Origin: an uncultured Methanoregulaceae archaeon
GTDB lineage: Archaea; Halobacteriota; Methanomicrobia; Methanomicrobiales; Methanospirillaceae
Direction of reading: 5' to 3'
Assembly: GCA_963717525.1 (NCBI GenBank)
Contig: OY970343.1
Coordinates: forward strand, 1,792,001 to 1,856,000
DNA: 64,000 nucleotides
Both the position numbers and the translations under genes were made by a program. The notes beneath the pieces are model-generated. The model saw only the letters and a program-made list of their open reading frames with translations, ran no database searches and was not told where the DNA came from. How positions within the stretch are numbered: position 1 is the stretch's first letter; every line of letters starts with the position of its first letter. This document shows, in pieces, positions 1 to 64,000 of the stretch.

Positions 1-906
1 TCCGTATCCCTTGTAGCCTGCGGCTCGTCCTACCACGCCGGGCTGGTGTTTAAATACCTGCTTGAAGAGTCCTGCGGGATCCCCGCACGCGTGGATTTTG
101 CCTCGGAATTCAGGTATTTCCACCCGCCACTGGACGGTCTTGTGATCGGGATCACCCAGTCAGGAGAAACCGCGGATACCCTGACCGCACTCAAACAGGC
201 GCGGATACATAACTGCCGGACCCTTACCATAACCAATGTCCTTGGCAGTTCCGCAAGCAGGATCGCCGATGCTACACTCTTTATGCGTGCCGGGCCCGAG
301 ATCAGCGTCGCGGCCACCAAATCATTTGTCGCCCAGCTGGCAGTCCTCATGCAGATCATCGATGCCCGCTGTGACGGCAGGTATGAAGATGTACTCCAGC
401 ATGCGCACCAGGCAATCGAAGACGTGCTCCTGATGGATCTCTCGGCAGCGGTTGATCTGTGCAGGAATGCCGGGAGCATTTTTTATATCGGGCGCGGGCC
501 ATTCTACCCGATCGCGCTGGAAGGCGCCCTCAAGATGAAGGAGATTTCCTACATCCATGCCGAAGGGTATGCAGCAGGGGAATTGAAACACGGGCCCTTT
601 GCCCTCCTTTCACCGGAGACACCGGTCATTGCCATCTGCATGCCCGGCGAGACCTACGGCGTGATGGTCTCCAACATCAAGGAGTGCAAAGCCCGGGGGG
701 CGCCGGTTATCGCCCTGGGCACTGAAGGTGACCCGGAACTTCCCGATATCGCCGACGTCTTTGTCCCCCTGCCCAAGACGCATCCCTTTACCGGAGTACT
801 CACCAGTCTAGTGGTGCTCCAGATCCTCGCATACCGGACTGCCGTAGCGCTGGGCAGGGATATCGATAAGCCAAGAAACCTTGCAAAGAGCGTGACTGTA
901 GAATGA
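1..906 (+). CDS. glmS: Glutamine--fructose-6-phosphate transaminase, C-terminal SIS domains (5'-partial)
   Basis: Frame open from base 1 (SVSLVACGSSYHAG). Motifs ITQSGETADT, ALEGALKMKEISY, ELKHGP and C-terminal [11 protein letters not shown]. Confidence 0.97.
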   Translation, partial: SVSLVACGSSYHAGLVFKYLLEESCGIPARVDFASEFRYFHPPLDGLVIGITQSGETADTLTALKQARIHNCRTLTITNVLGSSASRIADATLFMRAGPEISVAATKSFVAQLAVLMQIIDARCDGRYEDVLQHAHQAIEDVLLMDLSAAVDLCRNAGSIFYIGRGPFYPIALEGALKMKEISYIHAEGYAAGELKHGPFALLSPETPVIAICMPGETYGVMVSNIKECKARGAPVIALGTEGDPELPDIADVFVPLPKTHPFTGVLTSLVVLQILAYRTAVALGRDIDKPRNLAKSVTVE

Positions 907-1524
907 TCGAATACGGGATCAATACCAAAGGAGCCGGCCTGCACGTGTTTGAGCCGGTAACACTGGGGTTTCCCTCCCGGGATTACATGGGAAAGACTGA
1001 ATTTACCGGTACCACGATCGGAAAGGATGCGGTGACTCAGGTCGGGCACCCTCATCTACTGCGATGTCACCATCGGGGATTGGTTCCAGACCGGGCACAA
1101 TGTCATAATCCGTGAGAAGACCCGGATCGGAAACCACGTTTCTGTCGGTACCGGGGTCATCATTGAAGGGAATACCCGGATCGGGGATAATGTCAACCTC
1201 CAGAGCATGGTATACATCCCCACAAATACCTCTCTGGGGGACCGGGTGTTCATAGGACCTAATGCAGTGCTGACCAACGACCGGTACCCTCCGTCGGGCA
1301 TTGGCGGGCTGGTGGGGCCGGTGATAGAACGCGGGGCTGCCATCGGGGCCAATGCAACCATCCTCCCGGGCATCCACATCGGTGAGGGCGCTCTCGTTGC
1401 AGCAGCTGCCGTGGTGACCCGGGATGTGCCGGCGCACATGCTTGCCGTAGGGGCACCGGCAAAAATACAGGATCTGCCATCAGCGCTCGGTCGAAAAAAT
1501 CAAAAAAATGCCGATCACCGCTAG
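903..1524 (+). CDS. Hexapeptide-repeat (left-handed beta-helix) acyltransferase, with an apparent single-base insertion near 1034
   Basis: MIEYG...IGKDAV continues in another frame as [27 protein letters not shown]...[30 protein letters not shown]...GAPAK. Confidence 0.85.
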
Positions 1525-1565
1525 CCGGTCTTTCCCAGAAGGAGCACGGCACAAACGAGGTACCC

Positions 1566-2702
1566 ATGAAGATTCTTCTTGTCTCCACCCAGGACTATAT
1601 CCACCATCCCGTCCCTTCACGGCATCACTATATCTTCGAGGAACTCGCCCGTCGCCACGAGGTACATGTTGCACATTTCCATGTTAGCCGGGGAAACGCC
1701 CGTCCCACCCGGCTGATCGTTGAGGAAGCCACACAGTTCCCGGTGAAAAGCCCGCTCCTGCACTATACCCTCAACACCCCGTACCATTACCATATCTTCA
1801 ACAAAATCATCCGGGACAACGAAATCGATATCGTGGTTGCTGCTCACGTCCTTGCCGGGGCTGCTGTCATCTCGGCAGCAAAGAGAAATAACGTGCCGGT
1901 AGTGTTCGATCTCAAGGACTGGTTCCCGGATTCTGCCGCAGCCTATTTCAAAAACCGGTTTGTTGCAGGGTGCGTCAGGAAAGGGGTCTGGGAGATCACC
2001 CGGAGAAACCTTTCCCGGAGCGACCGGATCACCACCGTCTCTCCGTCGCTGGTGGATAAACTCAAAGGTCTGGGGTTCTCCGCCGAACTCATCACCAACG
2101 GTGTCGACACGGATCTCTTCGTACCGCGGGATGGCGTGGAAACACGGCGGGAATTGGGTATAGGGGATGACGAGTTCGTTATCGGCTTTTCAGGGAGCAT
2201 CGAACGCTGGTACGCCATCGACGAGATGATCCGGGCACTGCCTGAGTTGATCCGTTATCGTAAAAAAACTCGCATCCTCATTGTTGGAGGATCGCTCTTT
2301 ACCGATTACGAGAAGGAGCTCCAGCAGCTTGCGGAATCTCTCGGCGTCTCCAATCACGTGATTTTTACGGGAACGAAACCCTATGCGGAGCTTCCGCGTC
2401 ATATTGCCTGCATGGATGTCTGCACGATCCCCCTCTCACCGCCGCAGTGGATGGACATCGCCCTGCCCAACAAGTTCTTTGAATACTCGGCATGCGGAAA
2501 ACCGATCGTCATGCGCCCGATCCCGGATGTCGCCCGTATCGGGGGGCCGAATCTCTTTGTGTACAGGACGCGTGATGAATTTATCACCCATGTCAAAAAC
2601 CTGATGGAAAGGCCCGCCACTTTTCATATCAACATGGAAAACTACAGTTGGAAGGAAAAAGCACGCCAGTTTGAATCCGTATTTTCAGGATTATGTCCGT
2701 AG
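1566..2702 (+). CDS. Glycosyltransferase family 4 (GT-B)
   Basis: ITTVS, ITNGVD, PNKFFEYSACGKPIV motifs; lies next to aglB. Confidence 0.9.
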   Translation: MKILLVSTQDYIHHPVPSRHHYIFEELARRHEVHVAHFHVSRGNARPTRLIVEEATQFPVKSPLLHYTLNTPYHYHIFNKIIRDNEIDIVVAAHVLAGAAVISAAKRNNVPVVFDLKDWFPDSAAAYFKNRFVAGCVRKGVWEITRRNLSRSDRITTVSPSLVDKLKGLGFSAELITNGVDTDLFVPRDGVETRRELGIGDDEFVIGFSGSIERWYAIDEMIRALPELIRYRKKTRILIVGGSLFTDYEKELQQLAESLGVSNHVIFTGTKPYAELPRHIACMDVCTIPLSPPQWMDIALPNKFFEYSACGKPIVMRPIPDVARIGGPNLFVYRTRDEFITHVKNLMERPATFHINMENYSWKEKARQFESVFSGLCP

Positions 2703-2759
2703 GACTATCCAAACGATTAATGCTCCCAAAAACGACCTTTTATCCAGCAAGGTGATACA

Positions 2760-5353
2760 ATGTTACAGCTCGATTTACATAGTCGCCGGAACTGGATGAT
2801 CGCAGGGCTTGTCGCTTTTTTTGTGATCTTTGCGGTCTGGCTCCGGATTCTGCCCATGTTGTCCATGGGCCACACCGATATCCTCTCGATGGTGGGCAGT
2901 GACGACCCGCTCTACAACCTCCGCCAGGTCGAGCAGCTGCTCGCCAACCATTTCGTCTATACCTGGTTTGATCCGATGACCCAGTACCCGGTAGGGAGCA
3001 CCGTCTACTGGGGCCCGTTGTTCATCTATATCTCGGGTTTTGCCTGCTGGATTGCAGGTGCTACAACCCGCCCGGAAATTATCGGCGTCTGCCTGCTTGT
3101 CCCGGTCGCAATGGCGGGAGTGACCGTCATCCTGATGTATTTTGTCGGGAAGATCTGCGGCGACTGGAAGACCGGGCTCCTTGCTGCAGGGTTTACCGCG
3201 GTTGTGTCAGGGCAGTTTTTCTACCGGTCCCTGTACGGGTACTTCGACCACCACATCGGGGAAGTGCTCTTCTCGACCCTGTTCTGTCTCGTATACTTGT
3301 ACATCCTCATATCAGAGAAGGATAGAAAGATAGATCTGAAAAACATCGCAAAGTGGAAACGAACAGCATTGTTGTCGGTTCTTGCAGGCATTGCCTACCT
3401 TCTTGGCCTGTTCTTGATGCCGACCATGATCGTGTTTGCCCTCATAGTCGTGCTCTTTACTGTCATCCAGTTTGTCATCAGTGTTTACCGCGACAAACCA
3501 ACGGAATACCTGCTTGTGGCAAATACCATTATTTTTGCTGTAGCAATCATTGGGCTCATGCTCTTCGGATTCAAAAGCGCCGGTCTTGACCTCGCTTCCT
3601 ATTCTGTCGGGCATGTCTATGCATACCTCGCCGTCATCGTGGGGACGGTGGTTCTGTACCTGCTCGCCAGGTACCTCAAAGGAAAGCCAAAATACTATTA
3701 TCCCCTTTCGCTCATTGGCCTGGCGGTTATCTGTACAGCAATCCTCTCTGTTGCAGGCCCGCAGTTCTTCAACCAGCTCATCAATGCAGCGGTCCAGTTC
3801 TTCGGTCAGGCACCGGTGACCAATACAGTCCAGGAAGCACGTGGCTGGTCCATTGCAGCTGCATGGACGACCTTCAATTACGGACTCATCCTTATGGTTG
3901 GCGGGATACTGGTTATCCTGTACAGTGTCTATCGCGAGGACCGCCCCCATGAGATCTTCACGCTGGTATGGTCGGCGATCATATTCTACTCGACCTGCCA
4001 GCACATCAGGTACGAATACTACCTTGCCGTCAATGTCGCATTGCTCTCGGCCCTCTGCGTGAGCTTCGTCTATGAGTGGGGGAGGGAGGACATTCGCCGT
4101 CTTCTGGCGGGAGTCACGAGCCGTGCCGGTCTGGATGAGAAAACCAACAAAACTGGAGAGCCGGCAGCAAAACGGAAAAAACAGAAAAAATTGCAGAAGC
4201 AGGACCCGGGATCGGCTTCACCCCGGTTCTTTGTTCTCGCACTAGTGGTGGTAGCAGCAGGCTTGGGCATTCTCTTTGTCTATACTTCCGCTACGTACAG
4301 TTACGTCAATGCATCCGGTAATCCCCTCATCATGAACCAGGACTGGAAGGAATCACTCCTCTGGATGGCAAACAATACACCGGCAACCGGGGTCGACTAT
4401 TACACAATCTATGACAAGAGTACGTTTGTCTATCCCAATTCGTCCTATGGGGTTATGTCCTGGTGGGATTACGGCCATATGATCACCTACATCGCACAAC
4501 GGATTCCTAACGCTAACCCGTTCCAGGCCGGGGTCAGCGGCCCTAATGGCGCTGCCGCCTATTTCATGGCGACCGATGAATCAACCGCGGACACGATCCT
4601 CGATCACGACGGTACCCGGTACGTGGTCACGGATATAGAAATGGACACCGGGAAATTCTGGGCGATGGCAACCTGGTTTAACACCACGGCTGCCGCTGAG
4701 CAGTACCAGATGACTGTCCTCATCCCCGGGCAGACCGCATCCAGCGGATACCAGTCTGCGATGCTCAACGAGGCTCCGTACTACGATACGATGATCTCGC
4801 GGCTCCATAACTTTGACGGGTCCATGGCAACAGCAACTACAGCATACTATGTGGAGTACGCGGACCAGAGCGTCACATATGTCTCGTACCCGGTCCTGAG
4901 CGATGCCGAGGCGATGAATGTATCCGCCGCAACAGCCCGGGCAGCGCAATACAACCAGAATCCCCCGCCGGTTACCATGCCACGGTCCTGAGTTCCTCAC
5001 TGGTTCTTCCGATCACCGATGTTCCTGCGCTGCAGCATTACCGGCTTGTCCATGAGTCCCCCACAAGCGAACTTACTACGAACACAACCGATGTAAAGTA
5101 CGTGAAGGTCTTCGAATACGTTAAGGGGGCCCACATTAAGGGATCGGGTATCATCGATATCCCCTTGGTCACAAACACCGGAAGGAACTTCACCTACCGG
5201 CAGCAGAGTGTCAACGGGGAATTTATCGTCCCCTATTCTACGACCGGCAATACCTATGATGTGAAAGCAACAGGCAAATACCAGATCGAGGGAACCGGCA
5301 TGACCTTCGACGTGCCTGAATCGGCTGTCATGCAGGGCCTGACCATCAATTAA
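2760..5353 (+). CDS. aglB: Oligosaccharyltransferase AglB (STT3 family), with an apparent frameshift near 4965
   Basis: Multi-TM N-terminus, DDPLY, DHH, WWDYG and DTGK motifs. The C-terminus continues in another frame (ALQHYRLVHES...VKVFEYVKGA) to TAA at 5353. Confidence 0.93.
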
Positions 5354-5475
5354 CCTTTTTCGGCTGTACCTGCAAGAGAGAAATCCGGTAAAAGGGTGCA
5401 AGCAGGGATCGCGACTGCACTTTCATGCCGGCACGGGCATAATATTTCTATAGTGCCATAGACTCATTCTTTTGT

Positions 5476-5772
5476 ATGCTTGCCGATGAGATCGCATTGG
5501 GGATGCGGGTGAGGTATCCCCGTACCGGAACCACCGGTGCCGTGGTCCGGATCGAGCAGATAGGAGGAAACCGGTTTGCCGAACTGGACTGTACTCACCT
5601 TCTCTATCTTACTGACCTGTTAATCCCCGCAGGACAGGCAAAACAGGCTGCCACCGCCACGCAGGAAGAAGACGCAAAAGAGATTATCCGGAGAGAGAGG
5701 GAATTTGCCGCAGGAAGCGGGCTCCAGGAAGCCCTGAAAAACATCGACCAGAGCTGCGAAGGTGGGGGATAA
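5476..5772 (+). CDS. Conserved methanogen protein (DUF2098-like)
   Basis: VRYPRTGTTG motif and C-terminal CEGGG. Confidence 0.7.
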   Translation: MLADEIALGMRVRYPRTGTTGAVVRIEQIGGNRFAELDCTHLLYLTDLLIPAGQAKQAATATQEEDAKEIIRREREFAAGSGLQEALKNIDQSCEGGG

Positions 5773-5965
5773 TCCCCGGGGGCTCTGCCGTTCTGCAAGA
5801 TACTTTAATAATAATCGGGAGTCCTTAGTAGATAGCAAACCATCACGTACCTTCTGGTCTGTGTCTCGTTTGATACCCGGGTGCATGTACCAGGGAAGGA
5901 ATTAATTCAAAAATACGTGTGTTGATGTTCTTGAGAATTTATAAGATAAGGAGGTTCGATTTCAT

Positions 5966-7200
5966 TTGCATGATGTGACAATCCCCAGTGTGAATATCGG
6001 GGTGGTGGGCCATGTGGACCACGGGAAAACCACGCTCGTGAATGCGCTCACCGGCACATGGACGGACCGGCACAGCGAGGAAGTGCGGCGTGGTATTTCT
6101 ATCCGGCTGGGTTATGCGGATGCGACGTTTTATAAGTGCGGACACTGCGAAGGCCCGGATGCATACTCGACAACGCCGGTCTGCCCGGTCTGCGGTGGCG
6201 AGGGGACGCCGTTTCGGTCAATCTCCTTTGTGGACGCCCCCGGGCACGAAACCCTGATGGCAACAATGCTGTCAGGTTCGGCGCTGATGGACGGGGCAAT
6301 GCTGGTCATTTCCACGACGGAAAAATGCCCTCAGCCCCAGACAAAAGAGCACCTTATGGCGCTGGGCCTTGTCGGCATCAGGAAGATCGTGATTGTCCAG
6401 AACAAGATCGATGTTGTCTCCCAGAAAGAAGCTATCGACAATTACCAGCAGATCAAAGCATTCGTGAAAGGAACCGTCGCCGAAAACGCACCCATCATCC
6501 CCGTCTCAGCCCAGAAAGGGATCAACATGGGAGCGTTGGTACAGGCTCTTGATATGACCATCCCCGATCCGGTCCGTGACCCCGCAGCAGAACCGATGAT
6601 GCTCGTCGCGCGATCCTTTGACATCAACAAGCCCGGCTGCAACTGGAAGGAAGTAAAGGGAGGAGTCGTTGGAGGGTCTCTCATCCGGGGCATCCTCCGC
6701 GACGGCGATCCTATTGAGATCCGGCAGGCCGGCAGACACAGGTCGAAAACAGGATCAAGTGGATCCCGATTATCACGGAGGTTACCTCCATCAATGCCGG
6801 TACAAAAACGGTAAATGAAGCGACACCGGGTGGCCTTCTTGGTGTCGGGACAAAACTTGACCCGGCACTCACAAAAAGCGATGCGCTCGCCGGTCAGGTT
6901 GTCGGCCATGTCGGCAAACTGCCACCGGTATGGGAGAAGATCAAGTGCCAGGTGACCCTGATGGAGCGGGTCGTGGGAGCAACGAGCGAACTGGTCATCG
7001 AGCCTTTAAAATACAACGAACCGCTCATGCTCTCCGTCGGCACCGCAGTCACCGTAGGGGTGGTCACGAGCACCAAAAAAGAAGCAGTCGAAGTGCAGCT
7101 GAAACGACCGGTCTGCGCAGAGCAGGGAGCCCGGATCGCTATCAGCCGGCAGGTGGGAGCACGCTGGCGGTTAATCGGGATGGGTGTCCTCAGCGAGTGA
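5966..7200 (+). CDS. eif2g: Translation initiation factor 2 gamma subunit, with an apparent frameshift near 6726
   Basis: [18 protein letters not shown], Zn knuckle, DAPGHE, QNKID. C-terminal [16 protein letters not shown] lies in the second frame. Confidence 0.95.
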
Positions 7201-7577
7201 AAGTCCTGCTGGACGCCAACGCGCTTATGATGCCGGCGCAGTTTAAGATCGATCTCTTCAATGAGATCCGTGAACTGCTCGGCAGTTTTGAGCCGGTGGT
7301 GCTGCCCGGTGTGGTGCAGGAACTGACCGGGTTGTCCCGGGCAAAAGGCAGTGAGGGTGCCTCTGCGCGTTTTGGCCTGGCGATTGCCGGGCAGTGCACG
7401 CTTGCAGAGGGCGGCAGCACCCCCCTGCCGGTAGACGATCAGGTTATTGCTTGGGCCACGGTTAACCGCGGCATGGTGGTGACCAACGACCGTCGGGTCA
7501 GGGATGCACTGCTTGCACAGGGTATCGGGGTTATATCCATGAGAAAACAGAAAAAACTCGAGATATTGCGAAGGTAG
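7197..7577 (+). CDS. PIN-domain protein (Fcf1/Utp24-like)
   Basis: VLLDANALM...VDD...VVTND motifs; conserved position after eIF2-gamma. Confidence 0.85.
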   Translation: MKVLLDANALMMPAQFKIDLFNEIRELLGSFEPVVLPGVVQELTGLSRAKGSEGASARFGLAIAGQCTLAEGGSTPLPVDDQVIAWATVNRGMVVTNDRRVRDALLAQGIGVISMRKQKKLEILRR

Positions 7578-7584
7578 GTGGGTT

Positions 7585-8226
7585 ATGTATTACAAGATGA
7601 CACTGGAAGACAAAGTCAGGGTGCCCCCCAACCGGCTGGGCGAAAAACTGGACAAGGTAATACTCGATGTCCTTCAGGAACAGCTTGAAGGGAGCATCGA
7701 CAAGGAACTGGGGGTCTTTATTGCCGTAACCAGGGTTGATCATGTTGGCGAAGGCGAGATCGTGCCCGGTGACGGCGGCGTCTATTACGATGTAAAGTTT
7801 GAGGGGCTCGTCCTCCGGCTCGCCCTGCAGGAGGTCATTGAAGGCCTTGTCGTGGAGACCACAAGCTTCGGGGCATTTGTGAGCCTCGGGCCGATCGATG
7901 CCATGCTGCATGTAAGCCAGATCTCTGACGAATACATCAACTTCGATGAAAAAAATGCCCGGCTCATATGCCAGGATTCCAAGCGCTTTATCGGTGTTGG
8001 GGATACCGTCAGGGTCAGGGTGGTAACTCTTTCCTTAAACGAGCGCGAACCACGCGACAGCAAGATTGGCCTTACCATGCGGCAGGCCGGCCTTGGCACC
8101 TCGCTCTGGCTCGAAGAGGAGATCGAAAAGGAAAAAGAGAGGGCGGCCGCCGGTACAATGGGAGCCCCGAAGGAGAAACCTGAGAAGGCAAAGAGCAAGA
8201 GGAAAGACCGTGCCGCCAATGAATAA
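7585..8226 (+). CDS. rpoE1: DNA-directed RNA polymerase subunit E' (Rpo7)
   Basis: S1 domain FGAFVSLGPIDAMLHVSQI and KIGLTMRQ. Confidence 0.95.
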   Translation: MYYKMTLEDKVRVPPNRLGEKLDKVILDVLQEQLEGSIDKELGVFIAVTRVDHVGEGEIVPGDGGVYYDVKFEGLVLRLALQEVIEGLVVETTSFGAFVSLGPIDAMLHVSQISDEYINFDEKNARLICQDSKRFIGVGDTVRVRVVTLSLNEREPRDSKIGLTMRQAGLGTSLWLEEEIEKEKERAAAGTMGAPKEKPEKAKSKRKDRAANE

Positions 8227-8416
8227 GAAAAAACAGGGGAAAGTCTGCCGGGACTGCCACCGGGTAGTTGACGGTGAGAACTGTGTGATCTGCGGGACGA
8301 CAAACCTGTCCGATGACTGGTCGGGATACCTTGTCATCATCGACCCGGAAAATTCTGATGTGGCAAAACGGATGAACATCAAGCTGCCCGGGCGCTATGC
8401 GCTGAAGGTTCGCTGA
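8219..8416 (+). CDS. spt4: Transcription elongation factor Spt4 (RpoE'')
   Basis: CRDCH...CVICG...WSGYLVIIDPENS...PGRYALKVR. Confidence 0.93.
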   Translation: MNKKKQGKVCRDCHRVVDGENCVICGTTNLSDDWSGYLVIIDPENSDVAKRMNIKLPGRYALKVR

Positions 8417-8917
8417 ATGTTTGTGCTTCCCACGGAATCGCGCAAACTTTTCAAGGATCCCTTCGGAACGCTACACCAGGATATAGGCACAGTGCTCCCG
8501 GAACTTGCCGGTCATACGGTCTACTCAGTGGGCGATGTGGTGACTCACTCCCTGCAGCAGAACGGAATCACCCCTGCGATTGCAGTGGTGGACGGCCAGA
8601 CCATGCGTACGCCCTGCACAAAGATGCCCCATCTCTCCGGAACCTGCATCCGCGTGAAAAACCCCCCAGGGACCATTACCGATGAGCTGGTTGATGCGCT
8701 CACCTACGCAGTTGACCATACCCCCGTCACAATCATTGTAGACGGCGAGGAAGATCTTGCCGTCATCCCGCTTGTCATCGCTGCACCGCTGGCATCGGTC
8801 GTGCTCTACGGCCAGCCAAACGAAGGGGTTGTGCTTCGCGTGATCGATGATCGCGCAAAAGCCGCAGCATGCAACCTTCTCGGGCAGTTTGCCAGAACTG
8901 ATGCCCGACCTACATAA
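8417..8917 (+). CDS. GTP-dependent dephospho-CoA kinase (DUF359)
   Basis: VGDVVT, NPPGTIT, VDGEEDL and YGQPNEG motifs. Confidence 0.88.
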   Translation: MFVLPTESRKLFKDPFGTLHQDIGTVLPELAGHTVYSVGDVVTHSLQQNGITPAIAVVDGQTMRTPCTKMPHLSGTCIRVKNPPGTITDELVDALTYAVDHTPVTIIVDGEEDLAVIPLVIAAPLASVVLYGQPNEGVVLRVIDDRAKAAACNLLGQFARTDARPT

Positions 8918-9017
8918 AACAAGAGAATTTTCCTTTTTAATTCCAGGAAATTTCTTCTCTTTTTCAGGACAGGGTCAGGTTTTAAATAACACGGTTCCCA
9001 ATAATTACAGGATATCG

Positions 9018-9317
9018 ATGGACTTTAAGATCGAGAGCGATAAAAGGAATGAGCTTTTATCACGGAGAGAGATTCAGTTTACTCTCACATACGATGGTGC
9101 TACGCCCTCACGCATGCAGATTATCGGTAAACTGTGCGCCCTGCTCAATACAAAAGAGCCGCAGGTTGTCCTTGACACCCTGAAAAGCAACTTTGGCAAG
9201 ATGGTTATCACCGGAAAAGCGCGCGTGTACGATACCGAGGATGCCAAGAAGAAGACCGAACACCCGTACCTCTCAGCTCGCGGTATGCCCAAACCCAAAG
9301 AGGAAGGAGCTGCATAA
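9018..9317 (+). CDS. rps24e: 30S ribosomal protein S24e
   Basis: NELLSRREI...GATPSR...GKARVY. Confidence 0.93.
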
Positions 9318-9319
9318 CC

Positions 9320-9502
9320 ATGGCTGCAGCGAAGAAAGCAGCCGCAAAGGGGCCGACACGCAGCAAGTTTTTCAAGGTTGAAGGAGACAAGGTCACCACG
9401 ACAAAGAAATACTGTCCCCGCTGTGGTCCCGGCGTCATGATGGCCGACCACAAGGACCGGGTTGCCTGCGGAAAGTGCGGGTACACCGAATTCAAAAAGT
9501 AA
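9320..9502 (+). CDS. rps27ae: 30S ribosomal protein S27ae
   Basis: [26 protein letters not shown]. Confidence 0.96.
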
Positions 9503-9508
9503 ACACTG

Positions 9509-11092
9509 ATGCCTGATTTTGGGCGGATACTTGGCATTGAGGGTACAGCGTGGAACCTCAGTGCTGCCCTTTTTGATCGTGATCTTCTTGCCCTGTGCTC
9601 CCACCCCTATTCACCCGAACACGGGGGTATCCATCCACGGGAAGCCGCCCAGCACCATGCCTCTGCCATGCGGGACGTGATGGGTTCAGTCCTTAAGGAA
9701 CCGGATAAGATAGAAGGAATTGCATTTTCCCAAGGGCCGGGCCTTGGCCCCTGCCTGAGAACGGTCGCCACCGCCGCACGCTCGCTTGCTCTTGCGCTTA
9801 ATGTCCCGCTTATCGGCGTCAATCACTGTGTTGCCCACGTGGAGATCGGGAGCTGGGCAACCGGGTGCCAGGACCCGATCGTACTGTACGCGAGCGGGGC
9901 AAACACCCAGGTGATCGGATATCTCAACGGGAGGTACCGGATATTCGGGGAGACTCTCGATATCGGTATCGGAAACGCCTTCGACAAGTTCGCACGGGCA
10001 CGAGATCTTCCTCACCCGGGCGGGCCGCTGATCGAGACGCATGCAAAATCCGGAACATATTTCGAACTTCCCTATACCGTCAAAGGCATGGACCTTGCAT
10101 TCTCGGGACTGGTCTCGGCCGCGAAGGATTCCCGGCAGCCTCTTCCCGATGTCTGCTGCAGCCTCCAGGAAACCGCATTTGCGATGTGCGTGGAGGTAAC
10201 CGAACGGGCACTTTCGCTCACCGGAAAGGACGAGGTGCTGCTGGTCGGCGGCGTAGGTGCAAACGCACGCCTGCAGGAGATGCTCCATATCATGTGCGAA
10301 GAGCGGGATGCACGATTTTATGTCCCCGAGCGGAAATATCTCGGGGACAATGGTGCCATGATTGCTTATACGGGAAAGCTGATGCTCGAGAGCGGCCAGT
10401 CACTTGCCATCGAGAATTCGCAGGTAAACCCGTCTTTTCGATCGGATGAAGTTGAGGTGACATGGAAACATGAAACCAGCAATGCCCCGGATTGTGGATA
10501 CCATGGCAGTGCCGGCCAGAGACGCGGTGCCGAGGCCACCGTCAGTTTCAGGAACGGGAATGCCGTCAAGCAGCGGCTTTCCAAGCCATACAGGGTGCTC
10601 CCCCTTGACAGAAAACTGATCACGGAACGGACACGGGCAGAGGCCCGGCTCATTCACATGGCCCGGAAGGGAGGCGTCCCAACGCCTGTCATAAGCGACA
10701 TCACCCACGATTCCATTGTGATGGAAGAGATCCCAGGCACGCTACTTACCCATGCCCTCACGGAAGCGCATTGCAGGGAGGCCGGACGGATGGCAGGCCG
10801 GCTGCACACGGCCGGCATCATGCACGGAGATCTCACTACCAGCAACATGATCCTGCGGGAAACGGATGGCGGGTGTGTTCTCATCGATTTCGGTCTCGCG
10901 CAGGTAACATCGGAGATTGAACAAAGAGGCGTCGATATCCATGTCATGTTCCAGACGCTCAAAAGCACCAATCCACAGGAGGCCGGCCTTCTCAGGGCCG
11001 CATTTGCCCGGGGATATGCCGAGACGTTTGTGGGTGCAGGAGAAGTTCTTGGACGGGAGCAGGAGATCGAACTCAGGGGGAGGTACCTGTGA
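9509..11092 (+). CDS. kae1: Bifunctional KEOPS Kae1 (t6A synthase) / Bud32 kinase fusion
   Basis: LGIEGTAW, VNHCVAH and DNGAMIA, followed by kinase motifs HGDLTTSN, IDFGL and C-terminal RGRY. Confidence 0.96.
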   Translation: MPDFGRILGIEGTAWNLSAALFDRDLLALCSHPYSPEHGGIHPREAAQHHASAMRDVMGSVLKEPDKIEGIAFSQGPGLGPCLRTVATAARSLALALNVPLIGVNHCVAHVEIGSWATGCQDPIVLYASGANTQVIGYLNGRYRIFGETLDIGIGNAFDKFARARDLPHPGGPLIETHAKSGTYFELPYTVKGMDLAFSGLVSAAKDSRQPLPDVCCSLQETAFAMCVEVTERALSLTGKDEVLLVGGVGANARLQEMLHIMCEERDARFYVPERKYLGDNGAMIAYTGKLMLESGQSLAIENSQVNPSFRSDEVEVTWKHETSNAPDCGYHGSAGQRRGAEATVSFRNGNAVKQRLSKPYRVLPLDRKLITERTRAEARLIHMARKGGVPTPVISDITHDSIVMEEIPGTLLTHALTEAHCREAGRMAGRLHTAGIMHGDLTTSNMILRETDGGCVLIDFGLAQVTSEIEQRGVDIHVMFQTLKSTNPQEAGLLRAAFARGYAETFVGAGEVLGREQEIELRGRYL

Positions 11093-11667
11093 ACCGGACC
11101 CTGACCCTTGTCACCAGCAACCCCCATAAGGCAAAGGAGGTCGCGGCGTTTTTTGGCGGATCGGTCGAGATTAGCCACGTGGCGCTCGACATCCCGGAAC
11201 TCCGCTCCGATGACATTCAGGAGATCGCCCGCGAAAAAGCGAGGTATGCGTACGATCGCATCCACCGGCCACTTATGGTGGATGATACGGCCTTCTTTAT
11301 CGATGCGCTCAACGGATTTCCCGGCCCTTACGCAGCCTATGTCCTTTCAACTATCGGCAATACGGGAATCCTCAGGCTCATGGAAGGGGCACGGGATCGC
11401 AATGCCCGTTTCACCACAGCCATCGCTTTTGCGGATGAAACCGGCATTTTTGTTTTTTCGGGCACAATCAGCGGAAGGATCATCCCTGAACCCCGGGGGA
11501 GCGGAGGGTTCGGGTACGACCCTATCTTTGAGGTGGACGGAAAGACGCTTGCCGAGATCCCGCTTGAAGAGAAAAGCGCCATCTCCCACCGTGCACGCGC
11601 ACTCACGTCGTTCCGTGACTGGTTCATGAACAGGCAGGACCGATGCCTAGTCGATACAAACCGTTAA
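11089..11667 (+). CDS. rdgB: Non-canonical purine NTP pyrophosphatase (RdgB/HAM1)
   Basis: VTSNPHK, GFPGPY, GFGYDPIF and SHRARAL. Confidence 0.95.
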   Translation: MNRTLTLVTSNPHKAKEVAAFFGGSVEISHVALDIPELRSDDIQEIAREKARYAYDRIHRPLMVDDTAFFIDALNGFPGPYAAYVLSTIGNTGILRLMEGARDRNARFTTAIAFADETGIFVFSGTISGRIIPEPRGSGGFGYDPIFEVDGKTLAEIPLEEKSAISHRARALTSFRDWFMNRQDRCLVDTNR

Positions 11668-11712
11668 AAGATCAAAGAACATTGTTATAAGGGCAGACAG
11701 GAGTGTATATCC

Positions 11713-11859
11713 ATGGCAAAGTTCCCTGAAGCCGAAGCCCGGTTACTCAATGTGAAAATTTGTATGCATTGCAATGCACGCAATGCGATTCGCGCGACGA
11801 CATGCCGCAAGTGCGGGTACAAAAACCTGCGCCCGAAAAACAAGGAGCGAAAAGCGTAA
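11713..11859 (+). CDS. rpl40e: 50S ribosomal protein L40e (48 aa, not in the ORF track)
   Basis: Manual translation [48 protein letters not shown]. Confidence 0.96.
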
Positions 11860-11918
11860 CTGAATTTTCTTTGCAATACTATCGTTCTTTTTTTTAGTTA
11901 TTTGCTTAAATCGAAGAG

Positions 11919-12569
11919 TTACGCTGAGTAATACGTGACCCGTTTTCCCTTCTGGGCATACTCACCGGCAAACGTCTCAAGATTGCGTTTGTACCCGATC
12001 CGGTCAATGAATCCGAGCCTGCGGAGATTCTCCCGCACCCGCATCACATCCGGCTCGTCAGCCCAGTCCCTGGTGTAGATATAGATTACCCTGCGGCTGT
12101 CCCGGGAGTCCGGGTTGGGTTTTGCCGTGCTGACCTTTGCCGAAATACCCAGCTCATGTGCCACCGTTGCATCCCTGACTTTTTTCCATGCATCATCTGC
12201 TGCCTCGGGATCCTGGAAGATCAGCCATTTGCCGGCATGTTCGTCCTCGATTGCCTCGGGCGCGCTGCCGGGAGCATCCTGCACAATCCAGTACATCTGT
12301 GTTGTTTTTGAGGGGAGGACCCCTTCCCCCTCGCAGAGCATGCGGTAGATCGTATCTACCGGTCCAAAACGTGCATGGAGCGCTTCAGCAAGCTGTGGGT
12401 ATTCATCCACAAACTGCCCGACCGTCTCAGCCAGGTCTGCGGTGAAGTCAATGCCTCCTTCTACGAGCGCATAGAGATACTTTCCCTGCGTCTGGAGTCT
12501 CCGGGTGAGAAGGTGATCGAAGATGCCGTATGCCACATCAGCCAGAGCCTCGGAATCGACTTCGTCCAT
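11919..12569 (-). CDS. DUF1917 / eIF4E-like fold protein
   Basis: GKWLIF...AWKKV...SAKVST...VIYIYTRDWAD...IGYKRN..T motif set. Confidence 0.7.
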   Translation of the reverse strand: MDEVDSEALADVAYGIFDHLLTRRLQTQGKYLYALVEGGIDFTADLAETVGQFVDEYPQLAEALHARFGPVDTIYRMLCEGEGVLPSKTTQMYWIVQDAPGSAPEAIEDEHAGKWLIFQDPEAADDAWKKVRDATVAHELGISAKVSTAKPNPDSRDSRRVIYIYTRDWADEPDVMRVRENLRRLGFIDRIGYKRNLETFAGEYAQKGKRVTYYSA

Positions 12570-12753
12570 AGTGTACTCGTCCGGTGTTTGGCCGAAAAAT
12601 AGTTTCTGCTTTGGTGCAGAAACTTTCCGGCACTTCCCGCCTCCGTATGGCACCTTGTCGGGATCTTCCGGACCATAGGATCTTCCCGGAGGAGGCGCTC
12701 TCACTGCTATGTTCGAATGATTTAAGAGAAGCGGCAGCAGAAATGTACTAATT

Positions 12754-13644
12754 ATGGAATGGAAAAGAGACTGGGGCCTGACAACCAGAGTGTTGCTGAC
12801 AGGATTTTTGCTGTTCATCCTCTACCTCGTGTTCATGACGGTACTTGTGGTGTTCTTCCCCGGGGTCAGTATCTGGCTGATTGTCGGTCTGGCGGTAGTA
12901 ATAGGCCTCGTCCAGTATTTCTTCTCAGACAAACTGGTGCTCTGGACCACACATTCGCGCATTATAACCGATGGTGAATACCCGGAACTTCACCAGACAG
13001 TCGAGAAACTTTGCCATGAAGCCGATCTGCCCATGCCAAAGATCGCCATCATGCAGAGCCCGATGCCCAACGCGTTTGCTACCGGCCGTAGCCCGAAACA
13101 TGCGGTGGTCTGCTGCACCGATTCAATCATGCGCCTTCTGACCAAAGACGAACTTGAAGCAGGTACTCGCACACGAACTCTCCCATGTAAAAAACCGGGA
13201 CATTCTCACGATGACTATGGCCAGTTTCGTTGCAATGATCGCTTCGATAATTATGCAGAGTTTCTTCTTTTCTGCGCTCTTCGGGGGAAATAATCGCAAC
13301 AATGGAGCAGGATGGATCATAGTCTGGATAGCCTCGATTATTGTCTACGCGCTGAGTACCTGTTGATTCTTGCGCTCTCCCGCTACCGTGAGTATGCGGC
13401 TGACCGGGGCAGTGCACTCATCACCAGAAACCCCCAGGCGCTGATCTCGGCCCTGAGTAAGATCAGTGGCAGGATGGAAGTTGTTCCCCCCCAGGCAAAA
13501 GCCAAAGTTGAAAGTGCAAATGCATTCTTTATCATTCCGGCACTCACAGGAAACACTATCATGGAGCTCTTCTCCACCCATCCGCCGATGGAGAAGCGGA
13601 TTGCCGCCCTTGAAAGGATCGCGGTCGAGCTTCGCGTAACCTGA
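12754..13644 (+). CDS. htpX: Zinc metalloprotease HtpX, with apparent frameshifts near 13162 and 13360
   Basis: PNAFATGR, VLAHELSH, SRYREYAAD and FSTHPP are spread over three consecutive frame segments. Confidence 0.93.
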
Positions 13645-13786
13645 TACCTCTTTCTTTTTTCTCCCGCTTTCCTCATGGATGCATGTGATCCCTTCTTGGC
13701 AACCTGTGCAGGAAGGAGGATGGATTTTTTTTATGCGGAAGAAGCAAGCCTTAATACACCACCCCGCCAAAATTGTAGAGCGCAGT

Positions 13787-13857
13787 GCATCGATGGTCTA
13801 GAGGTATGACTTAGGCCTTCCAAGCCTATAGCCCGGGTTCGATTCCCGGTCGATGCA
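13787..13857 (+). tRNA. tRNA-Gly (anticodon TCC)
   Basis: Acceptor stem GCATCGA/TCGATGC, anticodon arm TAGGC-CTTCCAA-GCCTA, T-loop GTTCGATTC. Confidence 0.95.
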
Positions 13858-13860
13858 TGA

Positions 13861-13934
13861 GGGCTCGTGGTCTAGTTGGCTATGACGTCGCCTTCACACG
13901 GCGAAGATCTCGTGTTCGAATCACGACGGGCCCA
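13861..13934 (+). tRNA. tRNA-Val (anticodon CAC)
   Basis: Acceptor stem GGGCTCG/CGGGCCC, anticodon arm TCGCC-TTCACAC-GGCGA, T-loop GTTCGAATC. Confidence 0.95.
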
Positions 13935-14336
13935 TATATTTCCGGAGCGGTCCGGTAAGGAAGAGATACCGGTTTTAGGCCGCACTCATTGTACCATCTG
14001 TTTTTCGGAGACTTCGCATGAAGAGAATGAATTTACACAAAATACCCCGAATCCTTTGATTTTCCAGTGGAAACAAAGGGGTATAAATATGGACCTATGT
14101 TTTCACAATAGATTGCACTTGCATTGCACATGCCATCGTCTAGATTCTCACGAAGTTTCTTTTTATAACGGGATCCCCGGGAATCGATGCCCAGACGGGC
14201 TTCACCCAATAAATCGGCATCCGGATGGGATACATAAAAAGATACGTTCCCGTATAAGGGATTACTATGGGGAGCCAGACAGGACCGGATTATACCGGTA
14301 TTCTGCCTGGCTGCTAACAAACAAAAAGGTGATTGC

Positions 14337-14552
14337 TTATGCGTTCTTCATCTTGGCTTTTGCGACGAATCCGTCTTTGCCAATGTAATACATGAAGCCC
14401 TTTTCCTTGGCAATCTTTTCAGTACCGACTTTCTTCTTCTTGCCGGTCTTGTTGTGCTTCATCGGGGCTGCCCAGACATACCCGTCCTTCCCAATGAAGT
14501 ACAGGAATCCCTTTTCGCGCTGGATCTTTTCCTTTCCAATTTTCTGTCCCAT
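14337..14552 (-). CDS. Small basic two-repeat protein resembling chromatin protein Cc1
   Basis: 71 aa, Lys-rich, with internal duplication EKIQREKGFLYFIGKDGYV / EKIAKEKGFMYYIGKDGFV. GAGGTG SD upstream. Confidence 0.7.
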   Translation of the reverse strand: MGQKIGKEKIQREKGFLYFIGKDGYVWAAPMKHNKTGKKKKVGTEKIAKEKGFMYYIGKDGFVAKAKMKNA

Positions 14553-14962
14553 TTAAACACCTCAAAACCACATTCGGGTTTTGATAATGAGAGTTAACGC
14601 CTGATAATATAAAAGGTTTCCGTCGAGAGCACGTCGAAATATCAAATTTGGCCATATTTTCATCGCTATTTTCGTTATTGTGGCGCACTAATAACCCCGA
14701 TTTAAATGGCTTGAAAAAAACCCGGTTTGCTCAAATAAGCCCAAAAAAAGGCCAAATGCACATTATTTCATCGGAGACTCAATGGTATGAAAGGACACAT
14801 TAGCGCATGAACCTGCCGCGACTGCGCACCCGGAAAGTGAATGAGAGACAGCCTGCTGTACAACAGGTGATAGGGAAACTTACCGGAAATACTGTGTATA
14901 TCTTCCGAAAGGAGCCCGCAAATTTATGGGTTGCCGCTTCCCATAACAACAGGAATCTGCTC

Positions 14963-16090
14963 ATGTACTTCCATCTCATCCTCACCGATGACTGTAACCT
15001 TTGCTGCCGGTACTGCCGGGCAAAGGCGTTTGATACAGAAGAGGATGGGGGACCGGAACCAGTAGATGTTGAGATCGACACTGATCTCTCACCGGATCTC
15101 AATTACGATCCCGAACTGCTCTACCGTTTCCTTGCAGGGGATCCCGCTCCCACCCTCACTTTTTATGGCGGTGAACCGCTCCTTCGGCAGGCTCTTATCG
15201 AGCGGATAATCCGTGAGGCGCCGGTGCAACGATTCATGATCCAGACAAATGGTATCCTGCTCGACCGGCTGGCCCCGGAGATTGTCAACCGGTTCTCCAC
15301 GATCCTTGTTTCCCTGGACGGGCGCGAAAACCTAACCGATGAAAACCGGGGAGCAGGGGTTTTTTCCCGGGTGATGAAGAATGTAAAGAAGATCCGGTCA
15401 AACGGTTATCACGGCGAACTGATTGCGCGGATGACCGTCACCGAGCGCACTGACATCTTTGACGCAGTCCGGTACCTCGCAGAGAACCCGGAATACTCCT
15501 TTACTTCCATCCACTGGCAGATGGATGCAAACTTCTCACGGGATCTCTCCCATCGCCGGTTTGCAGAATGGGCAGACATGAGTTACAACCCCGGGATACG
15601 GGCGCTCATTACCGCGTGGGTCGACGAGATGGAACAGACCGGCCGGGTCCTGTGCTGGTATCCCTTCATCGATCCCATGGAAGATCTCCTGCATAGGAGG
15701 GACAGCCTCCTGCGGTGTGGGGCCGGGTATGCAAACTATGCGATCATGACTGACGGCCACATCGCCCCCTGCCCGATCATGATCGGCATGAAACAGTACT
15801 ATGTCGGCCATATCCGGGACACGGACCAGCAGCACCTCAGCCGGATCCCGGTCGGGGGAGAATGCGGGGACTGCCGGATCCGGACATTCTGTGGCGGGCG
15901 ATGCCTCTACTCCGCTATTGTTCAGCCCTGGAGCCCGGCCGGCCGTCAGCTGGTATGCGGAACCGTCGAAAACCTGCGCAAAGCACTCACGGACGCACTC
16001 CCCCGTGTGCAGGCCCTGATAGATTCCGGTCGCATCAGCCTTTCGGATTTTGCGCATGAGAAGTTCAATGGGTGCGAAATCATTCCCTGA
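14963..16090 (+). CDS. Radical SAM/SPASM protein (TIGR04084-like)
   Basis: CNLCCRYC, YGGEPLL, QTNG, SLDG and SPASM cysteines (CGAG...CP...CGDC...CGGRC); ends GCEIIP. Confidence 0.88.
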   Translation: MYFHLILTDDCNLCCRYCRAKAFDTEEDGGPEPVDVEIDTDLSPDLNYDPELLYRFLAGDPAPTLTFYGGEPLLRQALIERIIREAPVQRFMIQTNGILLDRLAPEIVNRFSTILVSLDGRENLTDENRGAGVFSRVMKNVKKIRSNGYHGELIARMTVTERTDIFDAVRYLAENPEYSFTSIHWQMDANFSRDLSHRRFAEWADMSYNPGIRALITAWVDEMEQTGRVLCWYPFIDPMEDLLHRRDSLLRCGAGYANYAIMTDGHIAPCPIMIGMKQYYVGHIRDTDQQHLSRIPVGGECGDCRIRTFCGGRCLYSAIVQPWSPAGRQLVCGTVENLRKALTDALPRVQALIDSGRISLSDFAHEKFNGCEIIP

Positions 16091-16180
16091 ACGCCGTGAA
16101 GCAGAGTAACCGGAGAGCCTGATCCGATGGAGATGTATTTATACTCGATGGTAAAATGAATATGTGCAGATATAAACTGC

Positions 16181-16360
16181 ATGAGTAATACAATGGAAAG
16201 AAAAGGATTTGGCGGCCCGAGAAATTTCGGTCCCAGAGAAATGACAAAGACGGTCTGTTCAGACTGTGGAAAAGAGTGCGAAGTCCCCTTCAAGCCAACT
16301 GAGGGAAGGCCGGTTTACTGCAGGGACTGCCTGCCCAAGCACCGGAAACCCCGGTTCTGA
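16181..16360 (+). CDS. CxxC-x17-CxxC domain small protein (not in the ORF track)
   Basis: Manual translation ...GPREMTKTVCSDCGKECEVPFKPTEGRPVYCRDCLPKHRKPRF*. Confidence 0.9.
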   Translation: MSNTMERKGFGGPRNFGPREMTKTVCSDCGKECEVPFKPTEGRPVYCRDCLPKHRKPRF

Positions 16361-16452
16361 TTTCACAAATTTTATTCTTTTTTTGGTTTTCTGCACGGCA
16401 AGTATCCTATATGCCGGTCATTATATACCAGTTCCTGCACATACGTCCAATC

Positions 16453-16686
16453 ATGGCTGCATCATGGCGTGAAGCACGAGAATCAGCCCGGGAAAAAAAC
16501 CTCCCGCAGGTATACCATGATTGCGACACGGATACCTACGGTGCCTGCCACACGGGTGAGCCGCAGGGGAGTTTTAAAAATGGCGTCTTTACCGAGCACC
16601 GCTGTATCTGTATGCCGGCACACTTATCGGCAGAAGAACTCGCGGAAAAAGAACGGAAATTCCGGGCGGAGAATCCGGACTGGTAA
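16453..16686 (+). CDS. Small Cys/His-containing hypothetical protein
   Basis: 77-aa ORF with YHDCD..YGAC...HRCICMP, followed by a T-rich tract. Confidence 0.6.
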   Translation: MAASWREARESAREKNLPQVYHDCDTDTYGACHTGEPQGSFKNGVFTEHRCICMPAHLSAEELAEKERKFRAENPDW

Positions 16687-16740
16687 ACGGGAATTTAAAA
16701 ATAAAACCCTTTTACCACACTTTTTCGCTGAAAGATAGGT

Positions 16741-17335
16741 TTACCGCCTTTTGATCTCATCTCGGAACCGGTGGATAATATCGTACAGCATCATTCGCAG
16801 TTCAGCACCGACATCGTCCCATGATTTCGGGGATGACACGGATACGGCGGGATTGGATGCAGATGCATGGACAACGGTATCGGACTCGTCCCGGATCTTC
16901 GCCTTTGCCCAGAGATCGCAGATGATCTCGATAGTACCCGGCCAGGAGCACGATGATAAAGACTACCGGGACGATCACAAAGGAGAGCAGCCAGAAGTAA
17001 TGGTAGATGTTGTTACCGGTGGCCGAATCGACCCATTCGAAAACCCGGAGCACGAACGCAATGATGAAGACGCTGCCAATAGCCTTGATGATCGGGGCCG
17101 GCAGGTTCATCGGGAATGGGAGTGCCCCGAAGATGTCAGCGATAAAGATGATGATGCCGATGAGGATCAGCAGCCAGAAATTCAGGTTCAGGAAATCGAC
17201 GCCCGCGTGGTACAGGGGATTTGACACGTAAAAGGTCAGGATGTTTGCGAGCACGACAACGATCAGGAAACAGATGATCCCAATCATCCTTGAAACAAAA
17301 ACCCACCCGAGCGAGTGTTGCTTGTTCGGCCACAT
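16741..17335 (-). CDS. Hypothetical membrane protein, with an apparent frameshift near 16931
   Basis: Four hydrophobic helices; continues in another frame as EIICDLW...KSWDDVGAELRMMLYDIIHRFRDEIKRR*. Confidence 0.65.
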
Positions 17336-17460
17336 GGATACTCACATCAAGTGTATTTCTTAGTATTTGTCGGCGGGGTATATAGTCCTCGTGTACCGCA
17401 CAGGGAAACGTCACAATCCCTTTATTGTGCCGGCCCAAAGATTCCAGTTTGCGGATCTAT

Positions 17461-17818
17461 TTCGAGCGGTATGCACTCTACCTTCTCCGGTGACAGGCGA
17501 GCACCCCGATCCTTGCCGGTGTCGGCATCCTCCTTGAGGGCATGGGATATCACAGCCGCGATTATCGCAAACCTGATCGGCGGCCTGATCTTCTTCTGGG
17601 TTGACCCGTTCATCTTCACCTCCCAATCGACTGCAACGCAGTAGGATGTACGGGAGAATATCACCTGCGTGGACTGCGGCAGGGTCACACGGGGGTACCG
17701 GCTGGTCCGGTTCGGGGATTATGATAAGAGTAATGATCCTGTCCCCGAGTTCCGGTGCGAGGAGTGCACGAAAAAGAAAGCAGAGACGCTCCGGAGTAAG
17801 GGGATAAAAACAGCATAG
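17461..17818 (+). pseudogene. Degraded small membrane/zinc-finger protein gene (two nonsense codons and a frameshift)
   Basis: Reads FERYALYLLR*QASTPILAG...IIANLIGGLIFFWVD...Q*DVRENITCVDCG...RGYRLV...PEFRCEEC, with in-frame TGA at 17491 and TAG at 17642. Confidence 0.7.
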
Positions 17819-17929
17819 CCGGGGGGAGGCGCAGTATCCCGTACCCGGTTCCCCGGAGATATGGTTCTTTTTTGCAAACGATCAGAAAGGTGTGACAATT
17901 CGCGGACTTTTTGCATAAACAAACAACAA

Positions 17930-17945
17930 TGTATAAATATGTACA
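17930..17945 (+). promoter_or_regulatory. Putative TRP-box pair (TrpY-type operator) overlapping the trp promoter TATA element
   Basis: TGTATA-AATA-TGTACA upstream of trpE. TGTACA is the TRP-box consensus described for Methanothermobacter TrpY. Confidence 0.6.
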
Positions 17946-18026
17946 ATAACAACCAAAACTAAGCGTTGTAGCCGGCAATTGAGAGAGGCGGACATTCACC
18001 CAAACGTTCCTGTCCGGAATACTTTC

Positions 18027-18047
18027 ATGAAATCCGGCTGGTGGTGA
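18027..18047 (+). CDS. Putative trp leader mini-ORF MKSGWW
   Basis: ATG AAA TCC GGC TGG TGG TGA ends 10 nt before the trpE ATG. The frame is open back to TTG at 17979. Confidence 0.55.
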   Translation: MKSGWW

Positions 18048-18057
18048 TGCTCTTGGG

Positions 18058-19605
18058 ATGGAGAATGATACTATTCAGACTGCACTGAACCTGAACCTTA
18101 GACTGGATGAATATCTTACCGCAGTGGCAGACCAGCCAAAGCCGCTGGTTATTCCGCTCTGTGCTGAACTACCGCTTCCACGGTGCTCGCCACAGGAAGT
18201 ATTTTTGGAGACCCGGACCGGGGCCGGCTTTCTTCTTGAATCCCTGGAAGGCAGCGAGAAGATAGCCCGGTACTCGTATGTCGGTATAGATCCCTCGTGC
18301 GTGATCACGCTGGGCCGGGAAGTGTCAGTGACCGGCAACGACGCGTTTGTCGCCATTGCCCGCGAACCCGAAGGCACGAACCCGGTAGACCGGATCCGGT
18401 CGATCCTCTCGCGATTCCATTACGTCAACCTCAGGGCCCCGCGGTTCTTCGGGGGGATGGTCGGGTACTTCTCCTACGATATCGTGCATGCACTCTTCGA
18501 CCAAGTGCCGGATCACCGGAACCTTCCGGTGCAGAAATGCCCTGACGCCAGATTCATGCTCACCAAGGACTGCATCGTCTTCGACCACCGGGACCGCAGG
18601 ATGTTTATTTTCTCCAGTCCGTTTCTGACATACGATACGGATCCGATCACGGAATACAATCGCTGTGTTGCTCATATCACAGAACTTGTCGGCAGGATCG
18701 CGTCAATCCCAAGATCCCCGGCAGCGCCGGATGCACCAGCGCTCACCGGAACAAAAATATCCAAGAAATCTCCCGCTATCACCGACAACACCGGGCGCGA
18801 AGCATTCACGCATGCGGTCAACGGAATTAAAGAGCACATCGTGGCCGGGGATATCTTTCAGGCTGTACTCTCGCGAAGGATGGAATGTGCGGTCACATCA
18901 GACCCGTTCCCCATCTACGCGGCGCTGCGGACAATCAACCCGAGCCCGTACATGTATTACCTTGATTTCGGGGACGAACAGGTGATCGGCGCAAGCCCCG
19001 AGATGCTTGTGCGGGTCGAGAAACGGCGCGTGACCACGGTCCCGATAGCCGGCACCCGGCCCCGGGGCGCCGACAGGAGCGAGGATAAACGGCTCGCGCA
19101 GGAACTGCTGCTCGACAAAAAAGAGCGGGCCGAGCATACGATGCTGGTCGACCTCGCACGAAATGATGTCGGGAGGGTCTGTAAGTTCGGGTCGGTCGAT
19201 GTCACCGAATTCATGGGCATAGAAAAATTCTCCCACGTCCAGCACATGGTTTCGACCGTGCAGGGCACGCTCATGGACCACCTCGACTGCTGCGATGCGC
19301 TCAAGTCCTGCTTCCCGGCCGGGACCGTTTCGGGTGCCCCGAAAATCCGTGCGATGCAAATCATTGGCGAAACAGAACCTGACGCACGCGGGATCTACGC
19401 GGGTGCCGTGGGTTACATCGGGTTTGACCGGAACCTCGAATTTGCCATCGCGATCCGGACCGTGAGCGTGAGAGACGGCCGGGCCTCCATTCAGGCCGGC
19501 GCCGGGATCGTTGCCGACTCGGTCCCGGAGAACGAGTGGATCGAGACCGAAAATAAGGCCGCGGCGATGATGCGGGCGATTGAACATGCAGGGGTTGTGC
19601 CATGA
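18058..19605 (+). CDS. trpE: Anthranilate synthase component I
   Basis: LLES, GDIFQAVLS, NPSPY, PIAGTRPRG, EHTMLVDLARND and GTVSGAPK. Confidence 0.97.
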   Translation: MENDTIQTALNLNLRLDEYLTAVADQPKPLVIPLCAELPLPRCSPQEVFLETRTGAGFLLESLEGSEKIARYSYVGIDPSCVITLGREVSVTGNDAFVAIAREPEGTNPVDRIRSILSRFHYVNLRAPRFFGGMVGYFSYDIVHALFDQVPDHRNLPVQKCPDARFMLTKDCIVFDHRDRRMFIFSSPFLTYDTDPITEYNRCVAHITELVGRIASIPRSPAAPDAPALTGTKISKKSPAITDNTGREAFTHAVNGIKEHIVAGDIFQAVLSRRMECAVTSDPFPIYAALRTINPSPYMYYLDFGDEQVIGASPEMLVRVEKRRVTTVPIAGTRPRGADRSEDKRLAQELLLDKKERAEHTMLVDLARNDVGRVCKFGSVDVTEFMGIEKFSHVQHMVSTVQGTLMDHLDCCDALKSCFPAGTVSGAPKIRAMQIIGETEPDARGIYAGAVGYIGFDRNLEFAIAIRTVSVRDGRASIQAGAGIVADSVPENEWIETENKAAAMMRAIEHAGVVP

Positions 19606-20195
19606 ACGCACCGACCGTTCTTATCGTCGACTGCTACGACAGCTTCACATTCAACCTGTACCAACAGGTCGGAAAACTCGGGGCGCGGCCCGTAGTCCTG
19701 ACCTGTGATACGCCGCTTGCGAAGCTCGAAAAAACTGCCTGCGACCGGATCATCCTCTCGCCCGGTCCCGGAACGCCGGAAGAGTCCGGGGTCTGCCTGG
19801 AGGTCATTGATACGATGAGCAAAACGATCCCAACGCTCGGGGTCTGCCTCGGCCACCAGGCCATCTGCACCGCGTTTGGCGGCCGGGTTACCCGGTCGGG
19901 GCACCTGATGCATGGCAAGACCTCGGAGATCAAAAACGACGGACGGGGCGTGTATGTGGGCCTGCCAACCCCGTTTACCGCCACCCGCTACCACTCGCTG
20001 GTTGCAGAACGGGAGACGCTCCCCTCGGAACTTGAGGTCGTGGCCGAGAGCCTCGACGATGGTTTTGTGATGGGCGTCCGGCACACGAAATACCCGATCG
20101 AGGGTGTGCAATTCCACCCGGAGAGCATCCTCTCTCCCGATGGCGATGCACTCATGAAAAATTTTCTCTTTGGATCGCGGGTGAGGAACGCATGA
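19602..20195 (+). CDS. trpG: Anthranilate synthase component II (glutamine amidotransferase)
   Basis: YDSFT, SPGPG, GVCLGHQ and QFHPES. Confidence 0.96.
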
Positions 20196-21211
20196 CCATG
20201 AAGGAAGCCATCGCCGCTGTGGTGGAGGGACGGGACCTTACACCTGTCGAAGCAGCTGAGGTGATGAACGAGATCATGAAGGGGCAGGCAACACCGGCCC
20301 AGATCGGCGGATTTTTAATCGCGCTCCGCGTGAAAGGCGAGACGCCGGAAGAGATAGCGACGTTTGCGCGCGTCATGCGGAACCATGCGATCAGCGTAAG
20401 ACCGCGGGTGCCCGGGACGCTGGTCGATACCTGTGGCACCGGGGGCGATGGGGCGCAGACTTTCAACATCAGCACCGCTGCCGCCTTCGTTGCCGCGGGA
20501 GCCGGCATTACGGTGGTCAAGCACGGCAACCGGGGCGTGAGCAGCCGGTGCGGATCGGCAGACGTCCTTGCTGCTCTGGGTGTCGCCATCGCGGTGGACC
20601 CGGGCCGGCAGGCAGATATCATGCAGGAGACCGGGATCATCTTCCTCTTTGCGCCCAGCCACCATCCGGCCATGAAACATGTCATGGCCACACGGCAGGA
20701 TCTTGGCTGCCGGACGGTCTTTAACCTCCTTGGCCCGCTCGCAAACCCGGCAGGTGCAGATGCGCAGGTCCTGGGCGTGTACACAAAAGACCTCACCGGG
20801 CCGATCGCGGAGGTACTGCGCATTCTCGGCGTCTCCCGGGCAATGGTTGTACATGGCAGCGGCCTTGACGAGATCACGGTCACAGGCGAGACTACCGTTA
20901 CGGAGCTTGACGGTAGCCGGATACAGGAGTACACCCTGTCACCGGAGATGTTCGGATTTGCCCGGGCTGCGCCTGCCGATATTCTGGGAGGCAGCCCGGA
21001 GGAGAACGCACGCATTATCAGTGCGGTTTTTGCAGGGGAGCTGGGCCCGGCACGCGACATCGTGCTCCTGAACGCGGGAGCTGCCATCTATGTGGGCGGC
21101 CGGGCTGCAACTCTTGCAGAAGGTATCCGGCGTGCTGCCGAATCCATCGATTCCGGGAAGGCGAAAGGAAAACTGGATGCGCTCATCAGTGCGACGCGGG
21201 GTGCGTCATGA
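20192..21211 (+). CDS. trpD: Anthranilate phosphoribosyltransferase
   Basis: [14 protein letters not shown] and KHGNR. Confidence 0.97.
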
Positions 21212-21963
21212 TCCTTGACGAAATTGTCAACCGAACAAAAAAGCGGGTGGAGCGGCTGCCGGATACCTTCCCGGAGCCGAATGGGTTCAGCCGCACAAGC
21301 CTTGAAGCAGCCATCCGTTCTTCAGAACAGAAGAACCCGGTGATCGCCGAGATCAAGTGCGCCTCGCCCTCCGGCGGGATCATTCGCAGGAACGTGGATA
21401 TGGGAATGATGGCCGGGGTCCTCGCGAACCATGGCTGTGTCGGGATCTCGGTCCTGACCGAGCCGTATTTCTTTGGGGGCTCGGGAGCAGACATTGCCCG
21501 GGTCAAAAAGGCGGTCGGTGTGCCGGTCCTGCGGAAGGATTTTGTCATTGACCTGCGCCAGATCCCTGAGACAAAGGCGCTCGGGGCTGATGCGGTGCTC
21601 CTGATTGCCGCAGTCCTCAAGGGCCGGCTTCCTGAGTTTGTCGACGCCGTATACAATGCCGGCCTCGAACCACTCGTAGAGGTTCACACTGCAACAGAGA
21701 TCGACTGCGCCCTTGCCACTAATGCACAGATGATCGGGATCAACAACCGGGATCTTGCAACCATGACCATCGACCGGTCCACAACACGAAAACTTTCAAA
21801 CCGGCTGCGGGAAGAAAACCGGCTCATTGTTTCCGAGAGTGGGATACGGTCGGCGGACGATATCCGGGAACTCCGGCCGTACTGCGATGCATTTTTGATC
21901 GGGTCATCGATCATGGCAGACAAGAGACCCGATAAAAAACTGGAGGAGTTCTTGTGCGCATAA
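21208..21963 (+). CDS. trpC: Indole-3-glycerol-phosphate synthase
   Basis: [27 protein letters not shown] and SESG. Confidence 0.96.
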
Positions 21964-22530
21964 AGATCTGCGGGATCACCCGCAAAGAAGACGCACGGTT
22001 CGCGGAGTTGGCCGGGGCTGATGCAATTGGTGTTGTCATGTTCTCCCCATCCTCGCCCCGCTCGGTGACTGAGGAAAAGGCCCGGGAAATCTTTGGCGCG
22101 CTCGGGCCGTTTGTGACCCGGGTCATTGTCACGCACACGCGATCTGATGATGATCTCAAGCGAATTCTTACGCTCCGTCCGGATGCGATCCAGATATCGC
22201 ACCCATTTGTCTTTGCTGAAGCGCCGGGTGCCCGGGTGCTCCGGGTGATCGGGCGCGGGGACGCCGGGCCTGCGGACTGCGATGCAGTGATCGTGGACGA
22301 AAGCATGGGCGCTGGCCGGCACTTCGACCGCGCGTTTGCGAAGGAGATTGTAGCAGAGATCCGCGGTGCCGGTCATCCTTGCCGGGGGGCTCACCCCGGA
22401 AAATGTCGGGGACGCGATCCGGGAGATCCGGCCCTACGCTGTCGATGTCGCAAGCGGTGTCGAAGAGAGACCGGGAATAAAGGATCACAAAAAAATCGCG
22501 GCTTTCATCGTCGCAGCACGGGTGGCATGA
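21954..22530 (+). CDS. trpF: Phosphoribosylanthranilate isomerase, with an apparent frameshift near 22357
   Basis: KICGIT at the start; [11 protein letters not shown]...VDVASGVE...KD in the second frame. Confidence 0.92.
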
Positions 22531-22531
22531 T

Positions 22532-23698
22532 ATGGGAGGGAAAGGACGGTTCGGGAAGTATGGGGGGCAGTACGTGCCGGAAACACTCATGAACGCACTC
22601 ATCGAACTCGAAGAGGCCTACCGGAATGCAGCGCACGACCCGGCATTTGAAAAGGAACTCGCCGCATACCAGTCGGAATACGCAGGCCGCCCGACACCGC
22701 TCACGTTCTGCGAAAACATGTCCCGGGACCTCGGTTTCAGGGTGTACCTGAAGCGCGAGGATCTTGTCCACGGCGGGTCGCACAAGCTCAACAACACGCT
22801 CGGGCAGGCACTCCTTGCAAAACGGATGGGTAAGAAACGACTGATCGCTGAGACCGGCGCCGGGCAGCACGGGGTCGCAACCGCAATTGCCGGGGCGGTG
22901 CTCGGTTTTAAAGTCGATGTCTTCATGGGCGAGGTCGACACGAAACGCCAGGCCCTCAACGTCTTCCGGATGGAACTGATGGGCGCAACAGTCCACCCGG
23001 TAAATTCCGGAACAAAAACGCTCAAGGACGCTACAAACGAGGCACTCCGCAACTGGGTGGCAAACGTAAATGACACGCACTACCTGATCGGATCGGTCGT
23101 CGGCCCGCACCCGTTCCCGACTATTGTGAGGGATTTCCAGTCGGTGATCGGGCACGAAGCCCGGGAGCAGGTCATGCGAAAAGAGGGAAGAATGCCGGAC
23201 GCCATCGTTGCCTGTGTCGGCGGGGGCTCGAACGCGATTGGTATCTTCCACCCGTTCCTTGACGATGACGTGGAGTTTATCGGCATCGAAGCGGCCGGCA
23301 AAGGACTCGATACGCCGGAGCATTCCGCAACCCTCTGCACCGGGGATCCCGGTGTGCTGCACGGCACGCTCTCGTACCTGTTGCAGGATAAAGACGGGCA
23401 GGTGCTTCCAACGCACAGCATTGCGGCCGGTCTCGATTACCCCGGCGTCGGCCCCGAGCATGCGATGCTCAAGGACTCGCACCGGGTTTCCTACCACGCG
23501 GTCCGGGACCCGGACGTGCTTTGTGCATTCCGGTACCTCTCGCGGACTGAGGGGATCATCCCGGCGCTCGAATCCTCCCACGCGGTCGCGTATGTCCTGC
23601 AAAACCGGGACCGGTTTGACAAGGGTGACGTAGTGATCATCAACCTGTCAGGCCGGGGCGACAAGGATGTTGCGGGAATTGCACCGGAGGTGGAGTGA
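22532..23698 (+). CDS. trpB: Tryptophan synthase beta chain
   Basis: [22 protein letters not shown] and NLSGRGDKD. Confidence 0.98.
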
Positions 23699-24492
23699 TG
23701 GGGCGAATCGATAAAATTTTCCGGAAGAAAGGCGCAACGGCTTTTATCGGTTTTGCCGTGGCAGGGGATCCGGATAAGGAAACCTCGGTCCGTATCGCAA
23801 AGGCGCTCATCGATGGCGGGACGGACATCCTCGAACTGGGAGTTCCGTTCTCGGACCCGGTGGCAGACGGCCCGACCATCCAGCGGGCGGACGACCGGGC
23901 GCTCGCTGCAGGCACCACGCCCGATACGATCTTTGCGATCGTCCGGGATGTCAGGGCATATTCCGATATCCCGATTGTCTTTCTCACGTACTTCAACACG
24001 ATCTACCGGCGTGGCATCGACCGGTTCTACTGCGAAGCTCACGAGGCCGGCGTTGATGGCATTCTTGTGGCCGACATGCCGGTCGAAGAGTCCGGCGAGG
24101 TCATGGAGATCGCGCAGAAATATGGGATCGATCCGATCTTCCTTATCACGCGAACAACGTCTGATGAGCGCATGGATACAATCGTGCGGCGGGCGCGGGG
24201 CTATCTCTACCTCGTCTCGGTGCTTGGTGTCACGGGCGCACGAAAGGAGGTCTCTCCCGAGGCCCTCGCCCTTCTCCACAGGGTCAGGAAACATACAAAG
24301 ATTCCGCTCGCCCTCGGGTTTGGGATCTCCACACCGGATCATGTGGCAACCTGCCGGCGGGCCGGGGCAGATGGTGTAATCGTCGGGAGTGCCATTGTGG
24401 ATATTGTCGAGCGGCACCTTGGCGATCCCGATGCGATGGAGACCTCACTTCGTCGATATGTTACCGGGATGAAAGACGCAGCGGAAAAGTGA
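23698..24492 (+). CDS. trpA: Tryptophan synthase alpha chain
   Basis: ELGVPFSDPVADGPTIQ, GVTG, GFGIS and VGSA. Confidence 0.97.
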   Translation: MGRIDKIFRKKGATAFIGFAVAGDPDKETSVRIAKALIDGGTDILELGVPFSDPVADGPTIQRADDRALAAGTTPDTIFAIVRDVRAYSDIPIVFLTYFNTIYRRGIDRFYCEAHEAGVDGILVADMPVEESGEVMEIAQKYGIDPIFLITRTTSDERMDTIVRRARGYLYLVSVLGVTGARKEVSPEALALLHRVRKHTKIPLALGFGISTPDHVATCRRAGADGVIVGSAIVDIVERHLGDPDAMETSLRRYVTGMKDAAEK

Positions 24493-24594
24493 GATCTTCA
24501 AAATGCGGGCTGGATTTGAAGAACGTGAACAAACCCCGAAAAACAATTCGATCTTTTTTTATGACGGACGGGTAAACATTGTTCGATCTGGATC

Positions 24595-24924
24595 ATGAAA
24601 TCGAGATTCGCTGTAGTTCTTATTCTTGGACTCTGTGTTGCTGCCTGTATCATCATTGCCGGCTGCACCCAGCAGTCCTCATCTGTACCGACAACCGCCC
24701 CCACGCCGGCCACGACCCCGACCGTTCAGGCTGTCCCGACCGGGACGGCCGGTATGCCCAATCCCGCCGCGGTCAACTGCGGCAATGTTGGCGGTACCAC
24801 CGAGATCATGATGAACCCTGACGGCAGCCAGTACGGCATGTGCAATTTCCCGAATGGAACGTCCTGTGAGGAGTGGGCGCTCTTCCGTGGCGAAGGCTGC
24901 AAGGCTGGAAACGTAACTGCATAA
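24595..24924 (+). CDS. DUF333 domain lipoprotein
   Basis: Signal peptide with IAGC lipobox, P/T linker, then MPNPAAVNC..GG...C.FPNG..CEEWALFRG. Confidence 0.85.
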   Translation: MKSRFAVVLILGLCVAACIIIAGCTQQSSSVPTTAPTPATTPTVQAVPTGTAGMPNPAAVNCGNVGGTTEIMMNPDGSQYGMCNFPNGTSCEEWALFRGEGCKAGNVTA

Positions 24925-25026
24925 GCGGAAAACACCTTTTTTTATGAGATTAAATCCCGGCCTGACCGGGAAGAGTCCCTGCCCGCACGATAAAATATAC
25001 CCATAGTGCCGGCAAACAACATCATC

Positions 25027-26367
25027 ATGCAGGCAGACATCCCCCGGATCGTGATTGCCGGCACGCACAGCGGCTGCGGCAAGACCACGATCGCAAGCGG
25101 CCTGATGGCAGCCCTCGTGGCCCGTGGTCTGGACGTCCAGCCGTTCAAGACCGGGCCTGACTTCATCGATCCCTCCCACCACACGCTCATATGCGGCAGG
25201 GCGTCGAGAAATCTCGACCCCTGCATGATGGGAGAGTCCGGGGTGCTCCGGACCTTTGCAGATGCAACAACGGGCGCCGATATCGCCGTCATCGAAGGGG
25301 CCATGGGAATGTTTGACGGGACCGGGGGCACGGACACCGCCAGTGCGGCCCATATAGCCCGGATTCTCAAAGCACCGGTCATCCTCGTTGTCGATGCGCA
25401 TGCGGTCTCACGCAGCATCCACGCCGTCATCCGGGGCTTTAAGGACTTCGATCCCCGGGTGACCGTTGCCGGTATCATCTACAATCGGATCGGGAGCGAC
25501 CGGCACCGGACGATGATCGCGCGGGAAGAGATCGTCCCGGCGCTTGGCTGGGTGCCCCGACACCAGGAGTGCGAGGTCAAGAGCCGACACCTCGGCCTTG
25601 TCATGGCGTCCGAATCGCCGGCAATGAAGGCATTCGGTCGCGTGATCCAGGAGTCATGCGATCTCGAACGGATACTCGCAGTTGCAGCAGCGGCCCCCCC
25701 GCTAGCGGTTCCCGGAAGCTCAGCGCACAAGCCGCATCCATCGCACCGCCATGCGGTGATCGGGGTCGCGCATGACGACGCGTTCTGCTTCTATTACCAG
25801 GACAATCTCGACCGGCTGAGCCGTGCCGGGGCGGAGCTCCGGTATTTCTCGCCTCTCCTGGACACGGAGCCGGAGGTGGATGCGGTCTACATCGGGGGAG
25901 GATACCCCGAGCTCCACGCAGCAGCGCTCGAACGCTCGCGGTTCAGGAAGTACCTCCGCAACAGGGTCACGGAGGGCATGCCGGTGTACGGGGAGTGCGG
26001 CGGGCTTATGTACTTGTGCAGATCCCTTAAAACAGACAGGAAATACGCGATGGCCGGAGTGTTCCCGGCCCGGGCGGAGATGACAAAAAAACTCCAGGCG
26101 CTGGGATATGTTCGCGGCACATTCACTGCCCGGCCCGGCCTCTGGACAGGAACGTTGGCGGTCCGGGGCCACGAGTTCCATTACTCCCGGGTCGGATGCG
26201 ATGCCGATGCCCGGTTTGCGATCCGGCTCGGGCAGGGGTCCGGGATCCGGGAGGGAAACGACGGGCTTGTGGAACATGCAGCAATCGGCGCGTACACCCA
26301 CGCGTATTTCACCGACGCGTTCGCGCGACGCTTTGTTGATGCCGCGGCGGCCTCTTCACGACATTAG
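25027..26367 (+). CDS. cbiA: Cobyrinate a,c-diamide synthase
   Basis: SGCGKTT, GPDFIDP, EGAMG, GGYPE, ECGG and GHEFHYS. Confidence 0.92.
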   Translation: MQADIPRIVIAGTHSGCGKTTIASGLMAALVARGLDVQPFKTGPDFIDPSHHTLICGRASRNLDPCMMGESGVLRTFADATTGADIAVIEGAMGMFDGTGGTDTASAAHIARILKAPVILVVDAHAVSRSIHAVIRGFKDFDPRVTVAGIIYNRIGSDRHRTMIAREEIVPALGWVPRHQECEVKSRHLGLVMASESPAMKAFGRVIQESCDLERILAVAAAAPPLAVPGSSAHKPHPSHRHAVIGVAHDDAFCFYYQDNLDRLSRAGAELRYFSPLLDTEPEVDAVYIGGGYPELHAAALERSRFRKYLRNRVTEGMPVYGECGGLMYLCRSLKTDRKYAMAGVFPARAEMTKKLQALGYVRGTFTARPGLWTGTLAVRGHEFHYSRVGCDADARFAIRLGQGSGIREGNDGLVEHAAIGAYTHAYFTDAFARRFVDAAAASSRH

Positions 26368-26456
26368 GGGAGGAACATAAAAAAACGCCCCGTATGAGGG
26401 GGATTCCCCTAACAGAAATGGTATAAAGGCTGCAGTCCATCCTCAGAATGTGGACT

Positions 26457-26888
26457 ATGACCGGTAGACTCCGCATCCTCTTTATCTGCACCGCAAACGC
26501 CGCCCGTTCCCAGATGGCGGAAAGTTACCTCAAGACGAAATACAGCGACAGGTACGAGGTCTTCTCGGCAGGATTCCGCCCATCCGGGCGGATAAGTACC
26601 CGTGCGATTGAGGTGATGAAAGAGATCGGAATCGATATCTCCGGCAACCAGCCGAAATCACTCGATACGTTTAAGGGTGTCCCGTTCGATCTCGCCGTCA
26701 CGCTCTGCGACAACGCCCGTGCGGTCTGCCCGGTCGTCCCCTCGGCAAAAAGGACGATCCACCGGGGGTTTCCCGACCCCCACCTGACCCCGGGCACCGA
26801 TGCGGAGATCCTCGAAGGGTACAGAAGAGTGAGAGATGCAATCTGTACATGGATCGATGCCAGCTTCGCGCACGGGCTGCCCCTGTAA
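26457..26888 (+). CDS. arsC: Arsenate reductase / low-molecular-weight phosphatase family
   Basis: LFICTANAARSQMAE, TLCD...CP and DP...YRRVRD. Confidence 0.85.
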   Translation: MTGRLRILFICTANAARSQMAESYLKTKYSDRYEVFSAGFRPSGRISTRAIEVMKEIGIDISGNQPKSLDTFKGVPFDLAVTLCDNARAVCPVVPSAKRTIHRGFPDPHLTPGTDAEILEGYRRVRDAICTWIDASFAHGLPL

Positions 26889-26957
26889 CCACCCTGTTCT
26901 CATAATAAAGTTCATCATGCCCCGCTGCCACCATTGAACTATCGGTGCGTGATTTCC

Positions 26958-28175
26958 ATGACCGGACTGAAAAAAAAGCGGACAAACATCTACGCGGACT
27001 CACTTGCATTCCACGAGAAATATCGCGGGAAGATCGAGGTCCACTCAAAAGTCCGGCTGAAAAACCGTCGGGATCTCTCTCTTGCCTATACCCCGGGTGT
27101 CGGTGCGGTCTCAAAAGAGATCGCAAAAGACCCGCAGCTCGCTTGGAAATACACGCTCAAGGCCAACACGATTGCGATTGTATCTGATGGTTCCCGCGTG
27201 CTCTCCCTCGGAAACATCGGGGGATATGCCGCTATACCCGTAATGGAAGGAAAGGCCCTCCTCTTCAAGAAACTCGCCGGCATCGACGCCTTCCCGATCT
27301 GTTTTGAGAGTTACCACACGGAATTTGCTGACGATATCAAAAACATCGCGCCGGTCTTTGGGGGTATCGCGCTCGAGGACATCGCGGCGCCGAAGTGCTT
27401 CGAGCTCGAAGAGGCGTTGCAGGGCATCGGGATCCCGGTGATGCACGACGATCAGCATGGCACCGCGGTGGTCGTGCTCGCCGCACTCCTGAACGCTTGC
27501 CGGGTGACGGGCAAACCGTTCGGGGACTTAAACATCGTCATCTGCGGGGCCGGGGCGGCGGGCTTTGCTATCACCCGCATGCTCCGGCACATCGGCTACG
27601 ACCCCGGGCTTTTCCCGAGCGTGAATGATATCATCGTCTGCGATACGCAGGGGATCATCCACCGTGAGCGCGAAGGACTCTACACGAACAAATACAAGTT
27701 CATCATTGCCGAGGAGACCAACCGGGGAGGGCGCATGGGGACGCTTGCCGATGCGATGGATGGGGCGGATGTCTGCATCGGTGTCTCGGTGCCGGGAATC
27801 GTGACACCTGCAATGATTCGGACGATGGCAGATGACCCGATCATCTTTGCGCTGGCAAGCCCCCTTCCCGAGATCCTGCCAAAGGACGCCCTGCTTGCAG
27901 GGGCGGGCGTGGTAGGCACGGCGCGCAGCGAGTACCCCAACCAGATTAACTACGCTCTCGCCTTCCCGGGGATTTTCCGGGGGGCTCTCGACGTATGTGC
28001 GACCCGGATCTCCGATGAGATGAAGGTCGCAGCCGCACACGCCCTTGCCGGGTACGTCAAACATCCCCGACGGGATCGTATCCTGCCCCGGGTCCTCAAC
28101 CGCGACGTGGTCAAAGCCGTGGCAGGGGCCGTGAGCGAAGCAGCGATCGCGAGCGGCTGCGCCCGGGAATTTTAA
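26958..28175 (+). CDS. NAD(P)-dependent malic enzyme
   Basis: AYTPGV, MEGKALLFK, LEDIAAP, HDDQHGTA, GAGAAG and NQIN..LAFPG. Confidence 0.93.
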   Translation: MTGLKKKRTNIYADSLAFHEKYRGKIEVHSKVRLKNRRDLSLAYTPGVGAVSKEIAKDPQLAWKYTLKANTIAIVSDGSRVLSLGNIGGYAAIPVMEGKALLFKKLAGIDAFPICFESYHTEFADDIKNIAPVFGGIALEDIAAPKCFELEEALQGIGIPVMHDDQHGTAVVVLAALLNACRVTGKPFGDLNIVICGAGAAGFAITRMLRHIGYDPGLFPSVNDIIVCDTQGIIHREREGLYTNKYKFIIAEETNRGGRMGTLADAMDGADVCIGVSVPGIVTPAMIRTMADDPIIFALASPLPEILPKDALLAGAGVVGTARSEYPNQINYALAFPGIFRGALDVCATRISDEMKVAAAHALAGYVKHPRRDRILPRVLNRDVVKAVAGAVSEAAIASGCAREF

Positions 28176-28190
28176 ACGACCGGGCCGGTG

Positions 28191-29027
28191 TTATGGCTGT
28201 TCCGGCCGGATCACCTGACAGATCTGCTTCATGAGGGTATGGTGCCGCCGGAGCTCGGCACAATACGTGCCGCTGCAATCGCTCTTTTCCACCGGCTCCC
28301 ACAAAAGCCCGCAATCGGTATCCCAGAGCACGAGCCCTTCCGCCGGCGCCGGCTGGATCGGCCGGTTCGCCGTCTCGTTAAGCAGCAACAGGATCCCATC
28401 CATATCCAATTCACCGGCGCCAACGGAAAGGAGTGCAGTGGCCATGCACCGCACCTGATGCCAAAGGAAACTTTCGGCCTTCACTTCGAGATACGTGAAC
28501 CGGCCTTCGGTCCCGATACGGGCTTCGAGAACCTTCCGCCACGGGTTCTTATCCCCCACACGGGCCAGGTTCGAGAAGTTGTGCTCGCCAATGAAGATCC
28601 CGGCCGCCGCTTCCATTGACTGCAGATCGCGCACCTGCACGGAATAATAGTACCTGTACGTACGCGACCGGGCATCGAACCGGGGGTGAAAGGCATCTGC
28701 GACTTCAGCAGACGCGGTGCACCAGACATCGAGCGGCAGCTGGAGGTTGAGCGCCTGACGGGCGCGGTCCGGATACGACGTGGAAAATGCGATGACCTGC
28801 CCGCAGGCATGTACCCCGCGATCGGTTCTCCCGGCAGAGCAGAAACCGGCTGCACGCCAGTCGGAAAAAAGATCGAGGCGCCGACACGCGGCGATAAACT
28901 CGCCTTCGACCGTGCGGCTGGACTCCTGCTGCTGCGAGCCATAGAACCGGGTACCGAGGTACGAGACCCGGAATGCAAGCCTCACCGGACGCGGAACCGC
29001 CGGGTCAGTCGTTTTATCCGTCTCCAT
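28191..29027 (-). CDS. truA: tRNA pseudouridine(38-40) synthase
   Basis: AGRTDRGVHA, FHPRFDA, SFLWHQVR and PAPAEGL. Confidence 0.95.
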   Translation of the reverse strand: METDKTTDPAVPRPVRLAFRVSYLGTRFYGSQQQESSRTVEGEFIAACRRLDLFSDWRAAGFCSAGRTDRGVHACGQVIAFSTSYPDRARQALNLQLPLDVWCTASAEVADAFHPRFDARSRTYRYYYSVQVRDLQSMEAAAGIFIGEHNFSNLARVGDKNPWRKVLEARIGTEGRFTYLEVKAESFLWHQVRCMATALLSVGAGELDMDGILLLLNETANRPIQPAPAEGLVLWDTDCGLLWEPVEKSDCSGTYCAELRRHHTLMKQICQVIRPEQP

Positions 29028-29659
29028 GTGTTGTTCAGCGACTGGCGGGTATACGTGCGCAGGGGCGTCTTTCTCCCGCCGCAGAAAACCTGCCCCTTCC
29101 GGATAGCGGTGAAGATGGCCTGGATATCCGGCTCTGCTTCGACAAACGTCCTCCCAAATCCCACAAACCGGGCGTTGTGAGCATCGCTTCCCCCGACACA
29201 GGGCTTGTTCAGCCGCGCCGCTATCCGACCAGCCTTGCGGTTGGCCGAACCCACGATGTACCGGCTGTTGAAGGCCTCGACCGCATCCACGATATTCATC
29301 GCGACGCGTATTCTCCGGGCGACGCCATGCCGCCAGACGTGGTACGGGTGGGGGAGGATCACCAGCGCCCCCATGCGCCGGGCGATCCTGACCGTCTCGC
29401 GCACATCAAGGCCTGCGGGAATAACCTCGGTCACACCCAGCACCAGCAGGTGTCCCTGCAGGGTCGAAACTTCGATGCCGGGGATAACAAGAACCGGGCT
29501 GTCGCATGCGAGCGCCTTCTTCGCCCCGTCAACGCAGTCATGGTCGGTAATGGCGATCACGTCGAGCCCGACTGCCTCGGCCTGACGGAGGATCTCTTCG
29601 ACACTGCTCTCGCCGTCCTTGGAAAAATTCGTGTGCACATGCAGATCGCAGGTCAGCAT
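28982..29659 (-). CDS. PHP domain metal-dependent phosphoesterase
   Basis: DLHVHT, ITDHD and GGSDAH. Confidence 0.9.
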   Translation of the reverse strand: MLTCDLHVHTNFSKDGESSVEEILRQAEAVGLDVIAITDHDCVDGAKKALACDSPVLVIPGIEVSTLQGHLLVLGVTEVIPAGLDVRETVRIARRMGALVILPHPYHVWRHGVARRIRVAMNIVDAVEAFNSRYIVGSANRKAGRIAARLNKPCVGGSDAHNARFVGFGRTFVEAEPDIQAIFTAIRKGQVFCGGRKTPLRTYTRQSLNNTWRRIKRLTRRFRVR

Positions 29660-29700
29660 CTGATCATAGTGTTTTTATCTCTCTGGTATTAAGAAAACGT

Positions 29701-31114
29701 ATGCGTATCCTCCTCCCCACCGGGGCCGCTACGGCTGAGACGGTGCGCCGGGCAGCGGCCGGCTTCGACGCCGAGGTGGTGGTGACTGGAAAGATCGCTT
29801 CGTTCCTGACCCCGCATGCACTTCGCAACCTTATCACGAAAGGCACATACGATGTGGTATTGGTCTCCGGGATGTGCACGGTCTCGTTTGAGCGGGTGGA
29901 GCACGAGACCGGGGTGCCCGTGTATCGCGGCCCCCGGCACGCGGCTGACCTCGTATGGGTACTCCCGCTCGTGGGAAAGGTCCCGCTCTCGCGAACGGTT
30001 CCTGCCGATGATTTCCTCGCTGCAAAAAATGCAGAGGACGCGATGGCACGGGTAACGGCAACCGAGGACGGGGCGGAACCGGAGTTTGTGATCCGGGGCA
30101 CAAAAATAGGCGGGAATTCACGGATGAAAGTGCTCGCCGAGATCATGGACGCCCACCGGGTGGAGGATATCCGGGCGCTTACAGAACGGGTACTTCTCGG
30201 CCGGGGCGGATATCGTCGACCTCGGCTTCGGCTTCGATGCGACACCGGAAGATGTGAAACAGGTCTTTGGCGAACTTGCGGATATTGACCGCCCGCTCGC
30301 GGTGGACACGCAGGATCCTACCCTGATCCGGGCTGCCCTCTTCCGGGCCGATCTCGTGCTCTCGCTCCAAGAGAAAAATATAACGCTTGTGGGTAAAGAG
30401 GTGGCCCGGGCAGGGGCGGCGGCGGTTGTTGTGCCGGGCGAAAAAACGCTCATGGCAAATATCGCCCGGGCCCGACGGGCCGGGATCTGCTGCATCGTTG
30501 CTGATCCGCTCCTCCAGCCTGCCGGCTCGGGGCTCGTCACCTCGCTTGCGCATTTTAAGAAGTATAATTGTCCGCTCTTCTTTGGGGCGGGGAACGTGAC
30601 CGAGCTTCTCGATGCGGACTCGATCGGTATGAACGCCCTGCTGGCCGGCATGGCACAGGAAGCCGACGCTTCGATCATATTCACGAGCGAGCACTCGGAC
30701 AAGACCCGGGGCTCGATCCGGGAGATGCACCGGGCAACCGAGATGATGGTGCTTGCCCGGGACCGGCCCTACGCAAAGGACCTCGGTATTGATCTGCTGG
30801 TGCTCAAGGAAAAAAGGCGCCGGCGCGAACCGCCGCTCGACTATGAAACGGCAGTTGCGGCAAAAAGGATGCCCGATGAGATCACCTATGACCCCAAAGG
30901 CAACTTCCGGATCGGGATCGAAGGAGATCAGATCGTGGCTGAGGTCCACGGGAAGGCCGTGAAAGGGAGCCGCTGGCAGGATGTGCTGTACACGCTGATC
31001 GAAGGAGGCCATGTCTCGCTCCTCGACCATGCCGGCTACCTTGGCCGGGAGCTCTACAAGGCTGAACTTGCAATCCGGTACGGCAGGAGCTTCGAGCAGG
31101 ACGGAGAGTTTTAG
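29701..31114 (+). CDS. Dihydropteroate synthase-like methanogen protein, with an apparent frameshift near 30190
   Basis: GPRHAADL and KVLAEI, then GADIVDLG...GAGNVTELLDADS...DHAGYLGREL.KAE...FEQD. Confidence 0.85.
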
Positions 31115-31169
31115 CCGTGCGCGACATATTTCTCAACCCTTTTATCTCAAAACCTTCCTATCACTATAC

Positions 31170-31451
31170 ATGACCACACAGGTACGCGCATCCCACATCC
31201 TCGTAACCAAAGAGGACGATGCACATAAGATCTTAAAACGAATCAAAGACGGCGAGGACTTTGCCGCAGTCGCAAAACGCTTCTCGTCATGCCCGTCGAA
31301 AAAGAACGGTGGCGATCTTGGCTGGTTCGGTAAGGGACAGATGGTCCCCGAGTTCGAGCAGGCTGCATTTGCCGCAGAACAGGGTGCCGTCATCGGGCCG
31401 GTCAAGAGCCAGTTCGGGTACCATGTCATCAAGGTGACCGGGAAGAAATAA
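31170..31451 (+). CDS. ppiC: Parvulin-type peptidyl-prolyl isomerase
   Basis: ASHILV, SSCPS..GGDLGWF..GQMVPEFE and FGYHVI. Confidence 0.93.
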   Translation: MTTQVRASHILVTKEDDAHKILKRIKDGEDFAAVAKRFSSCPSKKNGGDLGWFGKGQMVPEFEQAAFAAEQGAVIGPVKSQFGYHVIKVTGKK

Positions 31452-31703
31452 CCCGATCACGTGGATGACACAATAATACATTCCAACTTTTTTCCTGACA
31501 CCGCGTTTGCGATGGCGATATTTGTTGTCAGGGCAGCAAGCAGTCAGCACCGGTTTTAAAAAAGTCCCGGCGTTCATCTTACGATCATGTCGTGGAGGAA
31601 ATTTCGGTATCCCGGTGCCGTGCTCCCCGGTAAGCTGCGAGCCTTTTTTGCATACCAGAACGAATGGATCGGTACAAGCGCCGGGACGCTTTTTTCGTGT
31701 ACC

Positions 31704-32078
31704 ATGACGACCATCCGCGGAATCAAACAGGACCTCCTCAGGCTGCTGCTCGAACTGGGCAAAAACAGTCACCCCAAAGAGTTCGCCGCACTCCTCAAAG
31801 AGGAAGACGGGGTCATCAGCGAACTCAACCTCCTTCCCGGCACCATCACCGGCAGCGCGTCCGCCTCGATCTTCTTTGATATGATGCCACTTGGCACCCA
31901 CACCGCGGGAAGCGCCCACTCCCACCCGAATGGGGTGCTCCGGCCATCGAACGCTGATGTGAATTTCTTTCCCCGGGCAGGAAGGTACCACCTCATCATC
32001 GGCTCCCCGTACCGCGAACACGACTGGCGGTGCTTCACCGCTGACGGCGAACCCTGCGACCTTGCGGTGATCCCATGA
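31704..32078 (+). CDS. Mov34/MPN/JAMM family protein
   Basis: HPKEF and GSAHSHP...PSNAD JAMM motif. Confidence 0.88.
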   Translation: MTTIRGIKQDLLRLLLELGKNSHPKEFAALLKEEDGVISELNLLPGTITGSASASIFFDMMPLGTHTAGSAHSHPNGVLRPSNADVNFFPRAGRYHLIIGSPYREHDWRCFTADGEPCDLAVIP

Positions 32079-32521
32079 CCCCCCGGCGCGTCGTTGCCAC
32101 CGGCACCTTCGACATCCTCCACCCGGGGCACCTCTACTATCTTTCCGAATCAAAGAAACTGGGTGACGAGCTCTTCGTGATCGTGGCCCGGGATGCAAAC
32201 GTGAAGCACAAGCCCCATCCGATCCTCCCGGAAGAACAGCGTCGGGCGATGATCGCCGCACTCAAACCTGTGGACCACGCGATCCTCGGCGACCGGACTG
32301 ACATGTTCCGCCCTATTGAAGAGATCCGCCCCGATATCATCACGATCGGGTTCAACCAGTACTTCGATGAGGAAAAACTGCGAAGCGAGCTCGCGGAGCG
32401 GGGGCTTCATGCCGATGTTATCCGGATAGGAAGATATGCAGACGGGGACCTGGCAAGCTCGCGCCTGATCGTCCAGCGGATCATCGAGGCACGGGGCGGC
32501 GGAAATCAGCCCTTGGGATAG
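32075..32521 (+). CDS. ribL: FAD synthase (cytidylyltransferase family)
   Basis: GTFDILHPGH, VARD and SS..I motifs. Confidence 0.85.
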   Translation: MTPRRVVATGTFDILHPGHLYYLSESKKLGDELFVIVARDANVKHKPHPILPEEQRRAMIAALKPVDHAILGDRTDMFRPIEEIRPDIITIGFNQYFDEEKLRSELAERGLHADVIRIGRYADGDLASSRLIVQRIIEARGGGNQPLG

Positions 32522-33215
32522 AAGGGGCAGTCCCGGGTCCGACATTCCTTGTTCATGTCGTAAAACTGGCAGGTCACATTCTGGTTGAGCGGGATCGTCA
32601 CCCCCAGGTGTTCCTTTACAAAGGCGACTGCTCCCTGTATTGCAAGAAACGTGTTGCGCTTGCAGCAGCGCGGGCCGCCGTGCAGGGCGATCGTCTCAAG
32701 GCTCCGTGCCACCGCAAGGTTTGCCTGCTGCCACTCGCGGTGCGAGAGCGGTGTTGCGCCGGTCACAAGCGAGACAAAAATCCCGGTACCCACCGCCGCC
32801 CCGCAGTCTCCCATAAAACCGCAGGCACCACCCCGTATCATACCGGCGCGATCGCGGGCTGTGGCGATCATCTTTGCTTTACGGTCGGGCTGCCCGGTGA
32901 CGTTGCAGTACGCCGCAAGAAGCACGGCCGGGACGAGAAAGTGATGCTCGGGACCGTGCATGTTCACGGCCGGGTTCTGCATCAGGGTGATGGCCATCAT
33001 AACAGGATCGGTCTCTTTTGTCTGTGCACAGGTACCTGCTCGATCGCATCATCGGCGCCGAGACTATGGCAGCGGTCGCAGACATAGTGACCATTCTCGC
33101 ACACGGCATTGGTTGTCTGGACCCGGTGGCAGTATGCACACTCGTGCGGTTCGGGCGACTCGAGATACCTGATCGGTTTGCCGCAGACCATGCACCCCGT
33201 GCGGTAGTCAGTCAT
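32506..33215 (-). CDS. DUF5714-like Cys-rich protein, with an apparent frameshift near 33032
   Basis: N-terminal CMVCG...CAYC...CENGHYVCDRCH joins MHGPEHH...GGACG..G.CGAA...GGPRCCKR...C..CPFY. Confidence 0.75.
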
Positions 33216-33292
33216 GGGAATCCTGTCTTGTCAAAAGAGAGGGCTCCATACAGGAAAACTTTATCGATCCTGGCGGGTATCCTCTGCATGAG

Positions 33293-33946
33293 GTGTCCAT
33301 CGTGGAGGAAATTGCCCGTGAAGTGGAAAAACTGATCAGGCTCGCAGTGGAGCGGGGAGCGCATGCACAGCAGATTGCCACAGGAGATATCGTCGTTGCG
33401 CAGTGGGTGAGATTCAAGTGCCGTTACGGATGCAAAGGCTACGGGAAGCACTTCGGCTGCCCGCCCTACGCCCCGTCACCGGAAGAGACCCGGCGGATGG
33501 TAGGAGAATACACAACGGCGCTGCTGATTCGCTTTGACGGGGTCCCGGGCCACGGGGCATTCGGGCCGGATGATATCCCCGACGATTTCCACCCGTACTT
33601 CCGCGATCTTATCCTCTGGGTGAACGGGACCGTTCATTTCCTTGAAAAGACCGCGTTCTACGACGGGTTCTACAAGGCATTCGGCTTTGGCGGGTATCCC
33701 TGCATCTGGTGCGAACACCAGCACTGCGTCGCGGAGGAGGCAGAGGGTGTGGTGGATGAGAGCCTTCGCCGGAAATGCCGGCACATGGACATGGTCAGGC
33801 CCAGCATGGAGGCGGCAGGGATGGACGTGTTTGCGACGGCAAAAAACGCGGGCTGGGACCTGCATACGATCTCGTGCAAAAACATGGAGTACGGGAAGAT
33901 CGTCAACAGCGATGTGCACTCGGTCGGGCTTGTGCTCATCGAATAA
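33293..33946 (+). CDS. DUF2284 predicted metal-binding protein
   Basis: KCRYGC..YG....CPP, CIWC and RPSMEAAGMDV. Confidence 0.85.
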   Translation: MSIVEEIAREVEKLIRLAVERGAHAQQIATGDIVVAQWVRFKCRYGCKGYGKHFGCPPYAPSPEETRRMVGEYTTALLIRFDGVPGHGAFGPDDIPDDFHPYFRDLILWVNGTVHFLEKTAFYDGFYKAFGFGGYPCIWCEHQHCVAEEAEGVVDESLRRKCRHMDMVRPSMEAAGMDVFATAKNAGWDLHTISCKNMEYGKIVNSDVHSVGLVLIE

Positions 33947-33948
33947 CG

Positions 33949-35094
33949 TCAGTGGCCTGCACGGATTCGGTGAGGGGGGGGCCCGTGACGGCGGCCCCTT
34001 CCTGTAAATCCGCGTGAAAGCGAGCCGGAGTATTTCGCAGCAAACGAACCCACAAGGGAAGTCACAATCACCATCACGGCAATGGTGGCAGCAACGGGGG
34101 GAGACCCGTAGAGAGCGGCGAGCGCGATGGAGAACTCACCACGCCCAATCGTGTTTCCCCAGATCTCAAGGCCGGATCTCGCGGATCCATAGAGCGCGAG
34201 GCCGGTCAGCACACCGGAGATCAGCTTGCTTGCGATGGCAAGTACGCAGATGATCGCGATCACACCGAAGCTTACGCTGCCGGACAGGTTGATGGTGATC
34301 CCGAAAAAGACAAAGAAGATCACCATGAAGACATCCTTGAACGGCCGGGCATGCTGCTCAAATGCATCCGGGTCGGTAGTCGCAAACGCAGCCCCAAGGG
34401 CGATCACCATCAGGGTGTCAGGGACACCGAGGAAGAGGGCGAAGCCCGCTGTCGCAACCACCGCCACGAACGTGAAAAGAACCGGCAGCTCATCATCGCG
34501 TTCGAGGATCGAGACCAGGAATTCCTTGCCATAATGGGCGAGCGCGTACATGATCCCAAGGCCGGCGAGGATCTCCACCGCAAAGAGGAGAAGGTTCTCG
34601 TTACCGGCCGAAAGAATTGCAAGGATGACGATCAGCACAAGGTCTTCAAAGACCATAAGCCAGATGATGGTCCCCGACTCCCGGATCATCAGTTTCCTGT
34701 TCTCGATTAACGAAGTGACCGTCATCGCGGTGCTGGAGCTATAGAATGCAGCCGCGACAATGAGAGCCTCAATAAGCGAAAAGCCGAGGAGGTAGGCAGC
34801 AACAAAGCCGATGAACATATTGACGTTGAGATCGATGATCCCGCTCGTGAGCACCTCCGACTGGTTCTCGGAGATCTTATCAATTTTAAGGCCAAGGCCA
34901 ACAAAAAAGAGTAAGAAGATCAGCCCCATGTCGGAGAAGAAACTGCTGATCTGGTCGGACGCTACGATCCCAAGACCGGCCTGGCCGAGGACGACCCCGG
35001 CGATGATGTAGAACGGGATCGCCGGGATGGTCAGGTACTTGCTGACCAGCGCGAGCACGAGACAGACAAAAAGGGCGATTATGAGGCCTTCCAT
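33949..35094 (-). CDS. Cation:proton antiporter (CPA2, KhtU-like)
   Basis: About 12 TM helices; SSSTA, FEDL, FF..FG and RGEFS. Confidence 0.9.
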   Translation of the reverse strand: MEGLIIALFVCLVLALVSKYLTIPAIPFYIIAGVVLGQAGLGIVASDQISSFFSDMGLIFLLFFVGLGLKIDKISENQSEVLTSGIIDLNVNMFIGFVAAYLLGFSLIEALIVAAAFYSSSTAMTVTSLIENRKLMIRESGTIIWLMVFEDLVLIVILAILSAGNENLLLFAVEILAGLGIMYALAHYGKEFLVSILERDDELPVLFTFVAVVATAGFALFLGVPDTLMVIALGAAFATTDPDAFEQHARPFKDVFMVIFFVFFGITINLSGSVSFGVIAIICVLAIASKLISGVLTGLALYGSARSGLEIWGNTIGRGEFSIALAALYGSPPVAATIAVMVIVTSLVGSFAAKYSGSLSRGFTGRGRRHGPPPHRIRAGH

Positions 35095-35579
35095 CAATCC
35101 ACCATGATCTCGCGTTCAAACAGTCTGAGCTGGTCTGACTCACCAATTACCAGTACGGCATCGCCGGCCTCGAACACGAACGATGGCGGAGGGTTGATGA
35201 TATTCTTATCATTCCTAGAGACCGCGATTACAGTCGTCCCGGTCTTCGCCCGGATCCCGAGGTCTTCGATCGTTTTCCCTGCAATGGCCCGGGGGATGAT
35301 GTACGAGTGGATAGTGACCCGGAGATCGGCAAGTGCCGAGAACGCGATCTCCACGCTTTCCTGATCGGCCTCGATAATCGCTCCGGTGAGGATATTTCCC
35401 AGCCTCCGCGCTTCTACCGGTGTCATCTCAGCCGCGCTTGGTGTGTGGCATCCCTTCTGGAGAGTGTACATCTGGATAGTGCCGGTTTTTGTAAAAAAGA
35501 TCGCGACCGTATCGCCCTTATCAGTCTCAAATTCGTATTTAGTACCGACACCGGGGAGGTTGAGGGATCGAAGAGCCAT
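35094..35579 (-). CDS. K+/H+ antiporter regulatory subunit (KhtT-like, RCK_C domain)
   Basis: LPGVGTKY N-terminus and GKTIEDLGIR.KTG.TVIAV.R...NP TrkA-C domain. Confidence 0.88.
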   Translation of the reverse strand: MALRSLNLPGVGTKYEFETDKGDTVAIFFTKTGTIQMYTLQKGCHTPSAAEMTPVEARRLGNILTGAIIEADQESVEIAFSALADLRVTIHSYIIPRAIAGKTIEDLGIRAKTGTTVIAVSRNDKNIINPPPSFVFEAGDAVLVIGESDQLRLFEREIMVD

Positions 35580-36023
35580 AGGAGAGATTAGAGAAGGGAT
35601 CCTAAAATATATTATGATATCTGCGGCTTTCCCGGGGTTATGCGAACATACCTAAAAAGGCATAAAATGAAAAGGGTGCGGGTGCATGGAAGGGTAAGAG
35701 GGTCCCGCTCATGCATCAGACTCAGATCTCTTTCAAGGTTTTTGGTATGAGAGGCCGGGAGGACCAGAATTCGTGCCGGACTGGTGCCAGGCGCGGACTC
35801 GCTTTTTCAGGGGTTTGTCCTCCCCATACCAGATGTTGAAAGAACCGGTGTTTAAACCCCAGACCGGGCAGGGTGAAAGTGATCTTCAGGGGGCTACCGG
35901 GAAACAACCAGCAACCGGCAAAACAGATCATTTTTTGTCTATCTTGATGATAAATAATGATAGATCCGCGATCGTTTTTCGCGCTCATCCGTTCATTCTG
36001 ACAACAGATTTTGTGAGGAGTTG

Positions 36024-36908
36024 GTGATCATCGCTGAAATCCCAAAAGAGGAGTACATAAAAAAATGTACGTCCGCATGCGCCGGGTGCAGTTCGTCCCT
36101 GACGCTGCGTTATGTGCTGAAAGCTGCCGGGCCGGATACCGTTCTGGTCGTGCCCGCGTGCTGCACGAGTGTCATCCAGGGGATCTACCCCAACACCGCG
36201 ATGAACGTGCCCGTGTATAATGTCGCGTTTGCTGCGGCTGCCGCGTGTGCATCGGGCATGTCCGAGGCGTTTTCAGGCATGGGCAGAAAGACCCATGTGA
36301 TCGTGTACGCGGGTGACGGCGGGACACTCGATATCGGGATCCAGTCCATGTCGGGCGCCTTTGAGCGGGGCACCGATTTCCTGTATATCTGCTACGACAA
36401 CGAGGCCTACGGGAATACCGGTATGCAGCGCTCGGGCGCGACCCCGCTTGGCGCAAAGACCACAACCACTCCGACCGGAAAAACCGTGGAGAAGAAAGAT
36501 ATCGACGCGATTGCAGCCGCCCACCATCTTGAATACATGGCGACCGCATGCAGCGCATACCCGCTGGATATCTACAAAAAAGTTGCAAAGGCGCTCACGT
36601 TCCGGGGCCCGACGTTCATCCATATCCTTGCCCCCTGCCCGCCCGGCTGGCGGTACCCGACCGAGAAGACGATCGAGATAGGAAAACTTGCGGTCAAATC
36701 CGGGATGTGGGTACTCTACGAGCGCGAGCACGGGAAACTGACCATCAGCCCCCCCTCTAAGGCAGCGATGAAAAAACCGATCCCGCTCGAAGAATACCTC
36801 ACCCCGCAGGGCCGGTTTGCGGGCATTGATCCCAAATCGCTTGAGACCCTCAAACAGCATCTTACTGCAAACCTCAAAAAACTGGCCATTGAGGAGGCAG
36901 AACCATGA
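36024..36908 (+). CDS. porB: Pyruvate/2-oxoacid:ferredoxin oxidoreductase beta subunit
   Basis: ACAGC, GDGGT.DIG, YDNEAYGNTGMQRS and PCPPGW. Confidence 0.92.
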   Translation: MIIAEIPKEEYIKKCTSACAGCSSSLTLRYVLKAAGPDTVLVVPACCTSVIQGIYPNTAMNVPVYNVAFAAAAACASGMSEAFSGMGRKTHVIVYAGDGGTLDIGIQSMSGAFERGTDFLYICYDNEAYGNTGMQRSGATPLGAKTTTTPTGKTVEKKDIDAIAAAHHLEYMATACSAYPLDIYKKVAKALTFRGPTFIHILAPCPPGWRYPTEKTIEIGKLAVKSGMWVLYEREHGKLTISPPSKAAMKKPIPLEEYLTPQGRFAGIDPKSLETLKQHLTANLKKLAIEEAEP

Positions 36909-38017
36909 AGAAGATCGCAACGGGCAACAAGGCGATCGCCGAAGCGGTCAAACAGGCGCTGCCCAACGTGGTCGCGGCCTACCCGATCACTCCCCAGACC
37001 GAGATCGTCGAGACCATTGCGGATTACGTGACCAGCGGCCAGATGAAGAGCCGGTATATTCCTGTCGAGAGCGAGCACTCAGCGATGGCGGCCTGCATCG
37101 GCGCAAGCATCACGGGTGTGCGGACCTTTACCGCGACGAGTGCCCATGGCCTGCTCTATATGCACGAGATGACCAACTGGGCCGCGGGAGCGCGCCTGCC
37201 GATCGTGATGGCAAACGTGAACCGCTCGCTCGGGCCCGGCTGGAACATCTGGGCCGAGCACACCGATGCCATGCAGGAACGCGACACCGGCTGGCTCCAG
37301 GTGTATGTCTCGACCGTCCAGGAGGCGTACGATACTACCCTGATGGCATTCCGCATCGCGGAGCACAATGATGTCCTGTTGCCGGTGATGGTCAACCTCG
37401 ACGGGTTTTCCCTCTCCCATATCATGCAGCCGCTGGACACGGTAGAGCCCGGGGACTTCATCCCGCCGATCCACCTACCCCATGCCATCGATACGAAAAA
37501 TCCGACAGGATATGGCGGGCTCACCGGGCCCGACCAGCACTTCCGGTTCCGGTGGGAGATCGAACACTCGATGCGCGACGCTGTAAAAGTGATCAAAGCA
37601 TCCGAGAAGGATTTTGCAGGCCGGTTCGGGCGCAGCTACGGCCCGACCGAAAATTACCGGTGCGAGGATGCCGATGTTGTCCTCATCGCCATGGGCACGT
37701 TCGGTAAAGAGGCCGAGGTGGCCATCGATATCCTGCGAAAGGAGGGCATAAAGGCCGGCTCGATGCGCCTGCGCTGGTTCCGGCCGTTCCCGAAACTCGA
37801 CCTCGCCGGAAAGGAAGTCGTGGTTATCGACCGGGACTACTCGTTTGGCTATGGCGGTATTGTTGCCCACGAGATCATAGCAAAGAACCAGTGCGAGGTC
37901 TACAGCGTGATTGCCGGTCTTGGCGGACAGGAAGTGACCTACGACGACATGGCGGAGTTTGTCCGGACGCGTCGCATGGGAGAAGAGTTCTGGTTTGGGG
38001 TGAGCGGGCATGTTTGA
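36905..38017 (+). CDS. porA: Pyruvate/2-oxoacid:ferredoxin oxidoreductase alpha subunit
   Basis: AYPITPQT, ESEHSA, TATS..GL and GLGG. Confidence 0.93.
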   Translation: MKKIATGNKAIAEAVKQALPNVVAAYPITPQTEIVETIADYVTSGQMKSRYIPVESEHSAMAACIGASITGVRTFTATSAHGLLYMHEMTNWAAGARLPIVMANVNRSLGPGWNIWAEHTDAMQERDTGWLQVYVSTVQEAYDTTLMAFRIAEHNDVLLPVMVNLDGFSLSHIMQPLDTVEPGDFIPPIHLPHAIDTKNPTGYGGLTGPDQHFRFRWEIEHSMRDAVKVIKASEKDFAGRFGRSYGPTENYRCEDADVVLIAMGTFGKEAEVAIDILRKEGIKAGSMRLRWFRPFPKLDLAGKEVVVIDRDYSFGYGGIVAHEIIAKNQCEVYSVIAGLGGQEVTYDDMAEFVRTRRMGEEFWFGVSGHV

Positions 38018-38537
38018 GGTCAGGATCCATTCCCGCGGCGGGCAGGGTGGGGTAACGGCGGCCCGGCTCCTTGCAACAGCGGCACTCCATGACGGAAAGT
38101 ACGCGACGGCCTGTCCCTTCTACGGTGCGGAGCGCCGCGGTGCGCCGGTCGTCTCGTTTGTAAGGATCGACGACCACCCGATCAAGGTGTACAGCCAGAT
38201 CCGGGACCCGGATCTCGTGGTGGTCCTCGACGCAAGTGTTATGGAAACGGTCGATGTCCTGAATGGTTTAAAAAAGGGTGGCCGGGTTTTGATCAACAGC
38301 GCACATATGCCGGAATTTCCCGGGTACGCTACCTTCAGCGTCGACCTGACCGGGATCGCCCTCAGGGAAAAACTCGTGGTCGCGGGAAGCCCGATCCTCA
38401 ATACGCCGGTGCTTGGCGCGCTCGCAAAAATGGGGATCATCTCGGCTGAGGCGGCAAAGGCAGCAATCCGGGGGATGTTTACCGATGAGCGCAATGTCAA
38501 GGCTGCCGAAGCGGCCTATAAGGAGATGAGCGCATGA
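38010..38537 (+). CDS. porC: Pyruvate/2-oxoacid:ferredoxin oxidoreductase gamma subunit
   Basis: RGGQG.VT and YGAERRGAPV. Confidence 0.92.
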   Translation: MFEVRIHSRGGQGGVTAARLLATAALHDGKYATACPFYGAERRGAPVVSFVRIDDHPIKVYSQIRDPDLVVVLDASVMETVDVLNGLKKGGRVLINSAHMPEFPGYATFSVDLTGIALREKLVVAGSPILNTPVLGALAKMGIISAEAAKAAIRGMFTDERNVKAAEAAYKEMSA

Positions 38538-38794
38538 GCAGCAGTGCAAAACATGACCGGCTCGCTGTGAGCAGGCCGACAGAGGGCGCAGCAGGTCAGA
38601 CCGGTTCGTGGCGGGTTTTTAAACCCGTGGTCGACAAGGAAAAATGTAACGGCTGCGGCCTTTGTTCGATGTATTGCCCTGACGGCGCAATCGATGACGA
38701 CCTCCTTGTGGATCTCAGGTTCTGCAAGGGTTGTGGTATCTGCGCGAACGAATGCCCAAAAAAAGCCATTACCATGGTGCGGGAAGAAAAATAA
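38534..38794 (+). CDS. porD: Pyruvate/2-oxoacid:ferredoxin oxidoreductase delta subunit (2x[4Fe-4S])
   Basis: TGSWR..KPV, CNGCGLC..YCPD and CKGCGICANECP. Confidence 0.92.
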   Translation: MSSSAKHDRLAVSRPTEGAAGQTGSWRVFKPVVDKEKCNGCGLCSMYCPDGAIDDDLLVDLRFCKGCGICANECPKKAITMVREEK

Positions 38795-38965
38795 CCCCTT
38801 ATACAGGATTTCTTTTTAGTGAATTGTTTGACCGGATGCATACCTGAGAATTATTGCGGTAGAGAAAGGCCCGCTTTGGGGGAATAAACGGATCCTTCGA
38901 CGGAAGATGCAATTCGCAATCTTTTTTATACTTCCCATTAATATACCGCTTCAGGGTGCAGATCT

Positions 38966-39688
38966 GTGAGCGGCAGGTGTTTCGGGGATACCCGTGATCT
39001 CTTCAAATTCGATTTGGTACGGCATATGATGAAATCGCTGCCCGATCTTGCAGGCTTTACTTTCGTCCCGATGCTGACCGGAACTGAAGCAAACGGGCAC
39101 CGGAAAAATGGTGCAAAAAAAGATCTGGAGCAGGCGTATCGCACCGGAAAAGCCGGCAGCCAGAACCAGAAACTCCGGGAACATCTCGCAAGGCTCCAGG
39201 AAATCGATAACGATCTTGAGTATATCAACGGGATCAGCACATATTTCGATAAAGAGATGATCCTGATTGACATCTCCGGCGGGCAGCGGTTCACGAACAA
39301 TGAACGCATCTCCTATTTCCGGTCTGTGTTTGGCAAATTCCCCAAAAATTCCCTGATATTCATTGACCCGGATACCGGCCTTAAAGATGAGAGCCCGGAC
39401 TGCAAACATCTGCTCTATTCCGAAATAAAAATGGTCTGCGACCGGATGGACACCGGCTCGATCCTGATGCTCTACCAGCATTTTCCGCGGGGAAAATATG
39501 AGGACGCAATCAGGGAGACATCCACCCGGCTGGAACAATGCACTGGTTTAAACACGGCCGTCGTTACCGATAACGAAACGGCCTTTTTCATACTCACAAA
39601 AAACCAGAAACTTGAAGATCGCCTTAACAACAGCCTTGAATGCTATGCAGATACCTACCCGGCCCTCCAGTGCATGAACTGCGCGTAA
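38966..39688 (+). CDS. Conserved hypothetical protein (possible Rossmann/MTase-like fold)
   Basis: FGD.RDLFK.DL, IFIDPDTGL and LYQH motifs. Confidence 0.65.
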   Translation: MSGRCFGDTRDLFKFDLVRHMMKSLPDLAGFTFVPMLTGTEANGHRKNGAKKDLEQAYRTGKAGSQNQKLREHLARLQEIDNDLEYINGISTYFDKEMILIDISGGQRFTNNERISYFRSVFGKFPKNSLIFIDPDTGLKDESPDCKHLLYSEIKMVCDRMDTGSILMLYQHFPRGKYEDAIRETSTRLEQCTGLNTAVVTDNETAFFILTKNQKLEDRLNNSLECYADTYPALQCMNCA

Positions 39689-39715
39689 AGAATACAGATT
39701 TTTTGTCTTGCGTCG

Positions 39716-40117
39716 TTATGGGCAGGTTGCATGGCCGGAGACTACGCCAGCCGTTTTGCCACCGGAGGTATCCTCAGCCATATATTCGAGATTGAACCGG
39801 TACACGTGAGTGAAACGGCAGTTCCGGCACCGGACCGTGATATTGCGGCAGCTGACCGTCAGGTCGTGAAGCCCGTCAACACCACAGTTCCGGCACGTAG
39901 CCGGCACCGCAAGAGACCAGACCGGCCAGCGCCCGGGGTTTGCAAACATCCCGGCTTCGTCCACGTCCTCCAGGAGAGGTACGAAAACCCGGGTTGCGTT
40001 GCAGTTTTCACAGGTGACGTCGGCCCGGTTAGGCATAACATGGATATGCTGGTCTGCCAGCTGCCGGCAGTGATAACAATCGGTGTGGTAATTCGTGCTG
40101 ATGAACCGGTCGCTCAT
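39716..40117 (-). CDS. Hypothetical protein with four CxxC motifs
   Basis: CYHC, CENC, CRNC and CRNC form two duplicated Zn-ribbon units. Confidence 0.65.
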   Translation of the reverse strand: MSDRFISTNYHTDCYHCRQLADQHIHVMPNRADVTCENCNATRVFVPLLEDVDEAGMFANPGRWPVWSLAVPATCRNCGVDGLHDLTVSCRNITVRCRNCRFTHVYRFNLEYMAEDTSGGKTAGVVSGHATCP

Positions 40118-40317
40118 GGAGGAGTGTTGTGCATCCGGGGTATCATTAACCTGTCGCAGCGGGTACATCATGGAATGGGCGATATCGGGGAGACCGCTGG
40201 TTTACGCGGTTGTTGTTACGCATGCACCACAATTCAGGTTTTATTTTTGGATTTGCACAGGATTCGGCCGCGAAAAGGTAAATTTATTTAATTATGGAAA
40301 ATTCATGTGTACTCCAT

Positions 40318-40878
40318 ATGAAACTGCTCATGGGATTTATCATCATTCTTGTTGCACTGGTGGCAGTCACCGGGTGCACTCAGACCGCATCGCCTTCTGC
40401 ACAGACCACTACGGAAACAACTGCCCCGGTCACTGAAGTCACAACGGCAGCAACCACTGCTACCACCGTGGCACCGAGCATGACGGAGACGATGGTGACA
40501 AATGTGACGGCACCGGCAGAAAATGTGACCTCCACAGCAGTAATGACAACTGCGGCACCCGCAAATGTCACGCCCACGGTCACACCGGCATCCATGGTCA
40601 CGACCATCCACTTCACGAGTGCCGGTTTCACCCCCCAGACCGATATCGTCCTCCCGGGCACCGGTGTATCCTTTGTGAACAATGACATTGTGTCTCACTC
40701 CGTCATGACGATCGGTAATAACACCGGCGTGTTCAACTCAGGTGCAATTATGCCGAACGGGGCATTCCAGTATACCTTTGACGAAAATTCAGGCACGTAC
40801 AATTATGCGTTGGCAGATAACACGTCTGTCACGGGAACCATTATCGTCCAGGCATCGCCCTACGCAAATCACAGTTAA
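40318..40878 (+). CDS. Secreted lipoprotein with Thr-rich linker and cupredoxin-like domain
   Basis: VTGC lipobox, T/A/P-rich stalk, then GFTP..IV.PGT.V.FVN.D...HSV...FNSG.I...F.YTF...GTY.Y. Confidence 0.75.
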   Translation: MKLLMGFIIILVALVAVTGCTQTASPSAQTTTETTAPVTEVTTAATTATTVAPSMTETMVTNVTAPAENVTSTAVMTTAAPANVTPTVTPASMVTTIHFTSAGFTPQTDIVLPGTGVSFVNNDIVSHSVMTIGNNTGVFNSGAIMPNGAFQYTFDENSGTYNYALADNTSVTGTIIVQASPYANHS

Positions 40879-41242
40879 GTGCGAACCCCTTATTTTCTCT
40901 CTTTTTTAGGATTTTTCACAAAGGCAATCGCCTTATTCGTGATTCCCACAGGCAAGCCCGGGCGCTTTGCCTGGCGGGAGGGTACCGAATAGTCCGGGGA
41001 TGAAACTTGCGCACAGTGCACCCCATTCGACAAAATCCGGCCTGAATAGCAACGATAGCACCACTCCCGGTTAATTTTGTTACCTAAGATCCGCCCTGCC
41101 CTTGAAAATGACACAGTGGAGAATGTGGTTCCGTACGGAGAATCCCGGTTTGCTAAAACCCTGAAAAAGTATTTCCGGCAACTGAAATGATTGCTGTAAG
41201 GATTCTGTTAAAAAAAGCTGGGAAAGATTGTTAAGGAGTGAC

Positions 41243-42898
41243 TTAATAGTCGCCCATGCCGGGCATTCCACCCATGCCACCCATGCCGGGGGGCATGCCA
41301 CCGGCACCAGGTGCCGGGCCGGGTGACTTCGAGGAAGCGATCACATCATCAATGCGGAGGATCATAATCGCAGCTTCTGCAGCCGATGAGATTGCCTGGG
41401 TCTTGACACGGAGCGGCTCCACGACGCCGGCTGCCTTCATATCGACGGCTTTTCCTTCGAACACGTTGAGACCGTAGTTCTTCTTGCCCTTCTCATGGGT
41501 TGCGCGGATCTCGACCAGCATGTCAATGGGATCGAGACCGGCGTTCTCTGCAAGGGTCCGCGGGATGATCTCGAGTGCTACAGCAAAGGCCTCGATGGCG
41601 AGCTGTTCCTTGCCACCGACCGTTGCCGCGTACTCGCGGAGCCGGAGCGAGAGCTCGGTCTCGGGTGCGCCGCCACCGGCGACAACCTTCTTGTCCTCGA
41701 CAACGACACCGACAACACGGAGTGCGTCATGGATGGCGCGCTCGAGCTCGTCGACGACGTGCTCAGTGCCACCCTTGACGATGATGGAGACCGCCTTCGG
41801 GTTCTTGCACTGCTCGACAAAGGTCATCTCCTCTCCGGAAACCTTGCGCTCCTCGACAAGGCCGGCATGGCCGAGTTCTTCCTTGCTGATCGCGTCGATG
41901 CTGGAGACGAGGCTGCCACCGGTTGCCCGGGCAAGCTTCTCCATGTCGCTCTTCTTGACACGGCGGACGGCGAATATACCGGCCTTTGCAAGGTAGTGCT
42001 GTGCGATATCGTCGATGCCCTTCTGGCAGAACACTACGTTCGCGCCGCTCGCGACAATCTTTTCGACGATATTCTTGACCATGCGCTCCTCTTCATCGAG
42101 GAATGCCTGTAACTGCTCGGGGTGGGTGATGTTGATCTCAGCGTCAACCTCGGTCTTCTTGAACTCGACCGCTGCGTTGAGGAGAAGGATCTTTGCGTTG
42201 GTGACCTTCTTTGGCATGGCCGGGTGCACGCGCTCCTTGTCAACGAGAACTCCTTCAACAATCTCGGAGTCCTCGATGCTGCCGCCGGTCTTCTTTTCGA
42301 CCTTGATGTTATCGATGTCGACGGTCCCGTCAGCGTCGGTAACCATGGTGACAGCCCTGACAACGAGGTCGCAGAGCTTGTCCTTGCTCGCCTCAGCGCC
42401 CTTGCCGGTCATCGCGGTGCCGGCGATGTTCTTCAAGAGCGCCTTGTCGGTTGATTTGACATCGAACGCGATGTCCTTGAGGAGCGCCTGCGCCTTCTCT
42501 GCTGCCATTCGGTAGCCGTGGGCGATAACCGTCGGGTGGACGTCCTGTTCGAGAAGTGACTCGGCCTTCTTTAAAAGTTCCCCGCCAATGACGACTGCGG
42601 TTGTGGTCCCGTCGCCGACCTCATCGTCCTGGGTCTTTGCGACTTCGACCATCATCTTTGCGGCCGGGTGCTCGATGTCCATTTCCTTTAAGATGGTGAC
42701 ACCATCGTTTGTGATCACGACATCGCCAATGGTATCGACAAGCATCTTGTCCATACCCTTGGGGCCGAGCGTGGTTCTGACTGCACTGGCAACAGCCATT
42801 GCAGCGGTGATGTTCATACCCTGGGCATCACGGCCGCGGGTGCGGTTGGTGCCTTCCTTAAGAATGAGAATTGGTTGTCCTCCAAGTTGTTGCGACAT
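41243..42898 (-). CDS. ths: Thermosome (group II chaperonin) subunit
   Basis: [16 protein letters not shown] and GGM-rich C-terminal tail. Confidence 0.98.
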
Positions 42899-42933
42899 AA
42901 AATTATCACCACTTTTAGCACTAAAATTGGTTT

Positions 42934-42961
42934 GTGGTTCTATATAAATATTCTCTTAAAA
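42934..42961 (-). promoter_or_regulatory. Thermosome promoter (BRE/TATA)
   Basis: Minus strand reads AGAGAATA-TTTATATA-GAACC about 45 nt upstream of the ths ATG. Confidence 0.65.
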
Positions 42962-43078
42962 GGTTCTGATAGGATGAAGGGACTTTTACCAAAAACCAAA
43001 CCTCCGATAGATCGCGGGACTTTTTGGAAGAAAGATAAAAGACCCGGAATAAACAAGAGAGCATATAGTGAAAAACCT

Positions 43079-43990
43079 ATGACTGTTTGTATTGCAGCAA
43101 TATGTGATTCGATATCTCCATCGCCAAAAATTGTATTTGCATCAGATCGATTAGTTTCTGCCGGTGTAAGTTTTGAAAGCGGGGTTTCAAAAAGTCAGTA
43201 TTTAACCCCCAATGCATGGATTATGTCATCTTCGAACGATGCATTGGCAAGTGATGGTATCATATTAAAAATTCAAAAAATACTTGCGGACTCACCAGAC
43301 GCAGGTAAACAAATCCCAATAGAACAAATCGCAAATATGATCTCCCAAGAATGTAAAAACAAAATACGTTTAGAGAGGGAAAACCAAGTATTTTCGCAAT
43401 TTGGAATAAACGAAAGTGATTTTGCCGAAAAATCAATTAAAATATCCACTTTGGTTGTTGCGGATATTTTAAATCGATTGCGCGAATTTAAATATCAATT
43501 TGAGGTTGAGTTTTTAGTTATCGGGTTTGATTTTATACCAGCAAAGAATCTATACATGCCTCATATTTATTCGATAAACGAACTTGGAGATATTCTCCCC
43601 ACGGATCATTTAGGATTTGCTACAAGCGGGAGTGGGAAGTATTTGGCGTTTCCAGAAATTACTAAGTATGCATATCAACCGAACACTCCACTAAGCGAAG
43701 CGGTTTTAAGAGTGTACTGGTCTAAAAAAATTGCCGAACGAGTTGGCGGGGTCGGGAAAGAGACAGATTTGTTAATACTTCATGCAATAAAGGATGGAGT
43801 TAAATTATGGATTGCCCCGCCAGAAACCAAAAAAATGTTGGATGATAAACTCGAAGCCGTTCGGAAAGATGAAATAAAAATCTCTCTTGAGGTTATAACA
43901 GAATTGAATAATACTGTTTTCAATCCGGTAAATCAGCAGAATATACAACAAGAGGTAAAAGAGACAAAGACGATTTCGGAAAAATCTTAA
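43079..43990 (+). CDS. Divergent proteasome-beta-like Ntn hydrolase (transposon cargo)
   Basis: Met-Thr start (MTVCIAAIC), IVFASDRLVS, K at the Lys33-like position, FLVIGFD, PHIYSI and ATSGSG. Confidence 0.7.
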   Translation: MTVCIAAICDSISPSPKIVFASDRLVSAGVSFESGVSKSQYLTPNAWIMSSSNDALASDGIILKIQKILADSPDAGKQIPIEQIANMISQECKNKIRLERENQVFSQFGINESDFAEKSIKISTLVVADILNRLREFKYQFEVEFLVIGFDFIPAKNLYMPHIYSINELGDILPTDHLGFATSGSGKYLAFPEITKYAYQPNTPLSEAVLRVYWSKKIAERVGGVGKETDLLILHAIKDGVKLWIAPPETKKMLDDKLEAVRKDEIKISLEVITELNNTVFNPVNQQNIQQEVKETKTISEKS

Positions 43991-43993
43991 TTA

Positions 43994-44170
43994 TTATTCT
44001 TTTTTCATCTCAATTACTAATCTATCACCCTCTATTTTCCATTGGAACTTATCTCCGGGTTTAAGATTCATTTGATCCATAATAAACGCCGGTACTGTCG
44101 TCCTTAATGAACGCCTTTTCGATGTAGCAAGATTAAGAATTGATTCATCGGTTCTTGGATTTTTCGACAT
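43994..44170 (-). CDS. AbrB/MazE/SpoVT-type DNA-binding protein (58 aa, not in the ORF track)
   Basis: Manual translation MSKNPRTDESILNLATSKRRSLRTTVPAFIMDQMNLKPGDKFQWKIEGDRLVIEMKKE*. Confidence 0.8.
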   Translation of the reverse strand: MSKNPRTDESILNLATSKRRSLRTTVPAFIMDQMNLKPGDKFQWKIEGDRLVIEMKKE

Positions 44171-44171
44171 A

Positions 44172-44282
44172 GTTTACCCTTATGTTCACCCACATATTTA
44201 TTCTTTTGTATGCCAATTTGTTTACCCACAAATTATAAATACTTATAAGGAGATTATTATGTAGGTAAACAAGTAGGTGAAC
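44172..44282. promoter_or_regulatory. Five GTTYACCYAC-like boxes in the divergent AbrB/transposase promoter
   Basis: GTTTACCCT at 44172, GTTCACCCAC at 44184, GTTTACCCAC at 44220, and inverted GTAGGTAAAC at 44261 and GTAGGTGAAC at 44273. Confidence 0.7.
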
Positions 44283-45473
44283 ATGATGCAACAACTAACT
44301 AACCCAAGAGAATTAAGAGGCCTTGCGATTCTCTCGCAGCCGAACACGATCATCCAGACTGGCAAGAACGAGTGGGATGTCCGATCACAGAGCAAGGATG
44401 CATACTATCAAGTTACACGGAAGTTCCAGGATCGCCACGCCCAAATGCGCGGTCAGGCAATGTGGACATGCTCATGCCCCGATTTCCAGACGAGAAACAT
44501 GCCCTGTAAACACATTTTTTCTGTCCAATTCTCGTTAAAACTTGGCGGAGATGTGGAGAAAGAAAGCGCGGCACAACACATCGAAACGGCAGAGCCAAAG
44601 ATCCTTTGCCCCGCTTGCAAGAGTGAGAGTGTTGTAAAACGCGGCATCCGTAAAACACAGTTTGGAGAGGTTCAGAGATTCGGATGCACTGACTGCGGCC
44701 ATAGATTTGTTGTCGATAAGGGATTCTGCCGGATGAAGTTTAACCCAAAGATCGTCACGCAGACGCTTGATCTTTACTTCAAGGGGCTTTCACAGAGAAA
44801 GATCGCGGACCACTTAAAGCAGTTTGAAAGTGTTAGCGTAGCCCAACCCACGATCCTGAGCTGGATCAAGAAATACCTGAAACTTCTTGCAAAGTATTCC
44901 GAGAAATACAAAGCAGAAGTCGGCAAGATTTGGCACTCTGATGAAACGACGGTGTTCATCAAGAAAGAGGGGGAGAAAAAGTATTACCAATGGATCTGGA
45001 ATGTCATGGATGCAAAGACACGCTATCTCCTTGCCTGTCAGATTACCGAGACGCGATTTGTTAAGGATGCGCGCATCCCGCTAAAGAAGGCAAAAAGTGT
45101 CACCAATGTTAGACCAGACGCAATTGTTACCGACGGACTACAAGCATACAAGGAAGCCGTTAAAACCGAGTTCTTTGACCACGAGGCATTCATCCAGAAC
45201 CCCCATATTCGCCTGAAAGACTTTGAGACCAAACCTAACAACAATATCCTTGAACGGTTAAACGGAACATTCCGTGAGAGAACAAAAGTTGTACGGAGTT
45301 TTGACAGTGGACTTGGTGCAGCAGAATTTGCAGCGGGAATGCAGACGTATTATAATTATATCAGACCTCATCAAGGCATTGGTGGGATGGTGCCGGCTCA
45401 GATGGCAAACATCCCGATCAATCTGATGGGGAATAGATGGGAAACGATGATTGAGTTGGCAATTAGAACCTGA
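44283..45473 (+). CDS. IS6-like (IS240-type) DDE transposase with N-terminal SWIM finger and Zn ribbon
   Basis: CSCPDF..R..PCKH (SWIM), CPAC...CTDC, HTH region, WHSDET, IVTDG, NNILERLNG and YYNYIRPH. Confidence 0.9.
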   Translation: MMQQLTNPRELRGLAILSQPNTIIQTGKNEWDVRSQSKDAYYQVTRKFQDRHAQMRGQAMWTCSCPDFQTRNMPCKHIFSVQFSLKLGGDVEKESAAQHIETAEPKILCPACKSESVVKRGIRKTQFGEVQRFGCTDCGHRFVVDKGFCRMKFNPKIVTQTLDLYFKGLSQRKIADHLKQFESVSVAQPTILSWIKKYLKLLAKYSEKYKAEVGKIWHSDETTVFIKKEGEKKYYQWIWNVMDAKTRYLLACQITETRFVKDARIPLKKAKSVTNVRPDAIVTDGLQAYKEAVKTEFFDHEAFIQNPHIRLKDFETKPNNNILERLNGTFRERTKVVRSFDSGLGAAEFAAGMQTYYNYIRPHQGIGGMVPAQMANIPINLMGNRWETMIELAIRT

Positions 45474-45794
45474 TCCTCAGATACAATACTATTTTAAATA
45501 GATTTGTGACCCTATTATAAACTCCAAAAATTGTTATTTACCAAAAAGTTAATGAAGTCACAGGGGCACACTCAGTACATTATTGTTAAGCCAAATGGCT
45601 ATTGCACAAATTACCTAGACTGTGACAGGGGGCGTTATAAAAAATTATGATGAGGAAAGGGGAACCATTAGGGATGCTAAATTGGAAAACTGATAAAATC
45701 CATCTTATGACCTCAACAGATAAAAAAACATTCGACGAATTTCGGAAGAAAATTGAAGGGGAACCCCACATTCCAGAATTTTTAATAAAATAAA

Positions 45795-46748
45795 CTAAAA
45801 CACTCCTTTTAACAAAAGAATTTGTAATATTGCAACGAGTGAAATGGTATAACTTATAATAAATAGTTGCCTATGCGGAATTTCATATTCGTCTCTTAAT
45901 AATGAGTAATAAAAATAAGCAAACCCCATTAAAACTATTAAAAATTCAACCCCAAAAGTACAATCAAAAGCAAGAGTATCTTGACCTAAAAAAGATAACA
46001 ATCCATTATGCAAAATAAAAAGTGAAAATATGAGAAATATCAGGGGGATTAAGGAAATTGCTGCAATTGCGGGAGTAACTTCTGCGTAATAAGTAAACCA
46101 CATTTTGGGGTCTTTCAAAGAATCCCAAGTTTGGGTTAAATAATCAAAATCTTTAGAATCAATCAAAAAATTATATGTTAATCTTCCTTCATTTCCTTTT
46201 ACAAATGGTTTCCCGCAATCGATTTGCTTAACAATTTCTTTATTGTCGATTAAGTACGAACCATACCCCATTTCGTATAATTTCCTTTGTTCTGGAAAAT
46301 AGAACGGGGTCTCCAACGCATTGTCCCAACACAATTTCCATCCTTTGGGGAAAGTGAGATAAAATTCCGGTTGAAGTTTACCCCCAATTTCTATAATTGA
46401 AGTTTTTTTAGGAATAAAAAAATCAGATAACTTGTCGATAGGATCTCCATTCTCGATAGCCGGATCAATCAAAGTGTACTCAACGCTTATTTTGACATGC
46501 TTGAACGAGGTTGTATTGGGAGCATCTGGGAAATCATCTAATGGATCTAAATTTAACAAAATATCAAAATAGTTCCCGTTTGTGTATTCTAAAAACCCAA
46601 TCTCTTTAGGCGTTCCGTTCCTCGTAATGACTTTTAATCCAATAAAATTTAAATTTTTTAATCCTGCGAGCATTGTAGGGTCATTTGCGTAAATATCCAT
46701 TACCTGTCGAATTTTTCTCAGCTGCGGTGGGGAAATATACCTCTTCAA
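45795..46748 (-). CDS. Hypothetical membrane protein (soluble N-domain plus 3 C-terminal TM helices), transposon cargo
   Basis: 317-aa AT-rich ORF with three hydrophobic C-terminal segments. Confidence 0.7.
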   Translation of the reverse strand: MKRYISPPQLRKIRQVMDIYANDPTMLAGLKNLNFIGLKVITRNGTPKEIGFLEYTNGNYFDILLNLDPLDDFPDAPNTTSFKHVKISVEYTLIDPAIENGDPIDKLSDFFIPKKTSIIEIGGKLQPEFYLTFPKGWKLCWDNALETPFYFPEQRKLYEMGYGSYLIDNKEIVKQIDCGKPFVKGNEGRLTYNFLIDSKDFDYLTQTWDSLKDPKMWFTYYAEVTPAIAAISLIPLIFLIFSLFILHNGLLSFLGQDTLAFDCTFGVEFLIVLMGFAYFYYSLLRDEYEIPHRQLFIISYTISLVAILQILLLKGVF

Positions 46749-46999
46749 TATGCCACCAAGTTTGTTGTATCTCTATAGACACAATAACTTAGACGATAAT
46801 GTTTATCATAAGAGTTTCGTTTTTATTATAATCCCAATATGTGCAAATCCCAGTCTCTCTAAAAAGTCCCGCGATCTATCACCTCTTTCCAAAAGTCCCG
46901 AAGTCCCTTAAACCTATCAGAACCTCTTAAAAGGTTCTGTTGCGTTGTCGGGAGATCCGTGCTTTTGGATCTCGCTGGTGCGTTGCGGGAGATGAGAGA

Positions 47000-47320
47000 T
47001 CAAGAGATCGAGATACCAACCGCTCCCATCAGCAATCCCAATCCCAGAACAACCAATGCAACAAGTAACAACCCCAGCAACGGGTTTATCTGCATAAGGT
47101 ACTCCATACCCCACACCATAGTAAGAAGCGGTATGATGAAGAGCAAAAGTCCCGCTATGACGAGTTTTATGATTAAGGGCTTTGTGCTCTCTTTTTTTTC
47201 AGGCGATATAACCGGGGGCTTTTCTTTGACAGGTTTGGGGGCCGGGTTTAAGAGGGCTCCGCATCTTCCGCAAAATTTGTTTGGATCCGGGTTACTATAT
47301 CCACATTTTGGACAGAGCAT
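47000..47320 (-). CDS. Zinc-ribbon domain membrane protein
   Basis: CPKCG..N.....FCGRCG, a Pro/Lys linker and two TM helices. Confidence 0.75.
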   Translation of the reverse strand: MLCPKCGYSNPDPNKFCGRCGALLNPAPKPVKEKPPVISPEKKESTKPLIIKLVIAGLLLFIIPLLTMVWGMEYLMQINPLLGLLLVALVVLGLGLLMGAVGISIS

Positions 47321-47448
47321 AAATGATTTCTCTCTCGATCCTTTAGGTAATATAGATTTTGATTCAGGGTTCTGACAGGTTCGCGGTTGGTAAAGAGCGT
47401 AGCATATTTCACGCTTTGCTTACCAAATCCGGAACAAACCTCTAAAAA

Positions 47449-48373
47449 TCAGTCGCCCAGCATGTCGAGGAGTTCAAAGCCGTCCGCGATATGGTGGAAG
47501 CGATCCTCACCGATCACAAGCGTCCGCCCGATCTTTTTTTCGTGATGGTAATCAGTGATGATGCACATCGCATGCTTCTTTGCGATCTTCGAGAGATTGC
47601 TGATAAGGGCGGCACGCTTGACCACCTTCTGCGCCGGGCCGTAACCAGTGAGGATCGTGTGCTTGTCAAACGTGAGAAGGGCTTGGAACGGTGCGCCCCG
47701 GAGTGTCTGGAGCTGTATCCCGAGCTGCTCAAAAAAATCGATGGGGATGCCCGGACCCTGCCTTTTCTTTGGTTCCTCCTGCCCGGATTCTGCAGGTTTG
47801 CGACGGACAATATCGATGGACTCAACCACTCCCGTATTGAAGTACTCCTCGATACGGATCGCGACATCGAGCGTCAGTACCCATGCCGCTTTCGTATTTG
47901 CTGATCGTGCGCCGGGAGACCCCGAGCACCTGCCCCATGTCACCAAGCGACATGCTCCGCCGTTCGCGGAGCTCCCGGAGGGCGTTGCCATTGATGTTCA
48001 CGTACAGTCCGCCGGGAGAGGCGTACACGAGCGGTGGGATCTTCTCCACAAAGTAATCGTACAGCGTTGCGATGCTGATCGCGTAGATGCCATACCGGAC
48101 ATAGACCGCCCCCCGCTCGAGCTCGGCCTCGCGGGCACGTTCGCCCACGATGAGGGGCACACCACCCAGGTGCTGGGAGATCACGTCAAGATCGAACGCC
48201 GCTTCCTCGCTCACCGAATCGATGTGCGTAACGACTTTGATAACAAGCAGCGTCCCGTTATTGCGTGCGATGAGGTCGAAACTCCTCGGGCGGAGGGTAA
48301 ACTTCTCGGATACCTCAAATCCCGCCGATATCATCACGCTGGTGACCAGCTGGAGCTGGCGATCCTGGGACAT
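47449..48373 (-). CDS. Archaeal Cro/C1-type HTH transcriptional regulator, with an apparent frameshift near 47876
   Basis: RPRSFDLIAR, PGGLYV and HTH LGVSRRTISKYE; continues as TLDVAIRIEE...APFQA. Confidence 0.85.
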
Positions 48374-48416
48374 GCAGTTACAAATGGATAGAGCGTGCCC
48401 ATATATTAATATAGAC

Positions 48417-49698
48417 ATGCTGATCGGTATTGATGACACGGATTCACCGGCGGGGATGTGTACCACCTATCTCGGCGCGGTGCTCGCCCGGAGGCTGATC
48501 CATGAGCATATGCGGGTCCGCGAGGCCCGCCTCGTCCGGCTCAACCCGAACGTGACGTTCAAGACCCGGGGGAACGCAGCGATTGCTCTCGATGTTGAGG
48601 GAGACCCGGACCGGGCATTCTCGCTTGCGTGCGCCATCGTGGAGGAGCTTGCCGATTTCTCCTGCGAGAAGACCAATCCCGGGGTCGTGGTTGCAGAAAC
48701 GCGTCCCGACCCGGCCTTTTACCGTAAGGCGGTGACGGACTTCTGCGAGATCGAAGAGGCCGTGAATCTCCTTGAGGCGGCGGGCGCCCGGTACCGGGGC
48801 TGGAAGAACCGGCGTGGGCTTATTGGCGCAACCGCGGCTGTTTCAGGCATCTTTCCCGATACAACGTACGAGATTCTCGCGTACCGCGATCCTTCGAGAT
48901 GGGGTACACCCCGGGAGGTGGACAGGGAGAGCCTCTTTGCCGCGGAGGAGGCGACATTCCCACACACGTGGGACACGGTGGATCCTGTAAACCGGGTCGT
49001 GGTCTGCGTACCGCATACTCCGGACCCGGTCCTCTTTGGGATCCGGGGCGAGAGCCCGGCCTGGGTGATGATGGCCCGGTCGCTCATCCAGTCAGAAAAA
49101 CCGGCTGTTGAACAGATCTGGGTGACCAACCAGGGGACCGATGCCCACCTCCTTGCCGGGACGTGCAGCTCCCTGCGCGAAGGGCTCTCGTACCGGGTAC
49201 GTGGCACGGTAACCGGCCGCCCGGAAACCGGACCCGGGGGCCACGTCTCCTTTTCGATCCGGGACAGCGGTGCGGAAGTCCGCTGCATGGCATACGAACC
49301 CACGAAGAACTTCCGGGAGATCATAAGGGCGCTCGTGCCGGGCGATACGATCATTGCAGTCGGGAGTTACAAAAAAGGAAGTATTAACTTAGAGAAGATC
49401 TGCCTTGTCGTTCCGGCCCGGGACATCCGGACTCAGCCCCCGCTCTGCACTGCATGCAACAAACGCATGACGAGCGCCGGCAAAGACAAAGGTTACAAGT
49501 GCCGTAAATGCGGGGCGCACGAAAAAGATCCCGAGGTACAGGAAAGCCCCCGGACGCTCAGTGCCCGGGTGGTACGAAGTGCCGCCGACCGCCCGCAGAC
49601 ATCTCGCAAAACCGCTGTGCCGGGGGGTACCGGAACACCCCTTACCGGGAAGGGTACTGGAAGAATGCCGCCTTCAGGATGGTAATACCCCTCCGTAA
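48417..49698 (+). CDS. tiaS: tRNA(Ile2) agmatinylcytidine synthase, with an apparent frameshift near 49560
   Basis: IGIDDTDS..GMCTTY, KTRGN, TNQGTD, OB fold and Zn ribbon; final PGWYEVPPTARRHLAKP in a shifted frame. Confidence 0.93.
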
Positions 49699-49964
49699 GG
49701 AAGAGGGGGAGGGGAACTGAAGTCAAATAAGCCCGATACGGGCTCCGTTTGCCAAACGGACGATCCTCATTTCCGGCTGGAGTGGAAATGGTGTCCACAC
49801 CTGTACAAAATCCTGATTAAACAAGCGCTTTTTTAAAAAAGGAACACATTTGCGGTTTTTCAACCTGCAATACAGAAGCGTTTTAGCGGCCCTGTTTTCC
49901 GGGATATTCTTCAGGTCATTTTCCGGGAAAATGGCCGTCCGGAGGGCCTTTTCGGGTATCTTTT

Positions 49965-50068
49965 TTACGAGGGGGATTTTATCGTCGTAAGGGCTTCTTC
50001 CACGACGGCGATCTCATCGACGGTCAAACCATAGATCCCGTACGCGAGCGAATCGATCTGCTTGTCGG
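49965..50068 (-). pseudogene. Stranded 3'-end remnant of a type IIG RM gene
   Basis: Encodes DKQIDSLAYGIYGLTVDEIAVVEEALTTIKSPS*; 63/74 nt identical to 51433-51506. Confidence 0.85.
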
Positions 50069-50087
50069 GTCCTATCCGCAAAAACAA

Positions 50088-50852
50088 TTATGCTACCAGT
50101 TCGGCAACATATTTTTCCCGCTTACTCCACATAAGCGGGAAAACACCATAATTTTCCAGAGCAGTAGGTACTTCTTCCGGGATCCGGCGCTCCTTATCAT
50201 TAAGAATTGCGTATGCTTTCGAATCCGGAGCACGGACATCTTTGGTATCAATCCATGAAAATGATAACATTTCAGCCTGTGCCCGGTTGGGATTGTTGAT
50301 GGTCTGGAGAATTCTTTCAGGCTCCTGCCGGGATTTCGGGATGACAAAATCAAAAAGATGATCATAACCGGATTTACCGGTGAATTTTATTTTCGGAGTG
50401 TACCTTATTTCCGTCTCATCGAGCCAGGCGACAACATCTTCAAAGAATAAACTGGCGACAACAGGTTCTGAGAGATAGAACAGGTCGTTGACTGCGAGCA
50501 TAGCCTGTAAGAGATTGTGCTTTTTCTGCGGGAACGACTTGTCGGTTGTTTTGATGGTCAGGACCCCCCGGTCGTTCTGGACGCCAAAACCTTTGAGTGT
50601 CGTGGACAAAAGCGCCAGACGTTTATCGGTGTCGATCCTGCATCCTGACATCTTCAGATCTTCTAAAATATACCCGTCATCCGTAAGGACATAGCCGCCA
50701 TTACTTTTTTTGACGTAGATCTGCAGGAAATCGTTATGCCGGTCAAGGAACGGCGTTGTTATCTCCACCCATTCGTCAACCTGGCGCAGGCTGATCGATT
50801 CATTGAGCCAGTGGAGATAATCCTGCAACAGCCGCTCGACGTCAGTGATCAT
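50088..50852 (-). CDS. DUF1828/DUF1829 domain protein (C-terminal restriction-endonuclease-like fold)
   Basis: ITTPFLDRHND.LQIY...LTDDGY and GKSG..H.FDFVIP...W.DTK. Confidence 0.8.
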   Translation of the reverse strand: MITDVERLLQDYLHWLNESISLRQVDEWVEITTPFLDRHNDFLQIYVKKSNGGYVLTDDGYILEDLKMSGCRIDTDKRLALLSTTLKGFGVQNDRGVLTIKTTDKSFPQKKHNLLQAMLAVNDLFYLSEPVVASLFFEDVVAWLDETEIRYTPKIKFTGKSGYDHLFDFVIPKSRQEPERILQTINNPNRAQAEMLSFSWIDTKDVRAPDSKAYAILNDKERRIPEEVPTALENYGVFPLMWSKREKYVAELVA

Positions 50853-51298
50853 TATTCAATTCCTGCAATAATGTTTGGCTCTTTTACAATATTACAATAC
50901 GTCATGAAGTCTTTCAATGTCTGCCACAAATCCGTAAGATCTGAAAACGAATCGGATGCTACAGGATATGCCCATTTGTCTGCATATCCTTCCCGATAGA
51001 GATGAATGTGTGGCCCGCTGATGAATTCATCATCAGGATTTTTGTGGGGTTTGCCGGTAAGATCCAGCCTGACCAGAATTATCATCTGGTGCGCCCGATT
51101 CTGATAGGTTATTTTATTCAGTTCCAGCCTGCTTCTCCATAAATCCAGCACAAAATTATTTCGTTTGTCTTCTGACAGCAACGGGATATTTATAGATGTG
51201 CCGCGACCGGGGAAGTGCCATGTGTCGTCATTGAGCCGGTATTTCGGCATCTGGATCAACGCGTCGGCTTCTTCCTGAGAAATTTCAATGTCAACCAT
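50852..51298 (-). CDS. DUF6978-like protein, usual partner of DUF1828/DUF1829
   Basis: LVRLDL...HKNPD....GPHIHLYREGY..KWA; 1-nt overlap with the downstream gene. Confidence 0.7.
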   Translation of the reverse strand: MVDIEISQEEADALIQMPKYRLNDDTWHFPGRGTSINIPLLSEDKRNNFVLDLWRSRLELNKITYQNRAHQMIILVRLDLTGKPHKNPDDEFISGPHIHLYREGYADKWAYPVASDSFSDLTDLWQTLKDFMTYCNIVKEPNIIAGIE

Positions 51299-51420
51299 GG
51301 CCCTGCCCGGTATTGTTACTTTATCTGATATGAATTATATTTGTTCCTTTCATCGTGAAGGGGGCAATGAGCAATCGCATTTTAGTAAATATAATAAAGT
51401 CGCCATGGGGGGTGAATGTG

Positions 51421-54400
51421 TTATTTCGTCGTTTCCTCCACGACGGCAATCTCATCCACTGTAAGCCCGTAGATCCCGTACACAAGCGAGTCGATCTGCT
51501 TGTCGGTGGAGTCGATCTCCTGCTGGATCAGCCGCTTTTCCTGATCGGTCTTTGCATGGCTCAGGTGTTTGTGCAGATCCAGCATACCGGTCACGAGCGC
51601 AACCATCCGGTCGTGCCGGGCTTTATCATCCGGGTTGTCGAAGTCGATAGTGTAGATGGGGAAATTTTTCAGCACAACGTACGCCGGCATGAAAAAGCCT
51701 GCCTGAAGTTTGGGCAAATTCGTTTCAAATAAGAAGTACGTCAATTTGCTGTTTAAAACACCTAATAAATATTTGTCAGCCTTTGGAATTATGAAACATT
51801 TGTTATTAGCATAGAATTTTGACTCATCCAGCGTAAATTCGGGTTTTTGACAAATCTCAGGATAGATTATTTTTGGTTTTTCAAATTCTTCATAATAATC
51901 AATTGTATCCTGAATTTCATACCATTCGTACAATCCCGGTTTTCGCCCTTTCCAATCCTCCCCTTTCCAATCTTTTGGTCGAGGAGTTAATTTTATTTTA
52001 AATTGCTTAAGATAATTCACGATTGCTGGATATTTTTTTATTTCAACTCCATGTTTGGTGAAAATTAAAAATTTCCCGTCATTTGTTAAGGGTCTGTACC
52101 GTTTAATATCTCTTCCAACTAAGTATGGTTTAATTAAATCTGCAGAGTTTGGATCTTCACTAATCAATTTCTGTTTAATTTTTTCATCAATAACAAATGC
52201 CTCGTTACAACCAGTGACAATTCCCCGGTAAACTTCTCCCATCACATACTCTTCGAGTGGCGTCCCCGCGCTCTTCAGTTTCTTCAGCAGACTCTCCGTC
52301 CGTTTGTCCCCGAGTGTCCAGCCGCCGTCCGTGAGTGTTGCCTGCTCAATCGGGTGGCGGTGCGCCTGCACGTATCCCGCAAGATCCGGGAAGTCAAGCG
52401 TTTCCACCTTGGATATGCAGAATTCTTTTGCCGGCGTGTTGTTCGAGACCCGGATGATGCACGGGTATGTTGTCGCAGCCTTGAAGACCGGCAGGTCGCC
52501 GAAGTCCACGATCTCCTCAATCTGTTTTGACAGGAGGAACTTCCGGAGCGGCTTCCCGTAATTCGCCCGCATCCACTTGTTCGCCACGATGTACGAGAAA
52601 ATGCCACCGGGGCGCAGGAGCGAGATGCCTTTCTCGATGAAATACGCGTACAGGTCAGCGGTTCCCTGGTAGACCGCATAGCGCGACTGGTAGTACTCTT
52701 TCTGATCTTTGATCGATTCCTGCCTGACGTAGGGGGGGTTGCCGATCACTGCATCGAAACCGCCTGCCTTCATCACGAGCGGAAATTCTGCCTGCCAGTC
52801 AAACGCATTGACCCGTTTGCGCTCCTCCATGTTGAACGGGTGCGCCTGCCTGAGATCGAAGTAATCCGGTGCAACGAGCGAGTTGCCGCACCTGATGTTA
52901 TGGTGCAGGGAGGGCAGCGCCCGCTCCGCAAAGAGCTTCAGTTGCTTCGAGACATTCTCCTCGCTCTCTTCCTCAAGTACTTTCAGGAGAAGCGAGAGTT
53001 TCGTCACTTCGACTGCCTGTGGATCGATATCCACGCCGTAGATATTGTGCAGGAGGATGCGCTTGCGTTCCGCTGTGGTCAGCCGCCAGTCGCTCCGCAT
53101 CTTCGAGGGGTCGCTTGTCCCGACCTTATAGATCGGCAATTCGTATGCGCCCTCTTTTTTTGCTTTGCCGGAGGCGACCGGATCCGGCAGGAGCGCCTGA
53201 ACTTCCGGAGCGGCAGCCGTCCGGCCCTTGAGCACCGGCACGAGATGCTCGATATACCAGTCGCGGTGCCGGTCGAGCAGGAACTGGTAGGCACCGAGCA
53301 GGAACGAACCGGATCCGCACGCGGGATCCACGATGGTGAGCTTTGCCACTTCCCGGGGGGTCTTCCCTTTCACCAGTTCGCCCACGGTCTTTTTGACAAT
53401 ATAGTCCACGATATACGCAGGCGTGTAGTAGACACCGCCGGCCTTGCGCACCGCCGGCTTGTCCTCCACATCGGCCCGGTGGGATGCAGAGAGTCTGATC
53501 ACCTTCCCGAGGAACTGCTCGTATACCTGCCCGAGGATCTCGGCTGGGATCACCGAGAACTCGTACGGGCTCGGATAATAGAGCCGGTTGATGATCGCCT
53601 TTAAGACCGAATCGTCGATGACAAGGGATGGCGTGAGCGTATCGGGAATCTCGTCACGCCCGGCCTCCTCTGCAAAATGGAAAAGCCCGGAGTTATACTT
53701 GTCATCAGCGAGCCGGAACAGGTCACAGACCCGGGCATACACCGCTTCAGTATGGGACAGGGCATGCAGGGTCTCGTAATGCTCGATCCCCCGGTCCTCG
53801 CAGATACGCAAAAAAATGATCCGGTCTATAATCAGCTGGACGGCAGTGTTCACCTCTTCCTGCGAAAGCCCGATATTGCGCAATGCGATGTTACGGGCAA
53901 GCAGCAGCCTCCAGTTCTCGATATCCTCCAGGAATTTTTCATCGACGCCGGCAGTCCCGTGTTTCTCACCATTCGTTGCAACGTATTTGTCAAACGAACC
54001 TTTCTGGATACCTTCCGGGGAAAAAACCGCAGCGATCCGATCCCATCGTTTCTCGTATTCCGTGTAGGGGAAATAGGCAATCCGTGCTGTTGCAGCCGTA
54101 TCCTCTTTTCGGAGGGGAACATTGCAGTCATAGACTGCGAACTCCTCGAAGTTTGTCAGGATGGAAAGTTTCAACCCGGCATTCCATGCGTAGCGACGCA
54201 GCTGGAGCGCCGCATCCAGATCATCTTTAAGGGCAACGGCAGGCTTTTTTGCCTCGCAGATGAACTTCCGGGCCCCGCCAACCCGGAACGAGTAATCGAT
54301 ATGTTTCGTCTGCCCACGGATGCGGATGGGATCTTCATGGGCCACCTCTTTGTAGGCTTCCGACCAGCTCTTGTTATTATCTACGTCCCAGCCAAGAGCA

Positions 54401-54522
54401 CGGAAGAAAGGATCGAGGAATTCACGCCGCAATTCAGTCTCGTTCTTCTGTCCCTTGTGATAGACCGGACGGTTGAACTCATACCGCTGGACAAGATCAA
54501 GAACCGCCTGTGGTGCCGGCAT
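51421..54522 (-). CDS. Type IIG (Eco57I-like) fused restriction endonuclease / N6-adenine methyltransferase with TaqI-like TRD
   Basis: N-terminal IDY...EAKK nuclease, GVYYTP, DPACGSGSFL, IGNPPY and TaqI_C-like KIIYPEI region. Confidence 0.92.
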   Translation of the reverse strand: MPAPQAVLDLVQRYEFNRPVYHKGQKNETELRREFLDPFFRALGWDVDNNKSWSEAYKEVAHEDPIRIRGQTKHIDYSFRVGGARKFICEAKKPAVALKDDLDAALQLRRYAWNAGLKLSILTNFEEFAVYDCNVPLRKEDTAATARIAYFPYTEYEKRWDRIAAVFSPEGIQKGSFDKYVATNGEKHGTAGVDEKFLEDIENWRLLLARNIALRNIGLSQEEVNTAVQLIIDRIIFLRICEDRGIEHYETLHALSHTEAVYARVCDLFRLADDKYNSGLFHFAEEAGRDEIPDTLTPSLVIDDSVLKAIINRLYYPSPYEFSVIPAEILGQVYEQFLGKVIRLSASHRADVEDKPAVRKAGGVYYTPAYIVDYIVKKTVGELVKGKTPREVAKLTIVDPACGSGSFLLGAYQFLLDRHRDWYIEHLVPVLKGRTAAAPEVQALLPDPVASGKAKKEGAYELPIYKVGTSDPSKMRSDWRLTTAERKRILLHNIYGVDIDPQAVEVTKLSLLLKVLEEESEENVSKQLKLFAERALPSLHHNIRCGNSLVAPDYFDLRQAHPFNMEERKRVNAFDWQAEFPLVMKAGGFDAVIGNPPYVRQESIKDQKEYYQSRYAVYQGTADLYAYFIEKGISLLRPGGIFSYIVANKWMRANYGKPLRKFLLSKQIEEIVDFGDLPVFKAATTYPCIIRVSNNTPAKEFCISKVETLDFPDLAGYVQAHRHPIEQATLTDGGWTLGDKRTESLLKKLKSAGTPLEEYVMGEVYRGIVTGCNEAFVIDEKIKQKLISEDPNSADLIKPYLVGRDIKRYRPLTNDGKFLIFTKHGVEIKKYPAIVNYLKQFKIKLTPRPKDWKGEDWKGRKPGLYEWYEIQDTIDYYEEFEKPKIIYPEICQKPEFTLDESKFYANNKCFIIPKADKYLLGVLNSKLTYFLFETNLPKLQAGFFMPAYVVLKNFPIYTIDFDNPDDKARHDRMVALVTGMLDLHKHLSHAKTDQEKRLIQQEIDSTDKQIDSLVYGIYGLTVDEIAVVEETTK

Positions 54523-54672
54523 TACAAAAGACGCCTCACGTAGAGTAGAATAAGCAGGCGTATCAGCATCTAGTTTTCGATGACAGAAACATGGTCACTT
54601 TTGATCAATCCTACAGGTTTATTGCCAGCGATGGGCATTCACTCTTAAGTGAGATGTGCACGGGTGCTCCTG

Positions 54673-57318
54673 ATGATATCTGTCCTCTACGTCGATGATG
54701 AACCCGGACTGCTGGAGATTGGCAGGATCTTTCTTGAACGGGGCGGGCAGTTTTCCGTCGACATTGTTACCTCTGCCCCGGCCGCACTTACCCTGCTCAC
54801 AACTAAGAACTACGATGCCATTGTCTCTGACTACCAGATGCCGGGCATGGACGGAATAGAATTTTTGAAGAATGTCAGGAACTCGGGAAATACCATCCCA
54901 TTTATTCTTTTCACCGGGCGGGGACGTGAAGAGATTGTCATACAGGCCATAAACTCGGGTGCTGACTTCTACCTCCAGAAAGGTGGGGAACCGGTGGCAC
55001 AGTTTGCAGAACTTACTCATAAAATAAAAATTGCCGTCGAGCGGAAACGTGCCGATAACGCGCTGAAACAGAACGAGTACCGGCTTAAGACACTCGTATC
55101 TTTTTACCAGATGACCTCTGGTCCGTTAAAAGACATGATGATCTTTGCCGTAGAACAGGCGGTGGAAATCACTGCAAGCTCGATAGGGTATCTCGCATTT
55201 GTGTCTGATGATGAGTCCCTTCTTACCATGTACGCCTGGTCTTCACTGGCGATGAAGGAATGTTACATCTGCGAAAAACCCATAGAATACCCCCTTAACA
55301 CAACCGGGTTATGGGGAGAAGCAGTCCGGCAGCGCCGCCCCATAATTACCAACGATTATGCCGCAGAAAACCCGCTTAAAAAAGGATACCCCAAAGGACA
55401 TGTTCCCATCATACGGCACATGAATATCCCGGTTTTTGACGGTACCCGTATCGTCATGGTTGCCGGTGTAGGAAACAAAACTTCAGACTATGATGACGTG
55501 GATGTACATGAACTCTCCGTCCTGATGAACGGTCTGTGGAATGTCATTAAAGAACGGAGGGCAGAAGAGGAACTCGTTAAGAGAAACGAGGAACTCCGGG
55601 TTGCTTATGTGCAGATCGCCGCGAGCGAGGAGGAACTCCGTTCACAGTATGAACAGCTTGCACAGAGTGAACGGCAAATCAGGGAGAGCGAGGGAAAATA
55701 CCGCACTCTTGTGGAAAATGTCATTGACATCATTTATCGGGCAGATAGTGAAGGTACAATAATCTTTGTGACTCCCTCCATCCTTCCTTTGATAGGTTAC
55801 GATAATATTGACGAGATAATTGGTCATCCTATTACCTCATTCTGGGCCGACCCGGAAAAGCGTGATGACCTGATTGCCAGAATGAAAGAAAAAGGTTTTG
55901 TGAAAGATTATGAAGTTATCATCCTGAAGCGGGATGGTACCGGGATTCCCGTCTCAATAAGCAGCCATTTCTATTATGATGATACCGGGCGCATTGTTGG
56001 GGTAGAAGGGATTATCCACGATATCACTGACCGTAAAAAGGCGGAGGAGGAGCTGCGCAAGAGCGAGGAACGGTACAGGAACGTGGTTGAGGATCAGTCC
56101 GAATTCATCTCCCGGTTCTTGCCGGATGGCACCCATGTCTTTGTCAATGAAGCATATTGCCGTTATTTCGGTTTGAAACGCGAAGAGATCCTCGGGCACC
56201 GGTTCCGGCCAAAGATCCCTACCGACGACCAGGAGCGCTTGAAACAGTTTTTTGCATCCTTAACCCCGGATCACCCTGTCGATAACATCGAGCACCGGAT
56301 AATTATGCCGGATGGCAACATACGATGGCAGCGATGGAGTGACCGTGCGATATTCGCACCTTCCGGAACAATTGCCGAATATCAGTCAGTAGGTCAGGAC
56401 ATTACCGAACGCAAGCTGGCTGAGAACCAGATCCGGTCGGCTTTTGAACAGCTGACCGCTTCGGAGGAGGAACTCAAAAGACAGTACGATGCCCTGACCG
56501 AGAGCGAACGGGCACTCCGATTAAGTGAGAACCGGCTGCTGATGGCACAGGATATCGGTCATATCGGCTACTGGGAATATTCCTTTGAGACCGGCAAAAT
56601 CTGGGGTTCCGCGGAGTCGCTCCATATCTACGGGTTTCCTTCCGTTTCCGGGTCTTACCCCATCGCTGATATCGAAGCATGTGTCGAGGATCGCGAACGG
56701 GTTCAGCAGGCATTTGCTGACTTCATTACCGGCAGGAAGGAGTACGATATTAAGATTACTGTCAACCCCCATGATGGATCTTCCCAAAGAGTTGTCCATT
56801 CCATCGCACGACTCGAAAAAGATGCAAAAGGTAACCCGTTCAGGGTCGTTGGTGTAATCCAGGATATCACCGAACGCAAACAGATGGAAATCGCAGCCCG
56901 GGAGAGTGAGGAGAAATACCGGTCAAGCATTGATGCTTTTCCCGATGTCATCAGTGTCGTAGACAGGGAGTTTAAGGTAATCCTTGCCAATACCAGCCTC
57001 CTTACGTGGCTCCGTCGTCTGGGACAGAGTGACGATATTATCGGAAAACCGATCCTAGAGGCATTCCCCTTCCTCTCACCCTCCGTTCTCGATGAATATC
57101 GCACCGTCTTTTTGAAAGGGACAATCATGGTCACCGAAGAATCTTCACCAGTAGGCGATGCGGAGATCGTAACAGAGACCCGGAAGATCCCAATCAAGGC
57201 GCATGGCGACGTTGTTGCCGTTATCGCCGTAATCAGGGATATAACAGAGCACAAGCAGGGAGAGGAGTTCACACAAAAAACGCCACACCAGCTCAGCACC
57301 CTGCCATCGAAGAGATGA
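54673..57318 (+). CDS. Multi-sensor signalling protein (REC-GAF-multiple PAS), no kinase domain
   Basis: VLYVDDE...SDYQMPGMDG..FTGRG REC domain, a GAF domain and repeated DITER/DITDR PAS ends. Ends without an H-box or HATPase. Confidence 0.88.
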   Translation: MISVLYVDDEPGLLEIGRIFLERGGQFSVDIVTSAPAALTLLTTKNYDAIVSDYQMPGMDGIEFLKNVRNSGNTIPFILFTGRGREEIVIQAINSGADFYLQKGGEPVAQFAELTHKIKIAVERKRADNALKQNEYRLKTLVSFYQMTSGPLKDMMIFAVEQAVEITASSIGYLAFVSDDESLLTMYAWSSLAMKECYICEKPIEYPLNTTGLWGEAVRQRRPIITNDYAAENPLKKGYPKGHVPIIRHMNIPVFDGTRIVMVAGVGNKTSDYDDVDVHELSVLMNGLWNVIKERRAEEELVKRNEELRVAYVQIAASEEELRSQYEQLAQSERQIRESEGKYRTLVENVIDIIYRADSEGTIIFVTPSILPLIGYDNIDEIIGHPITSFWADPEKRDDLIARMKEKGFVKDYEVIILKRDGTGIPVSISSHFYYDDTGRIVGVEGIIHDITDRKKAEEELRKSEERYRNVVEDQSEFISRFLPDGTHVFVNEAYCRYFGLKREEILGHRFRPKIPTDDQERLKQFFASLTPDHPVDNIEHRIIMPDGNIRWQRWSDRAIFAPSGTIAEYQSVGQDITERKLAENQIRSAFEQLTASEEELKRQYDALTESERALRLSENRLLMAQDIGHIGYWEYSFETGKIWGSAESLHIYGFPSVSGSYPIADIEACVEDRERVQQAFADFITGRKEYDIKITVNPHDGSSQRVVHSIARLEKDAKGNPFRVVGVIQDITERKQMEIAARESEEKYRSSIDAFPDVISVVDREFKVILANTSLLTWLRRLGQSDDIIGKPILEAFPFLSPSVLDEYRTVFLKGTIMVTEESSPVGDAEIVTETRKIPIKAHGDVVAVIAVIRDITEHKQGEEFTQKTPHQLSTLPSKR

Positions 57319-57607
57319 CCGGCGTTCAGGCAGCGGAGATGCTGGGAACACGGGATCACGTGTACACAATCCCGGTCTTAGAAAAACGGCACTCGATCCT
57401 GATCTACCTGATCCTCCAGCCTGATATGGACATTACCGGACGATATCCACATATCTCCCACGAATGTGAAATCCTGATCGCCAAGACGATCTTACTCCGC
57501 CGGAATGGAGCTCAGGTTACGATCAGGAGAGGGCGGGACCGCTTTACAACCGGTACGGCGGGATTGACGGTGCGATCGAATCAATCCGGGATATCACGGA
57601 ACGCTGA
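57302..57607 (+). pseudogene. Degenerate PAS-domain remnant
   Basis: AIEEMTGVQAAEMLG..DH.Y.IP...ILI.LI... then GPLYNR.G.IDGAIESIRDITER* in a different frame. Confidence 0.7.
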
Positions 57608-57687
57608 CGGGCGGCAGGTCTGCCCGCTACCGCCAACAATACCTTCCCTCAGTGCGGTCAAATACGTATTTGCTAAAAAGAGGGAAA

Positions 57688-58350
57688 CTATGCGCCCTTG
57701 ATCCCTTTTCCTTTCTTCATCCCACGGAGGATTTTGGCAAAGACCGAGACCAGCGCCAGCAGCGAGACCCCGATGATCGCGTACGTGATGAGTGCAAAGT
57801 TCGCCTGGACGATCGGGAGGTTGCCCACGAAATAGCCGGCGAGCAGGAACAGGGACGCCCAGAGGATCCCGCCAAGGACATTATACCCGATAAACCACGT
57901 GTACCGCATCTTCCCGACCCCGGCCAAAAACGGGGCAAAGGTCCTTATAACGGGCATGAACCGCGCGATGACGATGGTGAAACCGCCGTACTTTTCAAAA
58001 TACTGGTGGGTCTCGTCGAGGTGCTCTTTTTTTACAAAAGAGTATTTCCATTCGAGCACCTTCATCTCGAAGGTATAGCCGATCCAGTAATTGAGCGTGT
58101 CGCCAAGCACGCACGCGAGGATCAGGGTCGCTAAAAGGATGCGGATATCCAGCATCCCGGCACCCGCGAGCGCTCCTGCAACAAAGAGCATGGAATCGCC
58201 CGGCAGGAACGCTGTGAGCACAATACCGCATTCGCAGAAGAGGATCAAAAAGAGGATCACGTACGTCCACAGCCCGTACTGCTGGAGAATTACCGGCAGG
58301 TACTTGTCAAAATGGAGTACCAGGTCGAGAATATTGAACGGGAGAACCAT
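57688..58350 (-). CDS. DedA/VTT family membrane protein
   Basis: FLPGDSMLF.AG, GDTLNYWIG and ARFMPVIRTFAPF.AG. Confidence 0.93.
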   Translation of the reverse strand: MVLPFNILDLVLHFDKYLPVILQQYGLWTYVILFLILFCECGIVLTAFLPGDSMLFVAGALAGAGMLDIRILLATLILACVLGDTLNYWIGYTFEMKVLEWKYSFVKKEHLDETHQYFEKYGGFTIVIARFMPVIRTFAPFLAGVGKMRYTWFIGYNVLGGILWASLFLLAGYFVGNLPIVQANFALITYAIIGVSLLALVSVFAKILRGMKKGKGIKGA

Positions 58351-58573
58351 CGTACCGGATCATTGAACCGGGTCCGATAAATGGCTTGGGGAAAGCACCG
58401 TAATTTCATATCGAAAAAAGCCACCCAGGTATCGTCACCGTGGAGAAACGCCCCTTTTTGCTGTCCGCATGTCCGGGCAGGCATCCAATGATGAAAATCC
58501 TTCGGCCATACTGAAACACAGTTATCAGCCCGGAGCGCCAATACCTTAGCAGCAAAAAGTAAGGAAATAAGCG

Positions 58574-59513
58574 ATGAAACACCAGTGCGATGAACCGGTC
58601 ACCCAGATGCACCTGAAACCGGCCATGACGGTCGGCGAACTGGTTGCTGCCATGGGAAAAGCCGGGGCATACAACGGCGGCTCGCTCTGCCATGCGGCAG
58701 AGATCTACGAGCAGATGCTGCGGGATGCGGACGCGACAAAATTCTTCGGGCTTGCCGGTGCGATGGTGCCGGCCGGCATGGGCGGGATCGTCTCCGATCT
58801 CATCAAAGACGGCCATATCGATATCCTCGTCTCGACCGGCGCAAACCTCACGCACGATATCATCGAGGCTATTGGCTGCCACCACTTCCACGGCACCGCC
58901 TTCTGCAACGACATCGAACTCCGCCACGATGAGATCAACCGGATCTACGATGTCTACCTCCCCAACGAAGCCTTCGAGCACTTCGAGGAGTTCATGCAGG
59001 GCGTGTTTGGCGAACTGAAAGCGGGCAGCACCATCTCAATCTCCGGCCTGCTGCAGCACATCGGTTCGCACCTGAAAACCGGCATCCTTGCCACCGCCGC
59101 ACAAAAGGGGATCCCGGTCTACTGCCCGGCCGTGCAGGACTCGATGGTCGGCCTCCAGGTACTGGCTCTTTTCGCAGACAAACACGGTGACCGTGGACGC
59201 GTTTGCCGACATGCCGGTACTCCTTGACACCTGCTTTGCAACCAAAAAAGCCGGCGCCTTACTCGTGGGCGGGGGCGTACCGAAAAATTTCATCCTCCAG
59301 AGCATGCTGATGACCCCGAACGGATTCAATTACGCAGTCCAACTGACCGGCGACCGCCCGGACCTTGGTGGCCTCTCGGGTGCAACTCTTGATGAAGCCC
59401 GGTCATGGGGCAAGATCACCGAGGAGGCGCGGGCCGTGACTGTATATGGCGATGCCACGATCACGCTGCCGATCCTTGTTGCGGCCGTGATGGAGCGGTT
59501 GTCCCATGCCTGA
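58574..59513 (+). CDS. dys: Deoxyhypusine synthase, with an apparent frameshift near 59158
   Basis: STGAN..HD, INRIYDV, GGGVPKN and GGLSGATLDEARSWGK. Confidence 0.93.
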
Positions 59514-60153
59514 ACTTATCCTTGCCCTTGACGTGACGGAAAAGAAGAGGGCACTTGAGATCGCTCATGCCTGCACCCCGCACCTCGATGCGATCAAGGT
59601 CGGTTACCCGCTCGTACTCTCTGCCGGCCTCTCCATCGCGGGAGACCTTAAAAAAGCCGGCCTTCCGCTCATCGCCGACTTCAAGGTTGCTGATATCCCC
59701 AACACCAACCAGCTCATCTGCGACCAGGTCTTTGCTGCCGGCTTCTCCGCGATCATCTGCCACGGCTTTCCCGGCATGGACTCGGTGAAGGCCTGTGTCG
59801 CCTCCGCCCGGGCGCACAAGGGACAGTGCTACGTGGTTGCCGAGATGAGCCACCCGGGAGGAAAGGAGTTCTTCTCACAGGGGACGGCAGAGCAGATCGC
59901 AGCAAACGCCGTAATCGCGGGCGCTGATGGCATCATCGCGCCGGCTACCCGGCCGGACCGTGTACAGGTCCTCCGCGGGTTTGTCGGCCACAAAAAGATC
60001 CTCTCCCCGGGGGTCGGGGCGCAGGGAGGGGATGCAGACGCGATCGCCGCACTCGTGGACGGTATTATCGTGGGCCGGTCCATCTACGAAGCCCCTGACC
60101 CGGCGGCAGCAGCGCAGTCCTATGCCCGGGTCCGCAGAGTGCAGAAACGGTAA
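59506..60153 (+). CDS. pyrF: Orotidine-5'-phosphate decarboxylase
   Basis: LALD, DFKVADIPNT, SPGVGAQGG and IVGRSIY. Confidence 0.97.
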   Translation: MPELILALDVTEKKRALEIAHACTPHLDAIKVGYPLVLSAGLSIAGDLKKAGLPLIADFKVADIPNTNQLICDQVFAAGFSAIICHGFPGMDSVKACVASARAHKGQCYVVAEMSHPGGKEFFSQGTAEQIAANAVIAGADGIIAPATRPDRVQVLRGFVGHKKILSPGVGAQGGDADAIAALVDGIIVGRSIYEAPDPAAAAQSYARVRRVQKR

Positions 60154-60268
60154 ACAGCCCTTTTTTACGACCCGATCTCTTTTTTGCGCCCCCGTACGTA
60201 CCGCGAATGCAATATTACCTTCAGGGCATGGCCTAAAAGTTTTTTAAGGACTTGTGCGATGTAGTAGT

Positions 60269-60632
60269 ATGGATTGGAGCACAGACCAGAGGAAAATTGC
60301 GGAAAAATACACGAAACTCGAAGATATCCCTGAATCTGAGCGGAAATACAAGTGCCATACCTGCCATCTCATCGTGGACCAGAACCCATGCCCGAACTGC
60401 GGGGAGACCAAGCTCGAGATCATGTGCCCGCTTGACAACTGTCACTGCGCCCACGAGATGATCTCCGGGATAGAGGTACTGCCCGCTCTGCGGCAAGCCT
60501 GTCTGTCCCGAATGCGGCTCACATGACGTTGTCCAGATCAGCCGGGTGACCGGGTACCTGCAGGACGTTTCCGGCTGGAATGCCGGCAAGCAGCAGGAGC
60601 TCAAGGACCGTATGCGGTACTCGGTTGCATAA
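60269..60632 (+). CDS. Small stand-alone NrdD C-terminal (Zn-ribbon plus glycyl-radical loop) protein, with an apparent frameshift near 60475
   Basis: Multiple CxxC motifs, then CPECGS...[25 protein letters not shown]. Confidence 0.82.
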
Positions 60633-60717
60633 CAAACCCTGTTTTTCCGGATTTTTATCTTTAAGGCACGATCCGTTGAAATAACCTGCCAGATCCATCT
60701 GATAAAAGAGAGCGGAG

Positions 60718-61059
60718 TTAAATGCTGCATAACAGCGTGGATAACCCCGTACTAAATGGTGCTTCCTCGTAGTACCTGATCTTTTTCTCGATCATCGCCC
60801 GCTTGAATTGTGCTTCCGTATGCTCCGGGTTGAGTTCCAGGACTTTCTCATATTTTTTTATCGCCTCATCATACCGGCCCATTTCATCCAGACAGTTTCC
60901 CATCGCGTTGTGCGCGTCGCAGAAATGGGGTGCAACGCAGACCGCCATTTTTAAGTACTTCAGTGCGTCCTCTTTCTTTCCGTTTTCCTTAAAATGCAAT
61001 CCCTGCCGGTAGAGATACTGTGCTTCGAGCGTAATACCCGTTGATCCAGATTGTGCCAT
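60718..61059 (-). CDS. Tetratricopeptide repeat protein
   Basis: AHNAMGNCLDEMGRYDEAIKKYEKVLELNP. Confidence 0.85.
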   Translation of the reverse strand: MAQSGSTGITLEAQYLYRQGLHFKENGKKEDALKYLKMAVCVAPHFCDAHNAMGNCLDEMGRYDEAIKKYEKVLELNPEHTEAQFKRAMIEKKIRYYEEAPFSTGLSTLLCSI

Positions 61060-61387
61060 TTCTGACTCCTCCCATGAAAAATCTCCACAAGGAAGCATCC
61101 CGGTGGATGATCCCTGCTCTGGATGGGGGGGTCATTAAGAATTTGCACTCGGGTATTGCCATGCATATATGGATCCCAGTGTGCCGGGCAAAACGACAGG
61201 TGAGTTAATCAGGAGACGAAAAATTATTCGTCAATTCTCCAGGATTGTACACCTGTCTCATGGCAGGCATAGGACAGGAGAACCAAAACCTGACGACAGG
61301 ATTTTTTTCTGCCCGGCAGGGAGATTGAGGCATTTATCCCCGCGATGAATAATTTTAATACCTTCGTCTGCCGTTCAACTAACTAGT

Positions 61388-62788
61388 ATGGCAGTGATCG
61401 ATCAAGAGAGGGTCAACCGGATCAAACAGGTTCTCAAATGGAACCCACGAGGCATGACCATCTCGGATCTCACCAAGAAGCTGCAGATTAACCGGAACCT
61501 TATCGCAAAAAACCTGGACATGCTGGTCATCTCCGGCCAGGTGGAGATGCAGCCCGTCGGTGCAGCAAAAGTGTACTTCCTGTCGCAGAGAGTGCCGGTC
61601 TCGTCAATGCTTGAGTTTTCATCCGATCTGGTGATCATGATCGATCGGGATCAGAAGATCATATTTGTCAACGAGCAGGTACCTGCCCTCCTTGACATGC
61701 ACCGGGAAGCACTCGTCGGGAACCGGATCGACGAGATCAACAACCAGTTCCTCCGGGATCTCTACCGGAGCGTACCGGACGAGGACCCCAAAGAGCGGCC
61801 CGGTAAAGAACAGGTTGCGGAGATGACCAGCCTTATAAAGGACGTACACAGGTATTTCCGCATAAAAAAAGTGCCTACAGCTTTTGAGGACGGGAGCCAG
61901 GGAGTCACGTTTATCATCGAAGACATCACCCCACAAAAAATGTACCACCAGATGCTTGAGATCAGCGAGGCGCGATACCGTGGCCTCATCATGTCATCCG
62001 GCGAGGCTATCATCGGGAGTGACCCCGACGGCCTGATCACCAGCTGGAATCCTGCAGCCACCCGGCTTTTAGGATATGAAGAGGCCGGGATCCTCCAGCA
62101 TCCCTTCAGCAAGCTTGTGCCGAAGAAGACCTATGGGGACCTTGAACGGCTTTTAGACGATATCCGACATGGCGAATGCATCCAGCGGCGCGAGCTGCAG
62201 ATGAAGCGCCACGACGATAAAGTGATCGATGCCCTGCTCACGATCTGCCCCATTAAGGACGAGAACGGGATCATCACGGGCACATCGTCGATTGTCCGGG
62301 ATATTACCTATGAGAATCGGGACAAACGTGCACGGGAGTATGAAGACCGGTACCGTACCCTTTTCGAGGATATGAGTGTGGGGGTGTACCGGAGTACAGG
62401 CGACCCCCGGGGCAGGTTTGTCTGGGGGAATCCCGCGCTCCTCCAGATACTGGGGTACGGATCGATGGAGGATCTTCGGGGGATTGATGTGACCGATGTC
62501 TTCTCTGAACCGGACGGACGGAGGCTGCTGCTCGATGAATTACACCGGAAGGGGTTTGTCAAAAACCGGATCCTCTCCCTGAAACGTACAGACAATACAC
62601 CGGTCACGGTCAGCGTCACGGCCCTCGCGGAATTTGACAAGGAGAATAACCTGGAGTTCATCAATGGGATCGTCCAGGATATCTCGGGGGTGGTGAACCC
62701 GGGGGCCGGCCAGACGAGTTTGTCTGGCGGAACCGGGGAGCTGCGTTCGGGCGGACCGGTGCTCATACCGCCGGAAGGACACACCTGA
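61388..62788 (+). CDS. Winged-HTH plus three-PAS one-component regulator
   Basis: N-terminal PRGMTISDL...NRN..AK.LD.L...G.V...G.AKVY wHTH, followed by PAS domains. Confidence 0.85.
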   Translation: MAVIDQERVNRIKQVLKWNPRGMTISDLTKKLQINRNLIAKNLDMLVISGQVEMQPVGAAKVYFLSQRVPVSSMLEFSSDLVIMIDRDQKIIFVNEQVPALLDMHREALVGNRIDEINNQFLRDLYRSVPDEDPKERPGKEQVAEMTSLIKDVHRYFRIKKVPTAFEDGSQGVTFIIEDITPQKMYHQMLEISEARYRGLIMSSGEAIIGSDPDGLITSWNPAATRLLGYEEAGILQHPFSKLVPKKTYGDLERLLDDIRHGECIQRRELQMKRHDDKVIDALLTICPIKDENGIITGTSSIVRDITYENRDKRAREYEDRYRTLFEDMSVGVYRSTGDPRGRFVWGNPALLQILGYGSMEDLRGIDVTDVFSEPDGRRLLLDELHRKGFVKNRILSLKRTDNTPVTVSVTALAEFDKENNLEFINGIVQDISGVVNPGAGQTSLSGGTGELRSGGPVLIPPEGHT

Positions 62789-62861
62789 TATCCCGTTGCA
62801 CACCTATCAAAATCTTACTATCGGATGTAAGCGAATAGCAGAATGAAAAGGCGGTTATCGC

Positions 62862-63752
62862 ATGCGCTATTATCTCGATACTACGACGCTTTTTGTCCGT
62901 GGCGCATTCCGCGCCGCAAGCACCGGGTTCGCCGGCGGCATCCGGAACGTCACCACCCTTTTTAATCACACGGTTCCCGCCGACTGGAACCATGCCGGCC
63001 CGGAAAAAGAGATTGCGCTGGTCACGGCGGCTGCCGGCACCGGGCCGGACGTGCTGGGGTTATTGACCGCAGTCCCAATCCGGCACCTCTGCGTGCTCCA
63101 GTACGATTTTGTCACGGTCTTTGTGACTGCCGGCATCAGTCAGAAGCAGTCAGAAGGTCCCGGCACCATCAACATCATCGCGTACAGCAGCGAGGGGATG
63201 GAAGATTCCGCGCTGCTCGAAACGATCATGGTCGCGAGCGAGGCCAAAGCCGAGGCCATGCTTGCTTTTGGGCGGGGCTCCGGTACCCCCACCGATGCCG
63301 TGATCGCCGCGTGCGAAGGGGAGGTAAAACACCGGTACTCCGGGCGGATCACGGAGCCGGGCCACCGGGTACGGGATGCGGTACTCAGGGGGGTGCCTGA
63401 AGCCCTCCGCCGTTTCGAAAGCGGGGCGACACACACGGAGCCTGCCTTTTTCATCTACAGCCGGTTCGAAGGCGGACACTGGGTGGAGTGGTCGCCGGTC
63501 AACTGCCCCTACTATCCCTGCCATTTCCCGAGGCAGTCCTGCGACTTCTGCTACTGCCCGTTCTACCCGTGCAAGGACGAATCACTCGGCGAATGGTCAA
63601 CAGGCACCACAAACGGCCGGGTCTGGAACTGTTCACGCTGTACCCTGCTGCACGAACCGGCAGTCGCGGACTACCTGAAATGTTATCCTGATGCCCCGCT
63701 CGAAGAGCTGGTTCGCTACAGAAAGAAACAAAAAAAGGAAGTTATTCCTTGA
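62862..63752 (+). CDS. cbiZ: Adenosylcobinamide amidohydrolase CbiZ fused to a Cys-rich small domain
   Basis: GTINI, EAKA and GTPTDAV, then CPYYPCHF...CDFCYCPFYPC...WNCSRC. Confidence 0.85.
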   Translation: MRYYLDTTTLFVRGAFRAASTGFAGGIRNVTTLFNHTVPADWNHAGPEKEIALVTAAAGTGPDVLGLLTAVPIRHLCVLQYDFVTVFVTAGISQKQSEGPGTINIIAYSSEGMEDSALLETIMVASEAKAEAMLAFGRGSGTPTDAVIAACEGEVKHRYSGRITEPGHRVRDAVLRGVPEALRRFESGATHTEPAFFIYSRFEGGHWVEWSPVNCPYYPCHFPRQSCDFCYCPFYPCKDESLGEWSTGTTNGRVWNCSRCTLLHEPAVADYLKCYPDAPLEELVRYRKKQKKEVIP

Positions 63753-63936
63753 TCCCGAGAGCCTTCAGGAGCTCGGGGAGAGGGATGCCATGTGCCTCGG
63801 CGGCCTCACGAATGGTCTCGCCGCGGGCGATGGCGCATCCGACACATCCCATTCCGAACTTGAAGAGGGCCTCGGTGGATTCCGGTTTTGCCTGGAGAAG
63901 ATCGTAGATCGTAGAGTCTGCGGTTAATTCAGCCAT
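63742..63936 (-). CDS. DUF1858 domain protein
   Basis: GMGCVGC.IA.GETI.EAA..HGI. Confidence 0.88.
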   Translation of the reverse strand: MAELTADSTIYDLLQAKPESTEALFKFGMGCVGCAIARGETIREAAEAHGIPLPELLKALGIKE

Positions 63937-64000
63937 ACTACACTTAGTTCCCGTGCGGGGACATAAACCTCACCATCGCGGCGACAGATGCGTAAACATG

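Follow-up and report, generated by a model that had tools for sequence, protein, structure and literature searches.

An archaeal IS6-like cargo transposon inserted five bases upstream of a TATA box, probably by docking on promoter-bound TBP/TFB

The thermosome promoter of an uncultured Methanoregulaceae archaeon carries an IS6-like cargo transposon of an archaeal family whose 8-bp target duplication ends 5 bases upstream of the TATA box, a position probably reached by docking on TBP/TFB bound at the promoter. The unit structure, the offset that stays fixed whichever way the element points, an undamaged core promoter and the repeated use of one 8-mer, which gives stacks of elements, are observed; docking on TBP/TFB is what we infer as the likely route by which they arise.

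Structure of the unit and of its insertion site

Within the window (64,000 nucleotides of contig OY970343.1), sequence analysis delimits an intact unit transposon of 3,963 bp and four genes at 42962-46924, with a G+C content of 38% compared with 55% for the genome. Its target is the promoter of the host thermosome gene, and it stands exactly 5 bases from the TATA box of that promoter:

41243-42898, minus strand: intact host thermosome (group II chaperonin) gene; its orthologue at locus L031 is Cpn60_TCP1
42941-42948, minus strand: thermosome TATA box, TTTATATA, kept in 30/30 promoters of the genus
42949-42955, minus strand: seven bases beside the TATA box, which we take to be BRE-like from the general BRE consensus; the outer two lie within the duplicated 8-mer
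42954-42961, plus strand: left copy of the target duplication, TCTTAAAA, at -13 to -6 when counted from the first TATA-box T
42962-42985, plus strand: left terminal inverted repeat, 22/24 bases matching the right one
43006-43025, plus strand: left inner repeat, perfect over 20 bp, 44 bp inside the end, likely a second transposase site
43079-43990, plus strand: passenger 1, proteasome-subunit-like with an N-terminal Thr, 303 aa (Atlas 0.97)
43994-44170, minus strand: AbrB/MazE-type small gene (PF04014), divergent from the transposase gene
44182-44284, no strand: nested palindromes between the regulator and transposase genes, likely operator sites
44277-45473, plus strand: transposase with SWIM (PF04434), InsA-type Zn ribbon, HTH and DDE_Tnp_IS240 domains
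45795-46748, minus strand: passenger 2, with hydrophobic C-terminal stretches (Atlas best 0.83, a lead only)
46861-46880, minus strand: right inner repeat, perfect over 20 bp, 44 bp inside the end
46901-46924, minus strand: right terminal inverted repeat, 22/24 bases matching the left one
46925-46932, plus strand: right target duplication TCTTAAAA, an exact copy of the left 8-mer
46933-47440, plus strand: older relic of the same family, 508 bp, without transposase; one end sound (46933), another at 47368, the far one decayed
47000-47320, minus strand: zinc-ribbon membrane-protein ORF within the older relic
47441-47448, plus strand: third target copy TCTAAAAA, 7/8 identical, adjoining the stop codon of a host HTH gene

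The initial annotation had described the terminal repeats, the exact 8-bp duplication, the perfect inner repeats and a transposase with passenger genes on either side, and each of these is confirmed at the coordinates above, as is its count of the GGGACTT motif: two copies on the left (42979, 43016), three on the right (46864, 46893, 46901). Its proposal of compound ends stands in part: a second copy of end positions 7-24 recurs at +37/+38 in 44/108 family ends, and two-site ends are, judging from these sequences, common to the whole family, whereas they do not show a three-site array, likened to Mu and Tn7, to be conserved. A search of the 2.29-Mb genome for a third match to the 20-bp inner repeat found none at ≤3 mismatches and only two loose matches at 4 mismatches. 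Both junctions are crossed with zero base changes by contigs of a run (X10) from another study; neither a joint skipping the element nor a circle junction was found in four contig sets, contigs being a form of the data that drops rare forms.

Domain matches bear out the SWIM, Zn-ribbon and IS6-like DDE composition proposed for the transposase, with residues C65, C67, C77 and H79 in the SWIM domain, C111, C114, C137 and C140 in the Zn ribbon, and D222, D286 and E326 in the DDE core. Its structure model reaches a pLDDT of 81.5 (56 for an earlier model from 18 sequences); in Foldseek it retrieved generic DDE matches only (ISCth4, TnsB, MuA and retroviral integrases; TM ~0.3), and no solved structure matching the SWIM profile was found. 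A small divergent ORF lies beside the transposase gene in most relatives, and the AbrB-type gene is likely an autoregulator that would repress the transposase. Passenger 1 has no direct match to Pfam or PADLOC, its cluster carries PF00227 on 28-40% of members, and its homologues appear again as cargo in three relative loci (L031, L032, L050); profile searches gave no family match for passenger 2. The search for copies with the same ends and different cargo that the initial annotation had suggested yielded relatives with this type of end, exact duplications and other cargo, in keeping with a unit transposon that has its own regulator and variable cargo.

This reading is also backed by 30 thermosome promoters of the genus, chosen without reference to the transposase: 8 carry a family end at the same base and 22 are empty. 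A co-occurring relative in run X10 has a different end at this base, and the 8-mer at 47441-47448 is an insertion site in four further loci (L149, L150, L153, L155) as well. In the window, an older element would have inserted first, decayed to 508 bp and had one target base changed, and the present element would then have duplicated the changed 8-mer. The empty site that had been predicted is wrong, because the sequence to the right of the duplication, from 46933 onward, is the end of the older family element rather than host DNA; the accompanying claim of recent insertion holds only in a relative sense, this being the youngest element of its stack. The initial annotation had overlooked the constant distance to the TATA box, the preference for heat-shock promoters and the stacking.

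Insertion beside TATA boxes across the family

The survey comprised 56 duplication-bounded relatives (units or stacks of 1.3-9.9 kb) from several archaeal phyla, whose sites are not fully independent since the genomes are related; promoters were called from sequence, and a TATA box was scored as TTTAWAW with ≤1 mismatch at a fixed offset from the duplication. It occurs at offset 5 in 41/56 bounded sites and at every other offset in ≤6/56, against backgrounds of 1.5% in the genome, 7.6-13.9% in AT-rich DNA and 1.9% in the same flanks. The same offset is found at 25/32 Methanomicrobiales sites and 16/24 sites of other archaea, and still at 27/42 after removal of the 14 thermosome sites. The remaining 15 of the 56 sites fail the 1-mismatch test, and 4 of them fail at 2 mismatches too. 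Both orientations are used (21 elements toward, 20 away). BRE positions, which played no part in site selection, have A at -4 in 35, A at -3 in 33 and a purine at -6 in 36 of the 41 sites, and a family search added six bounded elements, four of them new, all of which fit the TATA offset. The core promoter survives because the duplication restores the BRE edge, and the fixed landing distance upstream of TATA means that the gene is spared and later elements can stack there. Members of the family, in at least 1,198 protein clusters, occur in methanogens, Bathyarchaeia, ammonia oxidisers, Thermoplasmata and Archaeoglobi. Viral contigs contributed 13 loci, of which 4 are bounded and 2 show the TATA offset, and we make no claim of viral spread because these are too few.

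SWIM-IS5 units, whose IS5-type transposase shares the SWIM domain, have TATA at offset 6 in 20/42 cases (background 1.6%), or in 37/42 when 2 mismatches are allowed (background 11%). A matrix trained on IS6-type sites peaks in them at offset 6 only. Mean SWIM identity is 39% between the IS6-type and IS5-type families versus 44% within the IS6 type, and the SWIM-domain tree, its branching unresolved, gives no direction of transfer. Ends of short IS6 and IS5 elements were called by exact duplications, and a few of the short-IS5 calls look spurious or one base off; SWIM-less short IS5 elements of the same phylum show no sharp TATA peak (at most 5/45). Short 700-bp archaeal IS6 elements have a looser bias at offset 10 (5/33 against a background of 1.2%, or 18/33 against 9% when 2 mismatches are allowed), and three SWIM-less, Zn-ribbon-only cargo units with 9-bp duplications have a TATA-like box at offset 5 (0, 0 and 2 mismatches). 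The idea that SWIM alone is the targeting module is weakened by such relatives: the targeting cannot reside in this domain only, because IS6-like units without it also insert beside TATA boxes. The domain would likely help or sharpen docking, with other docking routes existing beside it, and it likely brought the targeting habit to the IS5-type transposase.

Heat-shock promoters account for 27/56 bounded sites, and in the Methanoregula group the bias to them is strong. An HSR1-like operator, for which the motif and the Phr mechanism were taken from PMC9133787, is found at 16/56 targets versus 3/353 candidate promoters of this genome.

Choice of the landing site

In the reading that we favor, the transpososome would dock on the host TBP/TFB complex at the promoter, with the transposase binding two sites per end and moving the whole unit. 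Heat-shock promoters may be favored where the repressor holds TBP/TFB on the DNA without polymerase; alternatively, they may be the strongest TBP/TFB sites. Against this reading speaks the position of the inner cut: it lies inside the BRE-like bases, and TFB bound there might obstruct it.

The transposase could instead recognise the BRE-TATA element beside the cut directly, by its sequence or by how readily it bends, with no host factor, which we regard as unlikely. Such readout would be equally compatible with a motif on one side at a constant offset. The cut is made at the edge of the BRE, and DNA binding by the SWIM and Zn-ribbon domains is conceivable. However, promoters with a weak TATA box and a good HSR1-like operator are still targeted at the same offset (L046, L047, L066), and three transposase types at offsets 5, 6 and ~10 better suit a shared host landmark. 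About 80 promoters of this genome also score equal to typical targets, yet the bias goes to heat-shock genes; the matrix used here was trained on the targets themselves, so the ranks of thermosome promoters in it are circular.

That the docking partner is the heat-shock repressor, an HSR1-like ArsR protein, rather than TBP/TFB is very improbable. Beyond the operator counts given above, four of the targeted promoters belong to genes for ArsR-type regulators, but the offset is tied to the TATA box, the operator begins at 22-23 where present and is absent elsewhere, and it is missing from most Bathyarchaeia, Nitrososphaeria and SWIM-IS5 targets (present in only 3/42 of the last). We give still less credence to end-directed integration of the IS26 kind, or to site-specific recombination with the 8-mer as core: 19/56 sites adjoin another family end and the window junction forms a palindrome around the 8-mer, but 37/56 have no neighboring end, all 56 duplications differ, empty sites contain no end-like sequence, and IS26 targeting creates no new duplication according to the available text of PMC7986276. 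Least probable of all is random insertion with survival only just outside the core promoter, since survival alone could narrow the thermosome site, where the TATA box follows the host stop codon after only 16-19 bases, but would not yield a single-base peak across many different genes, when positions slightly further out are equally harmless and short IS5 elements of the same phylum lack such a peak.

Docking on TBP/TFB admits a broader, more tentative extension, which we consider possible rather than probable: a large undescribed class of archaeal cargo transposons may land on the TBP-TFB preinitiation complex, with a portable SWIM domain that binds TBP or TFB and was swapped, targeting included, between two unrelated DDE families, and repressor-stalled heat-shock promoters may act as standing docks that pile up defence cargo like cassettes. 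If true, this would be an archaeal counterpart of Ty3-TFIIIB. The insertion pattern itself is a base-precise safe-harbour rule for a widely spread archaeal mobile element family. Cargo among relatives includes restriction-modification, Panacea-type and other defence-like genes, and such targeting explains their gathering beside conserved genes; composite cargo transposons went undetected in archaea in a 2019 survey, as reported in the available part of PMC6563490. The family offers a direct test of prokaryotic transposase tethering by eukaryote-like TBP/TFB machinery, with SWIM-IS6, SWIM-IS5 and SWIM-less forms at their different offsets as natural controls, and a one-protein, promoter-adjacent integrator of several kb may be of use in archaeal genetics.

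Comparison with known systems

No description of such TATA-targeting archaeal transposons was found in the literature searched, in which reviews of 2019 and 2021 stood for the ISfinder catalogue. The element resembles IS6/IS26 in its DDE core (PF13610 above cut-off; the NCBIfam IS6 model NF033587 at 112.5 bits, below its cut-off of 125), in GG-start ends that share GGTTCTG with the bacterial consensus and in its 8-bp duplication. IS6 ends, in the available text of PMC6807381, have a GG start, G7, G10 and the 14-bp consensus GGTTCTGTTGCAAA; family ends have G7 in 105/108 and A at position 10 in 67/108, their repeat reaches 24 bp, and the GG start was a selection rule for the 108. The signatures given in the same text, E-DH---K for bacterial and E--F---K-R for archaeal members, are not matched by the E--N---R-R (E326 to R335) of this transposase. 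IS6 elements are there single genes of ~0.7-0.9 kb (the long clades reach 1.76 kb) that transpose by replicative cointegrate and targeted conservative pathways, with cargo moved by flanking direct copies, and this four-gene element does not follow the rule on size and cargo; the only cargo-bearing member in the available parts of the IS6 reviews (PMC7986276, PMC6807381) is the tIS ISDsp3. SWIM, an own regulator, units of 2.3-9 kb with cargo on both sides, two-site ends, TATA targeting and stacks are lacking from IS6/IS26 as treated in those parts. The element matches none of the subgroups that they cover, and in a transposase phylogeny against IS6 subgroups, also suggested by the initial annotation, SWIM-bearing cores form a separate group. 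In the long bacterial clades (ISCpe7, ISTet2) the transposase starts with a CxxC zinc finger, one clade also has an additional domain with a signal peptide, and the outer bases of the ends are rarely complementary. The Zn ribbon and 26-30% identity to clostridial ISCpe7-type proteins recall these clades, but the extra domain here is SWIM, the ends are complementary GG and the tree branch is separate.

Tn7, Mu and Tn5053 employ a separate ATPase or targeting protein, make a 5-bp duplication and have TG...CA ends; this element has an 8-bp duplication and GG ends, its ORFs and a domain search revealed no ATPase or targeting-protein gene, and only the repeated end sites are alike. Casposons, as presented in the available part of PMC6563490, and Tn7-like elements also carry cargo and return to the same target, where they build up tandem arrays, but they depend on Cas1 or TnsABC+D and use just one target gene or site, whereas one DDE protein here serves many promoters. 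Closer in habit are the TnGBS/ISLre2 (p-MULT 3) and ISKra4 groups, DDE elements that, according to PMC3942029, enter the DNA upstream of promoters at a constant distance and so leave the gene unharmed. Theirs are bacterial sigma-A promoters, entered 15-17 bp from the -35 box by a Mutator-like transposase and mostly in one orientation, in contrast to archaeal BRE-TATA promoters, IS6-like and IS5-like cores and both orientations here; the IS256 model scores 46 bits on the transposase against a cut-off of 150, and the best model is IS6. The yeast element Ty3 integrates precisely and harmlessly through the TBP-containing factor TFIIIB, a route shown for Ty3 in the available text of bioRxiv 10.1101/2021.07.27.453949 and likely here; Ty3 is a retrotransposon of Pol III genes with a chromodomain contact, whereas the present element is a DNA transposon at the BRE-TATA of protein-coding genes.

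Structure of the element and its family

The window element is real and intact, and belongs to an archaeal family of cargo transposons that appears to be undescribed and whose members may dock at promoters. Its surroundings comprise the following features:

41243-42898, reverse strand: host thermosome gene
42962-46924: the element, 3,963 bp, G+C 38% versus 55% for the genome
43079-43990: first passenger gene, proteasome-subunit-like
45795-46748, reverse strand: second passenger gene, with no protein family assigned
46933-47440: older relic of the same family, 508 bp
47875: frameshift splitting the host HTH gene, a likely assembly error; one base is absent there in three sequencing runs

The sequence bears out the coordinates, 22/24 terminal repeats and exact TCTTAAAA duplication of the initial annotation, and likewise its inner repeat, a perfect 20 bp lying 44 bp in from either end, and its two left and three right GGGACTT cores. 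Contigs from another study's run span both junctions. The transposase (398 aa) contains SWIM, InsA-type Zn ribbon, HTH and DDE core regions based on domain profiles, and may bind each end at two sites. Its zinc ligands and D222, D286 and E326 are invariant in an alignment of 73 homologues, from which a confident structure model (pLDDT 81.5) was built that resembles DDE enzymes generally. A divergent AbrB/MazE-type gene (58 aa), separated from the transposase gene by nested palindromes, may act in autorepression; in most relatives the transposase is adjoined by a small divergent gene of AbrB, DUF2080 or similar type.

Of 301 genomes of the order, 27 have transposase homologues; such homologues also occur on 519 stretches across the genome collection and fall into at least 1,198 protein clusters. 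Cargo varies between units: 13/58 scanned passenger proteins matched PADLOC models, mostly restriction-modification, and others are of Panacea, HEPN, Fic or ParB types. The proteasome-subunit-like protein recurs as element cargo at four other loci (L031, L032, L050, L066). A family element lies within another family element's transposase (L059), an IS5-type fragment lies close to an IS6-type unit (genome G295, 1.059 Mb), and IS5-type genes occur paired within one unit (nested cases: L059, L043, L368). Some homologues of ~460 aa (P0121, P0244, P0251) appear to bear two SWIM-like stretches.

Insertion at a constant distance from predicted TATA boxes

To define insertion sites we combined two sets: 1) 42 loci (2 own, 40 fetched) yielding 27 sites with ends and flanking duplication, 26 after removal of one overlap; and 2) 54 of 77 loci (23 duplicated the first set) yielding 30 sites with GG ends and exact 8-bp duplications, from a search that made no end-sequence assumption and in which short contigs account for many misses. 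All promoters discussed are predicted from sequence. TTTAWAW (at most one mismatch) begins exactly 5 bases past the duplication in 41/56 sites, and at any other offset from 0 to 30 in at most 6 of 56; the control rates were 1.5% for the genome, 7.6% and 13.9% for AT-rich DNA when two offsets were allowed, and 1.9% within the same flanks. The offset-5 box is found in Methanomicrobiales (25/32) and other archaea (16/24), in both orientations (21 and 20 sites), and all 56 duplications are distinct in sequence. Among 20 further loci, all 6 bounded elements, 4 of them new, agree with the offset. Matched duplications flanking most complete units would be consistent with simple insertion as the final outcome.

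Positions outside the selection criteria also fit the BRE consensus. The cut thus spans -13 to -6 relative to the TATA box, and the predicted promoter core survives. A haloarchaeal BRE is given as CGAAA in PMC4983044.

Heat-shock-type genes lie downstream of 27/56 sites. Downstream genes, called by scanning 34 ORFs and, for remaining thermosomes, by alignment, include thermosome (14), Hsp20 (4), ArsR-type regulators (4), CDC48 (3), an HtrA-like protease (1) and an M48 protease (1); the remainder include RadA, S17e, Lrp and PadR. An operator resembling CTAAC-N5-GTTAG, described as the HSR1 site in PMC9133787, is present in 16/56 targets versus 3/353 candidate promoters of the genome; "HSR1-like" is our own label. 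The same source describes Phr as blocking polymerase from the TBP/TFB complex, and a block of this type would leave TBP/TFB held at heat-shock promoters as a lasting dock. We propose that the element docks on host TBP/TFB, with the SWIM domain possibly playing a helping role. The main alternative is direct DNA readout at the target, with no TBP/TFB docking.

The source genome (contig G000:C1) contains 88 end-like sites, versus 1 on one strand of the shuffled genome, grouped in accessory islands (~0.50-0.54, 1.12-1.14, 1.28-1.31 and 1.69-1.73 Mb); they include 19 miniature end pairs (78-111 bp) without duplications, and 13/88 have the offset-5 TATA box. The same offset is seen for a family end at 414303, in the promoter of an ArsR-type regulator, and for a 5.8-kb unit (520460-526280) with a 7/8 duplication, in the promoter of a gene with an HSR1-like operator. 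Four TBP genes (~0.44, 0.50, 0.97, 1.29 Mb) and two TFB genes (~0.50, 2.12 Mb) are present, and one adjacent TBP-TFB pair lies near an island of family ends.

Stacking at thermosome promoters

Another family end abuts 19/56 sites. In the window, a second end starts immediately beyond the element's right duplication and opens the relic, which is closed by a decayed end and a third target copy (7/8 identical) next to the host HTH gene's stop codon. This third copy is identical to the site in the closest relatives, which suggests that the relic landed first, one target base then changed, and the present element came last. In thermosome promoters of the genus, relatives in which are recorded as Methanoregula (the 30 best of 60 genomes that had a match, the source genome included, picked by gene-start and promoter similarity), an end lies at the identical base in 8/30 and the site is empty in 22/30. 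In sequencing run X10 of another study, a more abundant relative shows a different end at this base. A second full element of the source genome (G000:C1:2070743-2077067; 6,325 bp; transposase 76% identical; methyltransferase and other cargo) occupies the identical TATA-box offset in the other thermosome gene's promoter.

SWIM-bearing relatives and known systems

Profile searches place this SWIM form, among matches examined, almost exclusively on IS6-like and IS5-type transposases. The source genome contains the same domain at the head of an IS5-type transposase, in a 3,041-bp cargo unit (G000:C1:287167-290207; L240:7168-10208) with different ends, a 9-bp duplication and a TATA-like box at offset 6. 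From 93 such loci, 50 bounded and 42 distinct, the box is at offset 6 in 20/42 (background 1.6%), or in 37/42 if two mismatches are allowed (background 11%); 11 sites score at offset 8 too, and a matrix trained on IS6-type sites gives its sole peak at 6. Short SWIM-less IS5 elements (45 bounded of 69 loci) have no sharp TATA peak, with at most 5 of 45 at any offset. Counting against a simple SWIM-only explanation, short archaeal IS6 of ~700 bp (L255-L321; 56 loci, 33 of them distinct) never have the box at offset 5 and show a looser TATA-like bias at 10, and three SWIM-less Zn-ribbon IS6-like cargo units (L334:7777-13059; L525:451-3658; L554:6902-12657) have ends that start with GA, are flanked by 9-bp duplications and have a TATA-like box at offset 5. 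Promoter proximity thus seems to predate SWIM in the IS6-like line and to accompany it in the IS5 line.

Neither SWIM transposases nor TATA-directed insertion is described for archaea in the literature searched, which covered few subscription papers. The transposase core is IS6-like, yet scores below the NCBIfam cut-off, and both IS6 catalytic signatures as set out in PMC6807381 are absent from it. A quick tree places the 30 SWIM-bearing cores together on one side of a branch (SH-aLRT 90) and separates them from short archaeal IS6, ISCpe7-type and IS240 proteins. TnGBS/ISLre2, as portrayed in PMC3942029, and Ty3, as portrayed in bioRxiv 10.1101/2021.07.27.453949, have a similar way of working, although the window element is a member of neither.
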